DNA from: Candidatus Heimdallarchaeota archaeon | GTDB lineage: Archaea > Asgardarchaeota > Heimdallarchaeia > Heimdallarchaeales > Heimdallarchaeaceae | Assembly: GCA_019057375.1 (NCBI GenBank) | Contig: DXJF01000050.1 | Span: 64,001-128,000, forward strand | DNA length: 64,000 nucleotides | Direction: 5' to 3' | Shown: positions 1 through 64,000 of the stretch, piece after piece | How the letters are laid out: each line of letters starts with the position of its first letter | Position numbering within the stretch: the first letter of the stretch is position 1 | Made by a program: the position numbers and the translations under genes | The notes under the pieces: model-generated | The model's database searches: none | Seen by the model: the letters and a program-made list of their open reading frames with translations, nothing else | What the model was told of the DNA's origin: nothing

Positions 1-30
1 AAGACTTCATCATTCCTAATTTCAAAAGCT

Positions 31-55
31 GGATGTGAAAACAAAAAAACACCAA
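31..55 (-). terminator. Oligo-T tract downstream of profilin (archaeal intrinsic terminator candidate)
   Basis: The minus strand reads ggtgtttttttgttttcacatcc just after the profilin TGA. Confidence 0.4.
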
Positions 56-66
56 TTGAATCCTTA

Positions 67-426
67 TCAAGCTACTTTTGCTGCAAGTCTTGCTGTAGTA
101 GCATAAGCTATGTCTTTCTGTATATTGGCTGGAGACCAAGAAATTACACAACCCGCCCATTTTGGACAACGGGCAACAATTAAATGTCCTTGACCGCCCA
201 TGTTGGTTGAGATCAATCTCTCAGGAGTCATTGTGATTACTGTAAATTTTAAACCTCCACCAAAATCAATGCTTGGTTTTTGATTTTTCCATGAATCGAA
301 AGGTATTGTAGGGTCAACAGCCCAGTCACCATATTGAAAATAACATTTCAAATCATCCCCAATTAACCAAACCACTCCAACAGTTCCTTCTTGAGCAGCT
401 ACTGCAACATCGTCTTGAAAACTCAT
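67..426 (-). CDS. Asgard-type profilin (actin-monomer-binding protein)
   Basis: 119 aa. The layout is an N-terminal helix, GVVWLIGDDLKCYFQYGDW, KFTVITMTPERLISTNMGGQGHLIVARCP and a C-terminal helix. This matches the Asgard profilin pattern (KY/F-x-I-x-x-T-x-ER-x-I-x-TN-x-x-G-x-GH) as recalled. Confidence 0.85.
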   Translation of the reverse strand: MSFQDDVAVAAQEGTVGVVWLIGDDLKCYFQYGDWAVDPTIPFDSWKNQKPSIDFGGGLKFTVITMTPERLISTNMGGQGHLIVARCPKWAGCVISWSPANIQKDIAYATTARLAAKVA

Positions 427-509
427 GATTCTTTCACCATTTCTGAATTAATCTATTCCTTATTGTATTAAATATTTTTTCTTACGGGTAGATTAGTTTA
501 CCTAGTATC

Positions 510-521
510 TTAAATATTTAA
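510..521. promoter_or_regulatory. Perfect 12-bp palindrome TTAAATATTTAA; candidate bidirectional TATA box or operator between profilin and the 856-aa gene
   Basis: Seen directly in the 149-bp divergent intergenic region, flanked by TTACC...GGTAA inverted arms. Confidence 0.45.
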
Positions 522-575
522 TATGGGTAATTTAGGAACATATTTGAATACGTACAATCTTTAATCTTATTAAGA

Positions 576-3146
576 ATGTTAGACGATGAAGTAAACGTTA
601 AGAGAAGACGTATTCTCCGATTTATTAGAGATTTAGATTTACGTTACATACGTGGTTCAATTGATAGAAGAACCTATCAAACTTTAAAAAACAAATATAA
701 GGAACTTCTAGCAAATCTTCCAAAAACTATTACTGCAGACGAGGAAAAGAAAAAACTAGAAGAAACCAAACAAAAATTACCTGAAGTTGAACAAGACATT
801 CATCAAATTCAGATAGGGGAAATATCAATTCCAGCTGAAACTGAAACTGGTGAACCTCAAATTAAGACAGAAGAAGTGTCGGTACCTACTGAAGTCGAGA
901 TCGTTAAAGTAACCGAGATTCCCATTATTGAGCTTGAAGAAATCCCTCCTATTGAAATTGAAGAATTAAAAGTAAGATATGTTATGAATATGGCTATAAA
1001 GGCAGCTACAAAGACATTCGAAGAGGAAATGGCCCTAGAGCAAGAATATATGTCTGGTAAAATTGATGACCAGGAATATATGGAAAAAAAGAATGAAGTT
1101 GAAGCCAAGCAACATAAAATCTTTCAACATTTTTACAAATTATCTGAGCTATTATTTTCTGTTAGCACAGAACATTTATACAAAAACACTCACAATAATT
1201 TTCTACTTTTTAACAATGAGTTGAGTGAAAACATCAATAGGTTAAGACGTCTTGTTACAGATAAGAAAGAATTGAAGGGAATAATCTATGATATTAATGA
1301 AAGAGTGTTAAGACATCGACCTATTCTCCGAAAAGCAGCTCAAGATACTCTAAGATGGAAGGTTATTATTCAACAGGAAAGAGAAAATTTTAGAATTTTC
1401 AAGGAGAACAACATAGATGAAATTTCTGAAGCTCAGATAGATGAATTAACCAGAAAAATCAAGCAACTCGAAATTTATGAGGAGCTATTAGATGAAGATG
1501 TTAACGATTACGCTAAAGATTTGGATGCCTTGGATGTAATTTATGGAGAGCATCTACAGTTTCAAGAAATAATAACTCCTTACTTCAAAGATCTAACACT
1601 TGAGACAGAAAATCGTATTCAAAAATATAGTGAAATTATTAGTGCCCTACAATTTCGCAATCAATTAACAGTTGCAACCAGTGCATCAAGTAGGGAGATA
1701 GATTATCAGCTGTTATCAGAACTTAAAGCACTTTGGAGATATTCTGGTAAGCCTGTGATTGATGAACAAAAGGATTTAGTTGGTTTTGCAGTCGGTCCTG
1801 GACAACTAAATGAGAAATTTGGTATAATTCTAAGGCAACAACAAGAGTTATCGCTCTCTATGGTCAGAAGGATTTACGATAATATCGTAACACAAATTAG
1901 TGGAGAATCTGAACTGGAAAATGAAAAAGAGAAAAAAGAATTTTTGTTAAATGAGCTACCTAAAAATATACCACAAATGCCTTTTACATATTTAATACCA
2001 GAAGCGATCATAGAATACTGCAAGATTAAGGGTTCAGTATTAGCAGAAGAAATAATTGAAATAATTCTTCAACCTCAAAATTATCTATTTGTTCCCATTG
2101 AGAAAATAGAGAAAACGGCAAGAGAAATGAAAATAAAAAGTCAAGACATTATCCAAAATGGTGATGTACTTCCTTATTTCAATCCAGCAGAAAGCAATAT
2201 TATTAATGATAAAATTACTGAAAATAAAAATATTGCTGCAAGAAATGTTTTTGGAAAGGCAATTGGTAAAGCCCATTCTGTCATATATCACCCTATGAAA
2301 GGATACTTCCTTGTTGTAGAAAAGAAAAAAGTATCTGCTGATCTTTTTGGAATAATTTATGATTTCTTTTATGATGTTTACAACCAGCCGCTCATTACTC
2401 GAACTAAGATATCTCTTCGAGATAAAAGGAAAAAGATTCTAGAAGATTTTTCACAAGAATATGACAGAACTGAGGATGAAATAGATGATATTGAAATGCT
2501 GAAAAGGATTTTAATTGAGAAAAACTCTGGAATTCTCCCTGAAAAAGTAGAAAATTCTAAATTTTCATTATATTCAATGGGCAATGTTAGACAAATTGGT
2601 AATATGATTCAGGTTAGTTACGGTGCTCCTTCATTTGAGTTAAATGAAATTTTTGATTTAGAAGGTAAAGTAGTTGAAAATGTAAAAGGTACAGAAATTG
2701 GTATTGTATATAATTTACAACTTATGGAAAAACCCTTCCTCTATTTATGGACATCAATTGACCTATTATTAATTGCTTCTTTCATCAGTGAATTTCCAGC
2801 TTCACTGTTTGAAAAAGATCAGAATTTCATTGATAACTTAGCTATTTCTATAGGTAAACAACTGAGTATAGCTCCGCAGGTTGCACTCAGACCTGACATA
2901 GTAATGACCTTTATGAATCTCATAGGTAAAATTGGAAATCTTGCGCAAATGAAAGAAACGATGGAAAAATTCAATCCGAAAACTATAGAATTAAGCAGAA
3001 TTATTTCAGTTGATAAGCGTAAAATATTAGCTGATATAAGTGATAAAGAAATTATGGAAGAAATTTACACTGACTTTGAAGTAGGAGATGCTGAAGATGA
3101 GAATAGATTTGTTACATCTCCTGATTACTACTTAAAGGAACAATGA
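576..3146 (+). CDS. Large coiled-coil plus multi-PRC-barrel protein (CdvA-like architecture)
   Basis: 856 aa. It has two L-x-x-x-Y-x-x-G-x-I-D-x-x-x-Y helical motifs (LDLRYIRGSIDRRTY; LEQEYMSGKIDDQEY) and a long heptad-rich region. Three PRC-barrel starts are visible (YSGKPVIDEQKDLVG; ARNVFGKAIGKAHSV; LEGKVVENVKGTEIGIV). Confidence 0.7.
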   Translation: MLDDEVNVKRRRILRFIRDLDLRYIRGSIDRRTYQTLKNKYKELLANLPKTITADEEKKKLEETKQKLPEVEQDIHQIQIGEISIPAETETGEPQIKTEEVSVPTEVEIVKVTEIPIIELEEIPPIEIEELKVRYVMNMAIKAATKTFEEEMALEQEYMSGKIDDQEYMEKKNEVEAKQHKIFQHFYKLSELLFSVSTEHLYKNTHNNFLLFNNELSENINRLRRLVTDKKELKGIIYDINERVLRHRPILRKAAQDTLRWKVIIQQERENFRIFKENNIDEISEAQIDELTRKIKQLEIYEELLDEDVNDYAKDLDALDVIYGEHLQFQEIITPYFKDLTLETENRIQKYSEIISALQFRNQLTVATSASSREIDYQLLSELKALWRYSGKPVIDEQKDLVGFAVGPGQLNEKFGIILRQQQELSLSMVRRIYDNIVTQISGESELENEKEKKEFLLNELPKNIPQMPFTYLIPEAIIEYCKIKGSVLAEEIIEIILQPQNYLFVPIEKIEKTAREMKIKSQDIIQNGDVLPYFNPAESNIINDKITENKNIAARNVFGKAIGKAHSVIYHPMKGYFLVVEKKKVSADLFGIIYDFFYDVYNQPLITRTKISLRDKRKKILEDFSQEYDRTEDEIDDIEMLKRILIEKNSGILPEKVENSKFSLYSMGNVRQIGNMIQVSYGAPSFELNEIFDLEGKVVENVKGTEIGIVYNLQLMEKPFLYLWTSIDLLLIASFISEFPASLFEKDQNFIDNLAISIGKQLSIAPQVALRPDIVMTFMNLIGKIGNLAQMKETMEKFNPKTIELSRIISVDKRKILADISDKEIMEEIYTDFEVGDAEDENRFVTSPDYYLKEQ

Positions 3147-3190
3147 TATCAAAATAATTTTATTCTATTGAGATAATATAATTCAAGACA

Positions 3191-4072
3191 ATGAAAAACA
3201 CATTTCTAGGTTTCTTTGATCAATCTTTTGAATCATTAGACAAACTTAAAGAAAAAAATACACTTTTTCTTTTCGGCATTCCATTCGAAAGAACAAAAGA
3301 TAACAAGAGAGGGTCTAGAAAAGCTCCCAATGCTCTTAGGAAAAAATCTCTTGAGTTTAGTGCAGTTTCAACTACTTTTAACATCTACCAGAATAAAGCA
3401 AATTACTATGATATTGGAAATTTTCATCCAATTAAGGAAAAGAAGAAAATCCAAAAACTCTGGGATAAGGCTTTAGATTTGAATTCTAGAATTTTAGTTT
3501 TAGGAGGAGACCATAGTATAACTTTCGATACACTTTCTCTTGCACCATGGGATGATAAAACTGCATTAATTTGGTTTGATGCACATTCAGATCTAGCAGA
3601 TGAATATCCTCCCGGAATTTTTCAATCACATGGTACTGTTTTCGCTAATCTGAAAGACAAACTAGAACTGGAAAAAGACCAGATGCTGTTTATAGGTGGT
3701 CATGCATATACTCAAACCACCACAGAATATTTGAAGATTCAAGAAGAGACAGAAGTATTTCATGTACCAACTCAGAAGATATTTTCAAATAAGTATGATT
3801 CGTTAAAGATTATCTCTGAATTTGTTTCCAACTTTGACAGAATTTATGTGAGTATTGATGCAGATGCATTTGATCAAGCTTATGTCCCCACACTTGCTAC
3901 TATGGAACCTTTTGGATTAACTCCCCAGTTGATTGTAGAAATGCTAGAAATTATTTTACCTAGAACCAAATACGTTGACATAGTAGAATTCAGACATTCA
4001 TTCCTCAATAGAACAGCATTAAATTTTGGTGTTGGTTTGATTTTCAAAATTCTTGAATTATGGGAAAAATAA
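3191..4072 (+). CDS. speB: Agmatinase/arginase (ureohydrolase) family
   Basis: Mn-binding motifs GGDHSIT, DAHSDL, SHGT and SIDADAFD are present, plus N-terminal GIPFE...GSRKAP. Confidence 0.85.
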   Translation: MKNTFLGFFDQSFESLDKLKEKNTLFLFGIPFERTKDNKRGSRKAPNALRKKSLEFSAVSTTFNIYQNKANYYDIGNFHPIKEKKKIQKLWDKALDLNSRILVLGGDHSITFDTLSLAPWDDKTALIWFDAHSDLADEYPPGIFQSHGTVFANLKDKLELEKDQMLFIGGHAYTQTTTEYLKIQEETEVFHVPTQKIFSNKYDSLKIISEFVSNFDRIYVSIDADAFDQAYVPTLATMEPFGLTPQLIVEMLEIILPRTKYVDIVEFRHSFLNRTALNFGVGLIFKILELWEK

Positions 4073-4117
4073 CCGATAGAGAAGAAACTTTATTTTTATA
4101 TATCACATATATAGGTT

Positions 4118-4504
4118 ATGTCTCCCAAAAAAATTATTTTAACAGATAAAGCTCCAGCACCTGTAGGACCTTATTCCCAAGCAATCAAGGCTGGAAATTT
4201 CCTTTATGTAGCAGGTCAAATCCCAGCAAACCCAGCAACTGGAGAGATTTACTATGGTGATGTAAAAGTAGCTACAAAACAAGTATGTGAAAACATCAAA
4301 GCAATTGTAGAAGAAGCAGGTTACACACTTCAAGATGTTGTAAGATGTAGGGTATATCTAAAAGATATGGAACAATTCTCAAATATGAATGAAGTTTTTG
4401 CTCAATATTTCGGAGATAGCCCTCCTGCTAGAGTAGCTATTGAGGCGAAAAGGTTACCAAAGGATGTAGATGTGGAGATATCTGCAACTGCATGGAAAGA
4501 GTGA
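4118..4504 (+). CDS. ridA: RidA/YjgF/UK114 enamine-imine deaminase
   Basis: [39 protein letters not shown]. Confidence 0.95.
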
Positions 4505-4530
4505 TCTTCCTTTTCGTATTTTTTTTCTTA
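4505..4530 (+). terminator. Oligo-T terminator between convergent genes
   Basis: tcttccttttcgtattttttttctt immediately follows the ridA stop. Confidence 0.45.
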
Positions 4531-4617
4531 CTCTGTACTTATATAATCTTTTGTTAGATTAAATTAAACGATTCAAGTTTAAGAAAAGAAAATGAAAATT
4601 TTTAGAAGAAAAATCGT

Positions 4618-6114
4618 CTATTTCTTCTTTTTTAAGTAGATTGCAGCTAATGCGATTAAACCAGCTATAGTAGTTAGACCAAATGGGAATGGTACAGGGA
4701 AATCGCTACGTGTTTCGACAGGAATTAAGTCTATAGAGAAAGTAAATAAGTATTGGTTACCAGATCTATCATAAACTGTCATTAAGATGTCGTGTTCTCC
4801 ATATTCTAAGAATAGTAAAGTAACTTCACCTGAATCTCCTTCAGCAGTTACTAGATTACCTTCATCTGTTTCTAATGAGATTTTCAAGACGCCGCTACCT
4901 CCAGTGTCATTAGCTGAGACTTGAAATGTTGCACTTTTGATTTCCACTTTAATAGGGATATTTTCACCGGCTAAAGGTTCAATTAACTCACCATCAACTA
5001 GTACTTTTACTATTCCTATTGGATTTATTTGTTCTATTAAAGTTATCACATATTCTGTGACTGAAAGAGTTTCGGAATACGCTGTAACTGAGATGTTATA
5101 TTCACCTACACTTGAATAAAGATGATATATGGTATCATATGATATATTTACAATCGATTGTATTCCTGATAAATCATCCCAATCAATTTCTACGAGTGTA
5201 ATATTTGAATGAGGTGCCAAAGCTACATACATTAGGCTATAATTTAGAGAATTAGTATATCTTTCTCCTGTTAATTCTACTTCAGGAGTAGTGTCTACTA
5301 TTGTTACAACATGAGCCCAGTTCTCATGTAGAATTCTACTTTGAAGAGTCATATTATCATTTTGTATTATGAAACCTCTTACTTCTACTTCTGTCCCTAC
5401 TTCAAATGAGTGATTAAAGGATATACTAACATTTCTTTCGGTTACACTCGATTCAACTAGAGAAACTGTAACATTTTGGAAATCAGTATCATGTTCCGGA
5501 GTTACTTCACGGTAACTCAACCCATATCCTGTAATATTATACTCATACATTGTCAAATTGTACTTAATTTCATTGAGTTGTGTGTAAACATCTGGGATTA
5601 GAGCAGATATAACCCTTGGTGAAATTGTGATTAAATGTGGAACGCGAAAATCATTCTCATATACTCCATATCTGACAATAAATGATATGAAATTAGAAAT
5701 TATGAAAAATGTATGATTATAATATGCAGAACCATCTGATTCTAATTCAGTTTTTTCATAATCATAGGTCATCAAGATTCCAATATTCCAAGAAAGATTC
5801 CCTACACCATCGTCACCAAATAAAATTGGAGCTGATAAATTATCTCCACCTGCAAAAGAATACCAAATTGTTACATTCTTATAGAGATCTGCTGTGTATA
5901 TTGCTCCACGACGCAATGTGATGCTTTGCGATGCTAATAAAGTGGCATTGCCATCTGTTCCTCTAAAAATGGGTTTAATATCGGCATCTAATGTGGGGAG
6001 AGAGTTTTGAGGATCATTCTGTTCACTTTTAGTAATAGTGGTTAGACTCATACTAAATACAAGAGCTAGTAGTACCAAAGGTATGACAGTACGTTTTTTC
6101 ATCAATGAATTCAC
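4618..6114 (-). CDS. Secreted, C-terminally anchored surface protein with Ig/PKD-like beta domains
   Basis: N-terminal KKR plus hydrophobic signal, many N-x-S/T sequons and a PKD-like IDWDD...HLYSSVGEYNISV segment. It ends PFPFGLTTIAGLIALAAIYLKKKK (TM helix plus basic tail). Confidence 0.75.
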   Translation of the reverse strand: MNSLMKKRTVIPLVLLALVFSMSLTTITKSEQNDPQNSLPTLDADIKPIFRGTDGNATLLASQSITLRRGAIYTADLYKNVTIWYSFAGGDNLSAPILFGDDGVGNLSWNIGILMTYDYEKTELESDGSAYYNHTFFIISNFISFIVRYGVYENDFRVPHLITISPRVISALIPDVYTQLNEIKYNLTMYEYNITGYGLSYREVTPEHDTDFQNVTVSLVESSVTERNVSISFNHSFEVGTEVEVRGFIIQNDNMTLQSRILHENWAHVVTIVDTTPEVELTGERYTNSLNYSLMYVALAPHSNITLVEIDWDDLSGIQSIVNISYDTIYHLYSSVGEYNISVTAYSETLSVTEYVITLIEQINPIGIVKVLVDGELIEPLAGENIPIKVEIKSATFQVSANDTGGSGVLKISLETDEGNLVTAEGDSGEVTLLFLEYGEHDILMTVYDRSGNQYLFTFSIDLIPVETRSDFPVPFPFGLTTIAGLIALAAIYLKKKK

Positions 6115-6208
6115 CGAATAGCTAGGCTGTTCTTATTAGGTTTCGGAAATCATCCGCATTTTTAAACTTTTTCGAACTTGATTTTATTAAAATATTTAGA
6201 AACGCTAT

Positions 6209-7564
6209 TCAAGGAAATAGTTCAATCTTTGTTGTAAAAAGATAAGGTGCTAGAACACTATAGGGAGTATTAATCGGCCTAACAACTTTTCGTTCTTTTA
6301 GAAAAAGTGGATCTTCAGATAAAACTTCAAACATATTTCCAATTACATCAAAAGTAGGCAAAGCTCCACTAATTGAACCATTTTCAATTCTATATGCATC
6401 ATTTGCGGATATTTTAAATGTACCAGAATGGTGATCTGCGGTCATGTATCCTTGTGTGGAATTAATTAAGATGCACTCTTTAGTATCATCGTACATTTCT
6501 TCTAAAGATGTTTTTCCTTCACCAATTATTAAATTAGATGGATAGATTTCAGGATAAGCTTGAAAGTTTCTTGGGAAAGCTTCAAACATTTTTACTCTGA
6601 AGGAATTTCCAGTTCTTTCAACTGGCTCAACCTCATATTGACAGTTATTTAATGCTGTTTGGAAAGAACCGTTTCTGATGATTATAGTTCTTGATTGACT
6701 TATTCCTTCATCATCAAATGCTGTGGAGTTCGGAAGCCCTGGAACAGTTCCGTCATCAATTAAATTAAAATCTGCTGAAAAATCTTGCTCAGCCAATTTT
6801 CCTGCATGACCCAATTTCAGATGAGGTATAACTGTAAATGAAAAAATCTGCGATAGAGCCATTGGTGAGAAAATCACTGGAACCTCAGTGTTTATTGTGT
6901 TTTCATCCATGGTAGACCTTTGGATAGCCTCCCGTACTAAATCTTCAACAATGCTAGATACTGAACTTGGTATTTGACGACTAGTTAGATGTTTTTCTGA
7001 ACTTGAAATCAGGTTAAATCCCTTATAGAGAGCTCGAAGATTGATATCACTCCAAGTACTTTTTTCAAAAGCTATTGATTGTGTAGAATTAGCAATTATC
7101 TTTCTTTCTAAGGAGAATCGAATTGAACCATCTAGAATAATATCTTTCATTTTGTCTTCTAAATCATTTAAGGAATATGACAGTGAATAAATTTCTTCTT
7201 CATTCATAGCCGCTATTCTTTTGTCATAAATCTTGTCAATCTCATCTTGAGATATCTTAATTTCAGGAAACTCAAATTTTGGAGAATCAATTGGAAAAGA
7301 TACAATTGTATTTATTTTATCTATATCAGATAAAACAGATTTGAGAGGAAAACATGCAAAATAGAGCCTATCATCTTTAAAGAATCTAATAGCACAACCT
7401 TCTCTATTGATGGATTGAAAAACTTTTGGAGTTCTATATTCAGTTCCACCCATCATATGTGAAAGTGATTGTATATATACTTCTGCTTCCTTAAAACTGA
7501 ACTTTTGATCAAGTTTATGCAGCACTCTGATGCTTAAATCTTTTAATTCTTCATCAGTATACAT
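6209..7564 (-). CDS. pmbA: PmbA/TldE family, non-catalytic partner
   Basis: DDGTVPGLPNSTAFDDEG; lacks HExxxH; stop/start overlap with tldD. Confidence 0.85.
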   Translation of the reverse strand: MYTDEELKDLSIRVLHKLDQKFSFKEAEVYIQSLSHMMGGTEYRTPKVFQSINREGCAIRFFKDDRLYFACFPLKSVLSDIDKINTIVSFPIDSPKFEFPEIKISQDEIDKIYDKRIAAMNEEEIYSLSYSLNDLEDKMKDIILDGSIRFSLERKIIANSTQSIAFEKSTWSDINLRALYKGFNLISSSEKHLTSRQIPSSVSSIVEDLVREAIQRSTMDENTINTEVPVIFSPMALSQIFSFTVIPHLKLGHAGKLAEQDFSADFNLIDDGTVPGLPNSTAFDDEGISQSRTIIIRNGSFQTALNNCQYEVEPVERTGNSFRVKMFEAFPRNFQAYPEIYPSNLIIGEGKTSLEEMYDDTKECILINSTQGYMTADHHSGTFKISANDAYRIENGSISGALPTFDVIGNMFEVLSEDPLFLKERKVVRPINTPYSVLAPYLFTTKIELFP

Positions 7565-8967
7565 TAGCTTACCCTCAACTCAGATATAGTTATTTTTGGT
7601 CCAATAGAACCAACAAACACACGTTGATTATTCTTAATACAACTGCTTGGTTGAGCAATAATCTTGTCACTTATTAATTCAATCTTGGAAAGAGTATCCA
7701 TCATAGTGCCACTGATTTGGAATTGAAGTATATAATCACCTAATTCCCCATCTTTTATTTCTCTACCAAATTGAGCATCAAGGTTATATTCACCTGTTTG
7801 AGGTTCTGAAGAGCCTCCAAGTCCATCGCCGATATACAAACCATTTTTCACGTGCTCAAAGAGCTCTTCTTCAGAATAATCTTTTGGCTCAAAGAAGAAA
7901 TTACTCATTCTTACTTGTGGTAAAAATTCGAAATTACTAGCTCTGTAATTAGAAGAAGATTCAGTCCCCATAGCTGCTGCTGATAATCTGCTATGTAAGA
8001 AATCAGTTAAAATTCCTTCATCAACCAACAAATTTCCTCTTCCTTTAACACCTTCAGAATCAAATTCGTAATAACCTAAAGATTCTATATAAGGGTCATC
8101 TATAACACTTACAACAGTTGGAGCTATTTTCATTCCTAGAAGACCACTACTAAAAGAACGACCTGAAAGAACGTTATCAGCTTCTAATGAGTGTCCAAAA
8201 ACTTCGTGGTTCAATGTCCATGCCATATCCTCACTTAGAACGGAGTTGTACAATCCTTGTTCAACGTTTTTAGCCTGTTGTATATTATTAATAGTTTCAA
8301 TAAAACCTAGTGTTTCTTCCATTCTATCAAAAGGAAGAATTTCTAATCCCCCCATTCCACCATAGGATTTGTAATATTTTAGTTGGTTCCCATTTTTAGA
8401 TAATCTACCTGTTAAAGTGAGGATCACATAAGGATATTCTTGATAAACTCGTGTACCCTCAGAATTTCCAAACTTTTCTGACCAATTAATCAACTGAATA
8501 TCAGTCTCTATACTGCAATCCACCCTCAAAAACTCATTGATAAAAGAATCTAAATCTTTAATTTTCTCCTCAAATTCCTCATTTCCTAAATCTACCCAAT
8601 TAATTTTAGGTTTCTTAACAATGGATGAATCAGCTACTGGGGCATCTGCTAGTTCTGATATTCCTTTTTTCCAATTTGTTAGTAACTTAGAAACACTAAT
8701 TGCTTTCTTTATCTCTTTCTCAGCTAATCTAATTCTCGGAGTTGAAGTAAAGGTCACAATACCTTCTGAGAGCATCCGAATCCCATACCCAGAATTAATG
8801 CAATTTCTTTCATCTACAATTTTACCATTTTGAGCAATAATATTCTTTGTAACAACTCTACCATGACGTACATCTGTATAGGATGTTCCTTGTTTTATAG
8901 AAGTTTCAATCAATGAATCTAAGGTTTCGATAAATTGCACCCTAATGGCATTACATAACTTTAACAT
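7564..8967 (-). CDS. tldD: TldD family metalloprotease
   Basis: HEVFGHSLEAD (HExxxH), YEFDSEG, PQVRMSNFF, C-terminal SCIK Cys ligand. Confidence 0.9.
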   Translation of the reverse strand: MLKLCNAIRVQFIETLDSLIETSIKQGTSYTDVRHGRVVTKNIIAQNGKIVDERNCINSGYGIRMLSEGIVTFTSTPRIRLAEKEIKKAISVSKLLTNWKKGISELADAPVADSSIVKKPKINWVDLGNEEFEEKIKDLDSFINEFLRVDCSIETDIQLINWSEKFGNSEGTRVYQEYPYVILTLTGRLSKNGNQLKYYKSYGGMGGLEILPFDRMEETLGFIETINNIQQAKNVEQGLYNSVLSEDMAWTLNHEVFGHSLEADNVLSGRSFSSGLLGMKIAPTVVSVIDDPYIESLGYYEFDSEGVKGRGNLLVDEGILTDFLHSRLSAAAMGTESSSNYRASNFEFLPQVRMSNFFFEPKDYSEEELFEHVKNGLYIGDGLGGSSEPQTGEYNLDAQFGREIKDGELGDYILQFQISGTMMDTLSKIELISDKIIAQPSSCIKNNQRVFVGSIGPKITISELRVS

Positions 8968-9027
8968 ATAAATAAGTAACCAAATGGTATATTTTGAAGG
9001 TATATAGGAAAGCTTTTCTTATCCTAA

Positions 9028-9699
9028 TTGAAGACTAGTGTAATGAACATTGCTATTTGCTGTGATTTTGATGGAACTATAACTTTGACAGATACAGGAA
9101 AAGAAATGTTAACTTCTTTAACAACTAAAGACTGGCAATATTATGACAAATTAGTAATAAATGGTGAAATTGGTACCAGAGCAGCCTTAATCAAGCAATG
9201 GGGTATGATTGAGCATACAACGATGGATGAAATATACGAAATCGTTGATAGAATAAAGATAGATCCCACATTTTTAGATTTTTACAACTGGGTTAAAGAA
9301 AATGGAATCTTTTTTATCATTCTCTCAGATGGTTTTCATACCTATATTACCAGAATTCTTGAGAATCATGGAATTGATAGTAAGAAGCAGGAAATAAAAG
9401 CTAATGACATGGAATTAATTGATAATAAAATTCATCTAAAATTTCTAACTGATAATTGTGAACATGATTGTGCAAACTGTAAATATTCGCAAGTATTGAG
9501 AATCAAAGAAGAACATGATAAAGTGGTTTACATTGGTGATGGACTTTCTGACATCCTTCCATCTGAGAAGTTGGCTAATCATATTATTGCTAAAAGAAAT
9601 GAAGACTTAGCCAAAAAACTCCATAAAGATCCAAGATTAGTAGAATTTTCTAATTTTAAGGATATTCAGAACTTTCTAGAAAAAATACTGGATGGTTAA
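9028..9699 (+). CDS. HAD-IB phosphatase, MtnX-like
   Basis: DFDGTIT, ILSDG, CEHDCANCK, YIGDGLSD. Confidence 0.85.
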   Translation: MKTSVMNIAICCDFDGTITLTDTGKEMLTSLTTKDWQYYDKLVINGEIGTRAALIKQWGMIEHTTMDEIYEIVDRIKIDPTFLDFYNWVKENGIFFIILSDGFHTYITRILENHGIDSKKQEIKANDMELIDNKIHLKFLTDNCEHDCANCKYSQVLRIKEEHDKVVYIGDGLSDILPSEKLANHIIAKRNEDLAKKLHKDPRLVEFSNFKDIQNFLEKILDG

Positions 9700-9705
9700 T
9701 TTATA

Positions 9706-10347
9706 TCACATATCATCTATCGAAATGAAAGGATTTTCTAGTTTTTCATTGCCAATATAAGTGGTTGGTCCATGACCTGGATAAACTTTCGTTTCATCAG
9801 GGAGATCATATAAACCCATAACTGATCTAAACAAAGTATCATAATCTCCACCATGCAAATCAGCTCTTCCAATACCCTTGTTAAATAGCACATCACCTGA
9901 AATCAAGTACTTATCGAAATAGTAACAGATACTTCCTGGAGTATGCCCAGGAGATAAAATCGCTTTAATTTCTATATCTCCCACATTGAATGTGTCTCCA
10001 TCTTTAACAAAAATATCACATTTTCCTATTGATTTTGATTTGAAACCAAACATTCTAGCAAAGGGACCTAAACTTTTGAGAACTTCTTCTTCTTTTTCAT
10101 TATACACTAATTTAGCTTCAGGAAATAACTCTCTTAAGTCCTCCAAACCTAGCACATGATCAAAATGTAGATGAGTACAGAATAAATACTTAACAACCAA
10201 TTGTTCTCTTTCAATAATTGATAGAATTTGGTTTATCTCCCCACCTACATCAAATAGAGCTGCTTCTTTCTTAACTTCATCATAGAGAAGGTAACAATTA
10301 GTCTTTAAGGGGCCTGTTTCTTCTGTAACAATATTAATTTTGCTCAT
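9706..10347 (-). CDS. MBL-fold metallo-hydrolase (glyoxalase II-like)
   Basis: THLHFDH, SPGHTPG, SGDVLF, YPGHG. Confidence 0.92.
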   Translation of the reverse strand: MSKINIVTEETGPLKTNCYLLYDEVKKEAALFDVGGEINQILSIIEREQLVVKYLFCTHLHFDHVLGLEDLRELFPEAKLVYNEKEEEVLKSLGPFARMFGFKSKSIGKCDIFVKDGDTFNVGDIEIKAILSPGHTPGSICYYFDKYLISGDVLFNKGIGRADLHGGDYDTLFRSVMGLYDLPDETKVYPGHGPTTYIGNEKLENPFISIDDM

Positions 10348-10435
10348 GAACAGCTATTTTATCTCTCTTTTTTAAGCTCTTCGTAATGAAATGATAGCTT
10401 TTTTAATCACCAAGTTATAAAGAACGTGAGAGAAA

Positions 10436-11323
10436 TTGACTTACTATACTCTAAATTCAGAGGAAGATGAAGTGGAGATTTTTTTAGAAGAATTAGAAGA
10501 AGATTCTGAAGAGTTTGTCAAATCAAGTGAGTATAAGAAAAAAAACCTAGAAATCAAGGATACAAATATTATCGATACTTATGAATCAGAAGAAGTTCTA
10601 GATTCCCATATTGAAGAAATTCAAGCTGAAAAAAGAATAATAACATCATCAGAGGAAATTCAAGAGATTCTTAATGAGTATGAAAAAACGCGAAAGAACA
10701 AAGATAGAGTCCTGATAATTGATAAGATAGCTGAACTCCTCCCAAACAGTGATTTAGAGGAACTTCTCAAAGAGATTGCCTTCAAAGATTCTTATTCTCT
10801 CTGTAGAGTAAAAGCTGTTTCCCTGCTAGCCGATCTTAATGATAAATCTGAAGTTAAGAGATTATTAATTAGGAAATTAGACGATAGTTCTCCAAAAGTA
10901 AGATTGTGGTCTGTATGGGGATTAAGACCCATTATCTATGACACTGAAATTCAAGAAGTTTTTATTAATAAAGCTAAATATTTTGAGAAATCAAAACGAG
11001 TTAAACTTTGGTTGATTCGGGCTTTAAGTGATCGAATTAATGATAATAAAATACAAGATACTTTTCTGCTTTTGCTTAAATCGAAACCAGATAATGAGAC
11101 TAGAAAACTTCTACTTTTCTATCTTCTTCAAAAAGCAAACGAAGAGAATATAGCTTATGAATTGTCTCGTTATGTGTTGAAAGAAGCTAATCGAGATATT
11201 CGCAAGGAAATTGTAAAAAAACTTGTAATGCTTGATAATGAGGATGTCAAATATTCTCTTGAAAAATTGTTCAAAACTGAGAGAGATGAAGAAATTAGGG
11301 AGATTTTACAGACCACCCTTTAA
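10436..11323 (+). CDS. HEAT-repeat protein with acidic N-terminal region
   Basis: Repeated D-x-x-x-x-VR-x-x-A-V-x-x-L units; Glu-rich N-terminus. Confidence 0.7.
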   Translation: MTYYTLNSEEDEVEIFLEELEEDSEEFVKSSEYKKKNLEIKDTNIIDTYESEEVLDSHIEEIQAEKRIITSSEEIQEILNEYEKTRKNKDRVLIIDKIAELLPNSDLEELLKEIAFKDSYSLCRVKAVSLLADLNDKSEVKRLLIRKLDDSSPKVRLWSVWGLRPIIYDTEIQEVFINKAKYFEKSKRVKLWLIRALSDRINDNKIQDTFLLLLKSKPDNETRKLLLFYLLQKANEENIAYELSRYVLKEANRDIRKEIVKKLVMLDNEDVKYSLEKLFKTERDEEIREILQTTL

Positions 11324-11445
11324 TAAAAAGTTTATCAATTTAATTTCATCTTGAGCCTTAGATATATCTGAGAAGGTTATTCTAGCTAAAATGAAAATCG
11401 AGATATCAAGCAAAGTTAACTGAATATTATAATAGAATCACCAAT

Positions 11446-12978
11446 TTAGTTATTGGTAATTTCATTTTTTTGATTTAATGAATTATTGTTTCTAAAGTTA
11501 ATTTTTCCTCTTAAGTAAGAAGAAATGACAGCTAAAATACCTAACCCAACAGCTACGAAGAACGCTATTTTGATGCTCATCAATAGAAGAGGACTATGTT
11601 GTGAGATTGATAAGTTCGATGGAATTACAGGTAGTAGAAATTCTGTTTTAAATTGAAAAGCAGAGGATGAAATATTAGGACCAAGAAATATTGAAAACAG
11701 TAAAGTTGCAAAACCTAAACTAATAGATTGTCCAATTGTTCGCATTGTCCCTATTAAAGCTGAAGTAACACCATACATTTTCTTTGGAACAGAACTCATA
11801 ATAGAATTCGCATTAGGGGAAGAGAATAAGCCAAACCCTATTCCACCAAGAAGTAAACCAAAAATCACTAATAATATGTGTGTTTTCTGATTAACAAAAG
11901 CAAGCATAACTAGTCCGACTAATCCTGTTGCTACACCTATTGTTGTTATAGTTCTATGTTCTATTTTGTCAGAAAGTCTTCCACCTATTGGAGATAAAAT
12001 AGCTTGTGCAATTGGTCTAGCTAAAAGTATCACACCTGCCAGGGATACTGAAAGATAAAGCACATCTTGTAGATAATAATTCAGTAAAAGTGATGTTGAG
12101 GATGTAGCCGTGTAAAAAAGAAAAGCTGTTAAATTAGCAAACGTGAAAAACCTGTTCTTCTTGAACAGTTTTAGCTCCAATATAGGTACTTCTACTTTTC
12201 TCTCCCAGAATATGAAAACAATCAGAGTTAAAACTGAAGCACCAACCAAATAATATCCATAACTTGTATTAATAGATCTGAAACCGTATAATAGTAGAAA
12301 CAATGTTATAATATAGATAACAGCTCCTACAAAATCTATCTTCTCCTTTTCTTCATTTTTCCATTCTCCTTTCAAAACAAATGTCATAAGGAAAGCAATG
12401 ATGATCCCAAATGGGACAACACTGAAGAAAACACTTCTCCACCCTAAATGTTCAACAATAACTCCTCCTAGTGAAGGACCGACAGTTAAACCTAGATAAA
12501 CTGAACCTATGCTAATTCCAAATGCTTTTCCTCTTTCTTCCTGTGGGTAAATAGATGTCAGTATGGCTGTTCCAGTAGCAAATATTAAAGCTGAACCTGC
12601 TCCTTGAATGAACCGAAAAATTACTAACGTTGTTTCACTGTTCATAAACCCTAAGACCAAAGCTGCTGAAGTAAAAATTATTGTTCCAATAATGTAGATT
12701 TTTTTCCTCCCATAATTATCGGAAATTTTACCAAAAGGAATCTGAAGCATGGCGGTAGCTAAAATGTATATGGTAATAATCCACCCCATTCCAGCTTCAT
12801 CAAGTCCTGGAACATGTTGAGGACTGAGAGGATTAGTCATTACAGGTGCCGCAACTGAAAATGCAGAGCCACTAAAAGCACTGACAAATGATGATAGAGA
12901 AATAATCGAAAGAGCGGTGATTCTTTGTTTTCTAGCATTAGGATTAGATAATTGATTTGTCATGGGAAGACCCAGCAT
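11446..12978 (-). CDS. MFS drug:H+ antiporter, DHA2 (EmrB/QacA-like)
   Basis: About 14 TM segments; GKISDNYGRKK, RFIQGAG, GPSLGG motifs. Confidence 0.9.
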   Translation of the reverse strand: MLGLPMTNQLSNPNARKQRITALSIISLSSFVSAFSGSAFSVAAPVMTNPLSPQHVPGLDEAGMGWIITIYILATAMLQIPFGKISDNYGRKKIYIIGTIIFTSAALVLGFMNSETTLVIFRFIQGAGSALIFATGTAILTSIYPQEERGKAFGISIGSVYLGLTVGPSLGGVIVEHLGWRSVFFSVVPFGIIIAFLMTFVLKGEWKNEEKEKIDFVGAVIYIITLFLLLYGFRSINTSYGYYLVGASVLTLIVFIFWERKVEVPILELKLFKKNRFFTFANLTAFLFYTATSSTSLLLNYYLQDVLYLSVSLAGVILLARPIAQAILSPIGGRLSDKIEHRTITTIGVATGLVGLVMLAFVNQKTHILLVIFGLLLGGIGFGLFSSPNANSIMSSVPKKMYGVTSALIGTMRTIGQSISLGFATLLFSIFLGPNISSSAFQFKTEFLLPVIPSNLSISQHSPLLLMSIKIAFFVAVGLGILAVISSYLRGKINFRNNNSLNQKNEITNN

Positions 12979-13108
12979 GGTTTACAGTTTTTGAATTCTT
13001 AATTGACAGTTATAAATATTCTTCCTTGTTTCAAAGAATTTCTTAGAATGTCTAGTTGTAAAACAATCTCATTTTCTAACCTAATACAAAAAGAAAGAAA
13101 AAAAGAAA

Positions 13109-13774
13109 TTATCTCACTAAAGCTTTTTGTACCATTCTTGCATGGAAAATAGCTAACTTATTAGAGACTTGCAATACAACTGGAATTAGAACTATACCTA
13201 ATAAGCCTCCAACTATCATAATTGCAATAGTACCACCACTTGATATATTGGCTATTAGCCAATCTAAAGCTACATCAGATATACCTTGAGTCCAGTGTAC
13301 AAGAAATACTATAGGCATTGCTATTAAAGCTCCAGATAACGATAAGAGAAATGTCATTATTGAAAAAACAAATGTCCCATATGGTAAGGCCAAGAACATT
13401 GAATAAACTAATGACTTGCCAATTCTTTTATCTTTTAATGCGTTTAAAGCTTTTGTAAAGAAACTACCTACTATTTCTTTTGGTATATCATCCTTTATAG
13501 GTACAGGGAGTCCTACAAAGAATTCTGTTAAATATCCTATAACTAACACTAACCGAGGTAAAGACCAAAGGAAGAGATACAGAATAGGTAAGACAATTAC
13601 AAAAACAGACAACCCTACAAATAAAGGAAGGCATACCCATGCATAAATGAAGAATGTTAACCCAATTGGGAAAGTTAGAAATACATATAGTAGATTAGTA
13701 TAACTCCTTGGATACCTTAGAACACCAAAATATGAGGCAGTTTCTAATTCATGTAAAGAATCTTCGACTGTCAT
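13109..13774 (-). CDS. Stand-alone membrane 'putative sensor' domain protein
   Basis: The 4-TM pattern LYVFLTFPIGL...GLSVFVIVLPIL resembles the membrane sensor domain of some histidine kinases; no kinase domain is attached. Confidence 0.55.
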   Translation of the reverse strand: MTVEDSLHELETASYFGVLRYPRSYTNLLYVFLTFPIGLTFFIYAWVCLPLFVGLSVFVIVLPILYLFLWSLPRLVLVIGYLTEFFVGLPVPIKDDIPKEIVGSFFTKALNALKDKRIGKSLVYSMFLALPYGTFVFSIMTFLLSLSGALIAMPIVFLVHWTQGISDVALDWLIANISSGGTIAIMIVGGLLGIVLIPVVLQVSNKLAIFHARMVQKALVR

Positions 13775-13867
13775 AGTGTTTTTTTGAGAAGGTTCTATAT
13801 AAATGTATAATCTTCATTTAAATAGAATAAGCTAATCTTGAAAAAATGATTTTCAATAAAAAAAAGA

Positions 13868-15655
13868 TTATAATCCCGATTTTTCTAATTTTGCATCTGT
13901 AGGGATTCCTTCATCATTCCATTCTCTTAACTTATAATACTCAAGCTTAGCTTTCTCAAATTGATCTTTATCTACAACCAACCCTTTTGCGTCCCCTTCA
14001 GGCATCTTTTCACTGTAGAAACGTTTTGGAAGAACATCATCATCAGCTGTTATGCCCTCGCGTACATTAAACATCCTTGTCAGATTCCATATCCTTTCCC
14101 CTACCGCTAGATAACTTTCAGGTGTGTAAGAAAATCCTGTAGCAGAATTCAACATTTCAACCATTTCAGGGACATTAAAGGGTAAGAAATCGCAAACTAC
14201 TAGTGAAAAACAAGCAGCTCGTTCATCTTGAGATTCCTTTACGAATTTGGGAACACCTTCAAATGAGAATCTTGGTAAATCACCACGTAGTTCAGCACTT
14301 GGAGTCCATGTTCTTTGGTGACAAGCACCTCTATCTGATGTAGAATAGGCTAATGCCATCCCCCAAGACCCTCTTGGTTCAACTCCCGCTAATTCGTTTC
14401 CCTTTACTTGAATAGCAAAATCCATTGAATCATGACCAATTTTCAAGGCCGCGGATTTTGATCCTTGAGCAAACAGATCACCTATTTTCTCTCTATGTGA
14501 AATAAGTTTTATCATCTCAAGTACTGCATCATCATTTCCAAAAGCTAGATTATCAACATCTGATTGTTGTAGATATCCTTTTTCTATACATTCCATTGCA
14601 AAACTTATAGTCGCTCCTGCAGTGATTGTATCAATTCCTAGATCATCGCACATTTCACTTGCTTTTGCAACAGCTCCTAAATCTTTGATTCCGCAGTTAG
14701 AACCTAGCAAAGCTGTTGTCTCATACTCTGGACCATCTACATCTAATCCAGCAAATTTCCCAGTTGTGAATTTGTTAGCTTTTCCACAAGCAATTAAACA
14801 TCCATAACAAGCTCTGTTAGCATAGGTATAATTCTCTAACATAGTTTCTCCTGAGATAGAATCAGCTTCTTCAAAGACTCCACTTTGATAATTTTTTGTA
14901 GGTAAGAATCCCCCTTGGTTAGACATATTCACCCACATCATTGTTCCAATTCTATTCCTATTCTTTACTCCATCATCATTTTGTACCTTAGTTCGAAAAG
15001 TTCTAGTAAGTTCTTTGAAATTATCATGAACAGCATCTATTTTTTCATTACCACTCACTACGACAGCTTTCAGATTTTTTGAACCCATGACAGCTCCTGA
15101 TCCTCCTCTTCCTGCCATATGAGATCTGCCTGTCATTACATTTGCATAGGAAACTAGTTTTTCTCCAGCTATACCAATTGATGCCACTTCAGATTTTGGA
15201 TGTTTTCCTTGAAGTATTTCTTCTGTTGCAAAAGTTCCTCTTCCCCAAACTTCTTTTGCTGAAATGATTGTAGATCCCTCTGAAGTAACTAACAAATAGC
15301 ATAGATTTGCTGCTTTTCCTCTAACTAGGATGAAATCATAACCAGCTTTTTTCAAACGATGACCAAAGTTTCCACCGATTTGGCTATCAAGATAAATTCC
15401 AGTATGGGGAGATTTAGTGACTATACACCATCGACCAGAAGTTACAACAGAAGTACCTGTTAGTGGTCCAGTCATAAAAAGAATGATATTTTCTGGACTT
15501 AAAGGATCAACTCCAGCTTCTAATTCATCGTAGAGAATTTTAGCTCCTAATCCTTTACCTCCAATGAATTTTTCTGCTAATTCCTTATCTAATTTCTTCT
15601 CTTGAATTCTTTCAGATGTTAGATCGACATCTAGATACTTATGCATATAACCCAT
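13868..15655 (-). CDS. aor: Aldehyde:ferredoxin oxidoreductase (tungstopterin)
   Basis: FIGGKGLG, GRGGSGAVMGSKNLKA, CYGCLIAC Fe-S motif, GPEYET, CDDLGIDTI, KGNELAG. The ATG at 15655 (MGYMHK) is a more likely start than 15664. Confidence 0.93.
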   Translation of the reverse strand: MGYMHKYLDVDLTSERIQEKKLDKELAEKFIGGKGLGAKILYDELEAGVDPLSPENIILFMTGPLTGTSVVTSGRWCIVTKSPHTGIYLDSQIGGNFGHRLKKAGYDFILVRGKAANLCYLLVTSEGSTIISAKEVWGRGTFATEEILQGKHPKSEVASIGIAGEKLVSYANVMTGRSHMAGRGGSGAVMGSKNLKAVVVSGNEKIDAVHDNFKELTRTFRTKVQNDDGVKNRNRIGTMMWVNMSNQGGFLPTKNYQSGVFEEADSISGETMLENYTYANRACYGCLIACGKANKFTTGKFAGLDVDGPEYETTALLGSNCGIKDLGAVAKASEMCDDLGIDTITAGATISFAMECIEKGYLQQSDVDNLAFGNDDAVLEMIKLISHREKIGDLFAQGSKSAALKIGHDSMDFAIQVKGNELAGVEPRGSWGMALAYSTSDRGACHQRTWTPSAELRGDLPRFSFEGVPKFVKESQDERAACFSLVVCDFLPFNVPEMVEMLNSATGFSYTPESYLAVGERIWNLTRMFNVREGITADDDVLPKRFYSEKMPEGDAKGLVVDKDQFEKAKLEYYKLREWNDEGIPTDAKLEKSGL

Positions 15656-15660
15656 TAAAA

Positions 15661-16701
15661 TCAACTCTTAGAAAGTAGTCGATTAATATCAAGAATGTCA
15701 GTGAGTAAAGCAAAACCTGTGGGAGTTTTTCCTGCACCAGGTCCCACGATAGTCACGTCATCAACATACTTAGTAGAATAAGTCAGAGCATTAGTTGGTC
15801 CCATTATATTGGCTAATGGATGAGTTAGTAGGATTTTTTCTGGTCTGACATATGCTTCAACAGAGCCATCCTCCTTAATCTCTGCACCTGCAATCAATTT
15901 CCATCTATATCCTTCTTCCTTAGCCTTAACTATATCTTCAGCTGTTATTTTTGTTATGCCTTCACAGGGTGGTTCATCTTTGCTCAAATTAGCTCCCATG
16001 ACTGTATTTGCTAAAATAACGATTTTTCCTAATGCATCATAACCTTCAACATCAGCTGTTGGATCTGCTTCTGCATATCCCAGTTCTTGAGCTTGTTCTA
16101 GCGCATTCTCATAACTAAGTCCTTTCTCCATCTCTGTTAGAATGTAGTTAGTAGTACCATTTACTATGCCCATTGCCTTAGTTATTCCTGCCCCTGCTAG
16201 ATTGTATAATCCAAGATTCAATGCTGGAGTTCCACTCAGCACAGTTCCTTCATATCTCATTTCAACACTATTCTCTTTAGCTAAATCTAGTAGCTCTCTG
16301 ACAGCTAAAGCAATAGGTCCTTTATTTGTTAAAACTACATGCTTCTTATTTTTCAGAGCAGTTTTGACATGAGTAATTGCCGGTTCTCCAGTCTTGAGAT
16401 CAGTCCAAGCAACTTCTAGAATAAGATTAGCGTTGGTTTCCTCAATTGTCTTAATCGAATCCCAACCTTCAATACCATCTCCATAACCCTTTAAATTGCC
16501 ATTTTCATTTACTAAATCGAGTAATTTTCGCAAATCTAAACCAGTTCGTTTATACCAAGACCCTTTCATCGTATCTGATATTGCAACCACTTTGAAGTGG
16601 AAATCATAATTCTTCTTTAGATATTCTTCTTGTTCGAGTAAGATTTCTGCTAATCCTTGACCAACAACTCCAAATCCAATAAAAGCTATATTAAATTCCA
16701 T
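15661..16701 (-). CDS. hom: Homoserine dehydrogenase
   Basis: IGFGVVG, TNKGP, YEGTVLSGTP, GIVNGTTNYIL, AEADPTADVEGYD, GPGAG. Confidence 0.95.
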   Translation of the reverse strand: MEFNIAFIGFGVVGQGLAEILLEQEEYLKKNYDFHFKVVAISDTMKGSWYKRTGLDLRKLLDLVNENGNLKGYGDGIEGWDSIKTIEETNANLILEVAWTDLKTGEPAITHVKTALKNKKHVVLTNKGPIALAVRELLDLAKENSVEMRYEGTVLSGTPALNLGLYNLAGAGITKAMGIVNGTTNYILTEMEKGLSYENALEQAQELGYAEADPTADVEGYDALGKIVILANTVMGANLSKDEPPCEGITKITAEDIVKAKEEGYRWKLIAGAEIKEDGSVEAYVRPEKILLTHPLANIMGPTNALTYSTKYVDDVTIVGPGAGKTPTGFALLTDILDINRLLSKS

Positions 16702-16817
16702 TTTGAGCCCTCAATAATCTTTCACGCCTACTTTAAGTGGAATTGCTTATAAATTTGTTGTCACGGAGTCGCTTTGACAGTACAAAAGGTATAAAAGAAC
16801 AATTAACTAAATAGAAT

Positions 16818-17414
16818 TTGAATTCTATGTCACGATTCTTCAGCTCAAAAAAACGATCCAAGAGAAACATCACATCAGCTGAGCAGTACTATAGAGAGAA
16901 ATATGGGGAAGTAAAGGACGCATCTCCAAGTGATCGAGATACTGCAATAATGCAAAAATTAATTGAAATAGGTGCAGATAACATTAAGAAATCCTCAGGA
17001 TACTTGACAAAATACTCATTTGATTTACCTATTGAACATGAAGATGATGTAACTCAAAGAATTACATTAGTAGAAGAAAGCGACAAAGATGTTCATATAG
17101 ATGCTGAATTAATACATGAGTTCCCTTTATTTCTACATGTTACAGTTAAGGAAGATTCAAAAAACAGAGAATTCGAATCAGTAACTGGAATGAGTATCAT
17201 CAACTTTGTTAACGTAAGAACTAACAATGATAAACTTGCTGTGAAGATTTTAGATGATTCTTATGTTAGTGAATACTTCTTCCAACTTGTGAAGGATTTA
17301 GTTCTAATATCTGCAAATAAAAGCACTCTATCTGCAAAGCTAACCTCTATTGACAAATTAAAATACTTCTTCAAATTAATAGCCAGAATGGTTAATATTG
17401 CTGAAAAAAGATAG
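16818..17414 (+). CDS. Hypothetical protein
   Basis: 198-aa ORF with coding-like composition; no family recognised. Confidence 0.55.
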   Translation: MNSMSRFFSSKKRSKRNITSAEQYYREKYGEVKDASPSDRDTAIMQKLIEIGADNIKKSSGYLTKYSFDLPIEHEDDVTQRITLVEESDKDVHIDAELIHEFPLFLHVTVKEDSKNREFESVTGMSIINFVNVRTNNDKLAVKILDDSYVSEYFFQLVKDLVLISANKSTLSAKLTSIDKLKYFFKLIARMVNIAEKR

Positions 17415-17430
17415 CTTTGGAAGTAATAGA

Positions 17431-18465
17431 ATGACGTTGAATGATCATGCTTTGGAAGTACTTGAAGAATTAAAGAAAAAAGATGTTATTTCAGATGATT
17501 CCAAAATAAAAAGCTACGAACAATTACAAGGGGGGGCAGATACAACTATGTTCGAGATAAGTATCATTAACCAGCCTAGAAGATACATTCAAAGAATTTT
17601 TAGATCTTTAGCATCAAATAAAATAGCAGAATATGAATATAATGTTCAAAAAACACTTTTTGAAAACAATGTAAATGTTCCAGAAACTTATCTGATTAAA
17701 TTAACTCCAAACTCGCGTGAAAGACCATATTTTGTTATGGAAAAAATTGAAGGTACAAGACTAGATCAAGTATTTTACAGAAATCCCGAGAAATTGGAGC
17801 AACTAATTGAAATGTTACTATAAGAATTATACAAAATTCATTCTATCGAGCCAAAATTATTTCCCCTAATTCCATCAGCTAACATTCAAAAGAATCCCTT
17901 TGAACCAATTGAACAAACAATATCAAGAAGAAAGTACTTTCTTGACAAGTATCCAAAAGAATTATCTGAGCTAAAGCCAGTTATAGACTGGTTGGAAACA
18001 AATAAAACTGAAAATCCCTGTAAAAAACTTGTTGTTACTCATGGAGATTACCACTCACAAAACATAATTGTTCAAAAAGATTCAAAACTCAAAATTCTAG
18101 ATTGGTCAAACATTAATATCTGTGATTTTAGAGAAGATTTAGGATTTACAACTGTTATATTAAGTATTGGAGCAAAAAGGAATTTAGCATCAACAATTGC
18201 AAGTTCATATGAACAGATTTCAGGAACTAAAGTAGAGAATTTAGAATATTTCATGATATTGGCAAATATATTTAATATGATAAGATTCTATAGTTGTATA
18301 AAAAATCCTGAGATTACAAATGAGACAGAAGATACGATAAATTTCTTCAAATCGATTAAAGAATACCCATTATTTCTTGTCGAATTAGTTGAAAATACAT
18401 GCGATATAGAACTTCATCAAATTTGGGATTATTTTACTATTAATGGTAAAGATGAGATAAGATAG
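17431..18465 (+). pseudogene. APH/choline kinase-like phosphotransferase interrupted by one in-frame TAA at 17821-17823
   Basis: The two track ORFs are in the same frame. Past the TAA the frame reads ELYKIHSIEPKLFP...VIDWLETNK into THGDYHSQNI and ILDW with no other stop. Confidence 0.85.
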
Positions 18466-18482
18466 TTCAAGGATATGAACAA

Positions 18483-19298
18483 ATGATAATAGATGGTCAT
18501 GCTCATGCTTTTGGAGAATTTGCTTATACAAAGAAACTAATTCCACTTATGGATAATTTAGGAGTCGATAAAGTTGTTCTATGTCCAGGTGGAACTGATC
18601 CTGATTTTGAATTCAAAGTTCCTAAAATTGCTTATAGAAAATCTTCATACAACCATTATTTTCACATCTTGGGGAACGTATTCTTCTTACGTCTTTTTCA
18701 TAAAAAAATGAACAATATTGACAATGAATATGTTTTTTCACTAGTGAAAGATTATCCTGATAGATTGATTCAATATTTCTGGACCAATCCAAATGATCCT
18801 GAGTTAATCTCTACTTTAGAGCAGAACTTTGAGAAAATGTCTTTTGCTGGAATTAAGCTTCATCAATGCTTAAACAAATTCTCAAATGAAGATGAAGGGA
18901 TGAAACTCATTTCTCAATTTGCAATAGAAAAGAACATACCAATTTTTATCCATCTTTATAACTTCAAAGAAACAAGAAAATTAGTAAAACTAGCTCAAGA
19001 ATTTCCAAAAGCTAACTATATCATAGCTCATTCTATGGGGCTAGAAACTATTGCCAAGAAAGGGGAGAGACTAAAAAACGTCTACTTTGATATTTCAACT
19101 TATTTCATCATTTCTGAGAAGAGAATACGTTTTGCTATGGATAAGTTTGGTGAAGATAAAGTTTTACTTGGTTCAGATTCACCGCTAGGATATAGGAATC
19201 TTGAACTAAACATAGAGAAAATTAGAAAAATGGACTTAGCAGAAAAACAGAAAAATAAGATTTTAGGAGAGAATATTGCCAAATTACTAAATTTGTAA
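18483..19298 (+). CDS. Amidohydrolase family (amidohydro_2-like)
   Basis: IIDGHAH, GIKLH, PIFIH, IIAHSMG, LLGSDSP. Confidence 0.9.
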   Translation: MIIDGHAHAFGEFAYTKKLIPLMDNLGVDKVVLCPGGTDPDFEFKVPKIAYRKSSYNHYFHILGNVFFLRLFHKKMNNIDNEYVFSLVKDYPDRLIQYFWTNPNDPELISTLEQNFEKMSFAGIKLHQCLNKFSNEDEGMKLISQFAIEKNIPIFIHLYNFKETRKLVKLAQEFPKANYIIAHSMGLETIAKKGERLKNVYFDISTYFIISEKRIRFAMDKFGEDKVLLGSDSPLGYRNLELNIEKIRKMDLAEKQKNKILGENIAKLLNL

Positions 19299-19303
19299 CA
19301 TTC

Positions 19304-20476
19304 TTACTCGAAAGAATCCTTGATTTGTTGAACAGCTTTTTGGATGGTTTCTATGGATGTAGCATAACTAAATCTAAGATAACCTTCTCCACCTTCTCCA
19401 AAAGCTGATCCGGGTAAACAACATACTCCAGCTTTATACAAAATATGATCTGCCATCTCTCTAGAATTCATCCCTGTATCTTTGATATTTGGAAAAGCAT
19501 AGAAAGCTCCTTGTGGATGTAAACATGTGAAGTTTGGTATACTATTTAATCCTTCAACTATCGCATTTCTTCTTTCAAGAAAAGCTTTCATCATTTCAGT
19601 CAAAGGGTCTTGACTTCCTTTTAGAGCTGTTATACCAGCTTTCTGAACGAATGATGTTGTACAAGATAAAGCATTAATCATTAATGTACCCATTCTTCCT
19701 ATTACTTCTTCAGGACCTATTACATAACCTAATCTCCATCCAGTCATAGCATATGATTTTGAGAACCCATCTAGAATTATTGTTCTCTCTTTTGATTCAT
19801 CAAGAACTGCAGGTGAATGGAATGAAGCTTCATAAAGCATCTTGGAGTAAATCTCATCTGATAAGATGAAAATATTGTTTTTGTCCGCTAGTTCTGCAAC
19901 TCTGTCTATTTCCTTTTTCGTCATTACAGAACCTGTTGGGTTTTGTGGGCTATTCAGAATGATTAGCTTTGTTTTATCAGTGATTCTTTCCTCAATATCA
20001 TTGGGATTTAAACGAAATTCGTTTTCTTCTTTCAATTGAATTGGGACATCTCCAGCATTAAGATATTTAGCAACTGAACCATATGTGGGAAAACCTGGAT
20101 CTGGATATATTACCTCATCACCAGGATTAACTAACCCGAGCATTGTAAAGAAAATTCCTGGCTTAGCACCAGGTAAAATCAAAATTTGCTCAATTGAAGG
20201 TCTAAATCCTCTAGTTTGCTCAATTTCATCTTGGATTGCTTGTTTTAGTTCTAAAATTCCAGTAGCTGATACATAACCAGTGAAATTGTTCTCAATTGAT
20301 TCATAAGCTGTATCCTTAATATTCTGAGGAGTGGGAAAATCGGGTTGTCCTATTTCGAAATGAAGTACTTCTTTTCCTTCTCTTTCCTGAGCTTGAGCTT
20401 TCGCAAGATATTCAAAAGCTCCTTCTCCTTGAATTCGATACATTCCGTTTGCCATTTCCTTCATACTATCACTCAA
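19304..20476 (-). CDS. PLP-dependent class I/II aminotransferase (aspartate aminotransferase-like)
   Basis: GQPDFPTP, NSPQNPTG, SDEIY, GFSKSYAMTGWRLG. Confidence 0.93.
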   Translation of the reverse strand: MSDSMKEMANGMYRIQGEGAFEYLAKAQAQEREGKEVLHFEIGQPDFPTPQNIKDTAYESIENNFTGYVSATGILELKQAIQDEIEQTRGFRPSIEQILILPGAKPGIFFTMLGLVNPGDEVIYPDPGFPTYGSVAKYLNAGDVPIQLKEENEFRLNPNDIEERITDKTKLIILNSPQNPTGSVMTKKEIDRVAELADKNNIFILSDEIYSKMLYEASFHSPAVLDESKERTIILDGFSKSYAMTGWRLGYVIGPEEVIGRMGTLMINALSCTTSFVQKAGITALKGSQDPLTEMMKAFLERRNAIVEGLNSIPNFTCLHPQGAFYAFPNIKDTGMNSREMADHILYKAGVCCLPGSAFGEGGEGYLRFSYATSIETIQKAVQQIKDSFE

Positions 20477-20479
20477 ATC

Positions 20480-21778
20480 TTATCTATGATGGAGTTTTCT
20501 TGCAGCAATAAAACTCAAACCTTTTTCTGTAAGAGCTTTAGCAGTGTTGTTAATAGCTGTTTGACGATCGTAATAATTTTGTTCAAGATGTCCCCATAAA
20601 TTTTGTTCTGTTATCTGTTCTTTTGTAAGGAAATAATCCAGAATATCAGAAGGATGTTCCCGTGTCTGATCTATTTTCACAGGTCCTCCTTCATGCTTAG
20701 CACTAATGTTTCTAACTTTCGGGGCAAGTTCAAGTAATTCTTGTGTTCTATCATATGGTTGTCTCACAATTGATTTCTGTGTTTCGATTATATGATGTTC
20801 TAACCTAACAACATCTTCAAAACCAAAGTTATTTCTTATATCAGAGCTCATTTCAATTGTCCAATTATTCACTGCATTAGACAGATTGAATCCAATCAGA
20901 GGGGAAGTACCATCATCTCTTGCGAATAATTTTGCAGTCATTAAAGTCCAAAGGACTGAATAGGGGTTATCATTTCCCATATATACAGAAATCTTAAACT
21001 CATTATTTATTCCGAGCTTGTGTAGCATGTATCCTAAGATTACAGTACCAGGATTTATATTCAAAACTTGCTTAATACCATAGTTGGTATAGTAATAGAG
21101 AAACTCGTCTACCCATTTTAAAGCCAACTCATTTCCCATTCCCACTCCTCCAAAATATCCAGTTATCGTATCAGGCCCTCCTAAATGTATATTCATAGGC
21201 AATCCATCTGGTCCAGGCATTGTTCCTTTTGTATCTAAAGTTTCTACAATTGATGCACCAATTATATTTACAGCTGCTTGCATTGCCAAGAGATCCCCAT
21301 CTTTTTCTTGCTCTTTCATATATCTGACACGGATTATCCTTCCTGGTAAAAGATCTTGTTTAGGAATGGCCTTTTGTGCACTTTTAATTAGAAACGGGAA
21401 GTATTGGCATGCTGAAAGCTCCAAAGTCACAGCAAAAGAATCATCAAACTTGATTCTATCAACCGCATTTCCTAAGATTTTTCTTCGATAATTATCAACG
21501 CTAATAAAAACTTCATTATCTCTCTGTTTTGTTAACCACTCAAGATCGTCAATATATTCTGGTTTGACTGTTTCGAGTTTTTTATAGATGGTTTCAATTT
21601 TACTTGATTCTTTGAATTTGTTATTAATTTCATCTACTCCTCCATATTTATCTATTAACTGGAGAATGTCATTAACAAAGGGGTTGTTTTCATCAATTAA
21701 GAATTTTTGAATCTCATCTATATTCTCTTTAGAAATGCTCAATCTATTTCTTATATTTTCCATATAATATTCCTCCAT
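20480..21778 (-). CDS. Conserved protein of unknown function, probably an enzyme
   Basis: 432 aa with conserved-looking blocks (DTKGT, NIHLGGPDTITGYFGG, FKISVYMGNDNP, VRLEHH, ISAKHEGG); only 3 bp from the aminotransferase. Confidence 0.7.
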   Translation of the reverse strand: MEEYYMENIRNRLSISKENIDEIQKFLIDENNPFVNDILQLIDKYGGVDEINNKFKESSKIETIYKKLETVKPEYIDDLEWLTKQRDNEVFISVDNYRRKILGNAVDRIKFDDSFAVTLELSACQYFPFLIKSAQKAIPKQDLLPGRIIRVRYMKEQEKDGDLLAMQAAVNIIGASIVETLDTKGTMPGPDGLPMNIHLGGPDTITGYFGGVGMGNELALKWVDEFLYYYTNYGIKQVLNINPGTVILGYMLHKLGINNEFKISVYMGNDNPYSVLWTLMTAKLFARDDGTSPLIGFNLSNAVNNWTIEMSSDIRNNFGFEDVVRLEHHIIETQKSIVRQPYDRTQELLELAPKVRNISAKHEGGPVKIDQTREHPSDILDYFLTKEQITEQNLWGHLEQNYYDRQTAINNTAKALTEKGLSFIAARKLHHR

Positions 21779-21849
21779 GAGAGTTCAGGAATTTTTCACT
21801 CATGTTGATTATCCTAGTGAAAATATATACAATTTTAAATATATCTCTA

Positions 21850-22704
21850 TCAATATTTGATATTATGTTTGGATTTTATTCTTTCTAGAGCTTCCTTTGC
21901 ACTTTCACTAACGAATCTATTATCATCTTCTATCAAATTCTCTAAAATATTGATTACAAATATATCCTTAGAATGGCCTAAAGCAGATGTAGCACATTTT
22001 CTGATAAACCAATTTTCACCCTTTAAAGCTTGTTTAAGAAGTAATAGTCCTTCGTCACCTCCAATCTTTCCAATTGCTGATGCAGCTTGTTCTTTTACAT
22101 CTTGAAAATTATCATTCATCAAGAGGTTAAAGAGAAGCTTAATAGATATATCACTTCGAATTTCACCCAGAATCCAAGCAATTTTAGATCTAACATCCTT
22201 GTCAGGATCATTTAAGAAGTATTCTAGAAGCTGCACATCAAGATGTTCTTGTTCTAGCAGCTTTTCCCACTTCTCCTTGGCAATAAGAGATAAAGCTTCT
22301 TCTTTCTGACTAGAAGGAACCCAGCCCAAATGTTCCAACACTACAATTGACTCAGATCTTACTTCCCAACTGGTATCTTCTAATTTGTTTACTAGGGAAG
22401 GAATAGCATCAAAAGCCATCATATCTCCTAATGATCTGGTAGCATTTTTCCTTACTTCTGGTTCTTCATCATTTAAAGCAAGAATCAAAGGATTGATTGT
22501 TCTCTCATCCGCTATTTTACCTAGAGCCCAAGCGATACGGCTCCTTACTGGTGCAACATCTTCCTTGAGCATTTTTATAAGAACAGAAACTGTTTGCTTT
22601 TTGCCAGGATTATCAACAATGGAATTAATTGTAAAAACACGAACATGAAGATCTTCATCCTTTAAACTTTCAAGCAAAGATTCTACATCATCATCTTCAA
22701 TCAT
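21850..22704 (-). CDS. HEAT/PBS-lyase repeat protein
   Basis: Repeats such as VRSRIAWALGKI, VRKNATRSLG, VKEQAASAIGKI. Confidence 0.88.
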   Translation of the reverse strand: MIEDDDVESLLESLKDEDLHVRVFTINSIVDNPGKKQTVSVLIKMLKEDVAPVRSRIAWALGKIADERTINPLILALNDEEPEVRKNATRSLGDMMAFDAIPSLVNKLEDTSWEVRSESIVVLEHLGWVPSSQKEEALSLIAKEKWEKLLEQEHLDVQLLEYFLNDPDKDVRSKIAWILGEIRSDISIKLLFNLLMNDNFQDVKEQAASAIGKIGGDEGLLLLKQALKGENWFIRKCATSALGHSKDIFVINILENLIEDDNRFVSESAKEALERIKSKHNIKY

Positions 22705-22732
22705 CTGTTTTCCACTCTCTGACAGAAATTAA

Positions 22733-23038
22733 TCACTCTATGCATTCCCATGAATCTACCAGAAGCTGATATTCCTGATATGTTTCATCATCTATTTTTT
22801 GCGGTCTTTTGGAGCTTCCTTTAGTAAGAATTACTTCTCCATTAATTTTCATTTTTCCTCTGCATGAAATTGGTTCTCTAGAATAAATAACGATTTGTTC
22901 TCCGTTTTCTAAATCAAAATAATTTATATGGTCCCTATCACTAACAAATTGAATTAAATGCTGCCATGGGATTTTTGATATATTCCCAGTTAGAGTTATT
23001 TCTTCTCCTACAGATTCTGTAAAATTATATCTCAACAA
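22733..23038 (-). CDS. Small hypothetical protein, possibly OB-fold-like
   Basis: 101-aa beta-rich ORF upstream of the HEAT gene on the same strand. Confidence 0.5.
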   Translation of the reverse strand: MLRYNFTESVGEEITLTGNISKIPWQHLIQFVSDRDHINYFDLENGEQIVIYSREPISCRGKMKINGEVILTKGSSKRPQKIDDETYQEYQLLVDSWECIE

Positions 23039-23128
23039 TCATCAACTTTTATGTTATAAGTTAAAACTTAGAAGTATTTTTGTTTTTCCTTAAGAAAAAA
23101 CAATTATAGCTCTTTGAATATATGTAAT

Positions 23129-23135
23129 AGGAGGT
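23129..23135 (+). promoter_or_regulatory. Shine-Dalgarno AGGAGGT
   Basis: Lies 7 nt upstream of the ATG at 23143. Confidence 0.7.
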
Positions 23136-23142
23136 TGTTCGA

Positions 23143-26100
23143 ATGGTGAAATCTAATAAAGATGAAAAAGATGAATTTTCACCTGATGTAATCAGAGTAT
23201 TGCATATTGATGACGAAGAAGATTTTCTTTTCTTAACAAAGGAATTTATTGAAAAAATGAGTGAAGGAGAGATACAAGTAGAATCTTTAAGGATTCCCAT
23301 AGAGGCTTTTGAGAGAATAAAAGATGATAACATTGACATCATAGTCTGCGATTATCTGATGGAGGATCTGAATGGGCTAGATTTGTTGAAGCAAATAAAG
23401 CAAAAAGAGCTTCAAATACCTTTCATAATCTTTACAGGTAGAGGAAGAGAAGAAGTTGTAATTGATGCTCTTAACCTCGGAGCAGATTATTACATCAGAA
23501 AAGGTTCAGATGCAAGAAGTCAATATACTGAACTTGTACATCAAATTCGTACAGTTCTTAGACATAAGAAAGCTGAACAAGCTCTAACTGAAAGTGAAAG
23601 AACTATCAGAAGAGAGAGGGACCTTACTCAACATTATCTGAACGAAGCAAATGTCATGTTTGTAATCGTAAATGAGAATGAGATCGTTGAATTAATGAAC
23701 AAAGAAGTAACCTACGTATTAGGTTATACTGAAAAGGATTTAATAGGTAAAAACTGGTTCACAACTGCTTATTCATCAGAATATGTAGATGAATTAAGGT
23801 TCAGTTTTCAACAAGTTATTGTAGGTATGCAAAAACCAACCCCATATTTTGAGATTGAAATGGAAACAAAAAATGGAGATAAAAGAATAATTGCTTGGCG
23901 TAATACAACTATAAAAGATGAAAATGATAAAGTGATTAAAATATTGGGAGTAGGAGATGACATTACTCAAAGGAAGGAAATAGAAGCAGCTTTGCAACAA
24001 AGTGAAGAAAAGTATCGAAAGTTAGTGGATACATCCCCTGATTCTATTGTTCTAGCAGACTTAACAGGTATTATTACATTAGCTAATCCACAAGCTGCAA
24101 TCATGCACGGAGTAGACAAACCTGAAGAATTAATTGGACGTTCAATGCTGGAGTTTACTGCTCCTGAAGATCATGAAAAGGTAATGAGGGGGATGAAAAA
24201 ACAAACGTTTTCAACACAAAAAGGATATGTTGAATATACAATGCTTAAAAAGAATGGTGAAAGTTTTCCTGTTGAACTTAATGCTGTAGTCATTACTGAC
24301 AAGTCAAATAAACCAATAGCAATGATGGCCATAGGCAGAGATTTAACCCAAAGGATAAAAGCTGAAGAAGCCTTGAAGGAAAGTGAAGAAAAATATCGAG
24401 GTTTTGTACAGAACTTTGATGGGATAGCTTTTAGAGGTTCAATTAATTTTAAACCATTCTTTTTCCATGGGGCAGTAGAACAAATAACTGGTTATACAGA
24501 AGACGATTTCGTTATAGGTGAATTAACTTGGGACAAGCTAGTATTACAAGAGGATATTGAACAATTACTAGCAATTAATGAAGATCTGGAAAATACACCA
24601 GGATTTAGCAATGTGATGGAATATAGGATACGAAATAAGACTGGTGAGATAAGATGGATAAGACAACATATCCAAAACATAGGCTCGAAGGAAGGAGAAT
24701 CATTTATTGTTCAAGGTAGCTTATATGATATAACAGAAAAGAAATTGTTTGAAGTGAATCTACGAGAAAGTGAAAACAAATTTAAGAGCTTGTTTGAAGG
24801 GATTCCTGATGCGGTATTTGTAGCAGATCCTGAAACTCAAGCAATTATTGATTGTAACAAGCAAGCAGAAATGCTCCTAGGATGTCCAAGAGAGAAAATA
24901 ATAACTATGAATGCATTAGAACTACATCCAGAGGACCAAAGAGAAGCAATCAATCAAAATTTTAGAAGACATGCTCAAGGACATGAGGAAATTATAGAAA
25001 ATGAAGTATTAACATGTAACAATAAGAGAATCCCGGTCAGTATTAATGCAAATTTAATTACAATCAAAGGGAAGAAGTATTTACAAGGGATTTTCAGAAA
25101 CATAACACACAGAAAAGAAGTGGAAGAAAAACAAAGAGAATCTGAAAAACTTTACAAGATTACTTTTGAAAGCACTGGAACAGCAAATTTGATTGCTAAA
25201 AGTGATAAAACTATAAATCTAGTGAATTCGAGATTTGAAGAATTAACTGGTTTAAAGAAAACTGAAATTGAAAACAAAATGAAATGGTCAGATTTTATTT
25301 CAGAGGAAGAAACGACAAGATTTGAAAAAATTCAAGAATTACACTTCCAAGACCCTACTCTAGCTCCAGATTATTTTGAAACTTCCATAATCCTAAAAGA
25401 TGGAACTAGCATAAATGTATATCTAACTGTAAAAACCATTCCAGAGAGTACGGATTTCATCATTACTCTAATCGATATTTCGCAAATGAAAAGAGCTGAA
25501 GAACAACTCAAAGAATCTGAAGCTCTTTATAGAACACTTTTCGAAGCCACAGGTACAGCAAATGCTATCGCTAGAGCAGACTCTATAGTAGAAAAAATGA
25601 ATGATCGTTTAGCAGATATATCTGGCTATTCTAAAGAGGAAGTTGAAGGAAAACTTTCATGGCACACTTTTGTTGATGAATCTGAATTAGAGAGATTGAT
25701 GGAATATAATAGAAAAAGAATGATAGACCCTACTAGTGTTCCAACAAGTTATGAAGCTAAGCTTAAGGATAAAAACGGAAATATCGTTCCTTGTTTGATT
25801 CATGTTGGTGTAATTCCTAGTACTGAGAAATTTATAATTTCATTGATTGACATTTCAGAGACTAAAGAAGCTGAGAATGAATTATTGAAATCAGCTGAAT
25901 TATACAAAACAATATTCGAAGCTACTGGAACTGCTAATATGATTGTAGGACCTGGTAGAACTATAAAACAAGTTAACTCTAAACTTGAAGAAGTTTCAGG
26001 ATATTTGAGGGGCGATTTAATTGGCAGGAATTGGAGTGAGTTTGCCCCTGAATCTGAAATGGATAATTTGCTGGATTTCAGCAGAGCTAGGAAAACAGAC

Positions 26101-27276
26101 CCCAGTAATCTACCAGCATTTTATGAAACAAAATTTGTTAATAGAAAAGGTAATGTAAGAAACACAATAGTTAACCTAACCCCCATTCCACTTTCGGAGG
26201 ATTACATAGTATCTTTATTTGATATTACTGATATGAAACTGGCTGAAGAAGAACTAAAGCAGTCGGAAATTATGTACAGAGATTTATTTGAGAGCACTGG
26301 TATGGCTAATGTCATTTATAACTTGGAAGCAAGTATTGTTTTGGTTAATTCAAGAATGGAAGATCTATCAGGTTATACAAAGGAAGAATTAGAAGGACGA
26401 AAATGGATAGAGTTTATTCCACAACCTGAACTTAATCTAATGTTAGAATATAACAGAAAGAGAATGCTACAACCTGAAAGTGTTCCAGAACAATATGAAA
26501 CACGTTTCATAACAAAGGAAGGAACACCAAAAACCATAGTAATCAGTGTTAACCCTCTACCTAATTCAACGAATATTCTAGCCTCAGTTTTTGATATTTC
26601 TGATAGAAGAAAAATTGTAGATACTCTCACTAGACAGAAAAAAGAGCTTAGTAATTTTGTACACTTGATGGGTCATGATATAAGGAACTGCCTTTCATCA
26701 ATTGAGGGATATACAGATTTACTTGAAGAAAATGAGCAAGAAAAAGAATTAGTTCTTAAAAAGATAAATAATCAAACTGATTACCTCCAAAAACTCTTAA
26801 ACAGGTCTATTGAACTTGCAGATGCAGGACAAACTGTAGAGAAATCTGAAAAAGTAAATCTGAATAAGCTCGTAGAAACCATAGGAGCAATAACAATTCC
26901 ACAAAATATTAAGCTCAGTCATGATCCTCTTGTAGCTGTCAGAGCAGATAAAGAGAAACTATCACAGATTTTCAAAAATCTTTTCGAAAATGCTGTTATT
27001 CACGGAAAACCCAGTCAAATAGATGTGACAAGTAAATTGTTAGATAATGAAATAGTTTTAACTATAGAAAATGATGGACTACAAATAGAAGCTAAAACTG
27101 TGGAAGAAGCTTTTGAATCAACATTCACAACAAAAGAAAAAGAATCGATTCATGGTTTAACTATTGTCAAGAAGCTAGTGGATGCTCATGGATGGAAAAT
27201 AAGATTAGCTGATAAGCAAGAAAAAGCATGTTTTGAAATACTAATTCCAAAAGAAGATGTCACAGAAATTTTCTGA
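23143..27276 (+). CDS. Hybrid sensor: REC - 8 PAS - HisKA - HATPase
   Basis: REC (HIDDEE, CDYLM, FTGRG, YIRKG) followed by eight PAS/PAC units, most ending in DI(T/S)-like motifs. H-box MGHDIRN and N-box FENAVIHG are present. Confidence 0.92.
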   Translation: MVKSNKDEKDEFSPDVIRVLHIDDEEDFLFLTKEFIEKMSEGEIQVESLRIPIEAFERIKDDNIDIIVCDYLMEDLNGLDLLKQIKQKELQIPFIIFTGRGREEVVIDALNLGADYYIRKGSDARSQYTELVHQIRTVLRHKKAEQALTESERTIRRERDLTQHYLNEANVMFVIVNENEIVELMNKEVTYVLGYTEKDLIGKNWFTTAYSSEYVDELRFSFQQVIVGMQKPTPYFEIEMETKNGDKRIIAWRNTTIKDENDKVIKILGVGDDITQRKEIEAALQQSEEKYRKLVDTSPDSIVLADLTGIITLANPQAAIMHGVDKPEELIGRSMLEFTAPEDHEKVMRGMKKQTFSTQKGYVEYTMLKKNGESFPVELNAVVITDKSNKPIAMMAIGRDLTQRIKAEEALKESEEKYRGFVQNFDGIAFRGSINFKPFFFHGAVEQITGYTEDDFVIGELTWDKLVLQEDIEQLLAINEDLENTPGFSNVMEYRIRNKTGEIRWIRQHIQNIGSKEGESFIVQGSLYDITEKKLFEVNLRESENKFKSLFEGIPDAVFVADPETQAIIDCNKQAEMLLGCPREKIITMNALELHPEDQREAINQNFRRHAQGHEEIIENEVLTCNNKRIPVSINANLITIKGKKYLQGIFRNITHRKEVEEKQRESEKLYKITFESTGTANLIAKSDKTINLVNSRFEELTGLKKTEIENKMKWSDFISEEETTRFEKIQELHFQDPTLAPDYFETSIILKDGTSINVYLTVKTIPESTDFIITLIDISQMKRAEEQLKESEALYRTLFEATGTANAIARADSIVEKMNDRLADISGYSKEEVEGKLSWHTFVDESELERLMEYNRKRMIDPTSVPTSYEAKLKDKNGNIVPCLIHVGVIPSTEKFIISLIDISETKEAENELLKSAELYKTIFEATGTANMIVGPGRTIKQVNSKLEEVSGYLRGDLIGRNWSEFAPESEMDNLLDFSRARKTDPSNLPAFYETKFVNRKGNVRNTIVNLTPIPLSEDYIVSLFDITDMKLAEEELKQSEIMYRDLFESTGMANVIYNLEASIVLVNSRMEDLSGYTKEELEGRKWIEFIPQPELNLMLEYNRKRMLQPESVPEQYETRFITKEGTPKTIVISVNPLPNSTNILASVFDISDRRKIVDTLTRQKKELSNFVHLMGHDIRNCLSSIEGYTDLLEENEQEKELVLKKINNQTDYLQKLLNRSIELADAGQTVEKSEKVNLNKLVETIGAITIPQNIKLSHDPLVAVRADKEKLSQIFKNLFENAVIHGKPSQIDVTSKLLDNEIVLTIENDGLQIEAKTVEEAFESTFTTKEKESIHGLTIVKKLVDAHGWKIRLADKQEKACFEILIPKEDVTEIF

Positions 27277-27365
27277 TTTTCTTCAATCTCAGTTTCCTTT
27301 TAAAACTTCGCATGAAAAATTCTTCAGCTAGGTATCCTTTTATGCTTCGATATTGACTTCAAATC

Positions 27366-28289
27366 ATGACCATACGAATTGTTACTGATAGTGCTTCAGA
27401 CCTTTCATGGGATTTTGCAAGAGAAAATAATATCAAAATTGTACCACTTTATATGATGGTACATGACGAAGTGCTCAAAGAAGATGAAAATTTCGATAGG
27501 GATAGTTACTACCAACTCTTCGAAGACGAAAAGGCTTTTCTTCACATACCTAAATTAAATTTGCATTCCTTTGTTCCTAGTACTTCCCAACCTAATCCTC
27601 AAGATTTTGAGAAAGCATATCAAGAGCAGATTGACGAAGGTGCCAAAGAAATACTAGTAATTAATGTTACAGCTGGATTATCAGGAACTACCAACAGTTC
27701 AAATTTAGCAGCTAAAAAGGTTATGAGAAAACAATCTGATATCAAAATATACATTATTGATGCTAAGTCTGCATCTTATCCTGAAGTTATTTTAATAAGA
27801 ATGGCGCTAAAGTTAATTAAACAGAAAAAATATACAGGAGAGCAAATTACAGAAATTCTCAGAGAACAAGCAATAAAGATTCGTACAATCATTCTACTTC
27901 CAACAATAAGATATCTCTGGAAAGGTGGAAGACTAGGAAGATTTGGAACAGCTAAATTTGCACTAGGGTCTTTATTGAAAAAGAAACCCATAGTAACAAT
28001 GAATGAAGAGGGATTCGTTGAAACTGCAGGATCTGCTACTGATGTTGAAGAAGGACTGAAAGAGTCATTAAGACTTAGTCTTGAGAACGCACCAAAAGAA
28101 CCTAAAGCTTTTACTATCGTTTATGGTAGTAGGAAGGACTATGCTGAGAATCTTGCTAATCTAATAAAAGAAAAGTATCCTAAGATTGAAATTGAAATTG
28201 GTCAGAGTGGAGGTTCAGTTCTTTCGCATTTAGGACCTGAATCTATTGGGTTAATAACTGATTACACTGATGATGAACACTGGAAATAA
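27366..28289 (+). CDS. DegV family fatty-acid-binding protein
   Basis: IVTDSASDL, PSTSQPNP, LSGT, KGGR, KKPI, HLGP. Confidence 0.92.
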   Translation: MTIRIVTDSASDLSWDFARENNIKIVPLYMMVHDEVLKEDENFDRDSYYQLFEDEKAFLHIPKLNLHSFVPSTSQPNPQDFEKAYQEQIDEGAKEILVINVTAGLSGTTNSSNLAAKKVMRKQSDIKIYIIDAKSASYPEVILIRMALKLIKQKKYTGEQITEILREQAIKIRTIILLPTIRYLWKGGRLGRFGTAKFALGSLLKKKPIVTMNEEGFVETAGSATDVEEGLKESLRLSLENAPKEPKAFTIVYGSRKDYAENLANLIKEKYPKIEIEIGQSGGSVLSHLGPESIGLITDYTDDEHWK

Positions 28290-28391
28290 GTGAGAAACCA
28301 TTCCACACGAAGTATAGGTAAGATCTTCTTGGAAAGGGTTCATTCCGAAAAGGAATCATCTAATAAGGTAGGATAGGGTTAAACATTCACT

Positions 28392-28910
28392 CTACCTTCT
28401 AACAAGGTCTAAATTCTCTTCTGCTTTCTTTTTCTTTGCATATTTCAAATAGTATCTTATTCCTAAAATTAGAAAACCAACTATGAACATGATTCCTAGA
28501 ATTAGATAATCAGTTCTTGAAGACATAATATTATACAATATCCCGTTTTTCTGCGAAAATGGATAGAAGAACATTATCTCAGGATAAAGGATTGCATCAA
28601 AAAAAACATGAGAAAACAAACCTATAATACTTGATATAAGAGACAGATAAATATTATATTTTGGGAGATATCTATCTAGTTTCAAAAATCTGTAGCATAA
28701 CCAACTTATGATTGATGCAGGTATAAAGAAAACAATTACACCAAGAGTACTATGCATAATTCCATGCATTCTCCCTATACCAGTTATAAGATAAAAAATT
28801 GGTTCAAGATCAATAATTACAGTTCCAATCAATAGTGCAATTGGATCCAAAAATGGCAATATACTAAAAAGAAAGATTCCAAAACCTAAATGCATTGGAG
28901 TAAAAGGCAT
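28392..28910 (-). CDS. Membrane metal-dependent hydrolase-like protein (DUF4184/YdjM-like)
   Basis: MPFTPMH, IIDLEP, HGIMHS, SHVFFD. Confidence 0.7.
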   Translation of the reverse strand: MPFTPMHLGFGIFLFSILPFLDPIALLIGTVIIDLEPIFYLITGIGRMHGIMHSTLGVIVFFIPASIISWLCYRFLKLDRYLPKYNIYLSLISSIIGLFSHVFFDAILYPEIMFFYPFSQKNGILYNIMSSRTDYLILGIMFIVGFLILGIRYYLKYAKKKKAEENLDLVRR

Positions 28911-28945
28911 CTTGGTTTAATAGCTGTAATCAGCTTATATATCTT

Positions 28946-30259
28946 TTATCTAATCAAGCTGTGACATTTTCTTTTCCTGATTATAAAAACCACAACATAG
29001 AAATTTACTAATCCAGTAAAGATCAAAATACTGAAGCTTGTTTTCTCTGTAGGAATCTCTAGTAATGAAGTAAAATCATATACAACATCATCTAAACTAA
29101 CACTTGTTCGGTTCAAGACAGTAATTACAGAAGATTCATTGTTGAACATTGGTGCTTCACAATGATATAGAGTTGAAGTTGAAACATATTTCTCTTCATG
29201 ATGTTCATGACCATAAAGCATAACTTCTATATTGTAGCTTGCTCTTAGATTTGAAGCATGATTCTTGTAGTCTGAATGATAAAATAGTACATTCGGTTTT
29301 TCCTCTTCAGTTGATAAAATATCCACTACACTATCAAGATCAGATACACTTAAACCTCCATTAGTACAAGTGTATCCAATAAATGACCAATCTAGAAAAT
29401 TAAAATTCATATAGTTCTCTCCAAAGTAATTCTTCCAAACAACTGCTGGGTTATCAGGAAGGAGAGATGAAGAATCCAAATCGTGATTTCCCCCAATAAT
29501 GTAAATAGGTAGATTAAGTAAATCAAACACCCATAAACTTAGCTTTACTTGCACTTCAGCAGCCAAGGGTTTTCCTGTTATAGGATTAACATATTCTGAA
29601 GCTGGTGCTCCTTCTATTAAATCTCCAGTGAAGATTGCAAAATCTACATCAAGACTCTTTATTGAATCTATATAATTTAAAACTATATCAGTTGTGTTCA
29701 TTCCTGCAAACGAAGGAATATGTGAATCAGAAATATGGAGAATATTAAACGGATATGACTTCTGCACTACTATTTTAACTGAATTTGTTTGATAATCATC
29801 ACCAATACTGCAATTCAATTGTAAATCGTATAATCCAGCAATATTCTCTGAAGGATTAACCTCAAAATACCAAAGAGCATCAATCTCATCATATGTTGAT
29901 TCTAAGATATCAAGAGTAATATTTGCTCCGGACGAAACTAATGAAAACTGCCAACCAACTGTATCTGAATCAGCTTGAGCTGTGATTGATATGTTTTGAC
30001 TATAATCGATAATTGCAGGGAAACCTTTGTGGGGAGATCGAATTATTGAAAGAGGTCTAGCTACAAGGTGATATCGAGGAAAACTGGTTTCATTGAAATA
30101 TTCTGTTGGAGAGGTAGCATTAATACTTGTTAGAACGGGATTATTGGTTGGGTTATCTAGAAATATTAAACCATTTATAGTTTGAGATTGAGATACAAAT
30201 AAGCTTGAAAATAAAATAATAATTGTCAATAAAAACCAAAGTCTAGATTTTATTTGCAT
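28946..30259 (-). CDS. Secreted, membrane-anchored metallophosphoesterase (calcineurin-like)
   Basis: Signal peptide; HISDSH, FTGDL, GGNHD, YHSD, GHEH; C-terminal TM plus RKRK. Confidence 0.88.
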   Translation of the reverse strand: MQIKSRLWFLLTIIILFSSLFVSQSQTINGLIFLDNPTNNPVLTSINATSPTEYFNETSFPRYHLVARPLSIIRSPHKGFPAIIDYSQNISITAQADSDTVGWQFSLVSSGANITLDILESTYDEIDALWYFEVNPSENIAGLYDLQLNCSIGDDYQTNSVKIVVQKSYPFNILHISDSHIPSFAGMNTTDIVLNYIDSIKSLDVDFAIFTGDLIEGAPASEYVNPITGKPLAAEVQVKLSLWVFDLLNLPIYIIGGNHDLDSSSLLPDNPAVVWKNYFGENYMNFNFLDWSFIGYTCTNGGLSVSDLDSVVDILSTEEEKPNVLFYHSDYKNHASNLRASYNIEVMLYGHEHHEEKYVSTSTLYHCEAPMFNNESSVITVLNRTSVSLDDVVYDFTSLLEIPTEKTSFSILIFTGLVNFYVVVFIIRKRKCHSLIR

Positions 30260-30335
30260 AATTATTTCATTATTCTAAATAGAAATAAATCTTACTGTGA
30301 TTTTACGAATATATTTATGGATTCTACAAAACAAC

Positions 30336-30950
30336 TTATAAAGGATCTTCAGGAAACTTTCCAAAACTTAAACACAAGTCCCAGAGCAAGTTTTGAGCTT
30401 GAGGGTTCAGATAATCATATGGAGAAACATGTTCTCTTACTCCAATAAACTTGTAGAAGCTGATAGTCCAATGAATATGTGGAAATTCAGCGCTAAGAAC
30501 AGGAATCAAGAAACCAAGAGACTGATTTACTTCAACCCTATCACCTTTTTTTACAGTTATTGCAGCTAATTGATCATCTATCACAGATTCTTCAGTCGTC
30601 CATGGTTCAAAAGCAATGAACATTGTCCATTTCATATTTATTTTGATGTTTACATCTATTAACCAATAACCATTTGACATCCTAAACTTCTTCACATCTG
30701 TAACTTTGCCTGAAATTGGTGTAAATATTTCAGTATCATTATCAAGTTTAAAATCAAAACCAATGTGTAATTGAGTAGACATATTATCATGAAAAACTTG
30801 AACACCAGTAACATCTTCTAAATTATGAACAGGTAAAGAAAATTCAGGTGTTTCTGCTAGTGTAAAAGCAATAGCAAAACCAGCTGAAATACCACCAGCA
30901 AGAATAATTGTTGATATGAATATGAAAAAGATTAGTTTGATTTTTTTCAT
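30336..30950 (-). CDS. M23-like (LytM-type) metallopeptidase with N-terminal anchor
   Basis: HIGFD (HxxxD), IFTPISGKV, VKKGDRVEVNQSLG, PHIH (HxH). Confidence 0.75.
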   Translation of the reverse strand: MKKIKLIFFIFISTIILAGGISAGFAIAFTLAETPEFSLPVHNLEDVTGVQVFHDNMSTQLHIGFDFKLDNDTEIFTPISGKVTDVKKFRMSNGYWLIDVNIKINMKWTMFIAFEPWTTEESVIDDQLAAITVKKGDRVEVNQSLGFLIPVLSAEFPHIHWTISFYKFIGVREHVSPYDYLNPQAQNLLWDLCLSFGKFPEDPL

Positions 30951-31094
30951 TGCATCTATTTTAAGGAAAAGATAATTATAGTTTTCTAAAGTTTCTGAAG
31001 GTTTGCAACAATGTTTATCATCACTTCCTTTTGTACCATTGTACTTGAACTGCAGTAGAAGTGGTCAGATGGAGAAGAAAAATAAAATAAAACA

Positions 31095-31370
31095 GTGTAT
31101 CAAAAAGTGTTTGCTGGTTTTCTGTGGACAATTCAATATATTGTCTCCATAAGAAGATCAATCAAAATTGCATTTTTAATGATTATATCTGGTATAATTT
31201 CTATTACAATGATTATTGGAACTATATTTGGTTCTCTGGTTTGGACATCAGGTCTAGCTACGGTGGCTTGGGGTTTTATAGCTATCATTTCAGGATTAAC
31301 TTGCATAATTACAACTACTATGTTTGTTAGAGCAATTAAAAAAGAAAGAGAAGTCGTAACTAATCTATGA
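31095..31370 (+). CDS. Small two-TM membrane protein
   Basis: 91 aa with two hydrophobic helices; convergent with the GNAT gene. Confidence 0.45.
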   Translation: MYQKVFAGFLWTIQYIVSIRRSIKIAFLMIISGIISITMIIGTIFGSLVWTSGLATVAWGFIAIISGLTCIITTTMFVRAIKKEREVVTNL

Positions 31371-31371
31371 G

Positions 31372-32265
31372 TCATAATTTCTTTGTAAGTATATCGTAGG
31401 AAGCTGATTTCTCAAATCCAACAGCCATGAAATCTTCTGCTTCTTCTTTCTCAACTGGTGTTTCAGGATTAAGATAAACAGCTACTTGTTTGAAACCTGC
31501 TTCATTAATTTTTGTTAAGAGATCAGAGATTATGTGTTTTTTGAGTTCAGAACTTTTACCTATAAGGAGTGAAATCGTCGCAATTCCCTCATTTTGAGTT
31601 GAAGTTGCTGCACCATAAGCTAAAATCTCACCATCTTTCTTAATTACTCTATAACCAAGTAAATTTTCATTTTCTGCTATTCTTTTGACATAGTTTTCTA
31701 AATTATCTCCAGCAAGATTTGGATAAGTTTCACCAAGCTGATTTTTAACTTGTTCAACATCAGTTTCATGGTTATAATCAGCAATAGAATTTTCTGTTTT
31801 AAAGTGTTTAACATCTGATGGGTCACAAAGATAAATTTCAGTAACTGTTCTAGTTTTGGAAAATCCTAGTTTTTCTGCTATTTCATAATAATTATCATTA
31901 AGTATAGTTTGGGGAGTTTCTATTTCAGTAACTTCCTTTTGTTTAAGAACCTCAACTAGTTGGTCAAACAACAGGTTAAAAGCTCCCTCATGTCCTGGAA
32001 GAACAAAAGCTAAACGAGTCTGAGCTCTTTTGATTTTTTCTTCCTCAACATCAACAATATTAGCCCCAATGTAACCAACCATTTCGTCTCCTTTGAAACA
32101 ATATAATCTTGTTTCAGGATCGAATGTTTCTCTAGAATAAACTTCCTTTACTTGTTCAACTGAAGATTGGCCATAAGCAATCCATTTTTGAGCAAAGTGA
32201 TTACCGATTTCTACCTGCTTTTCTATGAATGATTCATTATAAGGTTTAATTGTATAATCTGTCAT
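31372..32265 (-). CDS. Tandem GNAT-fold acetyltransferase-like protein
   Basis: Two GNAT-like halves (YCFKGDEMVGY...LGF; IKKDGEILAYG...VGFEK). Confidence 0.65.
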   Translation of the reverse strand: MTDYTIKPYNESFIEKQVEIGNHFAQKWIAYGQSSVEQVKEVYSRETFDPETRLYCFKGDEMVGYIGANIVDVEEEKIKRAQTRLAFVLPGHEGAFNLLFDQLVEVLKQKEVTEIETPQTILNDNYYEIAEKLGFSKTRTVTEIYLCDPSDVKHFKTENSIADYNHETDVEQVKNQLGETYPNLAGDNLENYVKRIAENENLLGYRVIKKDGEILAYGAATSTQNEGIATISLLIGKSSELKKHIISDLLTKINEAGFKQVAVYLNPETPVEKEEAEDFMAVGFEKSASYDILTKKL

Positions 32266-32342
32266 AGCAAGCGATTCAGTTAAGACACTTATAATAGTTA
32301 CCAGTTATTATAAAAAAAGCATATTAGAATAACACTCACTTA

Positions 32343-34316
32343 CTAGATTTTTATTGAGAAAAGCTTTTTTGAAACTTCTACCTCTCTTGAAATTGTTTTG
32401 GTTAAGCTAGTTTTCTTAATATCTTCAACTGTATCTTCGAGCTTAACAATTGACATTCTATGAGAGAGTGGTGAGGATATTTGTTCTAATTTCTTTAGAT
32501 ATATAGATTGTTTAGTTAAGTCTTCCTGCTGCTTTAGTAGATCTAGGACTAATCTATCCAACCCATTCTCTTGTGCTATATTTAGTGCTTTGAATAGAAG
32601 GGTTCTAGCACTTTCTACATCAAATTCAAGAAGTGCCAATTGTGCTTTTAATCTCAGTGTTTCAACTAGTAGTACATGAGATTTGTTCTTTTCAGATAAT
32701 TCCTGAAGTTTGTTAACTTGTTTGTATATTTTCTTTAATACCTCGGGCTCATTAGTTTCTTTCATCTCAAGTAGAAGAATATCACATAGATATAGCAAAA
32801 CTTGAATTAATACGGGATAGAGAATGTCTTCTTCAACTAATTGCTCAAATAACAATTCTGCTTTAATTCTATCCCGTAAATTTGAACTTGTTTTTAGAAT
32901 TAAAGCTTCTGAATATTTATGATATTGACTGACATGTTTATTTTTTATTTCTTTATTAATCAAATCTAAAGATTCGAAGTATTTTTCAGCTTTTTCTATG
33001 TTGTGTAATTCTACATTAAACTGGATTAAATATGACAGACTAGCTGCTACAAGAGCTTTGTTACCCGTTTTTTGTCTTATCTCTAAGCTTTCTTGAATGA
33101 AGGATAAAGCCTGTTCTTTCATTCCTTTTTGCCAGTAAATCTTTCCTTGCTCTGAGAGTACAGATGAAATACCAAGTAGATTCTGTAAGCCTTTATGTAT
33201 TGTCATCAATTGATTTAAGTATTCCAGTGCTTTATCTAACTCTCCTTTTTGAATATAAACATCAGCAAAACCAGAAAGAATTTCATACCAGCCTTGAGGT
33301 TGGTTTTCTTTTAAAACAGGATAAGCCTTGTCATAAAATTCTAGTGTTTTATCAAAATCTCCCTTCAAGAAGTAGACATAACCACAATTATGCTGTGTAG
33401 AAGCAATAGCATTCTCATTGTTTAGTGCTTGATAAGTTTCGAGACCACGATTGTAATTATATAATGCTTCATCATATTCCCCAATTACTAAATAATAGTG
33501 ACCTATGTTGTTGTAAGTATTAGCTATCATACCATCAATTTCTAATTCTTCTGCAATAACCAATCTCTCTTTACTCAATTCATAAAACTTTTTATAATCA
33601 TTTTTCTGGTAGTAAGACCGAGCTAGAAAATCTAAACTATGAGCAATAGCTAATTTATTCTTAGCTCCTTTACATATATCGACTATTTTTTGACTTATTT
33701 CTAAAGCTGAATCTAGTTCTCCTCGATTTGTCAGAATAAATCCTATATTCGTAAGAATAGATAGTTGATAAATCGACAGATTATTTTTCTCACAAAATTT
33801 CTCCCCTTCAATTAATATCTGAAAACCTTCTTCTTGTTCTTCTTCTGTAGCGCTCTTTCCAGAATAAATTCTTAGTAATGGGATTATTCCTTTAAAATTA
33901 AAAATCATAGCTTTACGTTTTAAATAATCTAAATCCTTGCTAGGTTCAAGTTCATCAAACATTGGTATGATTTCATCATGTAATTTTTGTAATTCTTGCC
34001 ATTCATTTAAGTGAAAATAACTTAATTGTAAGTTTAGAAGTGAATCAAATTTCAGATTCTTATCTTTAATATCTCTGCTTTCTCGTATTACTTCCTGAGC
34101 TAATTTCATTCCGTAGTCAAAAGAGCTATGTTCATAACCTAAATTTGTAAGAGCAATGACTATTTGGCTTTTAAGTATTTTAGCTTTTATTCTTTCTTCT
34201 ATTGTAATTTCATCTTTTTTCAACAATTCATCTAGTTCATCAATTGAATTTAGAAAATCTCCCCTTATGAAGTCTTGCAGAATTCTTTCTAACTCTTTTT
34301 GAATGGGAGTGACCAT
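32343..34316 (-). CDS. Tetratricopeptide-repeat protein
   Basis: Many 34-aa-like units (NIG...RGELDSAL; NNIG...GEYDEAL; NCG...KGDFDKTL). Confidence 0.9.
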   Translation of the reverse strand: MVTPIQKELERILQDFIRGDFLNSIDELDELLKKDEITIEERIKAKILKSQIVIALTNLGYEHSSFDYGMKLAQEVIRESRDIKDKNLKFDSLLNLQLSYFHLNEWQELQKLHDEIIPMFDELEPSKDLDYLKRKAMIFNFKGIIPLLRIYSGKSATEEEQEEGFQILIEGEKFCEKNNLSIYQLSILTNIGFILTNRGELDSALEISQKIVDICKGAKNKLAIAHSLDFLARSYYQKNDYKKFYELSKERLVIAEELEIDGMIANTYNNIGHYYLVIGEYDEALYNYNRGLETYQALNNENAIASTQHNCGYVYFLKGDFDKTLEFYDKAYPVLKENQPQGWYEILSGFADVYIQKGELDKALEYLNQLMTIHKGLQNLLGISSVLSEQGKIYWQKGMKEQALSFIQESLEIRQKTGNKALVAASLSYLIQFNVELHNIEKAEKYFESLDLINKEIKNKHVSQYHKYSEALILKTSSNLRDRIKAELLFEQLVEEDILYPVLIQVLLYLCDILLLEMKETNEPEVLKKIYKQVNKLQELSEKNKSHVLLVETLRLKAQLALLEFDVESARTLLFKALNIAQENGLDRLVLDLLKQQEDLTKQSIYLKKLEQISSPLSHRMSIVKLEDTVEDIKKTSLTKTISREVEVSKKLFSIKI

Positions 34317-34484
34317 ACAATCACCAATATAAAGAAATTAAACAAAACTAGGTTAAAACTTTTGCTTCCAAGAAAATTAAGATAAATACTACGAATACGA
34401 ATAACAGCTGAACTTATTTGTTAGGTTGCAAGTAACATTATAAAAAGAACTTAAACATCACACAATAGGGAATAAGAGGTTAAA

Positions 34485-35822
34485 ATGAGCGATGTAATAG
34501 TTGATAAAAATGCAACCTCAAAGATTTCTCTTGGTATTATAGCTAATAAAAGGAAATATAAGCTAGATAATGCTGCAGAAGGCTTTAGCTTAATGTCCAG
34601 TAGAAAGATTCCATGTGTTTTTAAAATAGCTTGTACCTTGAAGGAAAAGGTAGATGTAAAGAAACTCCATAAAGCTCTAGCTAACATTCTTCCTCGTTTT
34701 CCTTATTTTAGAGTTAGTATAAAGAAAGGATTCATATGGGGAAAATGGATTACTAATTTATCAATTCCTGAAATTATGCCTGTAGGACAATATACTAACC
34801 AATATATTCCAATAGGAAGAAAGAAACTCCTCTATAGAATATTAGTCAACCAAAATAGAATCGCTATAGAGTGTCATCATAGTTTGACAGATGGTCATGG
34901 GGGGTTAATTTTTCTAAATTCACTAATAGCTGAATATTTCAATATAAAGAAAACAGAAATCGATAATTGGGAAAATATTTTCAATTCCAAAAAAGAACCT
35001 GATTTTCAAGAATTTGAAAATGCTTTTGATCAGCATTATAAGAGAAAAGTGAAGAGAAAATCAACAAGATTTGGAAAAAAAAGCTTCAATATACCATTTA
35101 AGACAGAGCCTCCAGGAGTAATTCATACCTCTAAAGTAACAGTTTCTGTGAAAGAGGTCAAACAAAAAGCCAAAGAGTTTAATGTTTCAATAACTGGATT
35201 TCTATCTGCTCTTTATATGGATTCTTTGAAAACAATACAAGAAGATATCTGCAAAAACAAAACTCGAAGAATGAAACCTATCCGTCTGAATGTTCCTGTG
35301 AACTTAAGAAGAGTTTTGCCTTCAATAACAATGAGAAATTTCACTTTATGTGTAACACCAAATATTGATCCAAAAAAGAAACAACTTACTTTAAAAGAAA
35401 TTGTTTTACAAGTTAATGATTGTTTAAAGAATAAGATTATACCAGAAACATTTTATCAAATGATTGCACGAAATACCAGAAGCTTGAGTTCACCAATAAT
35501 GCAAATTGCACCTTTTCAGGTAAAGAGATTCTTCGCAAGAAAAGGATATTATTTCTTTAGAACGCCATATTATGGTGGCATTCTTACAAATCTTGGTCAA
35601 ATTACTTTGCCAAAAAGCTTAACTGATCGAATAGATAATTATGATATTGTAATAGGTCCAGGTCCTGTAAACAAGGTAAGAGTTGGAGTAGCAAGTTTTG
35701 AAAACAAATTAATTCTTACATTCAGCAGGGTGATAAAGGAACCGATTTTAGCTGAAGTTTTCTGCAAGAAACTAGGAGAACAAAATGTAGATTTCAATCT
35801 TGAACCATACAAGATTTCTTGA
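34485..35822 (+). CDS. CoA-dependent acyltransferase (alcohol acetyltransferase / condensation-domain-like)
   Basis: HHSLTDGHGG (HHxxxDG), RFPYF, PVNLR, TNLG. Confidence 0.8.
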   Translation: MSDVIVDKNATSKISLGIIANKRKYKLDNAAEGFSLMSSRKIPCVFKIACTLKEKVDVKKLHKALANILPRFPYFRVSIKKGFIWGKWITNLSIPEIMPVGQYTNQYIPIGRKKLLYRILVNQNRIAIECHHSLTDGHGGLIFLNSLIAEYFNIKKTEIDNWENIFNSKKEPDFQEFENAFDQHYKRKVKRKSTRFGKKSFNIPFKTEPPGVIHTSKVTVSVKEVKQKAKEFNVSITGFLSALYMDSLKTIQEDICKNKTRRMKPIRLNVPVNLRRVLPSITMRNFTLCVTPNIDPKKKQLTLKEIVLQVNDCLKNKIIPETFYQMIARNTRSLSSPIMQIAPFQVKRFFARKGYYFFRTPYYGGILTNLGQITLPKSLTDRIDNYDIVIGPGPVNKVRVGVASFENKLILTFSRVIKEPILAEVFCKKLGEQNVDFNLEPYKIS

Positions 35823-35853
35823 AAGCTGTATACAGCTGTTAAAATTAAAAAAA

Positions 35854-36126
35854 TTAGAAAAATAAACCCCTGTGCAAAAGAAAATTGCATAGTGCTCTAT
35901 TTTTTTCCAATTTAAGATCTTTCTTAATACGAAAATTATCGTAATTGCTAATATCCTTTTGAGAATATGAAGAGATTTCAGAGTTATACAGATTTTCTGC
36001 CAAATGTTCTTTTATAGGGAAAGTTGATTTTTCTTCAGTAGAGTCAAGTTTCAAGAAGTTCTTCAGAGAATTATATTCCTTTAGTAATTCATTTTTCAGA
36101 TTTTCTTTCTTGGTTATTACCGTCAT
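35854..36126 (-). CDS. Hypothetical protein
   Basis: 90-aa ORF with ATG start that fills the gap; no family recognised. Confidence 0.35.
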   Translation of the reverse strand: MTVITKKENLKNELLKEYNSLKNFLKLDSTEEKSTFPIKEHLAENLYNSEISSYSQKDISNYDNFRIKKDLKLEKNRALCNFLLHRGLFF

Positions 36127-36299
36127 GAGCTATACGGATTGCTTTGCTATTATATGCTCTAGTCGAAGAATATGAGTATTCTAGAATTCTAGTAAAACTG
36201 AATTCATGAATATCTTCTAATTGTCATCTACTATGATAGACAGATTCACTTATTTCTAAAAACTGATAAATTTATAATAAACATCAATGAGTATTATCC

Positions 36300-36964
36300 A
36301 TGAAAGATGTTCTAAAGAGTATAAGAGAGATTGAAGAGAACATTGAAGAAGTTCTGAACAAGTATGAGATAAAAGAGGAAAATGAAAGAGCATTGGAAGA
36401 GTATAAGAAATTAGAAAAAGATTTAACTTCCTTATCAATAAATGATTCAGAACAAGAATGCTTCAAAGAATATAACCGAGTTTTAGCTTATTTATACATG
36501 AGAGAGGGCAATATTTTAAGGATTTTAGGAAATGCTGAAGAAGCTATTAAAGTGCAAAAATTAGAAATAGAAGCTGCACGGAACTCAGAAGATGAAATTA
36601 CTCTCGCTAGATCATTATTTTCATCAGCTGTTCAGAATATCTCCTCAGGAAATATAAAAGAGGGAACTCTTCTACTTGAAGAAGCTTTACAGGAGTTCAA
36701 TAAAGGAAATTCTACTGATCATAAGCAGGGAGCTGGATGGATTTGGATAATTCGAGCTGACATTATGAACGCAGAAATAATCGAAGCAAATCATGAAGAG
36801 ATAGTAGAAACCTGTAATAAAGCCATAGAGTTACTAAACCTATAAATAATTGGCAAGGACTAGTTAGAGCATATCAAGCTAGAGCTACAACTCATAGAAA
36901 AAACAATCTTCAAGATTTAGCTGAAAAAGATGAAAGAAAAGCTGAAAGCTTCAAACCTGAATAA
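36300..36964 (+). pseudogene. TPR-like helical protein with an apparent 1-nt deletion frameshift near 36838
   Basis: Adding one A to ctaaacctata gives ...IELLKPINNWQGLVRAYQARATTHRKNNLQDLAEKDERKAESFKPE*, a TPR-like helix ending at TAA 36962-36964. Confidence 0.7.
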
Positions 36965-37268
36965 GAAAGGAATTACTTGAAATACTTGAATCCCATAATA
37001 AATCACAAGGATGATAGAAGCACACTCTTCTTCTGATTCTGTAATCTTTATTTATAATCAATAAATGAATCTCTTCTTTCCTCTGCTGTTTTTCCCCACT
37101 TCTCTAACTATGAAAAGTAGAAGAAGTGAGGGGTATAGTTTCTGAAGAGAAACTCAAACTGAATGTGTAGCACAATTTGGTTTAACTACAAAATTTGTCA
37201 TAGAAAAACCTTTAATATAACACAAAGAAGACGGTGCTTTAGACTCTTATCTTTATTAGGTGAAAATT

Positions 37269-38639
37269 ATGAGTGAAAAACAACTTACAAAAGAAGAATT
37301 ATTAGCAAAGGCTGAAAAACCTGCAAAAGACGCTTTGATACTTCATCCTTTCTATGAAGGAAAGATTCAAATTGTACCTAAATGCAGTATTTGGGATTTT
37401 TCAGCCTTTGGAGTTTGGTATACTCCTGGAGTAGCAGCAAGCTGTAGAGCTATCGCAGATGATCCAGCTGAATCATTCAGACAAACTAATCGTGCTAATA
37501 CAATCGCAGTAGTAAGCGATGGAACTCGTGTTCTCGGACTTGGTGATATCGGTCCAGCGGCTGGACAACCGGTCATGGAAGGAAAAGCATTGCTCTTCAA
37601 ATACCTTGGAGGCGTTGATGCTGTCCCATTAAGCATTGGAATGACCAATGAAAGACCAAGTGCTGATGAAATAATTAATTTTGTAAAATTAATTCAACCT
37701 TCATTTGGAGGTATCAATCTTGAAGATATTTCTAAACCAAAATGCTACAAAGTTCTTGAGACTTTAAGAAATGATCCAGAAATAACAATACCTGTTTGGC
37801 ATGACGACGCTCAAGGAACTGCCTCTGTTGTCACAGCTGGTGTTATTGGAGCAGCTAAACACGTTGGTAAGGAACTTGATCAAATCAAAGTTGCTATGTT
37901 GGGTGTTGGTTCCGCTAACACTCGGACTGCTTACGTCCTAGAATCTGCGGGTGTTCCTCACAAGAATATTATTATGGCGGACTCAAAGGGTATCTTAACC
38001 AAAGACCGTCCTGATATTATTGAACAAAAAGACTATGATACTTTCAAGTATGATTTAGCCCAAAAGACTAATTCTGAAGGTATAACTGGAGATTTTGGCG
38101 AAGCAATGAAAGGTGCTGATGTCATGATTTCAGCTTCCAAATCTGAACCTGGAACAGTTAAATCTGAATGGATTTCTACTATGGCATCTGACAGTATTGT
38201 GTTTGCTTGCGCTAATCCGCTTCCAGAGATTTATCCTTGGGATGCAAAGGAAGCTGGTGCTAGAGTTATTGGAACAGGTCGCAGTGATTTCGATAACCAG
38301 ATCAATAATAGTCTTGGTTTTCCAGGTATTTTCAGAGGTACTCTTGATGTTAACGCTTCTACCATTACTGATGAGATGTGTGTCGCAGCTGCTCAAGCTA
38401 TTGCAGATATAGCCATTAAGAAAGGCTTACGCGATGATTACATTATCCCAACTATGGATGATTGGGAAATCTTCCCTTACGTAGCATCTAAAGTAGGTAT
38501 GAAAGCTATTGAACAAGGTGTTGCTCGTAAAGTATTTGAGGAAGAGGAACTCTATAAAATGGCTCAAGAAAGAATCAAGTATGCTCGTAACCTTACTAAG
38601 AGTATGATGGAAACTGGTTTTATTAAACCTAAAATCTGA
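37269..38639 (+). CDS. NAD(P)-dependent malic enzyme
   Basis: [57 protein letters not shown]. Likely start is the ATG at 37269. Confidence 0.95.
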
Positions 38640-38640
38640 A

Positions 38641-38685
38641 ACTTTTTTTCTTTTCTTTCTTTTTATTTCCTTTCCTTTAGCCTTT
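38641..38685 (+). terminator. Long oligo-T terminator after malic enzyme
   Basis: actttttttcttttctttctttttatttcctttcc. Confidence 0.55.
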
Positions 38686-38727
38686 TTCAAAGAACTTATA
38701 TTGGAATTTCGGTATATTCTTACTTGA

Positions 38728-40614
38728 ATGTCTGATAAGCACACCCTTACTGATTTTGAGGAATTCTTCGATACTACGCCCATGTCTATTATTATCGTTC
38801 AGGACATTCACAACATTGTTTATGCTAATCGATCTTTTCTTACTACTACTGGTTATAATTTCAAAGACTTAGAAGATATTACCCTTATCGATCTTATTCA
38901 TGAAGATGATCGTCCTATAGTTCAAGAGCGAATGAAGATTCTTGAATCAGGTGGTAAACCTGATGATTCCATGCAAGTCCGTATAGTTCGAAAAGATGAT
39001 TCTGTTGCCCTTTCTAGGATTTTTGCTTATGATATTAATTTCAATGATAAGCCTTCTAGAATCATAGCAGGAGTGAATATCAGCGCTGAACCGCTTATTG
39101 AACAGTCTTCTGAGCTTGTTTCTTCAGTACTCCAAACTCTTACTACACACAGTGAACTTGGATTTTGGGTTGATGATATTAATGATCACACTGTTTTCAT
39201 TAATGATCGAATGTGTGAGTATCTTGGTTATACACTTGAAGAAATAAGTACTCGTTCTGTAACAGACTTCTTCCATCCTGATTCACAGGAGCTCTATTAT
39301 CAGGTTTTAAAGGAAAGAACTGAAGGGCACTTAACCGCTAGCTCCTATGAGCTCGTTTTAATAAACAAAGAAGGACGTCCTAATACTTATCGAGTCATTG
39401 GCTCTTTGTTATATGATAGATTTGGATCCTCAATTGGTTCAGTTGGTTTTTTCACTAATATTGAAGCAACTAAGAAGCTTTCTCTAACCGTTTCTGTTCT
39501 TAACAAATATGCTCTTTTCTCTAGATTTAAAGATTTATCCACATTCTGGAAAAATGTTTTACATGATTTATCAGATATTTATTATGCAGATGGAGGTATG
39601 ATCTTTTTAGACGGAGAAGTGTTAGCAAAACAAGGAGACTTTGCTAATAACTTTAATCCTCAAGATATCCTAGAAGATATAGCTAAGAAAGGAGAAAACA
39701 TTATCCATTGTCGAGGTAATTGCAAACATATATCCAAAGAAACTAATTCTGCTGTTATCTCAGTTTTACATTTAAATCAACTTCCTGCAGGATTTATACT
39801 GTTATCTTCTAACATAGAAAATCTATTCTACCCAGAAGATCTTGATCTAATTTTAGCATTCAGCAGTCAAATCTCACTTAATTATGAACATCACTTTTTA
39901 TATCTTCAAAGTGAGGAAGAGAGAGAATTTGTTTCAGTACTTTTAGATATACTCTCACATGATTTTCTCAATGCAAATACTTCTGTACACGGTTATCTTG
40001 AATTGTTGGATCAATATGTTGATTCAGAGGATAGGGAGAGGTTTAAAAGTTACATTAAAAGAAGCATGAGTGTTGTTGAAAGAAGTGAAAGAATTCTTCA
40101 AACTGTTCAACAGTTAACAAAAATTCAGAAAGAAAGAAAAACTAGAAAGACAGTAATTGTTAGACCATTATTAGACAATGCTATTGATGTTCAGAAATCG
40201 ATGTTTTATGATAAAACAGTAGATGTCAAAGTTACTACTATTAAGAATCTCAAAGTAATTACAGGAGATTTACTACAAAATGTATTTGAAAACATTATAA
40301 ACAATGGAATTAAGTACACTAATGATAAAGAAGTACAACTAGACATTGAATGTAAAGTAGTACAAGAAGAAGATGAAGAAAGAGTTGAAATAAAATTCAT
40401 TGATTATGGGGTGGGAATTCCTGATGAAGATAAGCCATTATTCTTCAAAAGACTATCAAGAGGAGATAACCGTTTTCAATCAGGTTCTGGTTTAGGACTA
40501 TACATGGCGAGAGTTCTTATTAATTCATACAATGGTACCATTCGTTTTGAAAACAGGATACAAGATGATTATACCAAGGGATCAGCTGTAATAATAACAC
40601 TTCCAAGAGGTTAA
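38728..40614 (+). CDS. PAS-PAS-GAF sensor histidine kinase
   Basis: Two PAS domains, a GAF-like region, LSHDFLN H-box, NIINNGIKY, DYGVGI, GSGLGL. Confidence 0.9.
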   Translation: MSDKHTLTDFEEFFDTTPMSIIIVQDIHNIVYANRSFLTTTGYNFKDLEDITLIDLIHEDDRPIVQERMKILESGGKPDDSMQVRIVRKDDSVALSRIFAYDINFNDKPSRIIAGVNISAEPLIEQSSELVSSVLQTLTTHSELGFWVDDINDHTVFINDRMCEYLGYTLEEISTRSVTDFFHPDSQELYYQVLKERTEGHLTASSYELVLINKEGRPNTYRVIGSLLYDRFGSSIGSVGFFTNIEATKKLSLTVSVLNKYALFSRFKDLSTFWKNVLHDLSDIYYADGGMIFLDGEVLAKQGDFANNFNPQDILEDIAKKGENIIHCRGNCKHISKETNSAVISVLHLNQLPAGFILLSSNIENLFYPEDLDLILAFSSQISLNYEHHFLYLQSEEEREFVSVLLDILSHDFLNANTSVHGYLELLDQYVDSEDRERFKSYIKRSMSVVERSERILQTVQQLTKIQKERKTRKTVIVRPLLDNAIDVQKSMFYDKTVDVKVTTIKNLKVITGDLLQNVFENIINNGIKYTNDKEVQLDIECKVVQEEDEERVEIKFIDYGVGIPDEDKPLFFKRLSRGDNRFQSGSGLGLYMARVLINSYNGTIRFENRIQDDYTKGSAVIITLPRG

Positions 40615-40618
40615 AGAA

Positions 40619-40984
40619 ATGGCAACAATATTTATAATAGATGATGAAGAAACCATCCAATTTCTTTACAAAGAAGGATTATCTCTTGAAGGACACAAGA
40701 TTATAGGAACTGCACATGATGGTTCAAAAGCTATTGAAGACATTAATAAATTAAAAAAATATCCTGATATTATTATCCTTGATCACAGAATGCCAATTAA
40801 AAATGGTTTGGACACATTGAAAGAGATGAAACGGTATAAGATTATAGCAAAATCCAAAATTCTTTTTATTACTGCAGATCCTACAGTCAGAGAAGAAGCT
40901 AGTAAACTCGGAGTTACTTCTTTTATTCAAAAACCATTTAGTATTATAAAATTAGGTAAGATGATTAGTGAGATTGTTAAATAA
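40619..40984 (+). CDS. Single-domain response regulator (CheY-like)
   Basis: IIDDE, ILDHRMP, FITAD, IQKPF; 4 bp after the kinase. Confidence 0.92.
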   Translation: MATIFIIDDEETIQFLYKEGLSLEGHKIIGTAHDGSKAIEDINKLKKYPDIIILDHRMPIKNGLDTLKEMKRYKIIAKSKILFITADPTVREEASKLGVTSFIQKPFSIIKLGKMISEIVK

Positions 40985-41071
40985 CTTACCTGACTATTTT
41001 GTCTGTTTTTACTACATTTGATAAAAGAACAATATTTTTATTTCATAACTATTTGTAATAGGTGAGGAAAG

Positions 41072-42058
41072 ATGTTATTATTAGGTCCTACAGAAGATAT
41101 AGAAGAAGAGGAAGAACAGAGAGAAGGTCCTGTTGAAAAAGATCTAGGGATAATTGGACTTGGTCCTGCAGGTTTAACTGCAGCACTCTATGCATCTAGA
41201 GCAGGTTTGTCAGTAGTTGAAGTAGGTCTAGATTATGGAGGACAAATGGGTTTAGCTATGGAGATAGAAAATTACCCAGGGTTCGAAATGATTACTGGGA
41301 TTGAACTTGCAGATAAGATGAAAGCTCAAGCTGAAAAATTTGGAACAAAAGTAGTCTTTGGAGAAGTTTCTACTGTAGAAAAACTAGAAGACGGTAAATT
41401 CTTTATTAAGAGTGATATGGGGGATTTTATTGTTAAAGCCCTGATTCTTGCAACAGGAGGTAGGCATAGAGAACTAGAAGTTCCTGGAGAGAAGGAGTTT
41501 ATTGGTAGAGGAGTTTCTTACTGTGCAACATGTGATGCAGCTTTCTTTAAAGAAAAAACTGTCATTGTTGTTGGATCAGGAGATGCTGCAGCAACAGGAA
41601 CATTAGCTCTAAGTGATGTTGGAGCAAAGATGACCTATTGGGTTTCAAGATCAGATTATCTCAAATGTGAGAAAATCTATATTGACAGAGCAAAAGAACG
41701 CAGTAATATAGCTATTCTTTACAAAAAGCAAGTCACTGAAATAAAAGGTACTAACACAGTAGAAGAAGTTCTTTTTAGTGATGGAACTTCTCTGAAAGTT
41801 GATGGTATTTTCGCTGAAATCGGAGCTATCCCAAACATCGAACTAGCAGAATCTCTAGCGTGTGAAATCGAAGATGGTTTAATCAAGATTGATGATGGCT
41901 GTGGTACAAACATTGCTGGAGTGTTTTCTGCAGGTGATGTGACAAGTAAAATAGTTAATCCACTTATGAGACAGATTACTACATCAACAGGTTTAGGTAC
42001 AATTGCAGCTCTTAGTGCAGCAGAATATTTACAAGGCTTAAAAACCAAACAAAACTAA
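41072..42058 (+). CDS. trxB: Thioredoxin reductase
   Basis: GLGPAGLTAA, IENYPG, ILATG, GRGVSYCATCD, FSAGD. Confidence 0.92.
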   Translation: MLLLGPTEDIEEEEEQREGPVEKDLGIIGLGPAGLTAALYASRAGLSVVEVGLDYGGQMGLAMEIENYPGFEMITGIELADKMKAQAEKFGTKVVFGEVSTVEKLEDGKFFIKSDMGDFIVKALILATGGRHRELEVPGEKEFIGRGVSYCATCDAAFFKEKTVIVVGSGDAAATGTLALSDVGAKMTYWVSRSDYLKCEKIYIDRAKERSNIAILYKKQVTEIKGTNTVEEVLFSDGTSLKVDGIFAEIGAIPNIELAESLACEIEDGLIKIDDGCGTNIAGVFSAGDVTSKIVNPLMRQITTSTGLGTIAALSAAEYLQGLKTKQN

Positions 42059-42102
42059 AAAAATGTTGGAAGAAAGACATTTATCTTTCTCTTTTTAAAT
42101 TT

Positions 42103-43527
42103 TTAATCAAGCTTTTTGTTTTCCTTGTAAATGTCTTGAAGCACGTTTACTTTTTTTCTATTAAGAGGATAAATTAACAAGAAGATGACTCCTAATATTA
42201 AAGCTCCAGCTGGGAACCAAGAGACAAGTGATTTTAATCCAGTAATTGGAGGATTGTTAACATCAGCGGCTGAAAATATGTTATAATCTGTTCCTGCAAG
42301 AATTATAAACATAGATATAATTGCTAAAATGGATGATAATCGAATTATTAAAGCATGAACACCGAAAAAAGAAGCTTCTCTTCTTTGACCTGTCTTCAAT
42401 TCATCATCATCTGCTATGTTGGATATATGTCTATCTATGAAATATGGAGAACCACCAAGTCCAATACCGTTCAAAGCCATGATTCCTAAAGCAACAAAAT
42501 AATTGTTTACAAAGAACATTGGAATCAATACAACAATCCAGAAAATCTGTGATAAAAGGAAACCAACTTTACTACCAAGTTTGTTGTCTACTTTTGACCA
42601 AATTATAACTCCTAGACCTGAGAAAAGAAAAGCAACTAACAGAAGTAATGCTGCAAAGATACTAGTATTATCACCCATCCATGGTTGTTCAAGTATAAAT
42701 TTGTGATAAATGTTCATAACCATTGGGAAAAGAGCAAAAACATACCAGTTCATCATAGAACAAAGCACAAAGATAACAAACCGCCAATTTTTCAATGTAA
42801 TCCAAATTGATTTGAAAACTCCAGTAGTTTCTCTAGTTTCCAATTCTTCTAGTGGAGGCTCTTTTACACCCCATTTGATATTAATCCAAGCTGTTATGAA
42901 GATTATAACTCCAAGAACTGCTCCTGCAATCCAATATTTGTATAAGTTATTGGAATCTGATAAATCTCCCACAATGAAAGTTGGTAATCCCATAGCCAAA
43001 ACTAACCCAAGAATCATCATGATTCTTCTTCCAGCACCTGCTTCTTCTCTTTCTTTGTTAGTTCTGAACATTTCAGGATAAAGAGAAGTTCTATTCAATG
43101 AGAAAGCTGTATAGATTGTATCAAATAAACAGATTATCACAAAGAAGTATATTGAAACCCAAACTGGGTTCTGAGCATAAGTGGTAAATGGTGTGAAAAG
43201 AAAGAACATAATAATTGACAAAGGAACCCAAGCAGCTATCATCCAAGGTCTTCTTCGTCCCCCTCCAAATCTTTTTGTTCTTGTTTTATCAGATATACCT
43301 CCAAGAATTGGATCATTAAATGCATTATATATTGACCAAAGTGCATAAAGTAGAGTTATATAGAAAATATCCATGTCTACTACAAAATAATAGAAATTGA
43401 ATATTAGAAATGAAAATCCCTGATAAGCAACTGCATCTGTGATTTCTCCTGTTGCAAAAGCTAAGTTAAATTTTAAAGGAACAGCTCTTTTAGATTTAGA
43501 TTTTTCTTGTTCCATAGATTGCATCAT
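42103..43527 (-). CDS. MFS glycoside-pentoside-hexuronide (MelB-like) transporter
   Basis: NAFNDPILGGISDKTRTKRFGGGRRRPW, DDDELKTGQRREASFFG. Confidence 0.9.
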   Translation of the reverse strand: MMQSMEQEKSKSKRAVPLKFNLAFATGEITDAVAYQGFSFLIFNFYYFVVDMDIFYITLLYALWSIYNAFNDPILGGISDKTRTKRFGGGRRRPWMIAAWVPLSIIMFFLFTPFTTYAQNPVWVSIYFFVIICLFDTIYTAFSLNRTSLYPEMFRTNKEREEAGAGRRIMMILGLVLAMGLPTFIVGDLSDSNNLYKYWIAGAVLGVIIFITAWINIKWGVKEPPLEELETRETTGVFKSIWITLKNWRFVIFVLCSMMNWYVFALFPMVMNIYHKFILEQPWMGDNTSIFAALLLLVAFLFSGLGVIIWSKVDNKLGSKVGFLLSQIFWIVVLIPMFFVNNYFVALGIMALNGIGLGGSPYFIDRHISNIADDDELKTGQRREASFFGVHALIIRLSSILAIISMFIILAGTDYNIFSAADVNNPPITGLKSLVSWFPAGALILGVIFLLIYPLNRKKVNVLQDIYKENKKLD

Positions 43528-43634
43528 GACTGTGCTTAAATAAAAACTTTATCGCAAAGAATCGAAAAACTAGGAAGAATGGTATCTAAGACAAATCTTC
43601 TCCTTCTTTCTGTTCTAGAAACTTTTCTCTTCTT

Positions 43635-44462
43635 TTAGTCAGATAGCTCTTTCAGAGTCATACCTTGCTTTTCAAGCATCTCTAAAAGCCCATCAAACAA
43701 TTGTACTTGAAAATGTAAAGCTACAGGATGTTTAATATTTATTAAAACACTGCTAAAATCATCAATTGGTGGAAGCAACATATTCATAGATGAACAGGAT
43801 TTCTTCTCAAAATCAACATCTGTATAAAACATTGTTGGCTTTTTTGCTAATAACCCGCTAAATCCATCTGTACTCATCAATTTCTTTATTGGAGGAATTT
43901 TGAGAAGTTTCTCATTTGCTGTAAGTTGCAGAAGTTCTATTCTAGGATTTTCTTTTCGATAATCATTAAATAAGCTGAGAATAAGCTCTTCATCAATTTC
44001 GTTTACTATGACAATTATGATATTCTTTTGTACTTTATCCACGACTGTTTTTAATCCAGCAAAGACAGTTTTTTTACCCTCATAATAAGAGAATAGATCC
44101 TCAACTTGTCTCTCTTTTTCCTTTTCCTTCACATCTTTAAAGTAGTTATTTGCTGCTTTTATTTTTGTATAGATTTCATTTTCAAGTGTTTCCATCACTA
44201 TTTCATATGGTACAGCTGTAAAAGTATCAGGTGTTCCTTCTTTCTCTTGTCTTGTTACAAAAGTACGTTTGACTAAGTCTTTCAAATAACCATATACCTT
44301 TGGTTGTAGAACACCTGCTTCACTTGCTATCGTAGATGCATGTGTAGGACCTTCACCTACTAACCAAGTATAAATCTTAGCTTCTCCTAATGACAATTCT
44401 AAGCTCGTTAAAGCCTTAATAGCTTTTTCCCTGGAGAATGAAGAGGAGGTTGTTTTATTCAT
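43635..44462 (-). CDS. TrmB-family transcriptional regulator
   Basis: LELSLGEAKIYTWL...ASTIASEAGVLQPKVYGYLKDL wHTH plus effector domain. Confidence 0.85.
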   Translation of the reverse strand: MNKTTSSSFSREKAIKALTSLELSLGEAKIYTWLVGEGPTHASTIASEAGVLQPKVYGYLKDLVKRTFVTRQEKEGTPDTFTAVPYEIVMETLENEIYTKIKAANNYFKDVKEKEKERQVEDLFSYYEGKKTVFAGLKTVVDKVQKNIIIVIVNEIDEELILSLFNDYRKENPRIELLQLTANEKLLKIPPIKKLMSTDGFSGLLAKKPTMFYTDVDFEKKSCSSMNMLLPPIDDFSSVLINIKHPVALHFQVQLFDGLLEMLEKQGMTLKELSD

Positions 44463-44471
44463 AAATTAACC

Positions 44472-45635
44472 TCAATCTCTCATCCTATTTCTAACAGAAA
44501 TTACTGCTAGAACAAAGAAAATCAAACACATGCCACCAACCACTAGGAAATCTACCCATAGTTCTTTGAAACCCCATCCTTTTAACATAATTCCTTCAAA
44601 TAAATTAATTCCATATGTTAAAGGTACTATATATGAAACAGGTTGGAGCCAAACAGGAAGACCAACAACTGGGATTAACAGGCCACCTAAAGCCATACTA
44701 GGAATAGCTGTTAATGGTGCAAATTGTATTGCTTGTAATTCATTTTGAGCAAAGTTCGCTAGAAAGACAGACATGAATACATGGGCTAATCCAAAGAGCA
44801 AAGCTGCAAAAATCAATAAGAACGCATTTCCTCTAACTTTAGCTCCGAATACGAAGATTCCAAATATCAAAATAATTGCTACCATAATCGTAGCTATAAG
44901 AAGTAATCCTATTACATATCCTAGCAATCTTTCTGATGATTTCAATGGAGTTGCAAACAGACGATCTTGTGTTCCTTGAATCTTTTCACGAGTAACTGTA
45001 ATAACTCCTACTATAACTAGCAAAAAAATAAGTTCGAATGCTATTATCGCAGGAATTCCTACATCTAATCCAGTAAATTCAGCACCATCATGAGCTAATG
45101 TTTGAACAAGATTAATTCCTTTATCTCCTATCGATTCCTCCATAGCTTCTCGAACAGCACCTAATACACTAGCTCTGACTGTTGGGCTCGTTGCATCAAT
45201 GTAGACATAGAAACTTGGAGTGACATTCCCGAATGCTAACATATGGGCAATGGATTGAGAAAAATTAGCAGGTATAAGAATAGATGCATAGGATTTTCCC
45301 TTCTCAACTAAATCAATTCCGGAGACATATGTATCATAAGTAATTGTAACTCTATTATCTCCTTCAAGCACGGTAGTAATATTAGAACCCAGGTTGATTC
45401 CAGAATAAAGCACATCATTGTTTTCAATGATTATTGGAACATTATTCACTTCTCCACTAAGAGCTAAGCCAAACACTAACATTGTAATAACAGGAACTAT
45501 TGTCAGTAGAACTAGAGTTCTACGATCTCTTCTAAATTGATTAATTGTCTTAAAAGCAATTGCTAGAGTTCTCTGCAAGGAGAAAGTAGGATTCTTGGGT
45601 TTGAATTCCATTTCCTTTTTCTTATTCATCAACAA
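44472..45635 (-). CDS. ABC-2 type transporter permease
   Basis: Six TM helices; REKIQGT...LFATP; PLTY. Confidence 0.9.
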   Translation of the reverse strand: MLMNKKKEMEFKPKNPTFSLQRTLAIAFKTINQFRRDRRTLVLLTIVPVITMLVFGLALSGEVNNVPIIIENNDVLYSGINLGSNITTVLEGDNRVTITYDTYVSGIDLVEKGKSYASILIPANFSQSIAHMLAFGNVTPSFYVYIDATSPTVRASVLGAVREAMEESIGDKGINLVQTLAHDGAEFTGLDVGIPAIIAFELIFLLVIVGVITVTREKIQGTQDRLFATPLKSSERLLGYVIGLLLIATIMVAIILIFGIFVFGAKVRGNAFLLIFAALLFGLAHVFMSVFLANFAQNELQAIQFAPLTAIPSMALGGLLIPVVGLPVWLQPVSYIVPLTYGINLFEGIMLKGWGFKELWVDFLVVGGMCLIFFVLAVISVRNRMRD

Positions 45636-46377
45636 TCACTCCTTCACTTAATTTAATGAAAATCTCTTCTATTGTGCTTGAATTATGCTCTTTCTTTAAC
45701 TGGTCTGGAGTTCCTTCAGCAATTAATTTTCCAGCTCTCATCAACCCAATTCGGTCAGCTTTCTCTGCTTCATCCATCACATGAGAAGTTAAAACTAGAG
45801 TAACACCATTTTTCTTTAGAGATCTAAAATATTCCCAGAAAAACGTTCGAAGGACAGGATCAACTCCGACTGTTGCTTCATCGAAGAATACTATCTTTGG
45901 GGAATGAATTAAAGCACAAGCTATACTAGCTCTTCTCTTCATTCCACCAGAAAGATTCTTAGCTAGAGCTTTTCTTTTTTCTTCCAGACGCAAAATTTGC
46001 ATAAGTTCATTATATTTTGGTACAAATTCTGCTTTCTTCATTCCATATAATCTAGCAAAAAAACGTACATTTTCTTCTAGGTTTAGATCATAGTAGATAG
46101 AGTAATCTTGAGGAGCAACACCGATATAATTTGTAATCAATCGTCTATTCTTTGGTATTTCTTGACCTAAAACTTTGATTAATCCAGATGTTGGAAAAAG
46201 AGCTCCAGTAATCATGTTTAAAGAAGTTGTCTTGCCACTACCATTTGCACCTATTAAAGCATAAATCTCTCCTTTTTTTATCTTCAAGTTTAAGCCATTT
46301 ACAGCTTTCACTTTTCCTGTCTTGTAGATTTTTACAAGATCTTGAGTTTCAATTACGTATTCACTCTCAACTGTCAA
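45622..46377 (-). CDS. ABC transporter ATP-binding protein
   Basis: GANGSGKT, LSGGMKRR, FFDEATVGVDP. Confidence 0.95.
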   Translation of the reverse strand: MTVESEYVIETQDLVKIYKTGKVKAVNGLNLKIKKGEIYALIGANGSGKTTSLNMITGALFPTSGLIKVLGQEIPKNRRLITNYIGVAPQDYSIYYDLNLEENVRFFARLYGMKKAEFVPKYNELMQILRLEEKRKALAKNLSGGMKRRASIACALIHSPKIVFFDEATVGVDPVLRTFFWEYFRSLKKNGVTLVLTSHVMDEAEKADRIGLMRAGKLIAEGTPDQLKKEHNSSTIEEIFIKLSEGVIVDE

Positions 46378-46591
46378 TTTATCACCTAAACAATCATTAC
46401 TACATCAAGTTAGTTAATTCAAACTAATAAATGTTTCGTGTGCTACTCCCGAAGGTAGTAGTGAAAAATGTTAGAATTGTTTAATATTTCATTTGATGAA
46501 ATCTGAGAATCATCTCAGTAAATGTTTCGTTTCACACGACTTTTCATAATATAGAAATTTCAAATATTCATCTGTATAGGAGGTTATCCAT

Positions 46592-47674
46592 ATCTTTGCA
46601 ATTGGGACTAACTTATTTATTTGGTTGAAACTGTTGTTTGAGAACAAACTAGATATTTCATGGAAAAAACTTCCTCATGTTTTTGTAATAACTTTTATAA
46701 TTATACTTTTTACACCTCTTGCTATAATTGAAAGATTGCTTGTTTGGCGAAAACTAGGTGAAGTTGAACTGAAACATCAGCCAATATTCATACTTGGACA
46801 TTGGCGCCAAGGAACAACATTTCTACATGAACTCTTTAACTGTAATCCAGAATATGAATTTATGACACTATTTGAGAGTGTGTTTCCTAATCACTTTCTC
46901 TATTCTTCCGAGTTTTTAAGATGGTTTCTTAATCTTTTTCTTCCCGAAACAAGACCTCAAGATGACTTGAAAATTACTGCGGATTTACCTAGTGAACATG
47001 ATTTTGCAATCGCTAACCTAAGCTCTATGTCACCCTATTCCGGAGCATATTTTCCTAATAACCAGGATGCTTACAACAAGTATGTTACTCTTGAGGGATT
47101 ATCTGAAAAACAAATTGAGAAAATAAAAAGCAGTTTCAGATATATGATGAAAAAATTGATAGTTAAGAAAAAATACAAAAGATTAGTTCTAAAAAGTCCT
47201 GTTGATACTGCTCGGGTTGGATTCCTGTTGGAGCTGTTTCCAGACGCGAAATATGTTCATATTGCTCGTAATCCCTACGAAGTTTACTACTCAACAAAAA
47301 GAATGCACCAGAAATTAGTTCCTATTTTTCAGCTTCAAGAGGGATATCCAGATCTGGATAAATTTGTTCTTGAAATATTTGAAGGGATGTATACTAAGTT
47401 CTATAATGAAGTAGATTTAATACCCAAAGAAAATTTCATCGAAATTAGATATGAAGAGTTCATAGCAAATCCAGTAGATGAAATGGAAAAAATATATGAT
47501 TCTTTATCACTACCAGGATTTAATGAAGCTAAACCACATATAGAGAATTATATTGAAAGAAATAAGAATTACACTCCAAGTAAATACAAAATTCCTCTTG
47601 AAGAAAAGAAACGAATTTTCACACGATGGCAAAGTATTTTCGAAAAGATGAAATATGGAAAAGCGTTTATCTAA
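46592..47674 (+). CDS. PAPS-dependent sulfotransferase (copy 1); start reassigned to ATC at 46592
   Basis: FILGHWRQGTTFL (5'-PSB loop), LKSP, HIARNPYEVYYS. The N-terminus IFAIGTN aligns with MFAVGAN of copy 2, and SD AGGAGGT sits 7 nt upstream. Confidence 0.85.
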   Translation: MFAIGTNLFIWLKLLFENKLDISWKKLPHVFVITFIIILFTPLAIIERLLVWRKLGEVELKHQPIFILGHWRQGTTFLHELFNCNPEYEFMTLFESVFPNHFLYSSEFLRWFLNLFLPETRPQDDLKITADLPSEHDFAIANLSSMSPYSGAYFPNNQDAYNKYVTLEGLSEKQIEKIKSSFRYMMKKLIVKKKYKRLVLKSPVDTARVGFLLELFPDAKYVHIARNPYEVYYSTKRMHQKLVPIFQLQEGYPDLDKFVLEIFEGMYTKFYNEVDLIPKENFIEIRYEEFIANPVDEMEKIYDSLSLPGFNEAKPHIENYIERNKNYTPSKYKIPLEEKKRIFTRWQSIFEKMKYGKAFI

Positions 47675-47721
47675 AATTTAATAAGGTTTAGAAAGTAACT
47701 TAGTATTTGTAGGTTTTTACA

Positions 47722-48807
47722 ATGTTTGCTGTTGGTGCAAACTTCAGAACATGGATGAGGTCATTGATTGAGAATAAGTTTAACCTATCTCTAAAAAGAA
47801 TACTACAAATTTTCTTTATCACTCTACTTGTAGTATTTTTCACTCCTTTTGGTTGGATAGAATCTTTGCTTTTCAATCGCAAAGTAAAGAATATAAAATT
47901 AGAAGAAGATCCTCTCTTCATTCTCGGTCACTGGAGAAATGGAACAACCTTTCTCCAGGAATTACTTATTCGAAACCTCAATCATAATTATATGACTGTG
48001 TTCGAGTCAATATTCTCCAATCATTTTCTGTATTTTGAAAAACTGATGAAATGGTTACTTGGTTTGTTTTTACCAGAAACTAGACCTCAAGATGATGTTA
48101 AATTTGGTGTAGATTCACCACATGAACATGAGATTGCAATTGCCAATCTGTGTTCAATGTCTCCATACTTGGGTGGTTATTTCCCTTTGAATGTTGAGTT
48201 CTATAGTCGATATGCTTTATTTAAAGACTTATCTCAGAATCAAATAAACAAAATCAAATTTTATACAGAATATGTTATCAAAAAACTTTATCTGAAAAAA
48301 GGGAATAAATTACTAATTCTAAAAAGTCCATTTGATACAGCAAAAGTTGACCTTCTTATAGATCTTTATCCCAACGCCAAATTTGTTCATATTTATAGAG
48401 ACCCATACGAGGTTTTTTTTTCAACAAAACGATTGCATGAAAGAACAGGTAATCTCCTTAGATTACAAAAAGGGTATCCAGATCTAAACAAGTTTATTCT
48501 CAATTCTTATAGAGATATTTATGAGAAATATTACACAGATAAAAAACTAGTTCCAAAACATAATTTAGTTGAAATCAGATATGAAGATTTCATAGCTGAT
48601 CCTATAGCTTTCATAAAGCTGATTTATGATAAATTTAATCTCAAAGGTTTTGAAGAAGCTTTACCTGAAATTGAAGAGTATCTTACAAGTGAGAAAGACT
48701 ATAAAAGACATAAGTATAACATTTCGTTAAAAGACAAACAAAGGATTTATTCTTATTGGTATACAATAATTGATAGAATGGGATATAATAAACCAAAACA
48801 AGCTTAA
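47722..48807 (+). CDS. PAPS-dependent sulfotransferase (copy 2)
   Basis: FILGHWRNGTTFL, ETRPQDD, LKSP, HIYRDPYEVFFS. Confidence 0.9.
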   Translation: MFAVGANFRTWMRSLIENKFNLSLKRILQIFFITLLVVFFTPFGWIESLLFNRKVKNIKLEEDPLFILGHWRNGTTFLQELLIRNLNHNYMTVFESIFSNHFLYFEKLMKWLLGLFLPETRPQDDVKFGVDSPHEHEIAIANLCSMSPYLGGYFPLNVEFYSRYALFKDLSQNQINKIKFYTEYVIKKLYLKKGNKLLILKSPFDTAKVDLLIDLYPNAKFVHIYRDPYEVFFSTKRLHERTGNLLRLQKGYPDLNKFILNSYRDIYEKYYTDKKLVPKHNLVEIRYEDFIADPIAFIKLIYDKFNLKGFEEALPEIEEYLTSEKDYKRHKYNISLKDKQRIYSYWYTIIDRMGYNKPKQA

Positions 48808-48942
48808 GAATGCAATTATTCAAACTTCTGACAGTTTGAACAGATATAGTTGTTTGTGCTTGAAACACTTATTTTTTCAATTTTAGTACTGCAGTTTGGA
48901 CAAGTTTTTCATGCCCTCTTTGAACTAATTATTCTCTCATAT

Positions 48943-49455
48943 TCACCTTTCAGGAGGGATAGTAACAGAATATCCACCTTCAGTGTGAGAACTTCTTAGC
49001 TTCCAGATATTAAAACCAACTCCAAAACATAAAATCTTTGGATCTGGTTCGATTTTAATATAAACATATTCTTCATCTCTCTCAAAATCAATATCTGCAA
49101 TTATCATTTTCAAAATTCTCTTCTCTGAAAAGATATCAATTATATCCTCTGTATTTACGGGTACTAATTTAGCTACTCCGTTCAATGTAATCGTACCAGA
49201 GGGAACAAAACGTAGATGATGATGTGGGAAAGGTATAATGAAAGATACTTTCGGGTTTCTCTGTATGTTTCTTACTTTCCTATATTTTCCTGAAGTTAAT
49301 AGGTACAAAGCAAATTCAGTATCAGGTTTTGAAACTCCATAAAGAATTCCAGTTGTATGTGGAGTTCCATCTGAATTCAAAGTATGAAGTATTCCAAATG
49401 TTTTTTTTCGTATTTCTTTCTCAACAAAAGAGAAGTTGAACTTAGTCATGTGCAA
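48943..49455 (-). CDS. Pyridoxamine 5'-phosphate oxidase-like FMN-binding split barrel
   Basis: GILHTLNSDGTPH, SGKYRKVRNIQRNPKVS. Confidence 0.8.
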   Translation of the reverse strand: MHMTKFNFSFVEKEIRKKTFGILHTLNSDGTPHTTGILYGVSKPDTEFALYLLTSGKYRKVRNIQRNPKVSFIIPFPHHHLRFVPSGTITLNGVAKLVPVNTEDIIDIFSEKRILKMIIADIDFERDEEYVYIKIEPDPKILCFGVGFNIWKLRSSHTEGGYSVTIPPER

Positions 49456-49555
49456 ACATTTTCACCTACAACTAAAGACATTTCAAAGGATATAAGCTTA
49501 TTTAATTTTCCTTCTGCTTAAATGACTTTTTAAAGTAAAAACTACTTGTTATACA

Positions 49556-50029
49556 ATGAATAAAATGAATGAAGAGACTAAGCAATTATTGGAAGAATTA
49601 ATGGAAAGGCCTTACTCAGCATATCTAGCGACGATTGATGAAAATGGTTTTCCATCCATAAGAACTGTTTTCAATTTGCGGTGTAAAGAGAAATTTGCTC
49701 ATCCTGCTAAAGTAATTGAAGATTATGACGATAATCCTTATACTGTCTATATATCTACTAACACATCTTCAGTCAAGATGAAACATATCTTAAATGACCA
49801 GAGAATTGCTTTGTATTTCAGTATTCCAGATGAAGTTAAAGGTATCATGTTACAAGGGAAAGCTGAAGTATTGGAAGATAAGGAATTTAAAAAGAATATT
49901 TGGATGGATAATTGGAAAATCTATTACCCATTAGGATATGATGATCCTGATTTTACAATTCTCAAACTAAAGCCTAAGATTTTGAGAGGATGGTTCAGAG
50001 GACCCCATAAACACAAATTTACTGACTGA
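49556..50029 (+). CDS. Pyridoxamine 5'-phosphate oxidase-like / general stress FMN-binding protein
   Basis: YLATIDENGFPSIR, STNTSSVK, YYPLGYDDPDF. Confidence 0.85.
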   Translation: MNKMNEETKQLLEELMERPYSAYLATIDENGFPSIRTVFNLRCKEKFAHPAKVIEDYDDNPYTVYISTNTSSVKMKHILNDQRIALYFSIPDEVKGIMLQGKAEVLEDKEFKKNIWMDNWKIYYPLGYDDPDFTILKLKPKILRGWFRGPHKHKFTD

Positions 50030-50094
50030 TTTTTTGTTCAACTTACTGAATAGATTTCAAGCAGCTTTATTAGTAGAAAGGAGATAGAACACCT

Positions 50095-50634
50095 ATGACA
50101 TCCAGAAAGGAAACAAATGTTAAGGATGTATGCATTGATTTACTAGAGATAGCAGATATTAATTTTCTAGCAAATTTACATGGTTTAAAACCGGAAGATG
50201 TAGAAGTTAAAGCCCACTCTGATATAAACTCAATCAAAACAATAGTAAGACATTGTGTCCGACAAATGGATAGGACTATTGAAACTTATACAAATAATAG
50301 AGTAATGAAAGATCAAAAGGAGTATTCATTCAAGGAAATAATAGATATGTATCTTCAAATCTCTCAAACTTTCTTTGGAATGCTAAGAAAATTTCCACTA
50401 GAAGCATATAATGATAATCCTGGAGGAACTGGGGAAATCCTAAATAAGAGGATACAAAGGATAGCTCTTCATTATCTTGGACATACTGGTCAAGTCGTTC
50501 TCATCAGGAAAATGCTAGGAAGAGGAATATCTGGTGCTTATAGCTTTGTTAAAGCAATGTCAATACCGACTAGAAAGAAAATAAGAAAAGAATGGTTAGA
50601 ATGGTGGTCTGAAAGCAAAGAAGATTTTTCCTAG
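50095..50634 (+). CDS. DinB/DUF664-like four-helix protein
   Basis: NSIKTIVRH and HYLGHTGQ. Confidence 0.65.
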   Translation: MTSRKETNVKDVCIDLLEIADINFLANLHGLKPEDVEVKAHSDINSIKTIVRHCVRQMDRTIETYTNNRVMKDQKEYSFKEIIDMYLQISQTFFGMLRKFPLEAYNDNPGGTGEILNKRIQRIALHYLGHTGQVVLIRKMLGRGISGAYSFVKAMSIPTRKKIRKEWLEWWSESKEDFS

Positions 50635-50691
50635 TTCTAATCCACAGATAAAGTAATTTTATTCTAAAGTAAAGGTTTTAAATGCAACTTT

Positions 50692-51567
50692 TTGCATTCT
50701 CTTGTTATGTCTCAGCAAGAGCAAGTATTCAATAATGTACTCATATCAGAGTTCGAAAAAACTGCTAAAGAACAATATGTAGAAGTTTCAGATGGTTCTG
50801 AAATTAGAATCTTAACCACTAAAGCTCTTGAAGAAGAAGTAAATGGATATACTCTTTTGCTTATTCCAGGCTGGGGTACAGTTGTACCTGGTTGGGAAGA
50901 AGTTTTCATGGAAGCTATCAAAGATTTTGATATACTATACGTTGAATCTAGAGAAAAACTTTCTTTTCGACCAGGGGAAGGGAAGATCAAAAATGATTTA
51001 GAAAGACTTGCTTTGGATGTTCAGGAGATTGTAGAATATCTAGAAATTGATCAAAATAAAATGGTTACTCTTACTTCTTCTTTCAGTACTTTAACAATTG
51101 CAAATCTTTTGGGTTCTAAGAAGATTAAACCAGCTTTATCTGTTCTCATTGGACCTGTATTTCAATTTAATATGCCTCCAACAACTAGATATCTAACGCA
51201 TATTGTACCTCTCTTCCTCGTTTCTATGACTAAACCAATATGGCGGTGGTGGGTTAAGAAATTCAAAAGTGAGGATCCTGTTCAAGCAGCGAAGTATATC
51301 AGAACTTTAGAGGAAGCTGATTTTAAGAAGTGGAAAGCTGTTGCCAAAAGGGTTTGTTTTACTAAAGTTTGGGATTTATACAGACAAATAGAAGAAAATT
51401 ATGTTGTAGTCATAGGAATGGAAACTGATAAAATGCATGCTGTTGAATTATCAAAGGATATAGCTGCAGCAATCTCTAATGCTGAATACTTAGATATGGG
51501 AACCAATCGAGCTACACATTCAGCTGAAATGGTAGTTGTTATAAGAAAACTCTTGAAGAAAATTTAG
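50692..51567 (+). CDS. Alpha/beta-hydrolase fold protein
   Basis: LLIPGWG oxyanion segment, nucleophile-elbow-like LTSSFST, C-terminal D and H residues. Start may be the ATG at 50707. Confidence 0.7.
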   Translation: MHSLVMSQQEQVFNNVLISEFEKTAKEQYVEVSDGSEIRILTTKALEEEVNGYTLLLIPGWGTVVPGWEEVFMEAIKDFDILYVESREKLSFRPGEGKIKNDLERLALDVQEIVEYLEIDQNKMVTLTSSFSTLTIANLLGSKKIKPALSVLIGPVFQFNMPPTTRYLTHIVPLFLVSMTKPIWRWWVKKFKSEDPVQAAKYIRTLEEADFKKWKAVAKRVCFTKVWDLYRQIEENYVVVIGMETDKMHAVELSKDIAAAISNAEYLDMGTNRATHSAEMVVVIRKLLKKI

Positions 51568-51668
51568 TAAATTAATCAATTTATTACAGAATTAAATAAG
51601 AAATCTAATTCCTATTCTAAAGAAGAGAAAAATAAAGTGGGTGATAAGGGTGCATATTCATCCAATCC

Positions 51669-52964
51669 TCAATCACCGATAGTATGTATTGTTTCTATAG
51701 TTTGTTTTGAAAAATTAAACATCCTTGTTCTTAGGGTCAAAAACAAAACACCGATGAATATAACTATACTAGCTGACATCATTGTATTTGTTATACCTAT
51801 AGCATCTGATGTTAATCCAGATAAAGATAAACAAGTAAAACTAAATATCTGGAGGTAGGCATTGGTTGCACTGTATGCCCTTCCTCTTACTTCATTAGGT
51901 ACTTCTTCTGCGAAATAAGCATTGATGCTCAAACCCATCATTCCATTTAAGGTACCCATTATTAACCCCAGAGCACCTATTACATAAATAGAAGTTGTAA
52001 ATTGGAAGATAAAGTAGTATATTACTAGAGAAAAAGCACCCATAGTTATTGCTCTTGAACGACCAATTTTTTTCTCAAATTTACCAAATATTAGATTTCC
52101 TGCTACAGTTCCAAATGCAATGATAGCTCCCACTATACCATATTCTGTTTGAGCAAGCTGTTCGAATAATTGATCCCCCCCATGGCGTATTTCGAATACC
52201 CAAGGGTAGAGTAAGGGACCTGCAAACGAAGCTCCAATTGTAGTAACTGTATATAATAAGATTAAAACCTTGATTATCTTGTGTTGGAATAAGTAAACAA
52301 ATCCCTCTCGCATATCTTTGAAAATAGTTTTCACGGTCAAGCGTACTTTATCTCTTGAAGCTGAAGGTATCATTGTGAAGAATATAAATATTCCAGATAC
52401 AATATAGCATCCACTTGTTATCCAAAAAGTAGGTGCTCCAAAGAATGCATAAACAGGTGCCGCAATTAATGGCCCCATCACAGCAAAGGTTTGAAAGATG
52501 AGTCGGCTAATACTAATTGCTTTAACATAAAGATTCTTACCTACAATCTCGGGTATAGCAGCCGAACGAGGAGCAGCAAAGCTTGATGAGCCCACTCCAT
52601 CTAGAAAAGCAATAATCAGTAATGGATACATAGTACTAATGAAGGGGATAGCTATGATCGAAACAGCTCTTAATAAATCTGAAGTAACCATAATTGTTTT
52701 TCTGCTAATCCTATCTGCAAATACACCAGAAATGGGTCCTATTAATATCCAAGGTAGGGTTTGTGCTGCTAAAACTAAAGTCATCTTTGTTGCAGATCCA
52801 GTGATACTATAAACATAAAGAACAATAGAGATTCTAAAGACAGCGTCACCAATATTACTAAAAGTTTGACCTGCTAGTAACTTCACGAAATTTTTGTTTT
52901 TGAAAACATCTGAGAAAGAGGATTCCTCTTTCAATTCTAAATTAGCTTCACTCATCTTTTTCAC
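51669..52964 (-). CDS. MFS transporter (DHA3/MefA-like)
   Basis: AGQTFSNIGD, GVFADRISRK, VPNEVRGR. Confidence 0.9.
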   Translation of the reverse strand: MKKMSEANLELKEESSFSDVFKNKNFVKLLAGQTFSNIGDAVFRISIVLYVYSITGSATKMTLVLAAQTLPWILIGPISGVFADRISRKTIMVTSDLLRAVSIIAIPFISTMYPLLIIAFLDGVGSSSFAAPRSAAIPEIVGKNLYVKAISISRLIFQTFAVMGPLIAAPVYAFFGAPTFWITSGCYIVSGIFIFFTMIPSASRDKVRLTVKTIFKDMREGFVYLFQHKIIKVLILLYTVTTIGASFAGPLLYPWVFEIRHGGDQLFEQLAQTEYGIVGAIIAFGTVAGNLIFGKFEKKIGRSRAITMGAFSLVIYYFIFQFTTSIYVIGALGLIMGTLNGMMGLSINAYFAEEVPNEVRGRAYSATNAYLQIFSFTCLSLSGLTSDAIGITNTMMSASIVIFIGVLFLTLRTRMFNFSKQTIETIHTIGD

Positions 52965-53038
52965 TCACTTTTGAAAAAAAGATTTAATGTAAGCTTCCTC
53001 TATGCAAAACATGTTTTTCTAAGGAAGCTAACTTTTTC

Positions 53039-53290
53039 TTACGCCATTCCATTTGAACTAAATCCTGTTTCTTTGCCTTTCTTACCATTTTTATCACCTT
53101 TCATTTTATGCCATATACCAGGTTAAATGTAAGATACATTATGCCCTACTGGATACCTAGAACGAGCTTTTACTCTTCTAGCGCGACGAGCTCTTTTGAG
53201 CTGATTCAACTCTAATTCGAGTGCCTTAATCCTTTCATCTAATGAGTTATCGATCATCAGATTTTCCATGTTAATGAGTTTAGAGGTCAT
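53039..53290 (-). CDS. Small coiled-coil/basic protein; TAA at 53123-53125 may be an internal stop
   Basis: ATG at 53290 gives MTSKL...LDERIKALELELNQLKRARRARRVKARSRYPVGHNVSYI*. The same frame continues PGIWHKMKGDKNGKKGKETGFSSNGMA*. Confidence 0.45.
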
Positions 53291-53320
53291 TTTTTTATCA
53301 CATACTTTCCTCAACAAGTT

Positions 53321-53439
53321 TTCTCAACTTGCTGAGAATTGTTCTCAAACACAGTATATGCGGTCTAGTATTTAAGGGTTTCTCAATACGTTGAGAAATG
53401 CTCTCGCTTTAGCAAGATTGTTGCCCATTCGAATGAGAA
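53321..53439. promoter_or_regulatory. Three TTCTCA-N6-TGAGAA palindromic operator sites
   Basis: 53321-53338 perfect; 53379-53398 TTTCTCAA-TACG-TTGAGAAA; 53422-53439 TGCCCA-N6-TGAGAA degenerate. TATA-like TTTATATA at 53442. Confidence 0.75.
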
Positions 53440-53483
53440 TGTTTATATAGGATTGTAAAAATGTTAACGTGGAAGTCTAATTC

Positions 53484-54119
53484 ATGAGTGACAGAACTTA
53501 TAGTGATTTCGAGCAATTAGCTGTTAAAATTATTGTAGAAGATGAAGCTTTAAAGCTTTTAGTCAATCCAATATATCGTCCAATTTTACTTGTGCTGAGA
53601 GAAGGAATCAAAACAGCAGAAGAGATTGAGGAAGCACTACTAACGAAAAAAGAGTATCAAGTAGTTACTGTGAAAGCACCTAGTTTGAAGACAATATATA
53701 GACACCTAAAAGCTTTGACTAGTGCAGGATTAGTTACTCAAGCTGGAACTAGAGGAACACAAAGACTCTTTGCTAGAACAGCTAAATTCTTTTATCTTAA
53801 AGATAGTAAAAAGGAACATTTAGTACCTGAAAAAATAAAAACAAAAGCTAAATTGCTAAGCACGATACTGCAAATTGGACTTGATATTCCAAAACCACCC
53901 TTGGATTGTTTAGGTAATTTAATAGAAAAAATATACAAATTTGAAGCTGATTGTGGTGAAGATCTTTTTACTGAACATGCTGAAGAAATAGCAGAGTTTC
54001 TAGGAGATGTTCCCCTAGAAGATTTACAAAGTATTCTAAACATGTACAGTACTATTAATTTCCTTTTGAGAAAAGATAAATTTACTAAGGATTTCAAAGA
54101 TTGTTTAAAACTAACTTAA
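53484..54119 (+). CDS. ArsR-like winged-HTH transcriptional regulator
   Basis: LLVNPIYRPILLVLREG, SLKTIYRHLKALTSAGLV, RLFARTA. Confidence 0.82.
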   Translation: MSDRTYSDFEQLAVKIIVEDEALKLLVNPIYRPILLVLREGIKTAEEIEEALLTKKEYQVVTVKAPSLKTIYRHLKALTSAGLVTQAGTRGTQRLFARTAKFFYLKDSKKEHLVPEKIKTKAKLLSTILQIGLDIPKPPLDCLGNLIEKIYKFEADCGEDLFTEHAEEIAEFLGDVPLEDLQSILNMYSTINFLLRKDKFTKDFKDCLKLT

Positions 54120-54153
54120 TCTAAGAGGATTTTGATTATTGGGGGAAACCAAA

Positions 54154-54816
54154 CTACATATCTTCTTTATCTAACAATATAATTGCTGTAAGATTCACCA
54201 TCAAAGCTACTTTCTGAGTTACTATGTCTAAACCAATATTGATAATATGACATGTCTCCAATAAACAAGCTAACAAATGTATGGCAAAGGCAAGAAATAC
54301 TAGCCAAACAAAGATAAAATCATTCCAGAAATCAAGACTTTGTCTATTTAATTCTGGTTTGTGTTTTCTCATATACCTTAAGATTTGACATACAAAGTTG
54401 AAAGCAGCAAAAGAAAGCATAAAGATAGCAGCACCTATACTATGAAATATTGCAAAAGAAGGATGGTCCCAAGGAAGCGATATTCCGATCCCTCCAACCA
54501 TCATTATTAGAAGAAGAGCTCCTTTAACATAGTTATATCGTAATTTTCTCAGGATGAAGTAAGATATGGATAACCCTAGAGCAAATATACTAACAAAAAT
54601 AAAACCAATCATCATAATTAAAGAGGATTTAGTGTTATCCAAACCGGTATCACTTTCTATCCCGCCTAAATGGCTTATAGTTTCACTAAAGAAATCATAT
54701 TTCTCTGAATAGAGAGACCATGCTAAAGCTATTGTAATTACTATTAAGAACCCTAGAGACCAAATGATGAAACGAAGATTTCTCTGAATTCTCATGATTC
54801 TATTCGAATCAATCAT
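54154..54816 (-). CDS. Membrane protein (DUF998-like)
   Basis: YDFFSETISHLG, HSIGA; about 5 TM helices. Confidence 0.6.
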   Translation of the reverse strand: MIDSNRIMRIQRNLRFIIWSLGFLIVITIALAWSLYSEKYDFFSETISHLGGIESDTGLDNTKSSLIMMIGFIFVSIFALGLSISYFILRKLRYNYVKGALLLIMMVGGIGISLPWDHPSFAIFHSIGAAIFMLSFAAFNFVCQILRYMRKHKPELNRQSLDFWNDFIFVWLVFLAFAIHLLACLLETCHIINIGLDIVTQKVALMVNLTAIILLDKEDM

Positions 54817-54895
54817 AATATTAGCATTATTTCTATTCTATATATCTGTTTCACATATTTCCATTAACTAAATGAAAATAGTTGCTAAATTACGA

Positions 54896-56161
54896 TTACT
54901 CCTTTGTTCTAAGATAGTTACATACAGATTCATAGGAAAATTTCTCTAGATTTTCTAATGCTTCACTTTCTCTATTAGCAATATAGTCTTCAATATAATG
55001 CATTATTCCGTAATCAATTACTGTCTGTTCTCTTTCTTCATCATTCAACTTAGAAAAATCTCTTTTGTAAGTATTCAGAAATCTTGCAGCTTCATTTAAT
55101 TGTCTTATTTCATATTTTGAGCTTTTGACAAAGAAACTCTTAAGATATGCTAACCTCTGAAAAAGAGCTGAAAGCTCCAAATTAGTCTTTATTCTACCTT
55201 CTGGCACATATCTTTCTGATGTATAATCTAACCCTAACTCATATCCTAGTTTATATCCTTTAATCTCAGGCCAAATTAAACCAAGTTCCTTAAATTCAGC
55301 TCTATCTAGATTCCCATATTTATCTTCATTTCCATAGAGAATCTTGTATTTTGGATAGATATCTGGGAAATGTTCTTTCAAGGTATTCATGAATTCAGTT
55401 TTGTTTCTTCCAGGTTTAAGCGTTAACCCCCAACAATAAATGAATTCAGCGTCTACTTCTTTTGCTGTCCTATAGATAGCATTCAGATTTTCATCTGTAT
55501 CTCCGATAAATGGTAATGTTGGATAGAAGTAAATTCCTGAATGAATCCCCTCAGATCTTAATTTATCAATAGCTTCAAACCTTTCTTGAGATGTGCTCGC
55601 ATTAGGTTCAAAGATTTTCTGTTTTTTCTCATCAGCTAAAGTAATTGTGAAACTGGCACAAGCGTAGGTATCTTCATTGATTTTCTTTAAAAGATCTAAA
55701 TCACGAAGAATTAGTGTATTTTTAGTAAGGAAGAAAACAGGAATCTTATAATCATAAGCTATTTGCAGAAGCTTTCTAGTCATTTTCACTTCTTTTTCAG
55801 CTGGTTGGTAAACATCACATACTCCACCACCGATGAATAGGACAAACTTCTTTGTTTTGGAAGAATCTGCAGCTTCTCTTAACTTCGGAAAGTAATCTAC
55901 GAGTGTGGATGTTTTCTCACGGTTTACCGGAAAAAAACCTTGTTTTTTAAAATAAAGTTCTAATAACTCCGGAGCATTTTTCTTTACTCTAATTCTTTGA
56001 CCAAAATCGTCATGCATGTAATAACTTTCAGCTTTACCATCACAATAAACGCAATCATGTTCGCACCCCTGGTAAGGATTAAGATAGACTTCAGCCCATG
56101 AAAACAGTGATGTTTTTGCAGTTCGAACTAAAGATTTAGCATCATATTCTTCGATTATCAT
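54896..56161 (-). CDS. Radical SAM protein, SplB/Rv2578c-like (DNA-repair-associated)
   Basis: LNPYQGCEHDCVYC (CxxxCxxC), VRLKN-like RVKKNAPELL, TKN, IFEPNA...RF. Confidence 0.88.
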   Translation of the reverse strand: MIIEEYDAKSLVRTAKTSLFSWAEVYLNPYQGCEHDCVYCDGKAESYYMHDDFGQRIRVKKNAPELLELYFKKQGFFPVNREKTSTLVDYFPKLREAADSSKTKKFVLFIGGGVCDVYQPAEKEVKMTRKLLQIAYDYKIPVFFLTKNTLILRDLDLLKKINEDTYACASFTITLADEKKQKIFEPNASTSQERFEAIDKLRSEGIHSGIYFYPTLPFIGDTDENLNAIYRTAKEVDAEFIYCWGLTLKPGRNKTEFMNTLKEHFPDIYPKYKILYGNEDKYGNLDRAEFKELGLIWPEIKGYKLGYELGLDYTSERYVPEGRIKTNLELSALFQRLAYLKSFFVKSSKYEIRQLNEAARFLNTYKRDFSKLNDEEREQTVIDYGIMHYIEDYIANRESEALENLEKFSYESVCNYLRTKE

Positions 56162-56279
56162 AGCACGACCTTTTCAAGTCAAATAAGATTTCATTATAAG
56201 AATATGCTCAAGAGAATAATAATATTACGAAAAAGAAAATAATTTATGTTAGCTCAGTTCTATTCAACATAGTGGTTTT

Positions 56280-56723
56280 ATGCACAAACTAGAATTTGAA
56301 ATAAATGTAGCAACGGAAAACCAAATCAGTGATATTAAATCCCTTCTAAAGAATTTAAACTTAGTATATGAAGATGTAGATAAATATGTTGAAAATTTTA
56401 TAGTTGTGCTGGAAAACAAACAAATAGTTGGATGTGCTGGTTTCGAAAAATATGAGGAAGTAGGCCTTTTAAGATCAGTAGCTGTAGATTCTAAACATCA
56501 AGGTAAGGGGATAGGTCACAAATTAATTAAAGAGATAAATGCAAATGCTAGTAAAAGAGAAATAAAAGAGTTCTACCTTTTAACTGATTCTGCTAGCCAA
56601 TTCTTCCATAAATTTGGCTTTGAAGAAGTTTCTAGAGCGAATGTTGATATAAGGATTAAGAAAACATATGAATACTCTGAAGCCTGTCCCGAATCTGCAA
56701 TTGTAATGAAGAAGATTCTTTAA
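56280..56723 (+). CDS. arsN2: ArsN2-like GNAT N-acetyltransferase
   Basis: GLLRSVAV, QGKGIG, YLLTDSA...FF..FGF, C-terminal CPESAIVM. Confidence 0.75.
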   Translation: MHKLEFEINVATENQISDIKSLLKNLNLVYEDVDKYVENFIVVLENKQIVGCAGFEKYEEVGLLRSVAVDSKHQGKGIGHKLIKEINANASKREIKEFYLLTDSASQFFHKFGFEEVSRANVDIRIKKTYEYSEACPESAIVMKKIL

Positions 56724-56805
56724 TTATTTTTATACCAAAAACATATATTTAACATAACTTGAAAAACTGAAGAATTGTGTGAAATTATACAAGTGAGAGT
56801 TAGCT

Positions 56806-59163
56806 ATGGAAGACAAGGCCATTATTCAGACATCTATAAGGAATCTAGTGGAATATGTACTCAGAAAAGGAGATATTTCATATGGATTCTTCAGTCAGTC
56901 TAGATTGGTCGAAGGGACTAAAGTACATCAAAAGATTCAAGCTTCAAGAGGGAAAGAGTACCAGAAAGAAGTTCATATTGCTGAAGATATTGTAAGAAGA
57001 AGCGCAATTATAAGTCTTAGAGGTCGCATAGATGGTGTTTTTGAGAAAGAAGGTGTGATTTTCATTGAAGAAATTAAAAGCACATCACAGAATTTTATCG
57101 GTTTATCAAAAGAATCAAATGAGAACTATTGGGCTCAAGCTAAATTCTATGCGTTTCTGTATGCTAGAAAACACAAAATGGAGGAAATTAATGTTCAACT
57201 GACATATTATCAAATCAATACCAAACAGATTAAATTATTTACAATTAAGTATACTCTTCAAGAACTCGAAAAGTTCTGTTTAAACATCATTGATCAATAT
57301 CTAGAATGGGCAGTTACTTTATCAAATTGGTTGAAAAAGAGAAGTTCGAGTATTAAGAATCTATCTTTCCCATTTCCATCCTTTCGAAAAGGTCAAGAGA
57401 AGATGATTAAAATTGTTGAAGAGGTTCTTTCAGATAAGAATAAGCTTCTATGTCAAGCTCCTACAGGAATAGGAAAAACTATTGGAGCTGTTTATCCTTC
57501 AATAAAATTACTTAGAACTAGCTTTGACTCAAAAATCTTTTATCTAACTGCAAAAACGACTACACGATTTATAGCAGAAGAAACACTAGATATGCTTAGA
57601 AAAGTAGGGTTGAGTTTGAAATCTGTTTCAATCACAGCTAAAGCAAAAATCTGTTTTAAAGAGAAAGACATATGTGACCCAAATTACTGTGAGTATGCTA
57701 AAGGACACTTCAACAGAGTAAATACAGCTATCAAAGATATATTTCAAGAAGAAGCTTTTACAAAGTCGATGATCGAAAAATATGCAAGGAAACACAAAGT
57801 ATGTCCCTTTGAGTTGTCTTTAGATTTAGCTCTCTGGTCTGACTGTATAATCTGTGATTATAATTATGCATTTGACCCAAGGGTTTTTCTCAAACGTTTC
57901 TTTGCTGAAGAAAAAGGAGATTATACTTTCCTGATTGATGAAGCCCATAATTTGGTAGATAGAGCTAGAAAGATGTTCTCTGCAGAACTTCTGAAGAAAC
58001 CTTTCATGAAACTAAGAAGAGCAACTAAAGAGGAAATACCTGAAATCTCCAAAATTCTGAATAAAATCAACCAATATATGATTAAAATTAGGAAAAGATG
58101 TGAGGAGAAAGAACAATTTTACATTGTTCAGAAAGAGCTACCAGAAGAGGAACTTTTCAAGATGTTAAGAAAATTCTCAAACTTAACTTCAGATTGGTTG
58201 GAGGTGAACATTCCTACGGATTTCAGAGAGGAATTGTTAGAGTTGTTTTTTGATGTTAGAAATTTCTTGCGTGTTGCAGAAGAATATGACAGTTATTATG
58301 TAACATACTTTAGGAAATATAGAAGCAATGTGATGATTAAATTATACTGTATAGATCCTTCAAAATTGTTGAAGAAAGCTCTCAATAGAGGAAATACAGC
58401 AATATTCTATTCAGCCACTTTAACCCCTTTAGATTATTTTGCTTATCTTCTTGGTGGAGATAAAGGAAGCACTAAGATGCAGCTACCATCACCCTTTCCA
58501 AGGGAAAATTTAGCTCTAATGATAGAAGATCACATTTCTACTAGATATGTTGATAGAGAACAATCTTACAAAGAAGTAGCTGATCTCATTCTTAGAGTGA
58601 CTAAACCTAAGATAGGGAATTATCTGATCTATTTTCCATCATATGTGTATTTAGAGAATGTTTTAGAGGAGTTCGAGGAAGTTAAAGAAGAAGCTGAAAT
58701 TATTGTTCAAACTCAAGGAATGACAGAACAACAAAGAGAAGAATTTTTAGAAAAATTCTCAGATTTTGGAAAGACAACACTGATTGGATTTGCAGTGATG
58801 GGAGGAATATTTGGAGAGGGTATAGATCTCATTGGTGAAAAATTGTCTGGCGCTGTTGTTGTAGGAGTCGGATTACCTAAAGTAAGTCTAGAACAAAATC
58901 TCATAAAAGACTATTTTGATGCAGAAAATGGTAAGGGATTTCTGTTTGCATATACTTATCCTGGAATGAATAAGGTGATGCAAGCAGCTGGTAGAGTTAT
59001 TAGAACAGAAAAGGATCAAGGAGTTGTTCTTCTGATTGGGGACAGATATTCAACAAATACTTATACAAAGCTCTTTCCTGAAGCATGGCAAGATATTAAG
59101 CTAATAAACAATAAAAACCAGTTATCTAAAATGATAGAAAGTTTTTGGAAAGAAGAATATTAA
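56806..59163 (+). CDS. DinG/XPD-family Fe-S helicase with N-terminal PD-(D/E)xK nuclease
   Basis: GTKVH...GRIDG...EEIKS...Q...Y nuclease; APTGIGKT; four Fe-S Cys; IDEAHN; SATL; FGEGID; QAAGRVIR. Confidence 0.9.
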   Translation: MEDKAIIQTSIRNLVEYVLRKGDISYGFFSQSRLVEGTKVHQKIQASRGKEYQKEVHIAEDIVRRSAIISLRGRIDGVFEKEGVIFIEEIKSTSQNFIGLSKESNENYWAQAKFYAFLYARKHKMEEINVQLTYYQINTKQIKLFTIKYTLQELEKFCLNIIDQYLEWAVTLSNWLKKRSSSIKNLSFPFPSFRKGQEKMIKIVEEVLSDKNKLLCQAPTGIGKTIGAVYPSIKLLRTSFDSKIFYLTAKTTTRFIAEETLDMLRKVGLSLKSVSITAKAKICFKEKDICDPNYCEYAKGHFNRVNTAIKDIFQEEAFTKSMIEKYARKHKVCPFELSLDLALWSDCIICDYNYAFDPRVFLKRFFAEEKGDYTFLIDEAHNLVDRARKMFSAELLKKPFMKLRRATKEEIPEISKILNKINQYMIKIRKRCEEKEQFYIVQKELPEEELFKMLRKFSNLTSDWLEVNIPTDFREELLELFFDVRNFLRVAEEYDSYYVTYFRKYRSNVMIKLYCIDPSKLLKKALNRGNTAIFYSATLTPLDYFAYLLGGDKGSTKMQLPSPFPRENLALMIEDHISTRYVDREQSYKEVADLILRVTKPKIGNYLIYFPSYVYLENVLEEFEEVKEEAEIIVQTQGMTEQQREEFLEKFSDFGKTTLIGFAVMGGIFGEGIDLIGEKLSGAVVVGVGLPKVSLEQNLIKDYFDAENGKGFLFAYTYPGMNKVMQAAGRVIRTEKDQGVVLLIGDRYSTNTYTKLFPEAWQDIKLINNKNQLSKMIESFWKEEY

Positions 59164-59750
59164 AGTTCTCCACGCAAGTAATGATGAATCGCTTCTGTCT
59201 GAGTACTCTTTATGATTTCGCTGACTAAAATCTGAAAAGCATCATTAACATTGTCTCCAAACTTTGCAGATGTTTCAATGTATGGGATGTTATATCCACT
59301 CCAATTTGAGAGGGATTTTGCGTATTTTTCTCCATATTCAGCAGGAATGGTATTATATAATGAACCACGTAAATCGTTTTTATTCCCAATTAAAACTAAT
59401 GGAACTTTCCTATTTTGATTATTCTTAAGTAATTCTCGAACCCAATCTGAAAGGTGTTCATAAGAATCAGGACGAGTTAAATCAAAGACTAGAAGAGCAC
59501 CTTTAACTCCTTTGTAAAATCCTTCACGGACAGCTGAAAATCGAGGTTGACCAGCAAGATCCCAGATAATTAATGTAACTTCGTAGTCATTAACATTCAA
59601 TGTTTTGGTAGCGAAATCAGCACCTAAAGTCATTTGATAATCGCGATCGAATCCTTCCCCTATATAATTTTTCCGCAAACTTGTCTTTCCGACCGCGCCT
59701 TCACCAAGTAGCGCTATTTTAAATTTTTTTGTTTCCAGTTAAGACACCAT
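59160..59750 (-). CDS. Rab/Ras-like small GTPase; the ATG-led frame has an in-frame TAA at codon 4
   Basis: G1 GEGAVGKT (upstream of the track ORF), G2 YQMTLGADF, G3 WDLAGQ, G4 NKND, G5 ETSAK. The 5' end reads ATG GTG TCT TAA CTG GAA ACA AAA. Confidence 0.9.
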
Positions 59751-59762
59751 GTTTTTTACTCT

Positions 59763-59779
59763 AATTACTACTAGTAATT
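59763..59779. promoter_or_regulatory. Inverted repeat AATTACTA-C-TAGTAATT between the TATA-like element and the GTPase ATG
   Basis: Perfect 8-bp arms; TATA-like AT tract about 59782-59793. Confidence 0.5.
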
Positions 59780-60035
59780 CTAATATATTATATGCCTTTT
59801 GGTTGGTTTAAAATATAATCTGTGTATATTTAGGAGATTTTAGATGATTTCCCGACAAAAAGAGTATGTAAGTATGTTTCCTCTCATAAGTCTGCTTTCA
59901 TTCGTGTGTGATTTTGTCTTCCACTTTGCATTACATATTGTTGTAGAAGGCATTTTTACCTTCATTTATTTTTCAATACAGGAAATTCTACAATAGTTTC
60001 ATTTCTCAAAAAAAAAGAAAGGAAAGTTTTCCTTT

Positions 60036-60947
60036 TTATTTTTTTACTGGGAAGTATAAAATGAATGGGATTTTATTTCCATCACTTATTTTAGGGTTAG
60101 TATTTTCTTCTAAACATTGATGTGGTGCAAATTTGTATTCTTTACTTTCCTTAACCCAGTCACTTAATTCTTTCCAAGCTCTTCCCAAATCATGTACTCC
60201 AACACAACTCTTAGTTACGAATAAGCCTTCAGGAATTGTTTTAACTGTCAAATTATCATCAACTTCAAAATCATCATCTATGGTCATCCAAAATTCATAA
60301 CCATATGGATTTTCTTTGTTTACGATAAACGATCCACTTTCTTTATCATATTTTGGATCTGGATTATTGAAACCGAATACTCTATGTTTTTCTGGTTCAT
60401 CATATAGTCCGTGTGGTTCAGCCCATGCATACAATTTTCCCCCTGCTTTTGGTTCAGGGTCACCTAAAAATTCTCCCATAGCGTGAAAGGATACAACTTT
60501 CATTTCCGGTAAATTTACTATTTTGAAATCATTTTCTTTAACCATTTTTGTTTCACTACCTAATACTGTGTATTTATTGATTAACGCTTCATAGCGTAAT
60601 CTAAGGGTTTCAAGCTTTTCCTGTTCTCGAATTTTTATCTCAAGAAAAGTTTTAGCTGAACTTGTAAGAATATCTTCACCATCAAAAGAAATCTGATAAA
60701 ATCCTCTTTCTCTCTTTTCAACTAAGCCACAATCAACTAAAGTTGTAAGGTGGTTAGCTAGTGAAGTCTTAGCTATTCTCAGTTTTTCTTGTAGATCACT
60801 AAATTCCATAGGTTCAGTTAGCAATCTAGCGAGTATTTCTAGTCTTGTAGGATGATCTAATGCTTTATGGAGATTAGTTATTTCCTCTAAAGATTCGAGA
60901 ATAAACAACTGAATTGATTCTTTGTTATGAAAAGGCATGTTACCCAT
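60036..60947 (-). CDS. ArsR HTH fused to GyrI-like effector-binding domain
   Basis: ALDHPTRLEIL...SLANHLTTL HTH; VNLPEMKV, VFGFNNPDP, YGYEFW, IPEGLF, HQCLEE. Confidence 0.85.
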   Translation of the reverse strand: MGNMPFHNKESIQLFILESLEEITNLHKALDHPTRLEILARLLTEPMEFSDLQEKLRIAKTSLANHLTTLVDCGLVEKRERGFYQISFDGEDILTSSAKTFLEIKIREQEKLETLRLRYEALINKYTVLGSETKMVKENDFKIVNLPEMKVVSFHAMGEFLGDPEPKAGGKLYAWAEPHGLYDEPEKHRVFGFNNPDPKYDKESGSFIVNKENPYGYEFWMTIDDDFEVDDNLTVKTIPEGLFVTKSCVGVHDLGRAWKELSDWVKESKEYKFAPHQCLEENTNPKISDGNKIPFILYFPVKK

Positions 60948-61094
60948 TCTATACCATCTCTTGTGTATTCATAAGCTTGGGTTAGTGAATTAATGAATAC
61001 TAGAATAGATGAACATATGAATAAATACATTTTGCACAAATTTTCCATCAACTGAAAAACTAATAAAGCCTTTTTCTTTCTGAGACTTGATACT

Positions 61095-62567
61095 ATGTCA
61101 AAAGAAAAGATGAAAGGTATTTCGGTTAAGAAAAGTGAGGACTTTTCTAGATGGTACACAGAACTAATACAAAAGGCAGAACTAGCAGATATACGCTATA
61201 ACATTAAAGGTCTTGTTCCTTATCGAGCTTGGGCTTCTGTCTCTATAAAACGAATGTATGAAAAATACGAAAAATGTCTCGAAAAGAAGGGGCATCTGCC
61301 ATTAATAATGCCTACCTTAATACCGGAAAGAAACTTCTTACTGGAAGCAGATCACGTTGAAGGCTTTTCACCCCAAGTTTTCTGGGTTACACACGGTGGA
61401 GAGAAGAAACTAGAAGAAAAACTGGCTTTAAGACCAACTAGTGAAACTGCTCTTTATCAAATGTATTCGCTATGGATAAGAAGTTACAATGACTTGCCTT
61501 TCAAGAGATATGTCTCTGGACAAGTTTTCAGATTCGAAGGTGGAGACACCAGAGCTTTCTTCCGAGCCAGAGAGTTTCATTGGATTGAATCTCATGATGT
61601 TTTTGCAACAGAAGAAGAAGCTAGACAACAAGTCATTGAAGACATGGAAACAACATATGAAATGCTTCAAGATGAATTTGCTATTCCAATCATCTTTTTC
61701 CAAAGACCAGAATGGGATAAGTTTGCTGGAGCGGTTCACACATATGCAGCCGATGCTTTAATGGATTCAGGAAGAGTATTACAATTACCTTCAACACATC
61801 TGTTAGGACAAAATTTCTCTAAACCATTTAATGTTACATTTATGGATGAAAACAATGAAGAGAAGTATGGTTACATCACTTGTTATGGTCCAGCAATAAG
61901 CAGAATCTATGGAGCAATGATCTCATTACTCGGAGACGATCAAGGTTTAGTACTTCCATGGGATTTAGCGCCTATTCAGATTGTGATTATCCCAATCTAC
62001 AGAGCTGATACAAAGGAAATGGTTTTAGAAAAAGCAAGGGAATTAACACACCTCATCCAAGATTTAATTGACAATGTATACATTAAACTTGATGACAGAG
62101 ACTACGTAAGTCCTGGCGAGAAATTCAATGAATGGGAACTCAAAGGGGTACCTCTGAGGATTGAAATTGGACCTAAAGATATCGAGAATAATCAGATTGT
62201 TGCCGTAAATAGGATATCTGGTGAAAAACTAAAAGTAAAACAAGATGAACTGAATAGTTTTATAGAAAATTATTCAAACAATTTCACCAAACAGCTGAAG
62301 GAGAAATATTCTATTCAGTTTGAATCACAAGTGGAAATAGCAAATACAGTCGAGGAAGTTAAGAAAGCAATTGGTGAAAATAAGATTGCTTGTACTGGTT
62401 TCTGTTCAATTGATCTTGATGGAGAACCATGCGCTGAAATTATTGAAAAAGAAGTCAAGGCTCAAGTAAGAGGTAAGAGAGTTGATGCTGAAACTCACAA
62501 ATTCGAAAAATGTGTAGTTTGTGGTGGTCCAGCTCATGAAACAGTTTATGTAGCAAAAAGCTACTAA
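61095..62567 (+). CDS. proS: Proline--tRNA ligase, archaeal/eukaryotic type
   Basis: FSRWY, LRPTSET, FRFE, RAREFHW, STHLLGQNFSK, ELKGVPLRIEIGP, C-terminal Zn cysteines. Confidence 0.97.
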   Translation: MSKEKMKGISVKKSEDFSRWYTELIQKAELADIRYNIKGLVPYRAWASVSIKRMYEKYEKCLEKKGHLPLIMPTLIPERNFLLEADHVEGFSPQVFWVTHGGEKKLEEKLALRPTSETALYQMYSLWIRSYNDLPFKRYVSGQVFRFEGGDTRAFFRAREFHWIESHDVFATEEEARQQVIEDMETTYEMLQDEFAIPIIFFQRPEWDKFAGAVHTYAADALMDSGRVLQLPSTHLLGQNFSKPFNVTFMDENNEEKYGYITCYGPAISRIYGAMISLLGDDQGLVLPWDLAPIQIVIIPIYRADTKEMVLEKARELTHLIQDLIDNVYIKLDDRDYVSPGEKFNEWELKGVPLRIEIGPKDIENNQIVAVNRISGEKLKVKQDELNSFIENYSNNFTKQLKEKYSIQFESQVEIANTVEEVKKAIGENKIACTGFCSIDLDGEPCAEIIEKEVKAQVRGKRVDAETHKFEKCVVCGGPAHETVYVAKSY

Positions 62568-62600
62568 CTTTCTTTTTATTTTTCTTTTATTCAAAAAAAG
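62568..62600 (+). terminator. Oligo-T terminator after proS
   Basis: ctttctttttatttttcttttattc. Confidence 0.5.
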
Positions 62601-62628
62601 TCATATATTCATAAGAAATTTCTATACA

Positions 62629-63867
62629 GTGAATATATTGCTTGCGAACCAAGTTAGAGCTCTTTTATCTAAGAACACAATTCAAAAACAGATATCTAGA
62701 AGGGGCTTAATACACGAAATCACATATACTGCCCCAAGTCCAGGAACTTACGATCAACAGTGGTTTTGGGATTCGTGTCTTCATAGTTTAGTTTGGTCAG
62801 AATTAGGAGAGCAATCTAGAGCTATTCAAGAAATTACTAGTTTAATACTTGGGATGGATGAAAAACAATTCATTCCACACATGATCTTTTGGAAAAAAAT
62901 TAAGAATATTTACTGGTGGATTTTTGATAAACTATATCCAACTGATCTTTACTCTGAGTTAATTCAACCACCTTTAATTGGATATACAGTTCAGAAGCTA
63001 ACAGAAAAAGGTACTGAATTTGAGATAGAAATTATTGAGAGTATTCTTTCCCATTATAACTACTTAGCTAAATTGAGAGACCCAGAAAAGATGAATTTAA
63101 TTTCAATCATTCATCCTTGGGAAAGCGGTTTAGATTCATCCCCTAAATTCGATTTAGAATTAGCTAATAAGCGATTAATGCGATTTCATCAATGGAAACG
63201 TATGAGGGCACTCCTGAAAGAATCTGCAAAAAATGAGTGGAATCAAGAAATTATTGCAAAAAAATCTTCTTTTAGAGTGAAATGTGTTTTAACAAACACA
63301 TTATATGCGTTGGGAATGGAAGCATTTAGCGAGGTTCTAACCAAATACAACCTGAAAGATGCTGCTAAAGAATTAAAGGAAAAATCACAAGCTGTTTTGG
63401 ACAGTTTGATACAGAATTCTTGGAATGAAAAAGAGGAACTTTTTTTTGATATAAATTTGAATGCAAGTGAAAATAATCAAATCCATATAAATACAATTAC
63501 AGCCCTACTACCTCTAATGTTGGATATTCCCAAGGGTATCAAAGATAGTTTAATAACTCATTTAACCAATAGAACAGAATATTGGTCTGCTTATCCAGTA
63601 CCAACTGTTTCTATGAACGAGCGTTCCTTTAATCCTAACAACAGCCAGTTACTATGGAGAGGACCTACTTGGGTTAACACTAACTTCTTCATCTGGAAAG
63701 GATTGAAAAAGCACAATGAAAATTTATTAGCTAATGAACTTGCTCAGAAAACAAGAGAATTGGTAGAAAAATCAGGATTTAGAGAATTTTATAATCCAAT
63801 AACAGGAGCAGGTGGAGGAGCTAATAATTTTGGATGGTCGACACTCATTCTTTTAATGAGTAAATGA
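62629..63867 (+). CDS. (alpha/alpha)6 glycoside hydrolase, GH63 / mannosylglycerate hydrolase-like
   Basis: QWFWDS, IQPP, WESGLDSSP, WRGPTWVNTN, FREFYNP, FGWS. Confidence 0.85.
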   Translation: MNILLANQVRALLSKNTIQKQISRRGLIHEITYTAPSPGTYDQQWFWDSCLHSLVWSELGEQSRAIQEITSLILGMDEKQFIPHMIFWKKIKNIYWWIFDKLYPTDLYSELIQPPLIGYTVQKLTEKGTEFEIEIIESILSHYNYLAKLRDPEKMNLISIIHPWESGLDSSPKFDLELANKRLMRFHQWKRMRALLKESAKNEWNQEIIAKKSSFRVKCVLTNTLYALGMEAFSEVLTKYNLKDAAKELKEKSQAVLDSLIQNSWNEKEELFFDINLNASENNQIHINTITALLPLMLDIPKGIKDSLITHLTNRTEYWSAYPVPTVSMNERSFNPNNSQLLWRGPTWVNTNFFIWKGLKKHNENLLANELAQKTRELVEKSGFREFYNPITGAGGGANNFGWSTLILLMSK

Positions 63868-63882
63868 GGGGATTTTAAGAAA

Positions 63883-63999
63883 TCAGAGACTTCCTGTTAA
63901 CCAAATAACAAATCCAAGAATAATCAGTAATTGACCAGAAATATAGGTAAACATAGTAACAAATCTCGCATATCTAAATTCTTTAACAAATCGTCCTAT
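63883..63999 (-). CDS. Partial C-terminus of a membrane protein, YhhN/lysoplasmalogenase-like
   Basis: Not in the track. It reads IGRFVKEFRYARFVTMFTYISGQLLIILGFVIWLTGSL*, resembling the YhhN C-terminal (N)RF...TY..GQ..I motif. Confidence 0.5.
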   Translation of the reverse strand: MGRFVKEFRYARFVTMFTYISGQLLIILGFVIWLTGSL

Positions 64000-64000
64000 T

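Follow-up and report, generated by a model that had tools for sequence, protein, structure and literature searches.

A protein with three split PRC-like barrels encoded beside profilin in Asgard archaea: a candidate actin-system partner

Introduction

Asgard archaea possess actin, profilin and gelsolin-like proteins, and we know of no Asgard factor that sets where filaments are built. Polyproline is the classic ligand of profilin. It is bound in vitro by the Heimdall and Thor profilins, for whose polyproline-binding surface no natural ligand is known (PMC8410842). The window analysed here, a stretch of 64,000 nucleotides from a Heimdallarchaeaceae genome (contig DXJF01000050.1, positions 64,001 to 128,000), contains a profilin gene next to the gene for a protein of 856 aa. 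An earlier note on this DNA had read the two as a head-to-head pair that might link actin to cell division through a CdvA-like, PRC-barrel protein. The locus raises the question of what the large protein is, and whether its position beside profilin reflects a common function or only a common history.

Gene pair and intergenic region

The profilin ORF (67–426, minus strand) and the 856-aa ORF (576–3146, plus strand) are divergent and separated by a gap of 149 bp (427–575), which confirms the layout described earlier. The smaller gene encodes 119 aa and is an Asgard profilin, as the note had proposed. In phmmer searches against the PDB it matched the solved Asgard profilins of Odin (5zza, E 3.5e-11, the best match), Heimdall (7pbh, E 2e-5; 6yrr, E 4.5e-3) and Loki (5yed, E 2e-4; 5zzb, E 1.4e-3). 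No Pfam family, Profilin PF00235 included, matched the 119-aa protein at E ≤ 1; to our knowledge, Asgard profilins in general escape PF00235. One profilin copy was found in the window's own genome (G000), which has genes for an actin (446.7 bits) and for an Arp-like protein as well.

The spacer has a G+C content of 23.5%, and its conservation across 15 aligned genus-level loci takes the form of two separate A/T-rich blocks, one 5′ of each gene. Block A (ATTAAATATTTTTTCTTACGGGTA, 467–490), on the profilin side, is kept across these loci and likely represents a TATA-type core promoter for profilin, judging from its position about 41–54 nt before the ATG. Block B (GGGTAATTTAGGAACATATTTGAATA, 525–550), on the side of the big gene, is the best-conserved spacer stretch in all 15 loci. 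It is likely the core promoter of the 856-aa gene, whose leader would then be very short or absent. A ribosome-binding site, GGTGA (434–438, minus strand), was read from the sequence 8 nt before the profilin ATG, and the corresponding TTTCACC block is kept in the genus alignment. We suggest that the two genes are driven here from separate, back-to-back core promoters.

The note had further pointed to a perfect palindrome in the gap, TTAAATATTTAA, which is indeed present at 510–521, and to shared regulation of the two genes. The palindrome sits between the two conserved promoter-like blocks, where an operator would allow one regulator to control both genes. We consider such an operator exceedingly improbable. 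The palindrome is missing from the genus alignment in the relatives L002–L006, whose big proteins are 93–95% identical, and about 12% of such spacers are expected to hold a palindrome by chance (at least one of 12 nt in 11.6% of composition-matched shuffles of the spacer). The window contains 24 perfect 12-nt palindromes, and TTAAATATTTAA itself occurs in it once (0.08 copies expected for the exact word). Because the site is neither conserved nor unusual, it was rejected as a shared operator and appears to be a chance feature without demonstrable role. Bidirectional co-regulation is not a conserved feature either, because the divergent layout does not extend beyond the Heimdallarchaeaceae, other families having the pair in convergent or co-directional order, and because one genus subclade carries two membrane-protein genes (YhhN and YdjM) inserted between profilin and the 856-aa gene.

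Architecture of the 856-aa protein

The gene at 576–3146 encodes the Heimdallarchaeaceae form of an Asgard triple split-PRC family. Homologues of this form number 42, with lengths of about 830–890 aa, and none is annotated. Searches with the protein against the PDB, NCBIfam and Pfam returned nothing usable, and no description of this protein family or of a profilin-neighbour protein was found in the literature.

An AF2 model of the protein (pLDDT 77.7) outlines its parts, for which nucleotide positions are given on the plus strand. The N-terminal basic helices (residues 1–80, nt 576–815) are near-invariant in the family and carry a SHOCT-like R-G-S-I-D-x-x-T-Y motif. They are followed by a disordered, acidic, Pro-containing linker (residues 83–123, nt 822–944; pLDDT <50), whose length differs by up to about 60 residues among relatives, and by a long helical, coiled-coil domain (residues 125–358, nt 948–1649). 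The latter has a weak collinear match (E 7e-4) to the helical domain of distant homologues in a second Asgard family, f7. Two TPR proteins returned by an exhaustive search, P0049 and P0050, were dismissed because their match is confined to a single helical hairpin.

The C-terminal half contains three PRC-like modules, each split by a helical insert: module 1 (residues 377–526, nt 1704–2153) has strands at 393–421 and 503–520 around an insert at 427–497; module 2 (residues 545–686, nt 2208–2633) has strands at 554–582 and 663–680 around an insert at 588–660; and module 3 (residues 688–826, nt 2637–3053) has strands at 699–729 and 802–819 around an insert at 730–798. In hhalign comparisons the three modules show weak internal similarity only (E 4.8e-4 to 0.13). 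A disordered acidic tail (nt 3057–3143; pLDDT <50) ends in the conserved peptide FV(T/A)SPDYYL (F845–L853, nt 3108–3134), in which V846, P849 and L853 are invariant and S848, D850 and Y851 nearly so. The peptide is likely a docking motif for some partner.

PRC similarity of the modules

The PRC-barrel content put forward in the earlier note finds moderate support, in the form of these three interrupted PRC-like modules, from comparisons of both structure and sequence. With the full model as the query, the CdpB1/CdpB2 chains of 8qzo took ranks 1–4 in Foldseek (E 0.024–0.15; probabilities 0.93, 0.97, 0.85 and 0.60). Below them came RimM (ranks 5, 9, 10 and 27) and the reaction-centre H subunit (rank 28). 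VIA gave Z values of 7.1–8.3 to the PRC domains of RimM and CdpB, with aligned ranges that jump over the helical inserts: module 1 matched RimM 2dyi (Z 7.1, over model 375–523), and module 3 matched both RimM 2f1l (Z 8.3, 64 aa) and the Archaeoglobus fulgidus PRC1/PRC2 entry 8onw (Z 7.3, rmsd 1.7 over 57 aa), each spanning model 690–825. The three shapes nearest to module 3 in the ESM Atlas are PRC clusters; the leads of the protein-language-model atlas were low-scoring only (0.77), two of them being PRC clusters. Folded alone, module 3 gave nothing in Foldseek against the PDB and no PRC chain in VIA-align against 48,161 chains, where the best match (Z 3.4) lay on the helical insert, and the module-3 profile gave chance matches only against the PDB.

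At the sequence level, the modules with their inserts spliced out were aligned against 17 Asgard PRC proteins, with reversed sequences as controls. The E-values were 3.2e-5, 4.5e-4 and 1.3e-3, against 0.46–0.78 for the reversed controls, with probabilities of 18–73%. The first of these belongs to module 2 (probability 72.5%, 63 columns over both barrel halves) and the second to module 1 (hhalign; reversed control 0.46). The Pfam PRC model PF05239 has no match in the window's protein. Among 30 relatives, six have sub-threshold matches at the N-terminal halves of modules 2 and 3, of at best 16.5 bits against a cut-off of 21.2 bits, so the curated threshold is never reached; P0038 has such a match at the place equivalent to module 2, and four relatives have one for module 3. 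Taken with the fold matches to CdpB and RimM, the profile E-values of 3e-5 to 1e-3 point to a PRC similarity that is moderate.

The CdpB matches raise the possibility that the 856-aa protein replaces CdpB in the Heimdallarchaeaceae, its three fused barrels binding SepF and organising the FtsZ ring. Together with SepF, CdpB proteins have a role in division (bioRxiv 10.1101/2023.03.28.534520), and the window's genome has SepF and two FtsZ genes. PF05239 proteins occur in none of 30 family relatives and not in this genome, where a home-made Asgard PRC HMM run with its filters off also finds none, and they are present in families f2, f4 and f7. The top own-genome candidate of that HMM (C147:28541–29776) is an AlkZ-like glycosylase and not a PRC protein. 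The complementary pattern, however, amounts to one lineage event and not to a trend. In f7, ordinary PRC proteins (12 of 12) coexist with the triple-module protein (12 of 12), and family f5 has the triple module in 21 of 22. The 856-aa gene is not near ftsZ or sepF, and SepF binding is without support. We regard a replacement of CdpB as improbable, and any cell-division link of the profilin/856-aa pair as pure conjecture.

Family distribution and gene neighbourhood

The 856-aa family occurs as a single copy in 29 of the 30 Heimdallarchaeaceae genomes, and in 22 of the 28 that have both genes it is adjacent to profilin and divergent from it. Distant homologues with the whole triple module of about 450 residues adjoin profilin in four more Asgard families, where the gene is convergent with profilin in f7 (11 of 11), f29 and f32 and co-directional in f33. 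The synteny check proposed in the note thus shows a pairing that is conserved. A search with profile A7 found triple-module proteins in f1, f5, f7, f29, f32 and f33, and hhalign of alignment A1 against f7 covered the whole triple module (probability 97.9%, E 5.5e-13, 423–428 columns). The 856-aa protein, which has the module and is encoded next to profilin, belongs to the Asgard triple split-PRC profilin-neighbour family, defined here by these two features. Since the pair recurs in five Asgard families, the protein may be considered a candidate for a partner of actin and profilin in archaea.

This synteny argument is weakened because other genes are kept in the same ancient block: to one side of the pair lie DNA ligase, DUF167 and a 188-aa ORF, to the other an arginase-family gene. 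The arginase-family gene (3191–4072, plus strand; PF00491, E 8.5e-43), of interest here only as context, follows the 856-aa gene in nearly all family loci and in f32. Members of the block are conserved across the same classes, and the adjacency of profilin and the big gene may therefore be historical. The protein would then be a PRC/coiled-coil scaffold with a function that has nothing to do with profilin or actin, and membership of an old, slowly rearranging block would alone explain why the genes are neighbours. We take this to be a real possibility. DNA ligase, DUF167 and the arginase-family gene are kept around profilin in f1, f32 and f33; the ligase side is also kept in f4, which has no big gene; and at least 16 kb are collinear between genera of Heimdallarchaeaceae. 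The varying orientation of the pair implies that there is no shared transcription unit, and in f5 the link to profilin is lost, the orthologous clade not lying near it. On the other side, the rest of the block is dispersed in f7 and f29 and yet the pair is adjacent; in f7, no other gene of the window's region lies within 9 kb of it. The adjacency has also outlived single-gene inversions, being found in three different arrangements.

The f5 homologue was considered as a paralogue, a status that would account for its separation from profilin; this was rejected, since it falls inside the main clade (support 92/88, moderate; long branches). Its neighbours, an M24 peptidase and an AMP-binding enzyme, are uninformative.

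Polyproline tracts and proposed function

The polyproline content of the family bears on both readings of the adjacency. In the window's protein the linker has no run longer than PP, and the Heimdallarchaeaceae family reaches at most PPP, in a few relatives; the multiple tracts of P5 or longer in a disordered region that mark FH1 or VASP-type proteins are not found in it. This agrees with a merely historical neighbourhood. Against such a neighbourhood, the f7 proteins, encoded beside profilin, carry polyproline tracts: runs of P3–P8 occur in six of eight, five of which have P4–P8, and in genome G082 the f7-type locus supplies 8 of the 35 (CCN)5 matches. When profilin (alignment A5) and the full-length 856-aa protein (alignment A1) were co-folded, ipSAE was 0.00 in two runs, a value that counts neither for nor against binding.

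The reading that we favour, though tentatively, is that the 856-aa protein is the Heimdallarchaeaceae version of a previously undescribed Asgard PRC/coiled-coil scaffold, whose flexible parts would recruit partners, with profilin or profilin-actin as the leading candidate. Self-assembly of the protein, or its docking onto a polymer, may rest on the helical domain and the PRC array, by analogy with the PRC and coiled-coil parts of CdvA and with the CdpB PRC proteins. The linker, which bears polyproline in f7, and the C-terminal peptide could then recruit the partners. Observations that weigh against this reading are the lack of a polyproline run in the window's protein, the result for module 3 folded alone and the PF05239 scores below threshold, along with the conserved block and its collinearity between genera, the lost link in f5 and the YhhN and YdjM genes that separate the pair in one genus subclade.

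A bolder form of the proposal, which we rate as unlikely, holds that the family is the native Asgard profilin ligand: a self-assembling scaffold whose flexible arms would capture profilin-actin and direct where filaments grow, with docking in the Heimdallarchaeaceae through the linker or the SPDYYL peptide and not through polyproline. If true, archaea would have evolved, independently of formin and Ena/VASP, a protein analogous to them in function. A large, conserved, unannotated putative scaffold beside profilin in five families, with FH1-like tracts in one of them, offers a concrete and testable candidate. Comparing its polyproline and non-polyproline forms could show if recruitment through polyproline came first or was added later, a question that bears on the origin of regulated actin assembly before eukaryotes. 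If the link is merely historical synteny, the three interrupted PRC-like barrels would still represent a new architecture, in a family otherwise apparently without PRC-barrel division proteins.

Comparison with known systems

A close comparison is with the f7 form, which shares the homologous triple module of about 450 residues, a weakly similar helical domain and the profilin neighbour. The f7 proteins are longer (about 1,000–1,050 aa against 856 aa), and their gene is convergent with profilin, whereas the gene here is divergent. In the form described here the disordered linker precedes the helical domain and has no polyproline, and the protein ends in an additional acidic tail that carries the SPDYYL peptide, absent from f7.

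Likeness to the polyproline profilin ligands of eukaryotes, of the formin FH1 or Ena/VASP type, is found in the f7 relatives, whose genes lie beside profilin and whose disordered linker has several P4–P8 tracts. This combination suggests a multimeric scaffold with a flexible arm that recruits profilin-actin. Homology to formins or VASP is absent, FH2, WH2 and EVH domains are not detectable, and the window's protein has no polyproline tract.

The CdpB1, CdpB2 and CdpB3 proteins of Euryarchaeota (8qzo, 8onw) ranked first in Foldseek and superpose closely on module 3. These PRC proteins of archaea form polymers and serve as adaptors of the cytoskeleton. They are small single-domain proteins that pass the Pfam threshold, bind SepF, localise to the division ring and cooperate with FtsZ. 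The protein here is large and multidomain, unlike these small, stand-alone PRC proteins; it fuses three divergent, interrupted barrels to a large helical protein, and no SepF link is seen.

The earlier note had called the 856-aa protein CdvA-like; it is not a CdvA. As far as we know, CdvA belongs to TACK archaea, and no member from Asgard archaea is accepted. The genome's best match to its helical model PF18822 is residues 4–77 of the 856-aa protein, but it scores 18.7 bits against a cut-off of 30 bits, and at such scores the model is unspecific, matching also in 10 of 14 control genomes. In VIA the helical domain is matched best by the S. islandicus CdvA filament (9s9g_A, Z 10.6, 119 aa), a value within the chance range for long helices. 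The 856-aa protein is about four times larger than CdvA, has three barrels instead of one, each split by a helical insert of about 70 residues, and in its model shows the opposite domain order, the helices preceding the barrels. No cdvB or cdvC lies nearby: the neighbours are profilin, not ESCRT-III, the arginase-family gene and RidA, and the Snf7 (ESCRT-III) genes are on another contig (C132). A CdvA-like recruiter of ESCRT-III is thus a very improbable reading of this protein. The CdvA of Thermoproteota consists of a single N-terminal PRC barrel, a three-helix coiled coil, a linker and a C-terminal E3B peptide that binds the winged helix of ESCRT-III (PDB 9s9g; PMC12818579). The 856-aa protein has similar kinds of parts, combining PRC-like barrels and a long helical domain with a linker that is disordered and a conserved peptide at its end. 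Through such parts CdvA forms filaments and recruits partners, and we propose this mechanism for the 856-aa protein.

Gene pair and intergenic spacer

The first ORF of the window (67–426, minus strand, 119 aa) has no match in Pfam or NCBIfam and matches solved Asgard profilins, the best stated being Odin 5zza (E 3.5e-11), together with the Heimdall profilins 7pbh and 6yrr and the Loki profilins 5yed and 5zzb. Profilin is single-copy in this genome (G000) and in nearly every genome of the class; actin and an Arp-like protein are also encoded in G000, on other contigs than profilin. On the plus strand, an 856-aa ORF (576–3146) has its start codon facing that of profilin across 149 bp, and the palindrome TTAAATATTTAA lies within this spacer (510–521). 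The earlier note described both ORFs, the gap and the palindrome accurately, and interpreted them as a possible actin-division link. Its interpretation is supported in part, for the PRC-like character of the large protein and for the pairing, but not for the palindrome, the bidirectional regulation or CdvA membership.

The palindrome is not taken as a signal, since it is missing from the spacers of relatives whose large proteins are 93–95% identical, and when the spacer (23.5% G+C) is shuffled, at least one perfect 12-nt palindrome appears in 11.6% of cases; the window holds 24 such palindromes. Spacer conservation lies in two A/T-rich blocks, at 467–490 on the profilin side and 525–550 on the side of the large gene, and a GGTGA site precedes the profilin ATG. 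From their position and conservation, these elements would represent two back-to-back core promoters. The idea of bidirectional regulation was dropped.

Architecture of the large protein

A word-indexed search recovered 42 homologues, mostly of about 830–890 aa with a few partial, none of them carrying any domain annotation; the named sources are Heimdallarchaeota or Heimdallarchaeaceae, and one is labelled Thorarchaeota. Beyond these, exhaustive HMMER searching yielded only fragments, TPR matches judged spurious and a single distant partial protein of 511 aa. Among GTDB species genomes, the protein is present in 29 of 30 from the window's own family, Heimdallarchaeaceae (f1), with one copy each, and used as query it finds essentially nothing outside f1. 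No description of the family was found in a literature search.

According to the alignment-based AF2 model (pLDDT 77.7) and the family alignment, the protein comprises basic helices with a nearly invariant SHOCT-like motif (residues 1–80), an acidic disordered linker of variable length (83–123), long helices (125–358), three repeats (377–526, 545–686 and 688–826), each with three strands, about 70 residues of helices and three strands, and an acidic disordered tail at the C-terminal end, with the conserved terminal peptide FV(T/A)SPDYYL. The most fitting description is a Heimdallarchaeaceae variant of an Asgard scaffold family that combines a coiled coil with three split barrels of PRC-like type.

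The PRC claim of the earlier note finds support in fold matches and in alignments of spliced modules. In Foldseek, the top four matches of the full model are chains of the CdpB1/CdpB2 heterodimer (E 0.024–0.15; probability 0.93, 0.97, 0.85 and 0.60); RimM takes ranks 5, 9, 10 and 27, and rank 28 is the reaction-centre H subunit. A second look with VIA gave RimM 2f1l (Z 8.3, 64 aa), RimM 3h9n (Z 7.8) and the A. fulgidus PRC domains 8onw (Z 7.3, rmsd 1.7, 57 aa), whose alignments fall in model range 690..831 and skip the helical insert, as well as RimM 2dyi (Z 7.1) over 375..523. In the ESM Atlas, the three shapes nearest module 3 are all PRC clusters, 74–98% of whose members carry PF05239. In 6 of 30 relatives there are sub-threshold PF05239 matches (profile positions 6–35), located in the N-terminal halves of modules 2 and 3. 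When the inserts were excised and sequences of f1 and of the Asgard families f7 and f5 were aligned with 17 Asgard PRC proteins, module 2 aligned across both barrel halves (63 columns, E 3.2e-5, probability 72.5%), and modules 1 and 3 gave E values of 4.5e-4 and 1.3e-3, against 0.46–0.78 for reversed controls. However, the similarity reaches no curated threshold, and module 3 folded alone (pLDDT 86) retrieved no PRC chain by Foldseek or by unbiased VIA search. The presence of three split PRC-like barrels is thus likely, although not proven.

Conservation of the pair

Both genes occur in 28 f1 genomes and are adjacent and divergent in 22 of them (gaps of 138–383 bp), including genera in which the large protein is only 44–55% identical. 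This adjacency counts for little on its own, because a stretch of 16 kb or more, with about 14 genes, keeps its order between G000 and a genome from a different genus. Within the genus, one subclade carries YhhN-family and YdjM-family membrane-protein genes between the pair (locus L036, G037:C40, 6600–7987), and there the pair is split over contigs in several assemblies.

In f7, of the same class and a different order, profilin is met tail-to-tail by a 1,000–1,050-aa ORF in all 11 genomes, and no other gene of the window's neighbourhood occurs within 9 kb of that locus. Profile comparison showed that this ORF shares the whole array of three modules (probability 97.9%, E 5.5e-13, 423–428 columns), with a weakly similar helical domain (E 7e-4). 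A profile built from the array (A7) matches in 29/30 genomes of f1, 21/22 of f5 and 12/12 of f7, plus f29, f32 and f33, with none in f2–f4 (0/16) or in the largest Asgard family sampled (0/135). Profilin adjoins the homologue convergently in f32 and f29, and on one strand in f33, with the large gene upstream; counting f1 and f7, five families thus have the two genes side by side, in three arrangements. In f5, by exception, both genes are present and not adjacent; its protein falls in the main clade of the tree (support 92/88, long branches). Family f7 also has a second, shorter paralogue, with open frames of 532–549 aa in most of its genomes, which matches modules 2–3 only and lies away from profilin (L124–L128; e.g. 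G083:C15:5523-6287 and G080:C123:41643-42407).

The flanks are old too. In f1, f32 and f33, the profilin side of the pair holds DNA ligase, a 188-aa ORF and DUF167, and the opposite side an arginase-family gene; f4, a family lacking the large gene, conserves the ligase side too. The pair thus belongs to an ancient block, and adjacency alone is no proof of common function. In favour of a link, only the profilin-homologue pair survives of this block in f7 and f29, and the adjacency outlived in-place inversions of single genes.

In G000, the ATP-dependent DNA ligase, the 188-aa ORF and DUF167/YggU are located just upstream of the window (C150:56001-64100, L123), and the arginase-family gene with RidA at 3191–4504; parts of the block are common to f32 and f33, which belong to other classes. 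Farther upstream are a ParA/MinD-type ATPase and a protein matching the IFT52 GIFT-domain (E 3.5e-11). The minus-strand gene at 4618–6114 encodes a probable surface protein of 498 aa, whose N-terminus resembles a signal or anchor sequence; it has weak repeats of PKD/filamin type and a hydrophobic anchor at the C-terminus, and it is kept in the same block in other genera.

Polyproline tracts

In vitro, the profilins of Heimdall and Thor archaea show weak binding to VASP-type polyproline, with no native ligand known (PMC8410842). Among the full-length f7 proteins, 6 of 8 present runs of at least three prolines in the disordered stretch before the three modules, five of these six with P4–P8 runs and L101 with six runs; in genome G082, 8 of 35 (CCN)5 matches come from the f7-type locus. 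These tracts are a hint of a profilin link independent of gene order. No run longer than PPP occurs in f1 members and the f32, f33 and f29 proteins are without polyproline runs; the hint does not extend to the 856-aa protein. The recurrent adjacency and the tracts in the sister family make a functional connection with profilin or actin plausible, though tentative and unproven for the window's protein.

Only two ORFs of G000 have a run of five prolines. One directly follows the main ftsZ gene (C12:9841-11007) at about 11078–12196 of C12 (plus strand), and its C-terminal PPPPP could serve profilin as a docking tail, next to a division gene. The other, of 308 aa (C47:34168-35091, minus strand), has a hydrophobic segment at the N-terminus, a coiled coil and an extended Pro-rich region containing PPPPP; it is another candidate polyproline ligand.

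Division context and comparison with CdvA

PF05239 proteins were found in 0 of 30 f1 relatives and not in G000, where a search without filters by a custom HMM of Asgard PRC proteins likewise gave no PRC protein; Pfam-detectable ones are present in f2, f4 (10/12) and f7 (12/12). In f1, the CdpB-type adaptors usual in division may be absent or diverged beyond recognition. G000 has SepF and two FtsZ genes. These observations would allow a replacement of CdpB by the large protein in f1, but f7 has both PRC proteins and the three-module protein, so that one lineage alone underlies the pattern. Any role in division is speculative.

For the helical domain, VIA ranks the CdvA filament of S. islandicus first (Z 10.6, 119 aa), with a score that is common for long helices. 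The best match of the CdvA Pfam model in G000 is the large protein (residues 4–77), at 18.7 bits versus a 30-bit cut-off, and this model also responds in 10 of 14 control genomes; the ESCRT-III genes are on another contig. We therefore rejected membership in the CdvA family, from which the protein also differs by a reversed domain order and by three barrels in place of one. Its parts are nevertheless of like kinds to those of CdvA, perhaps with a like way of working (PMC12818579).
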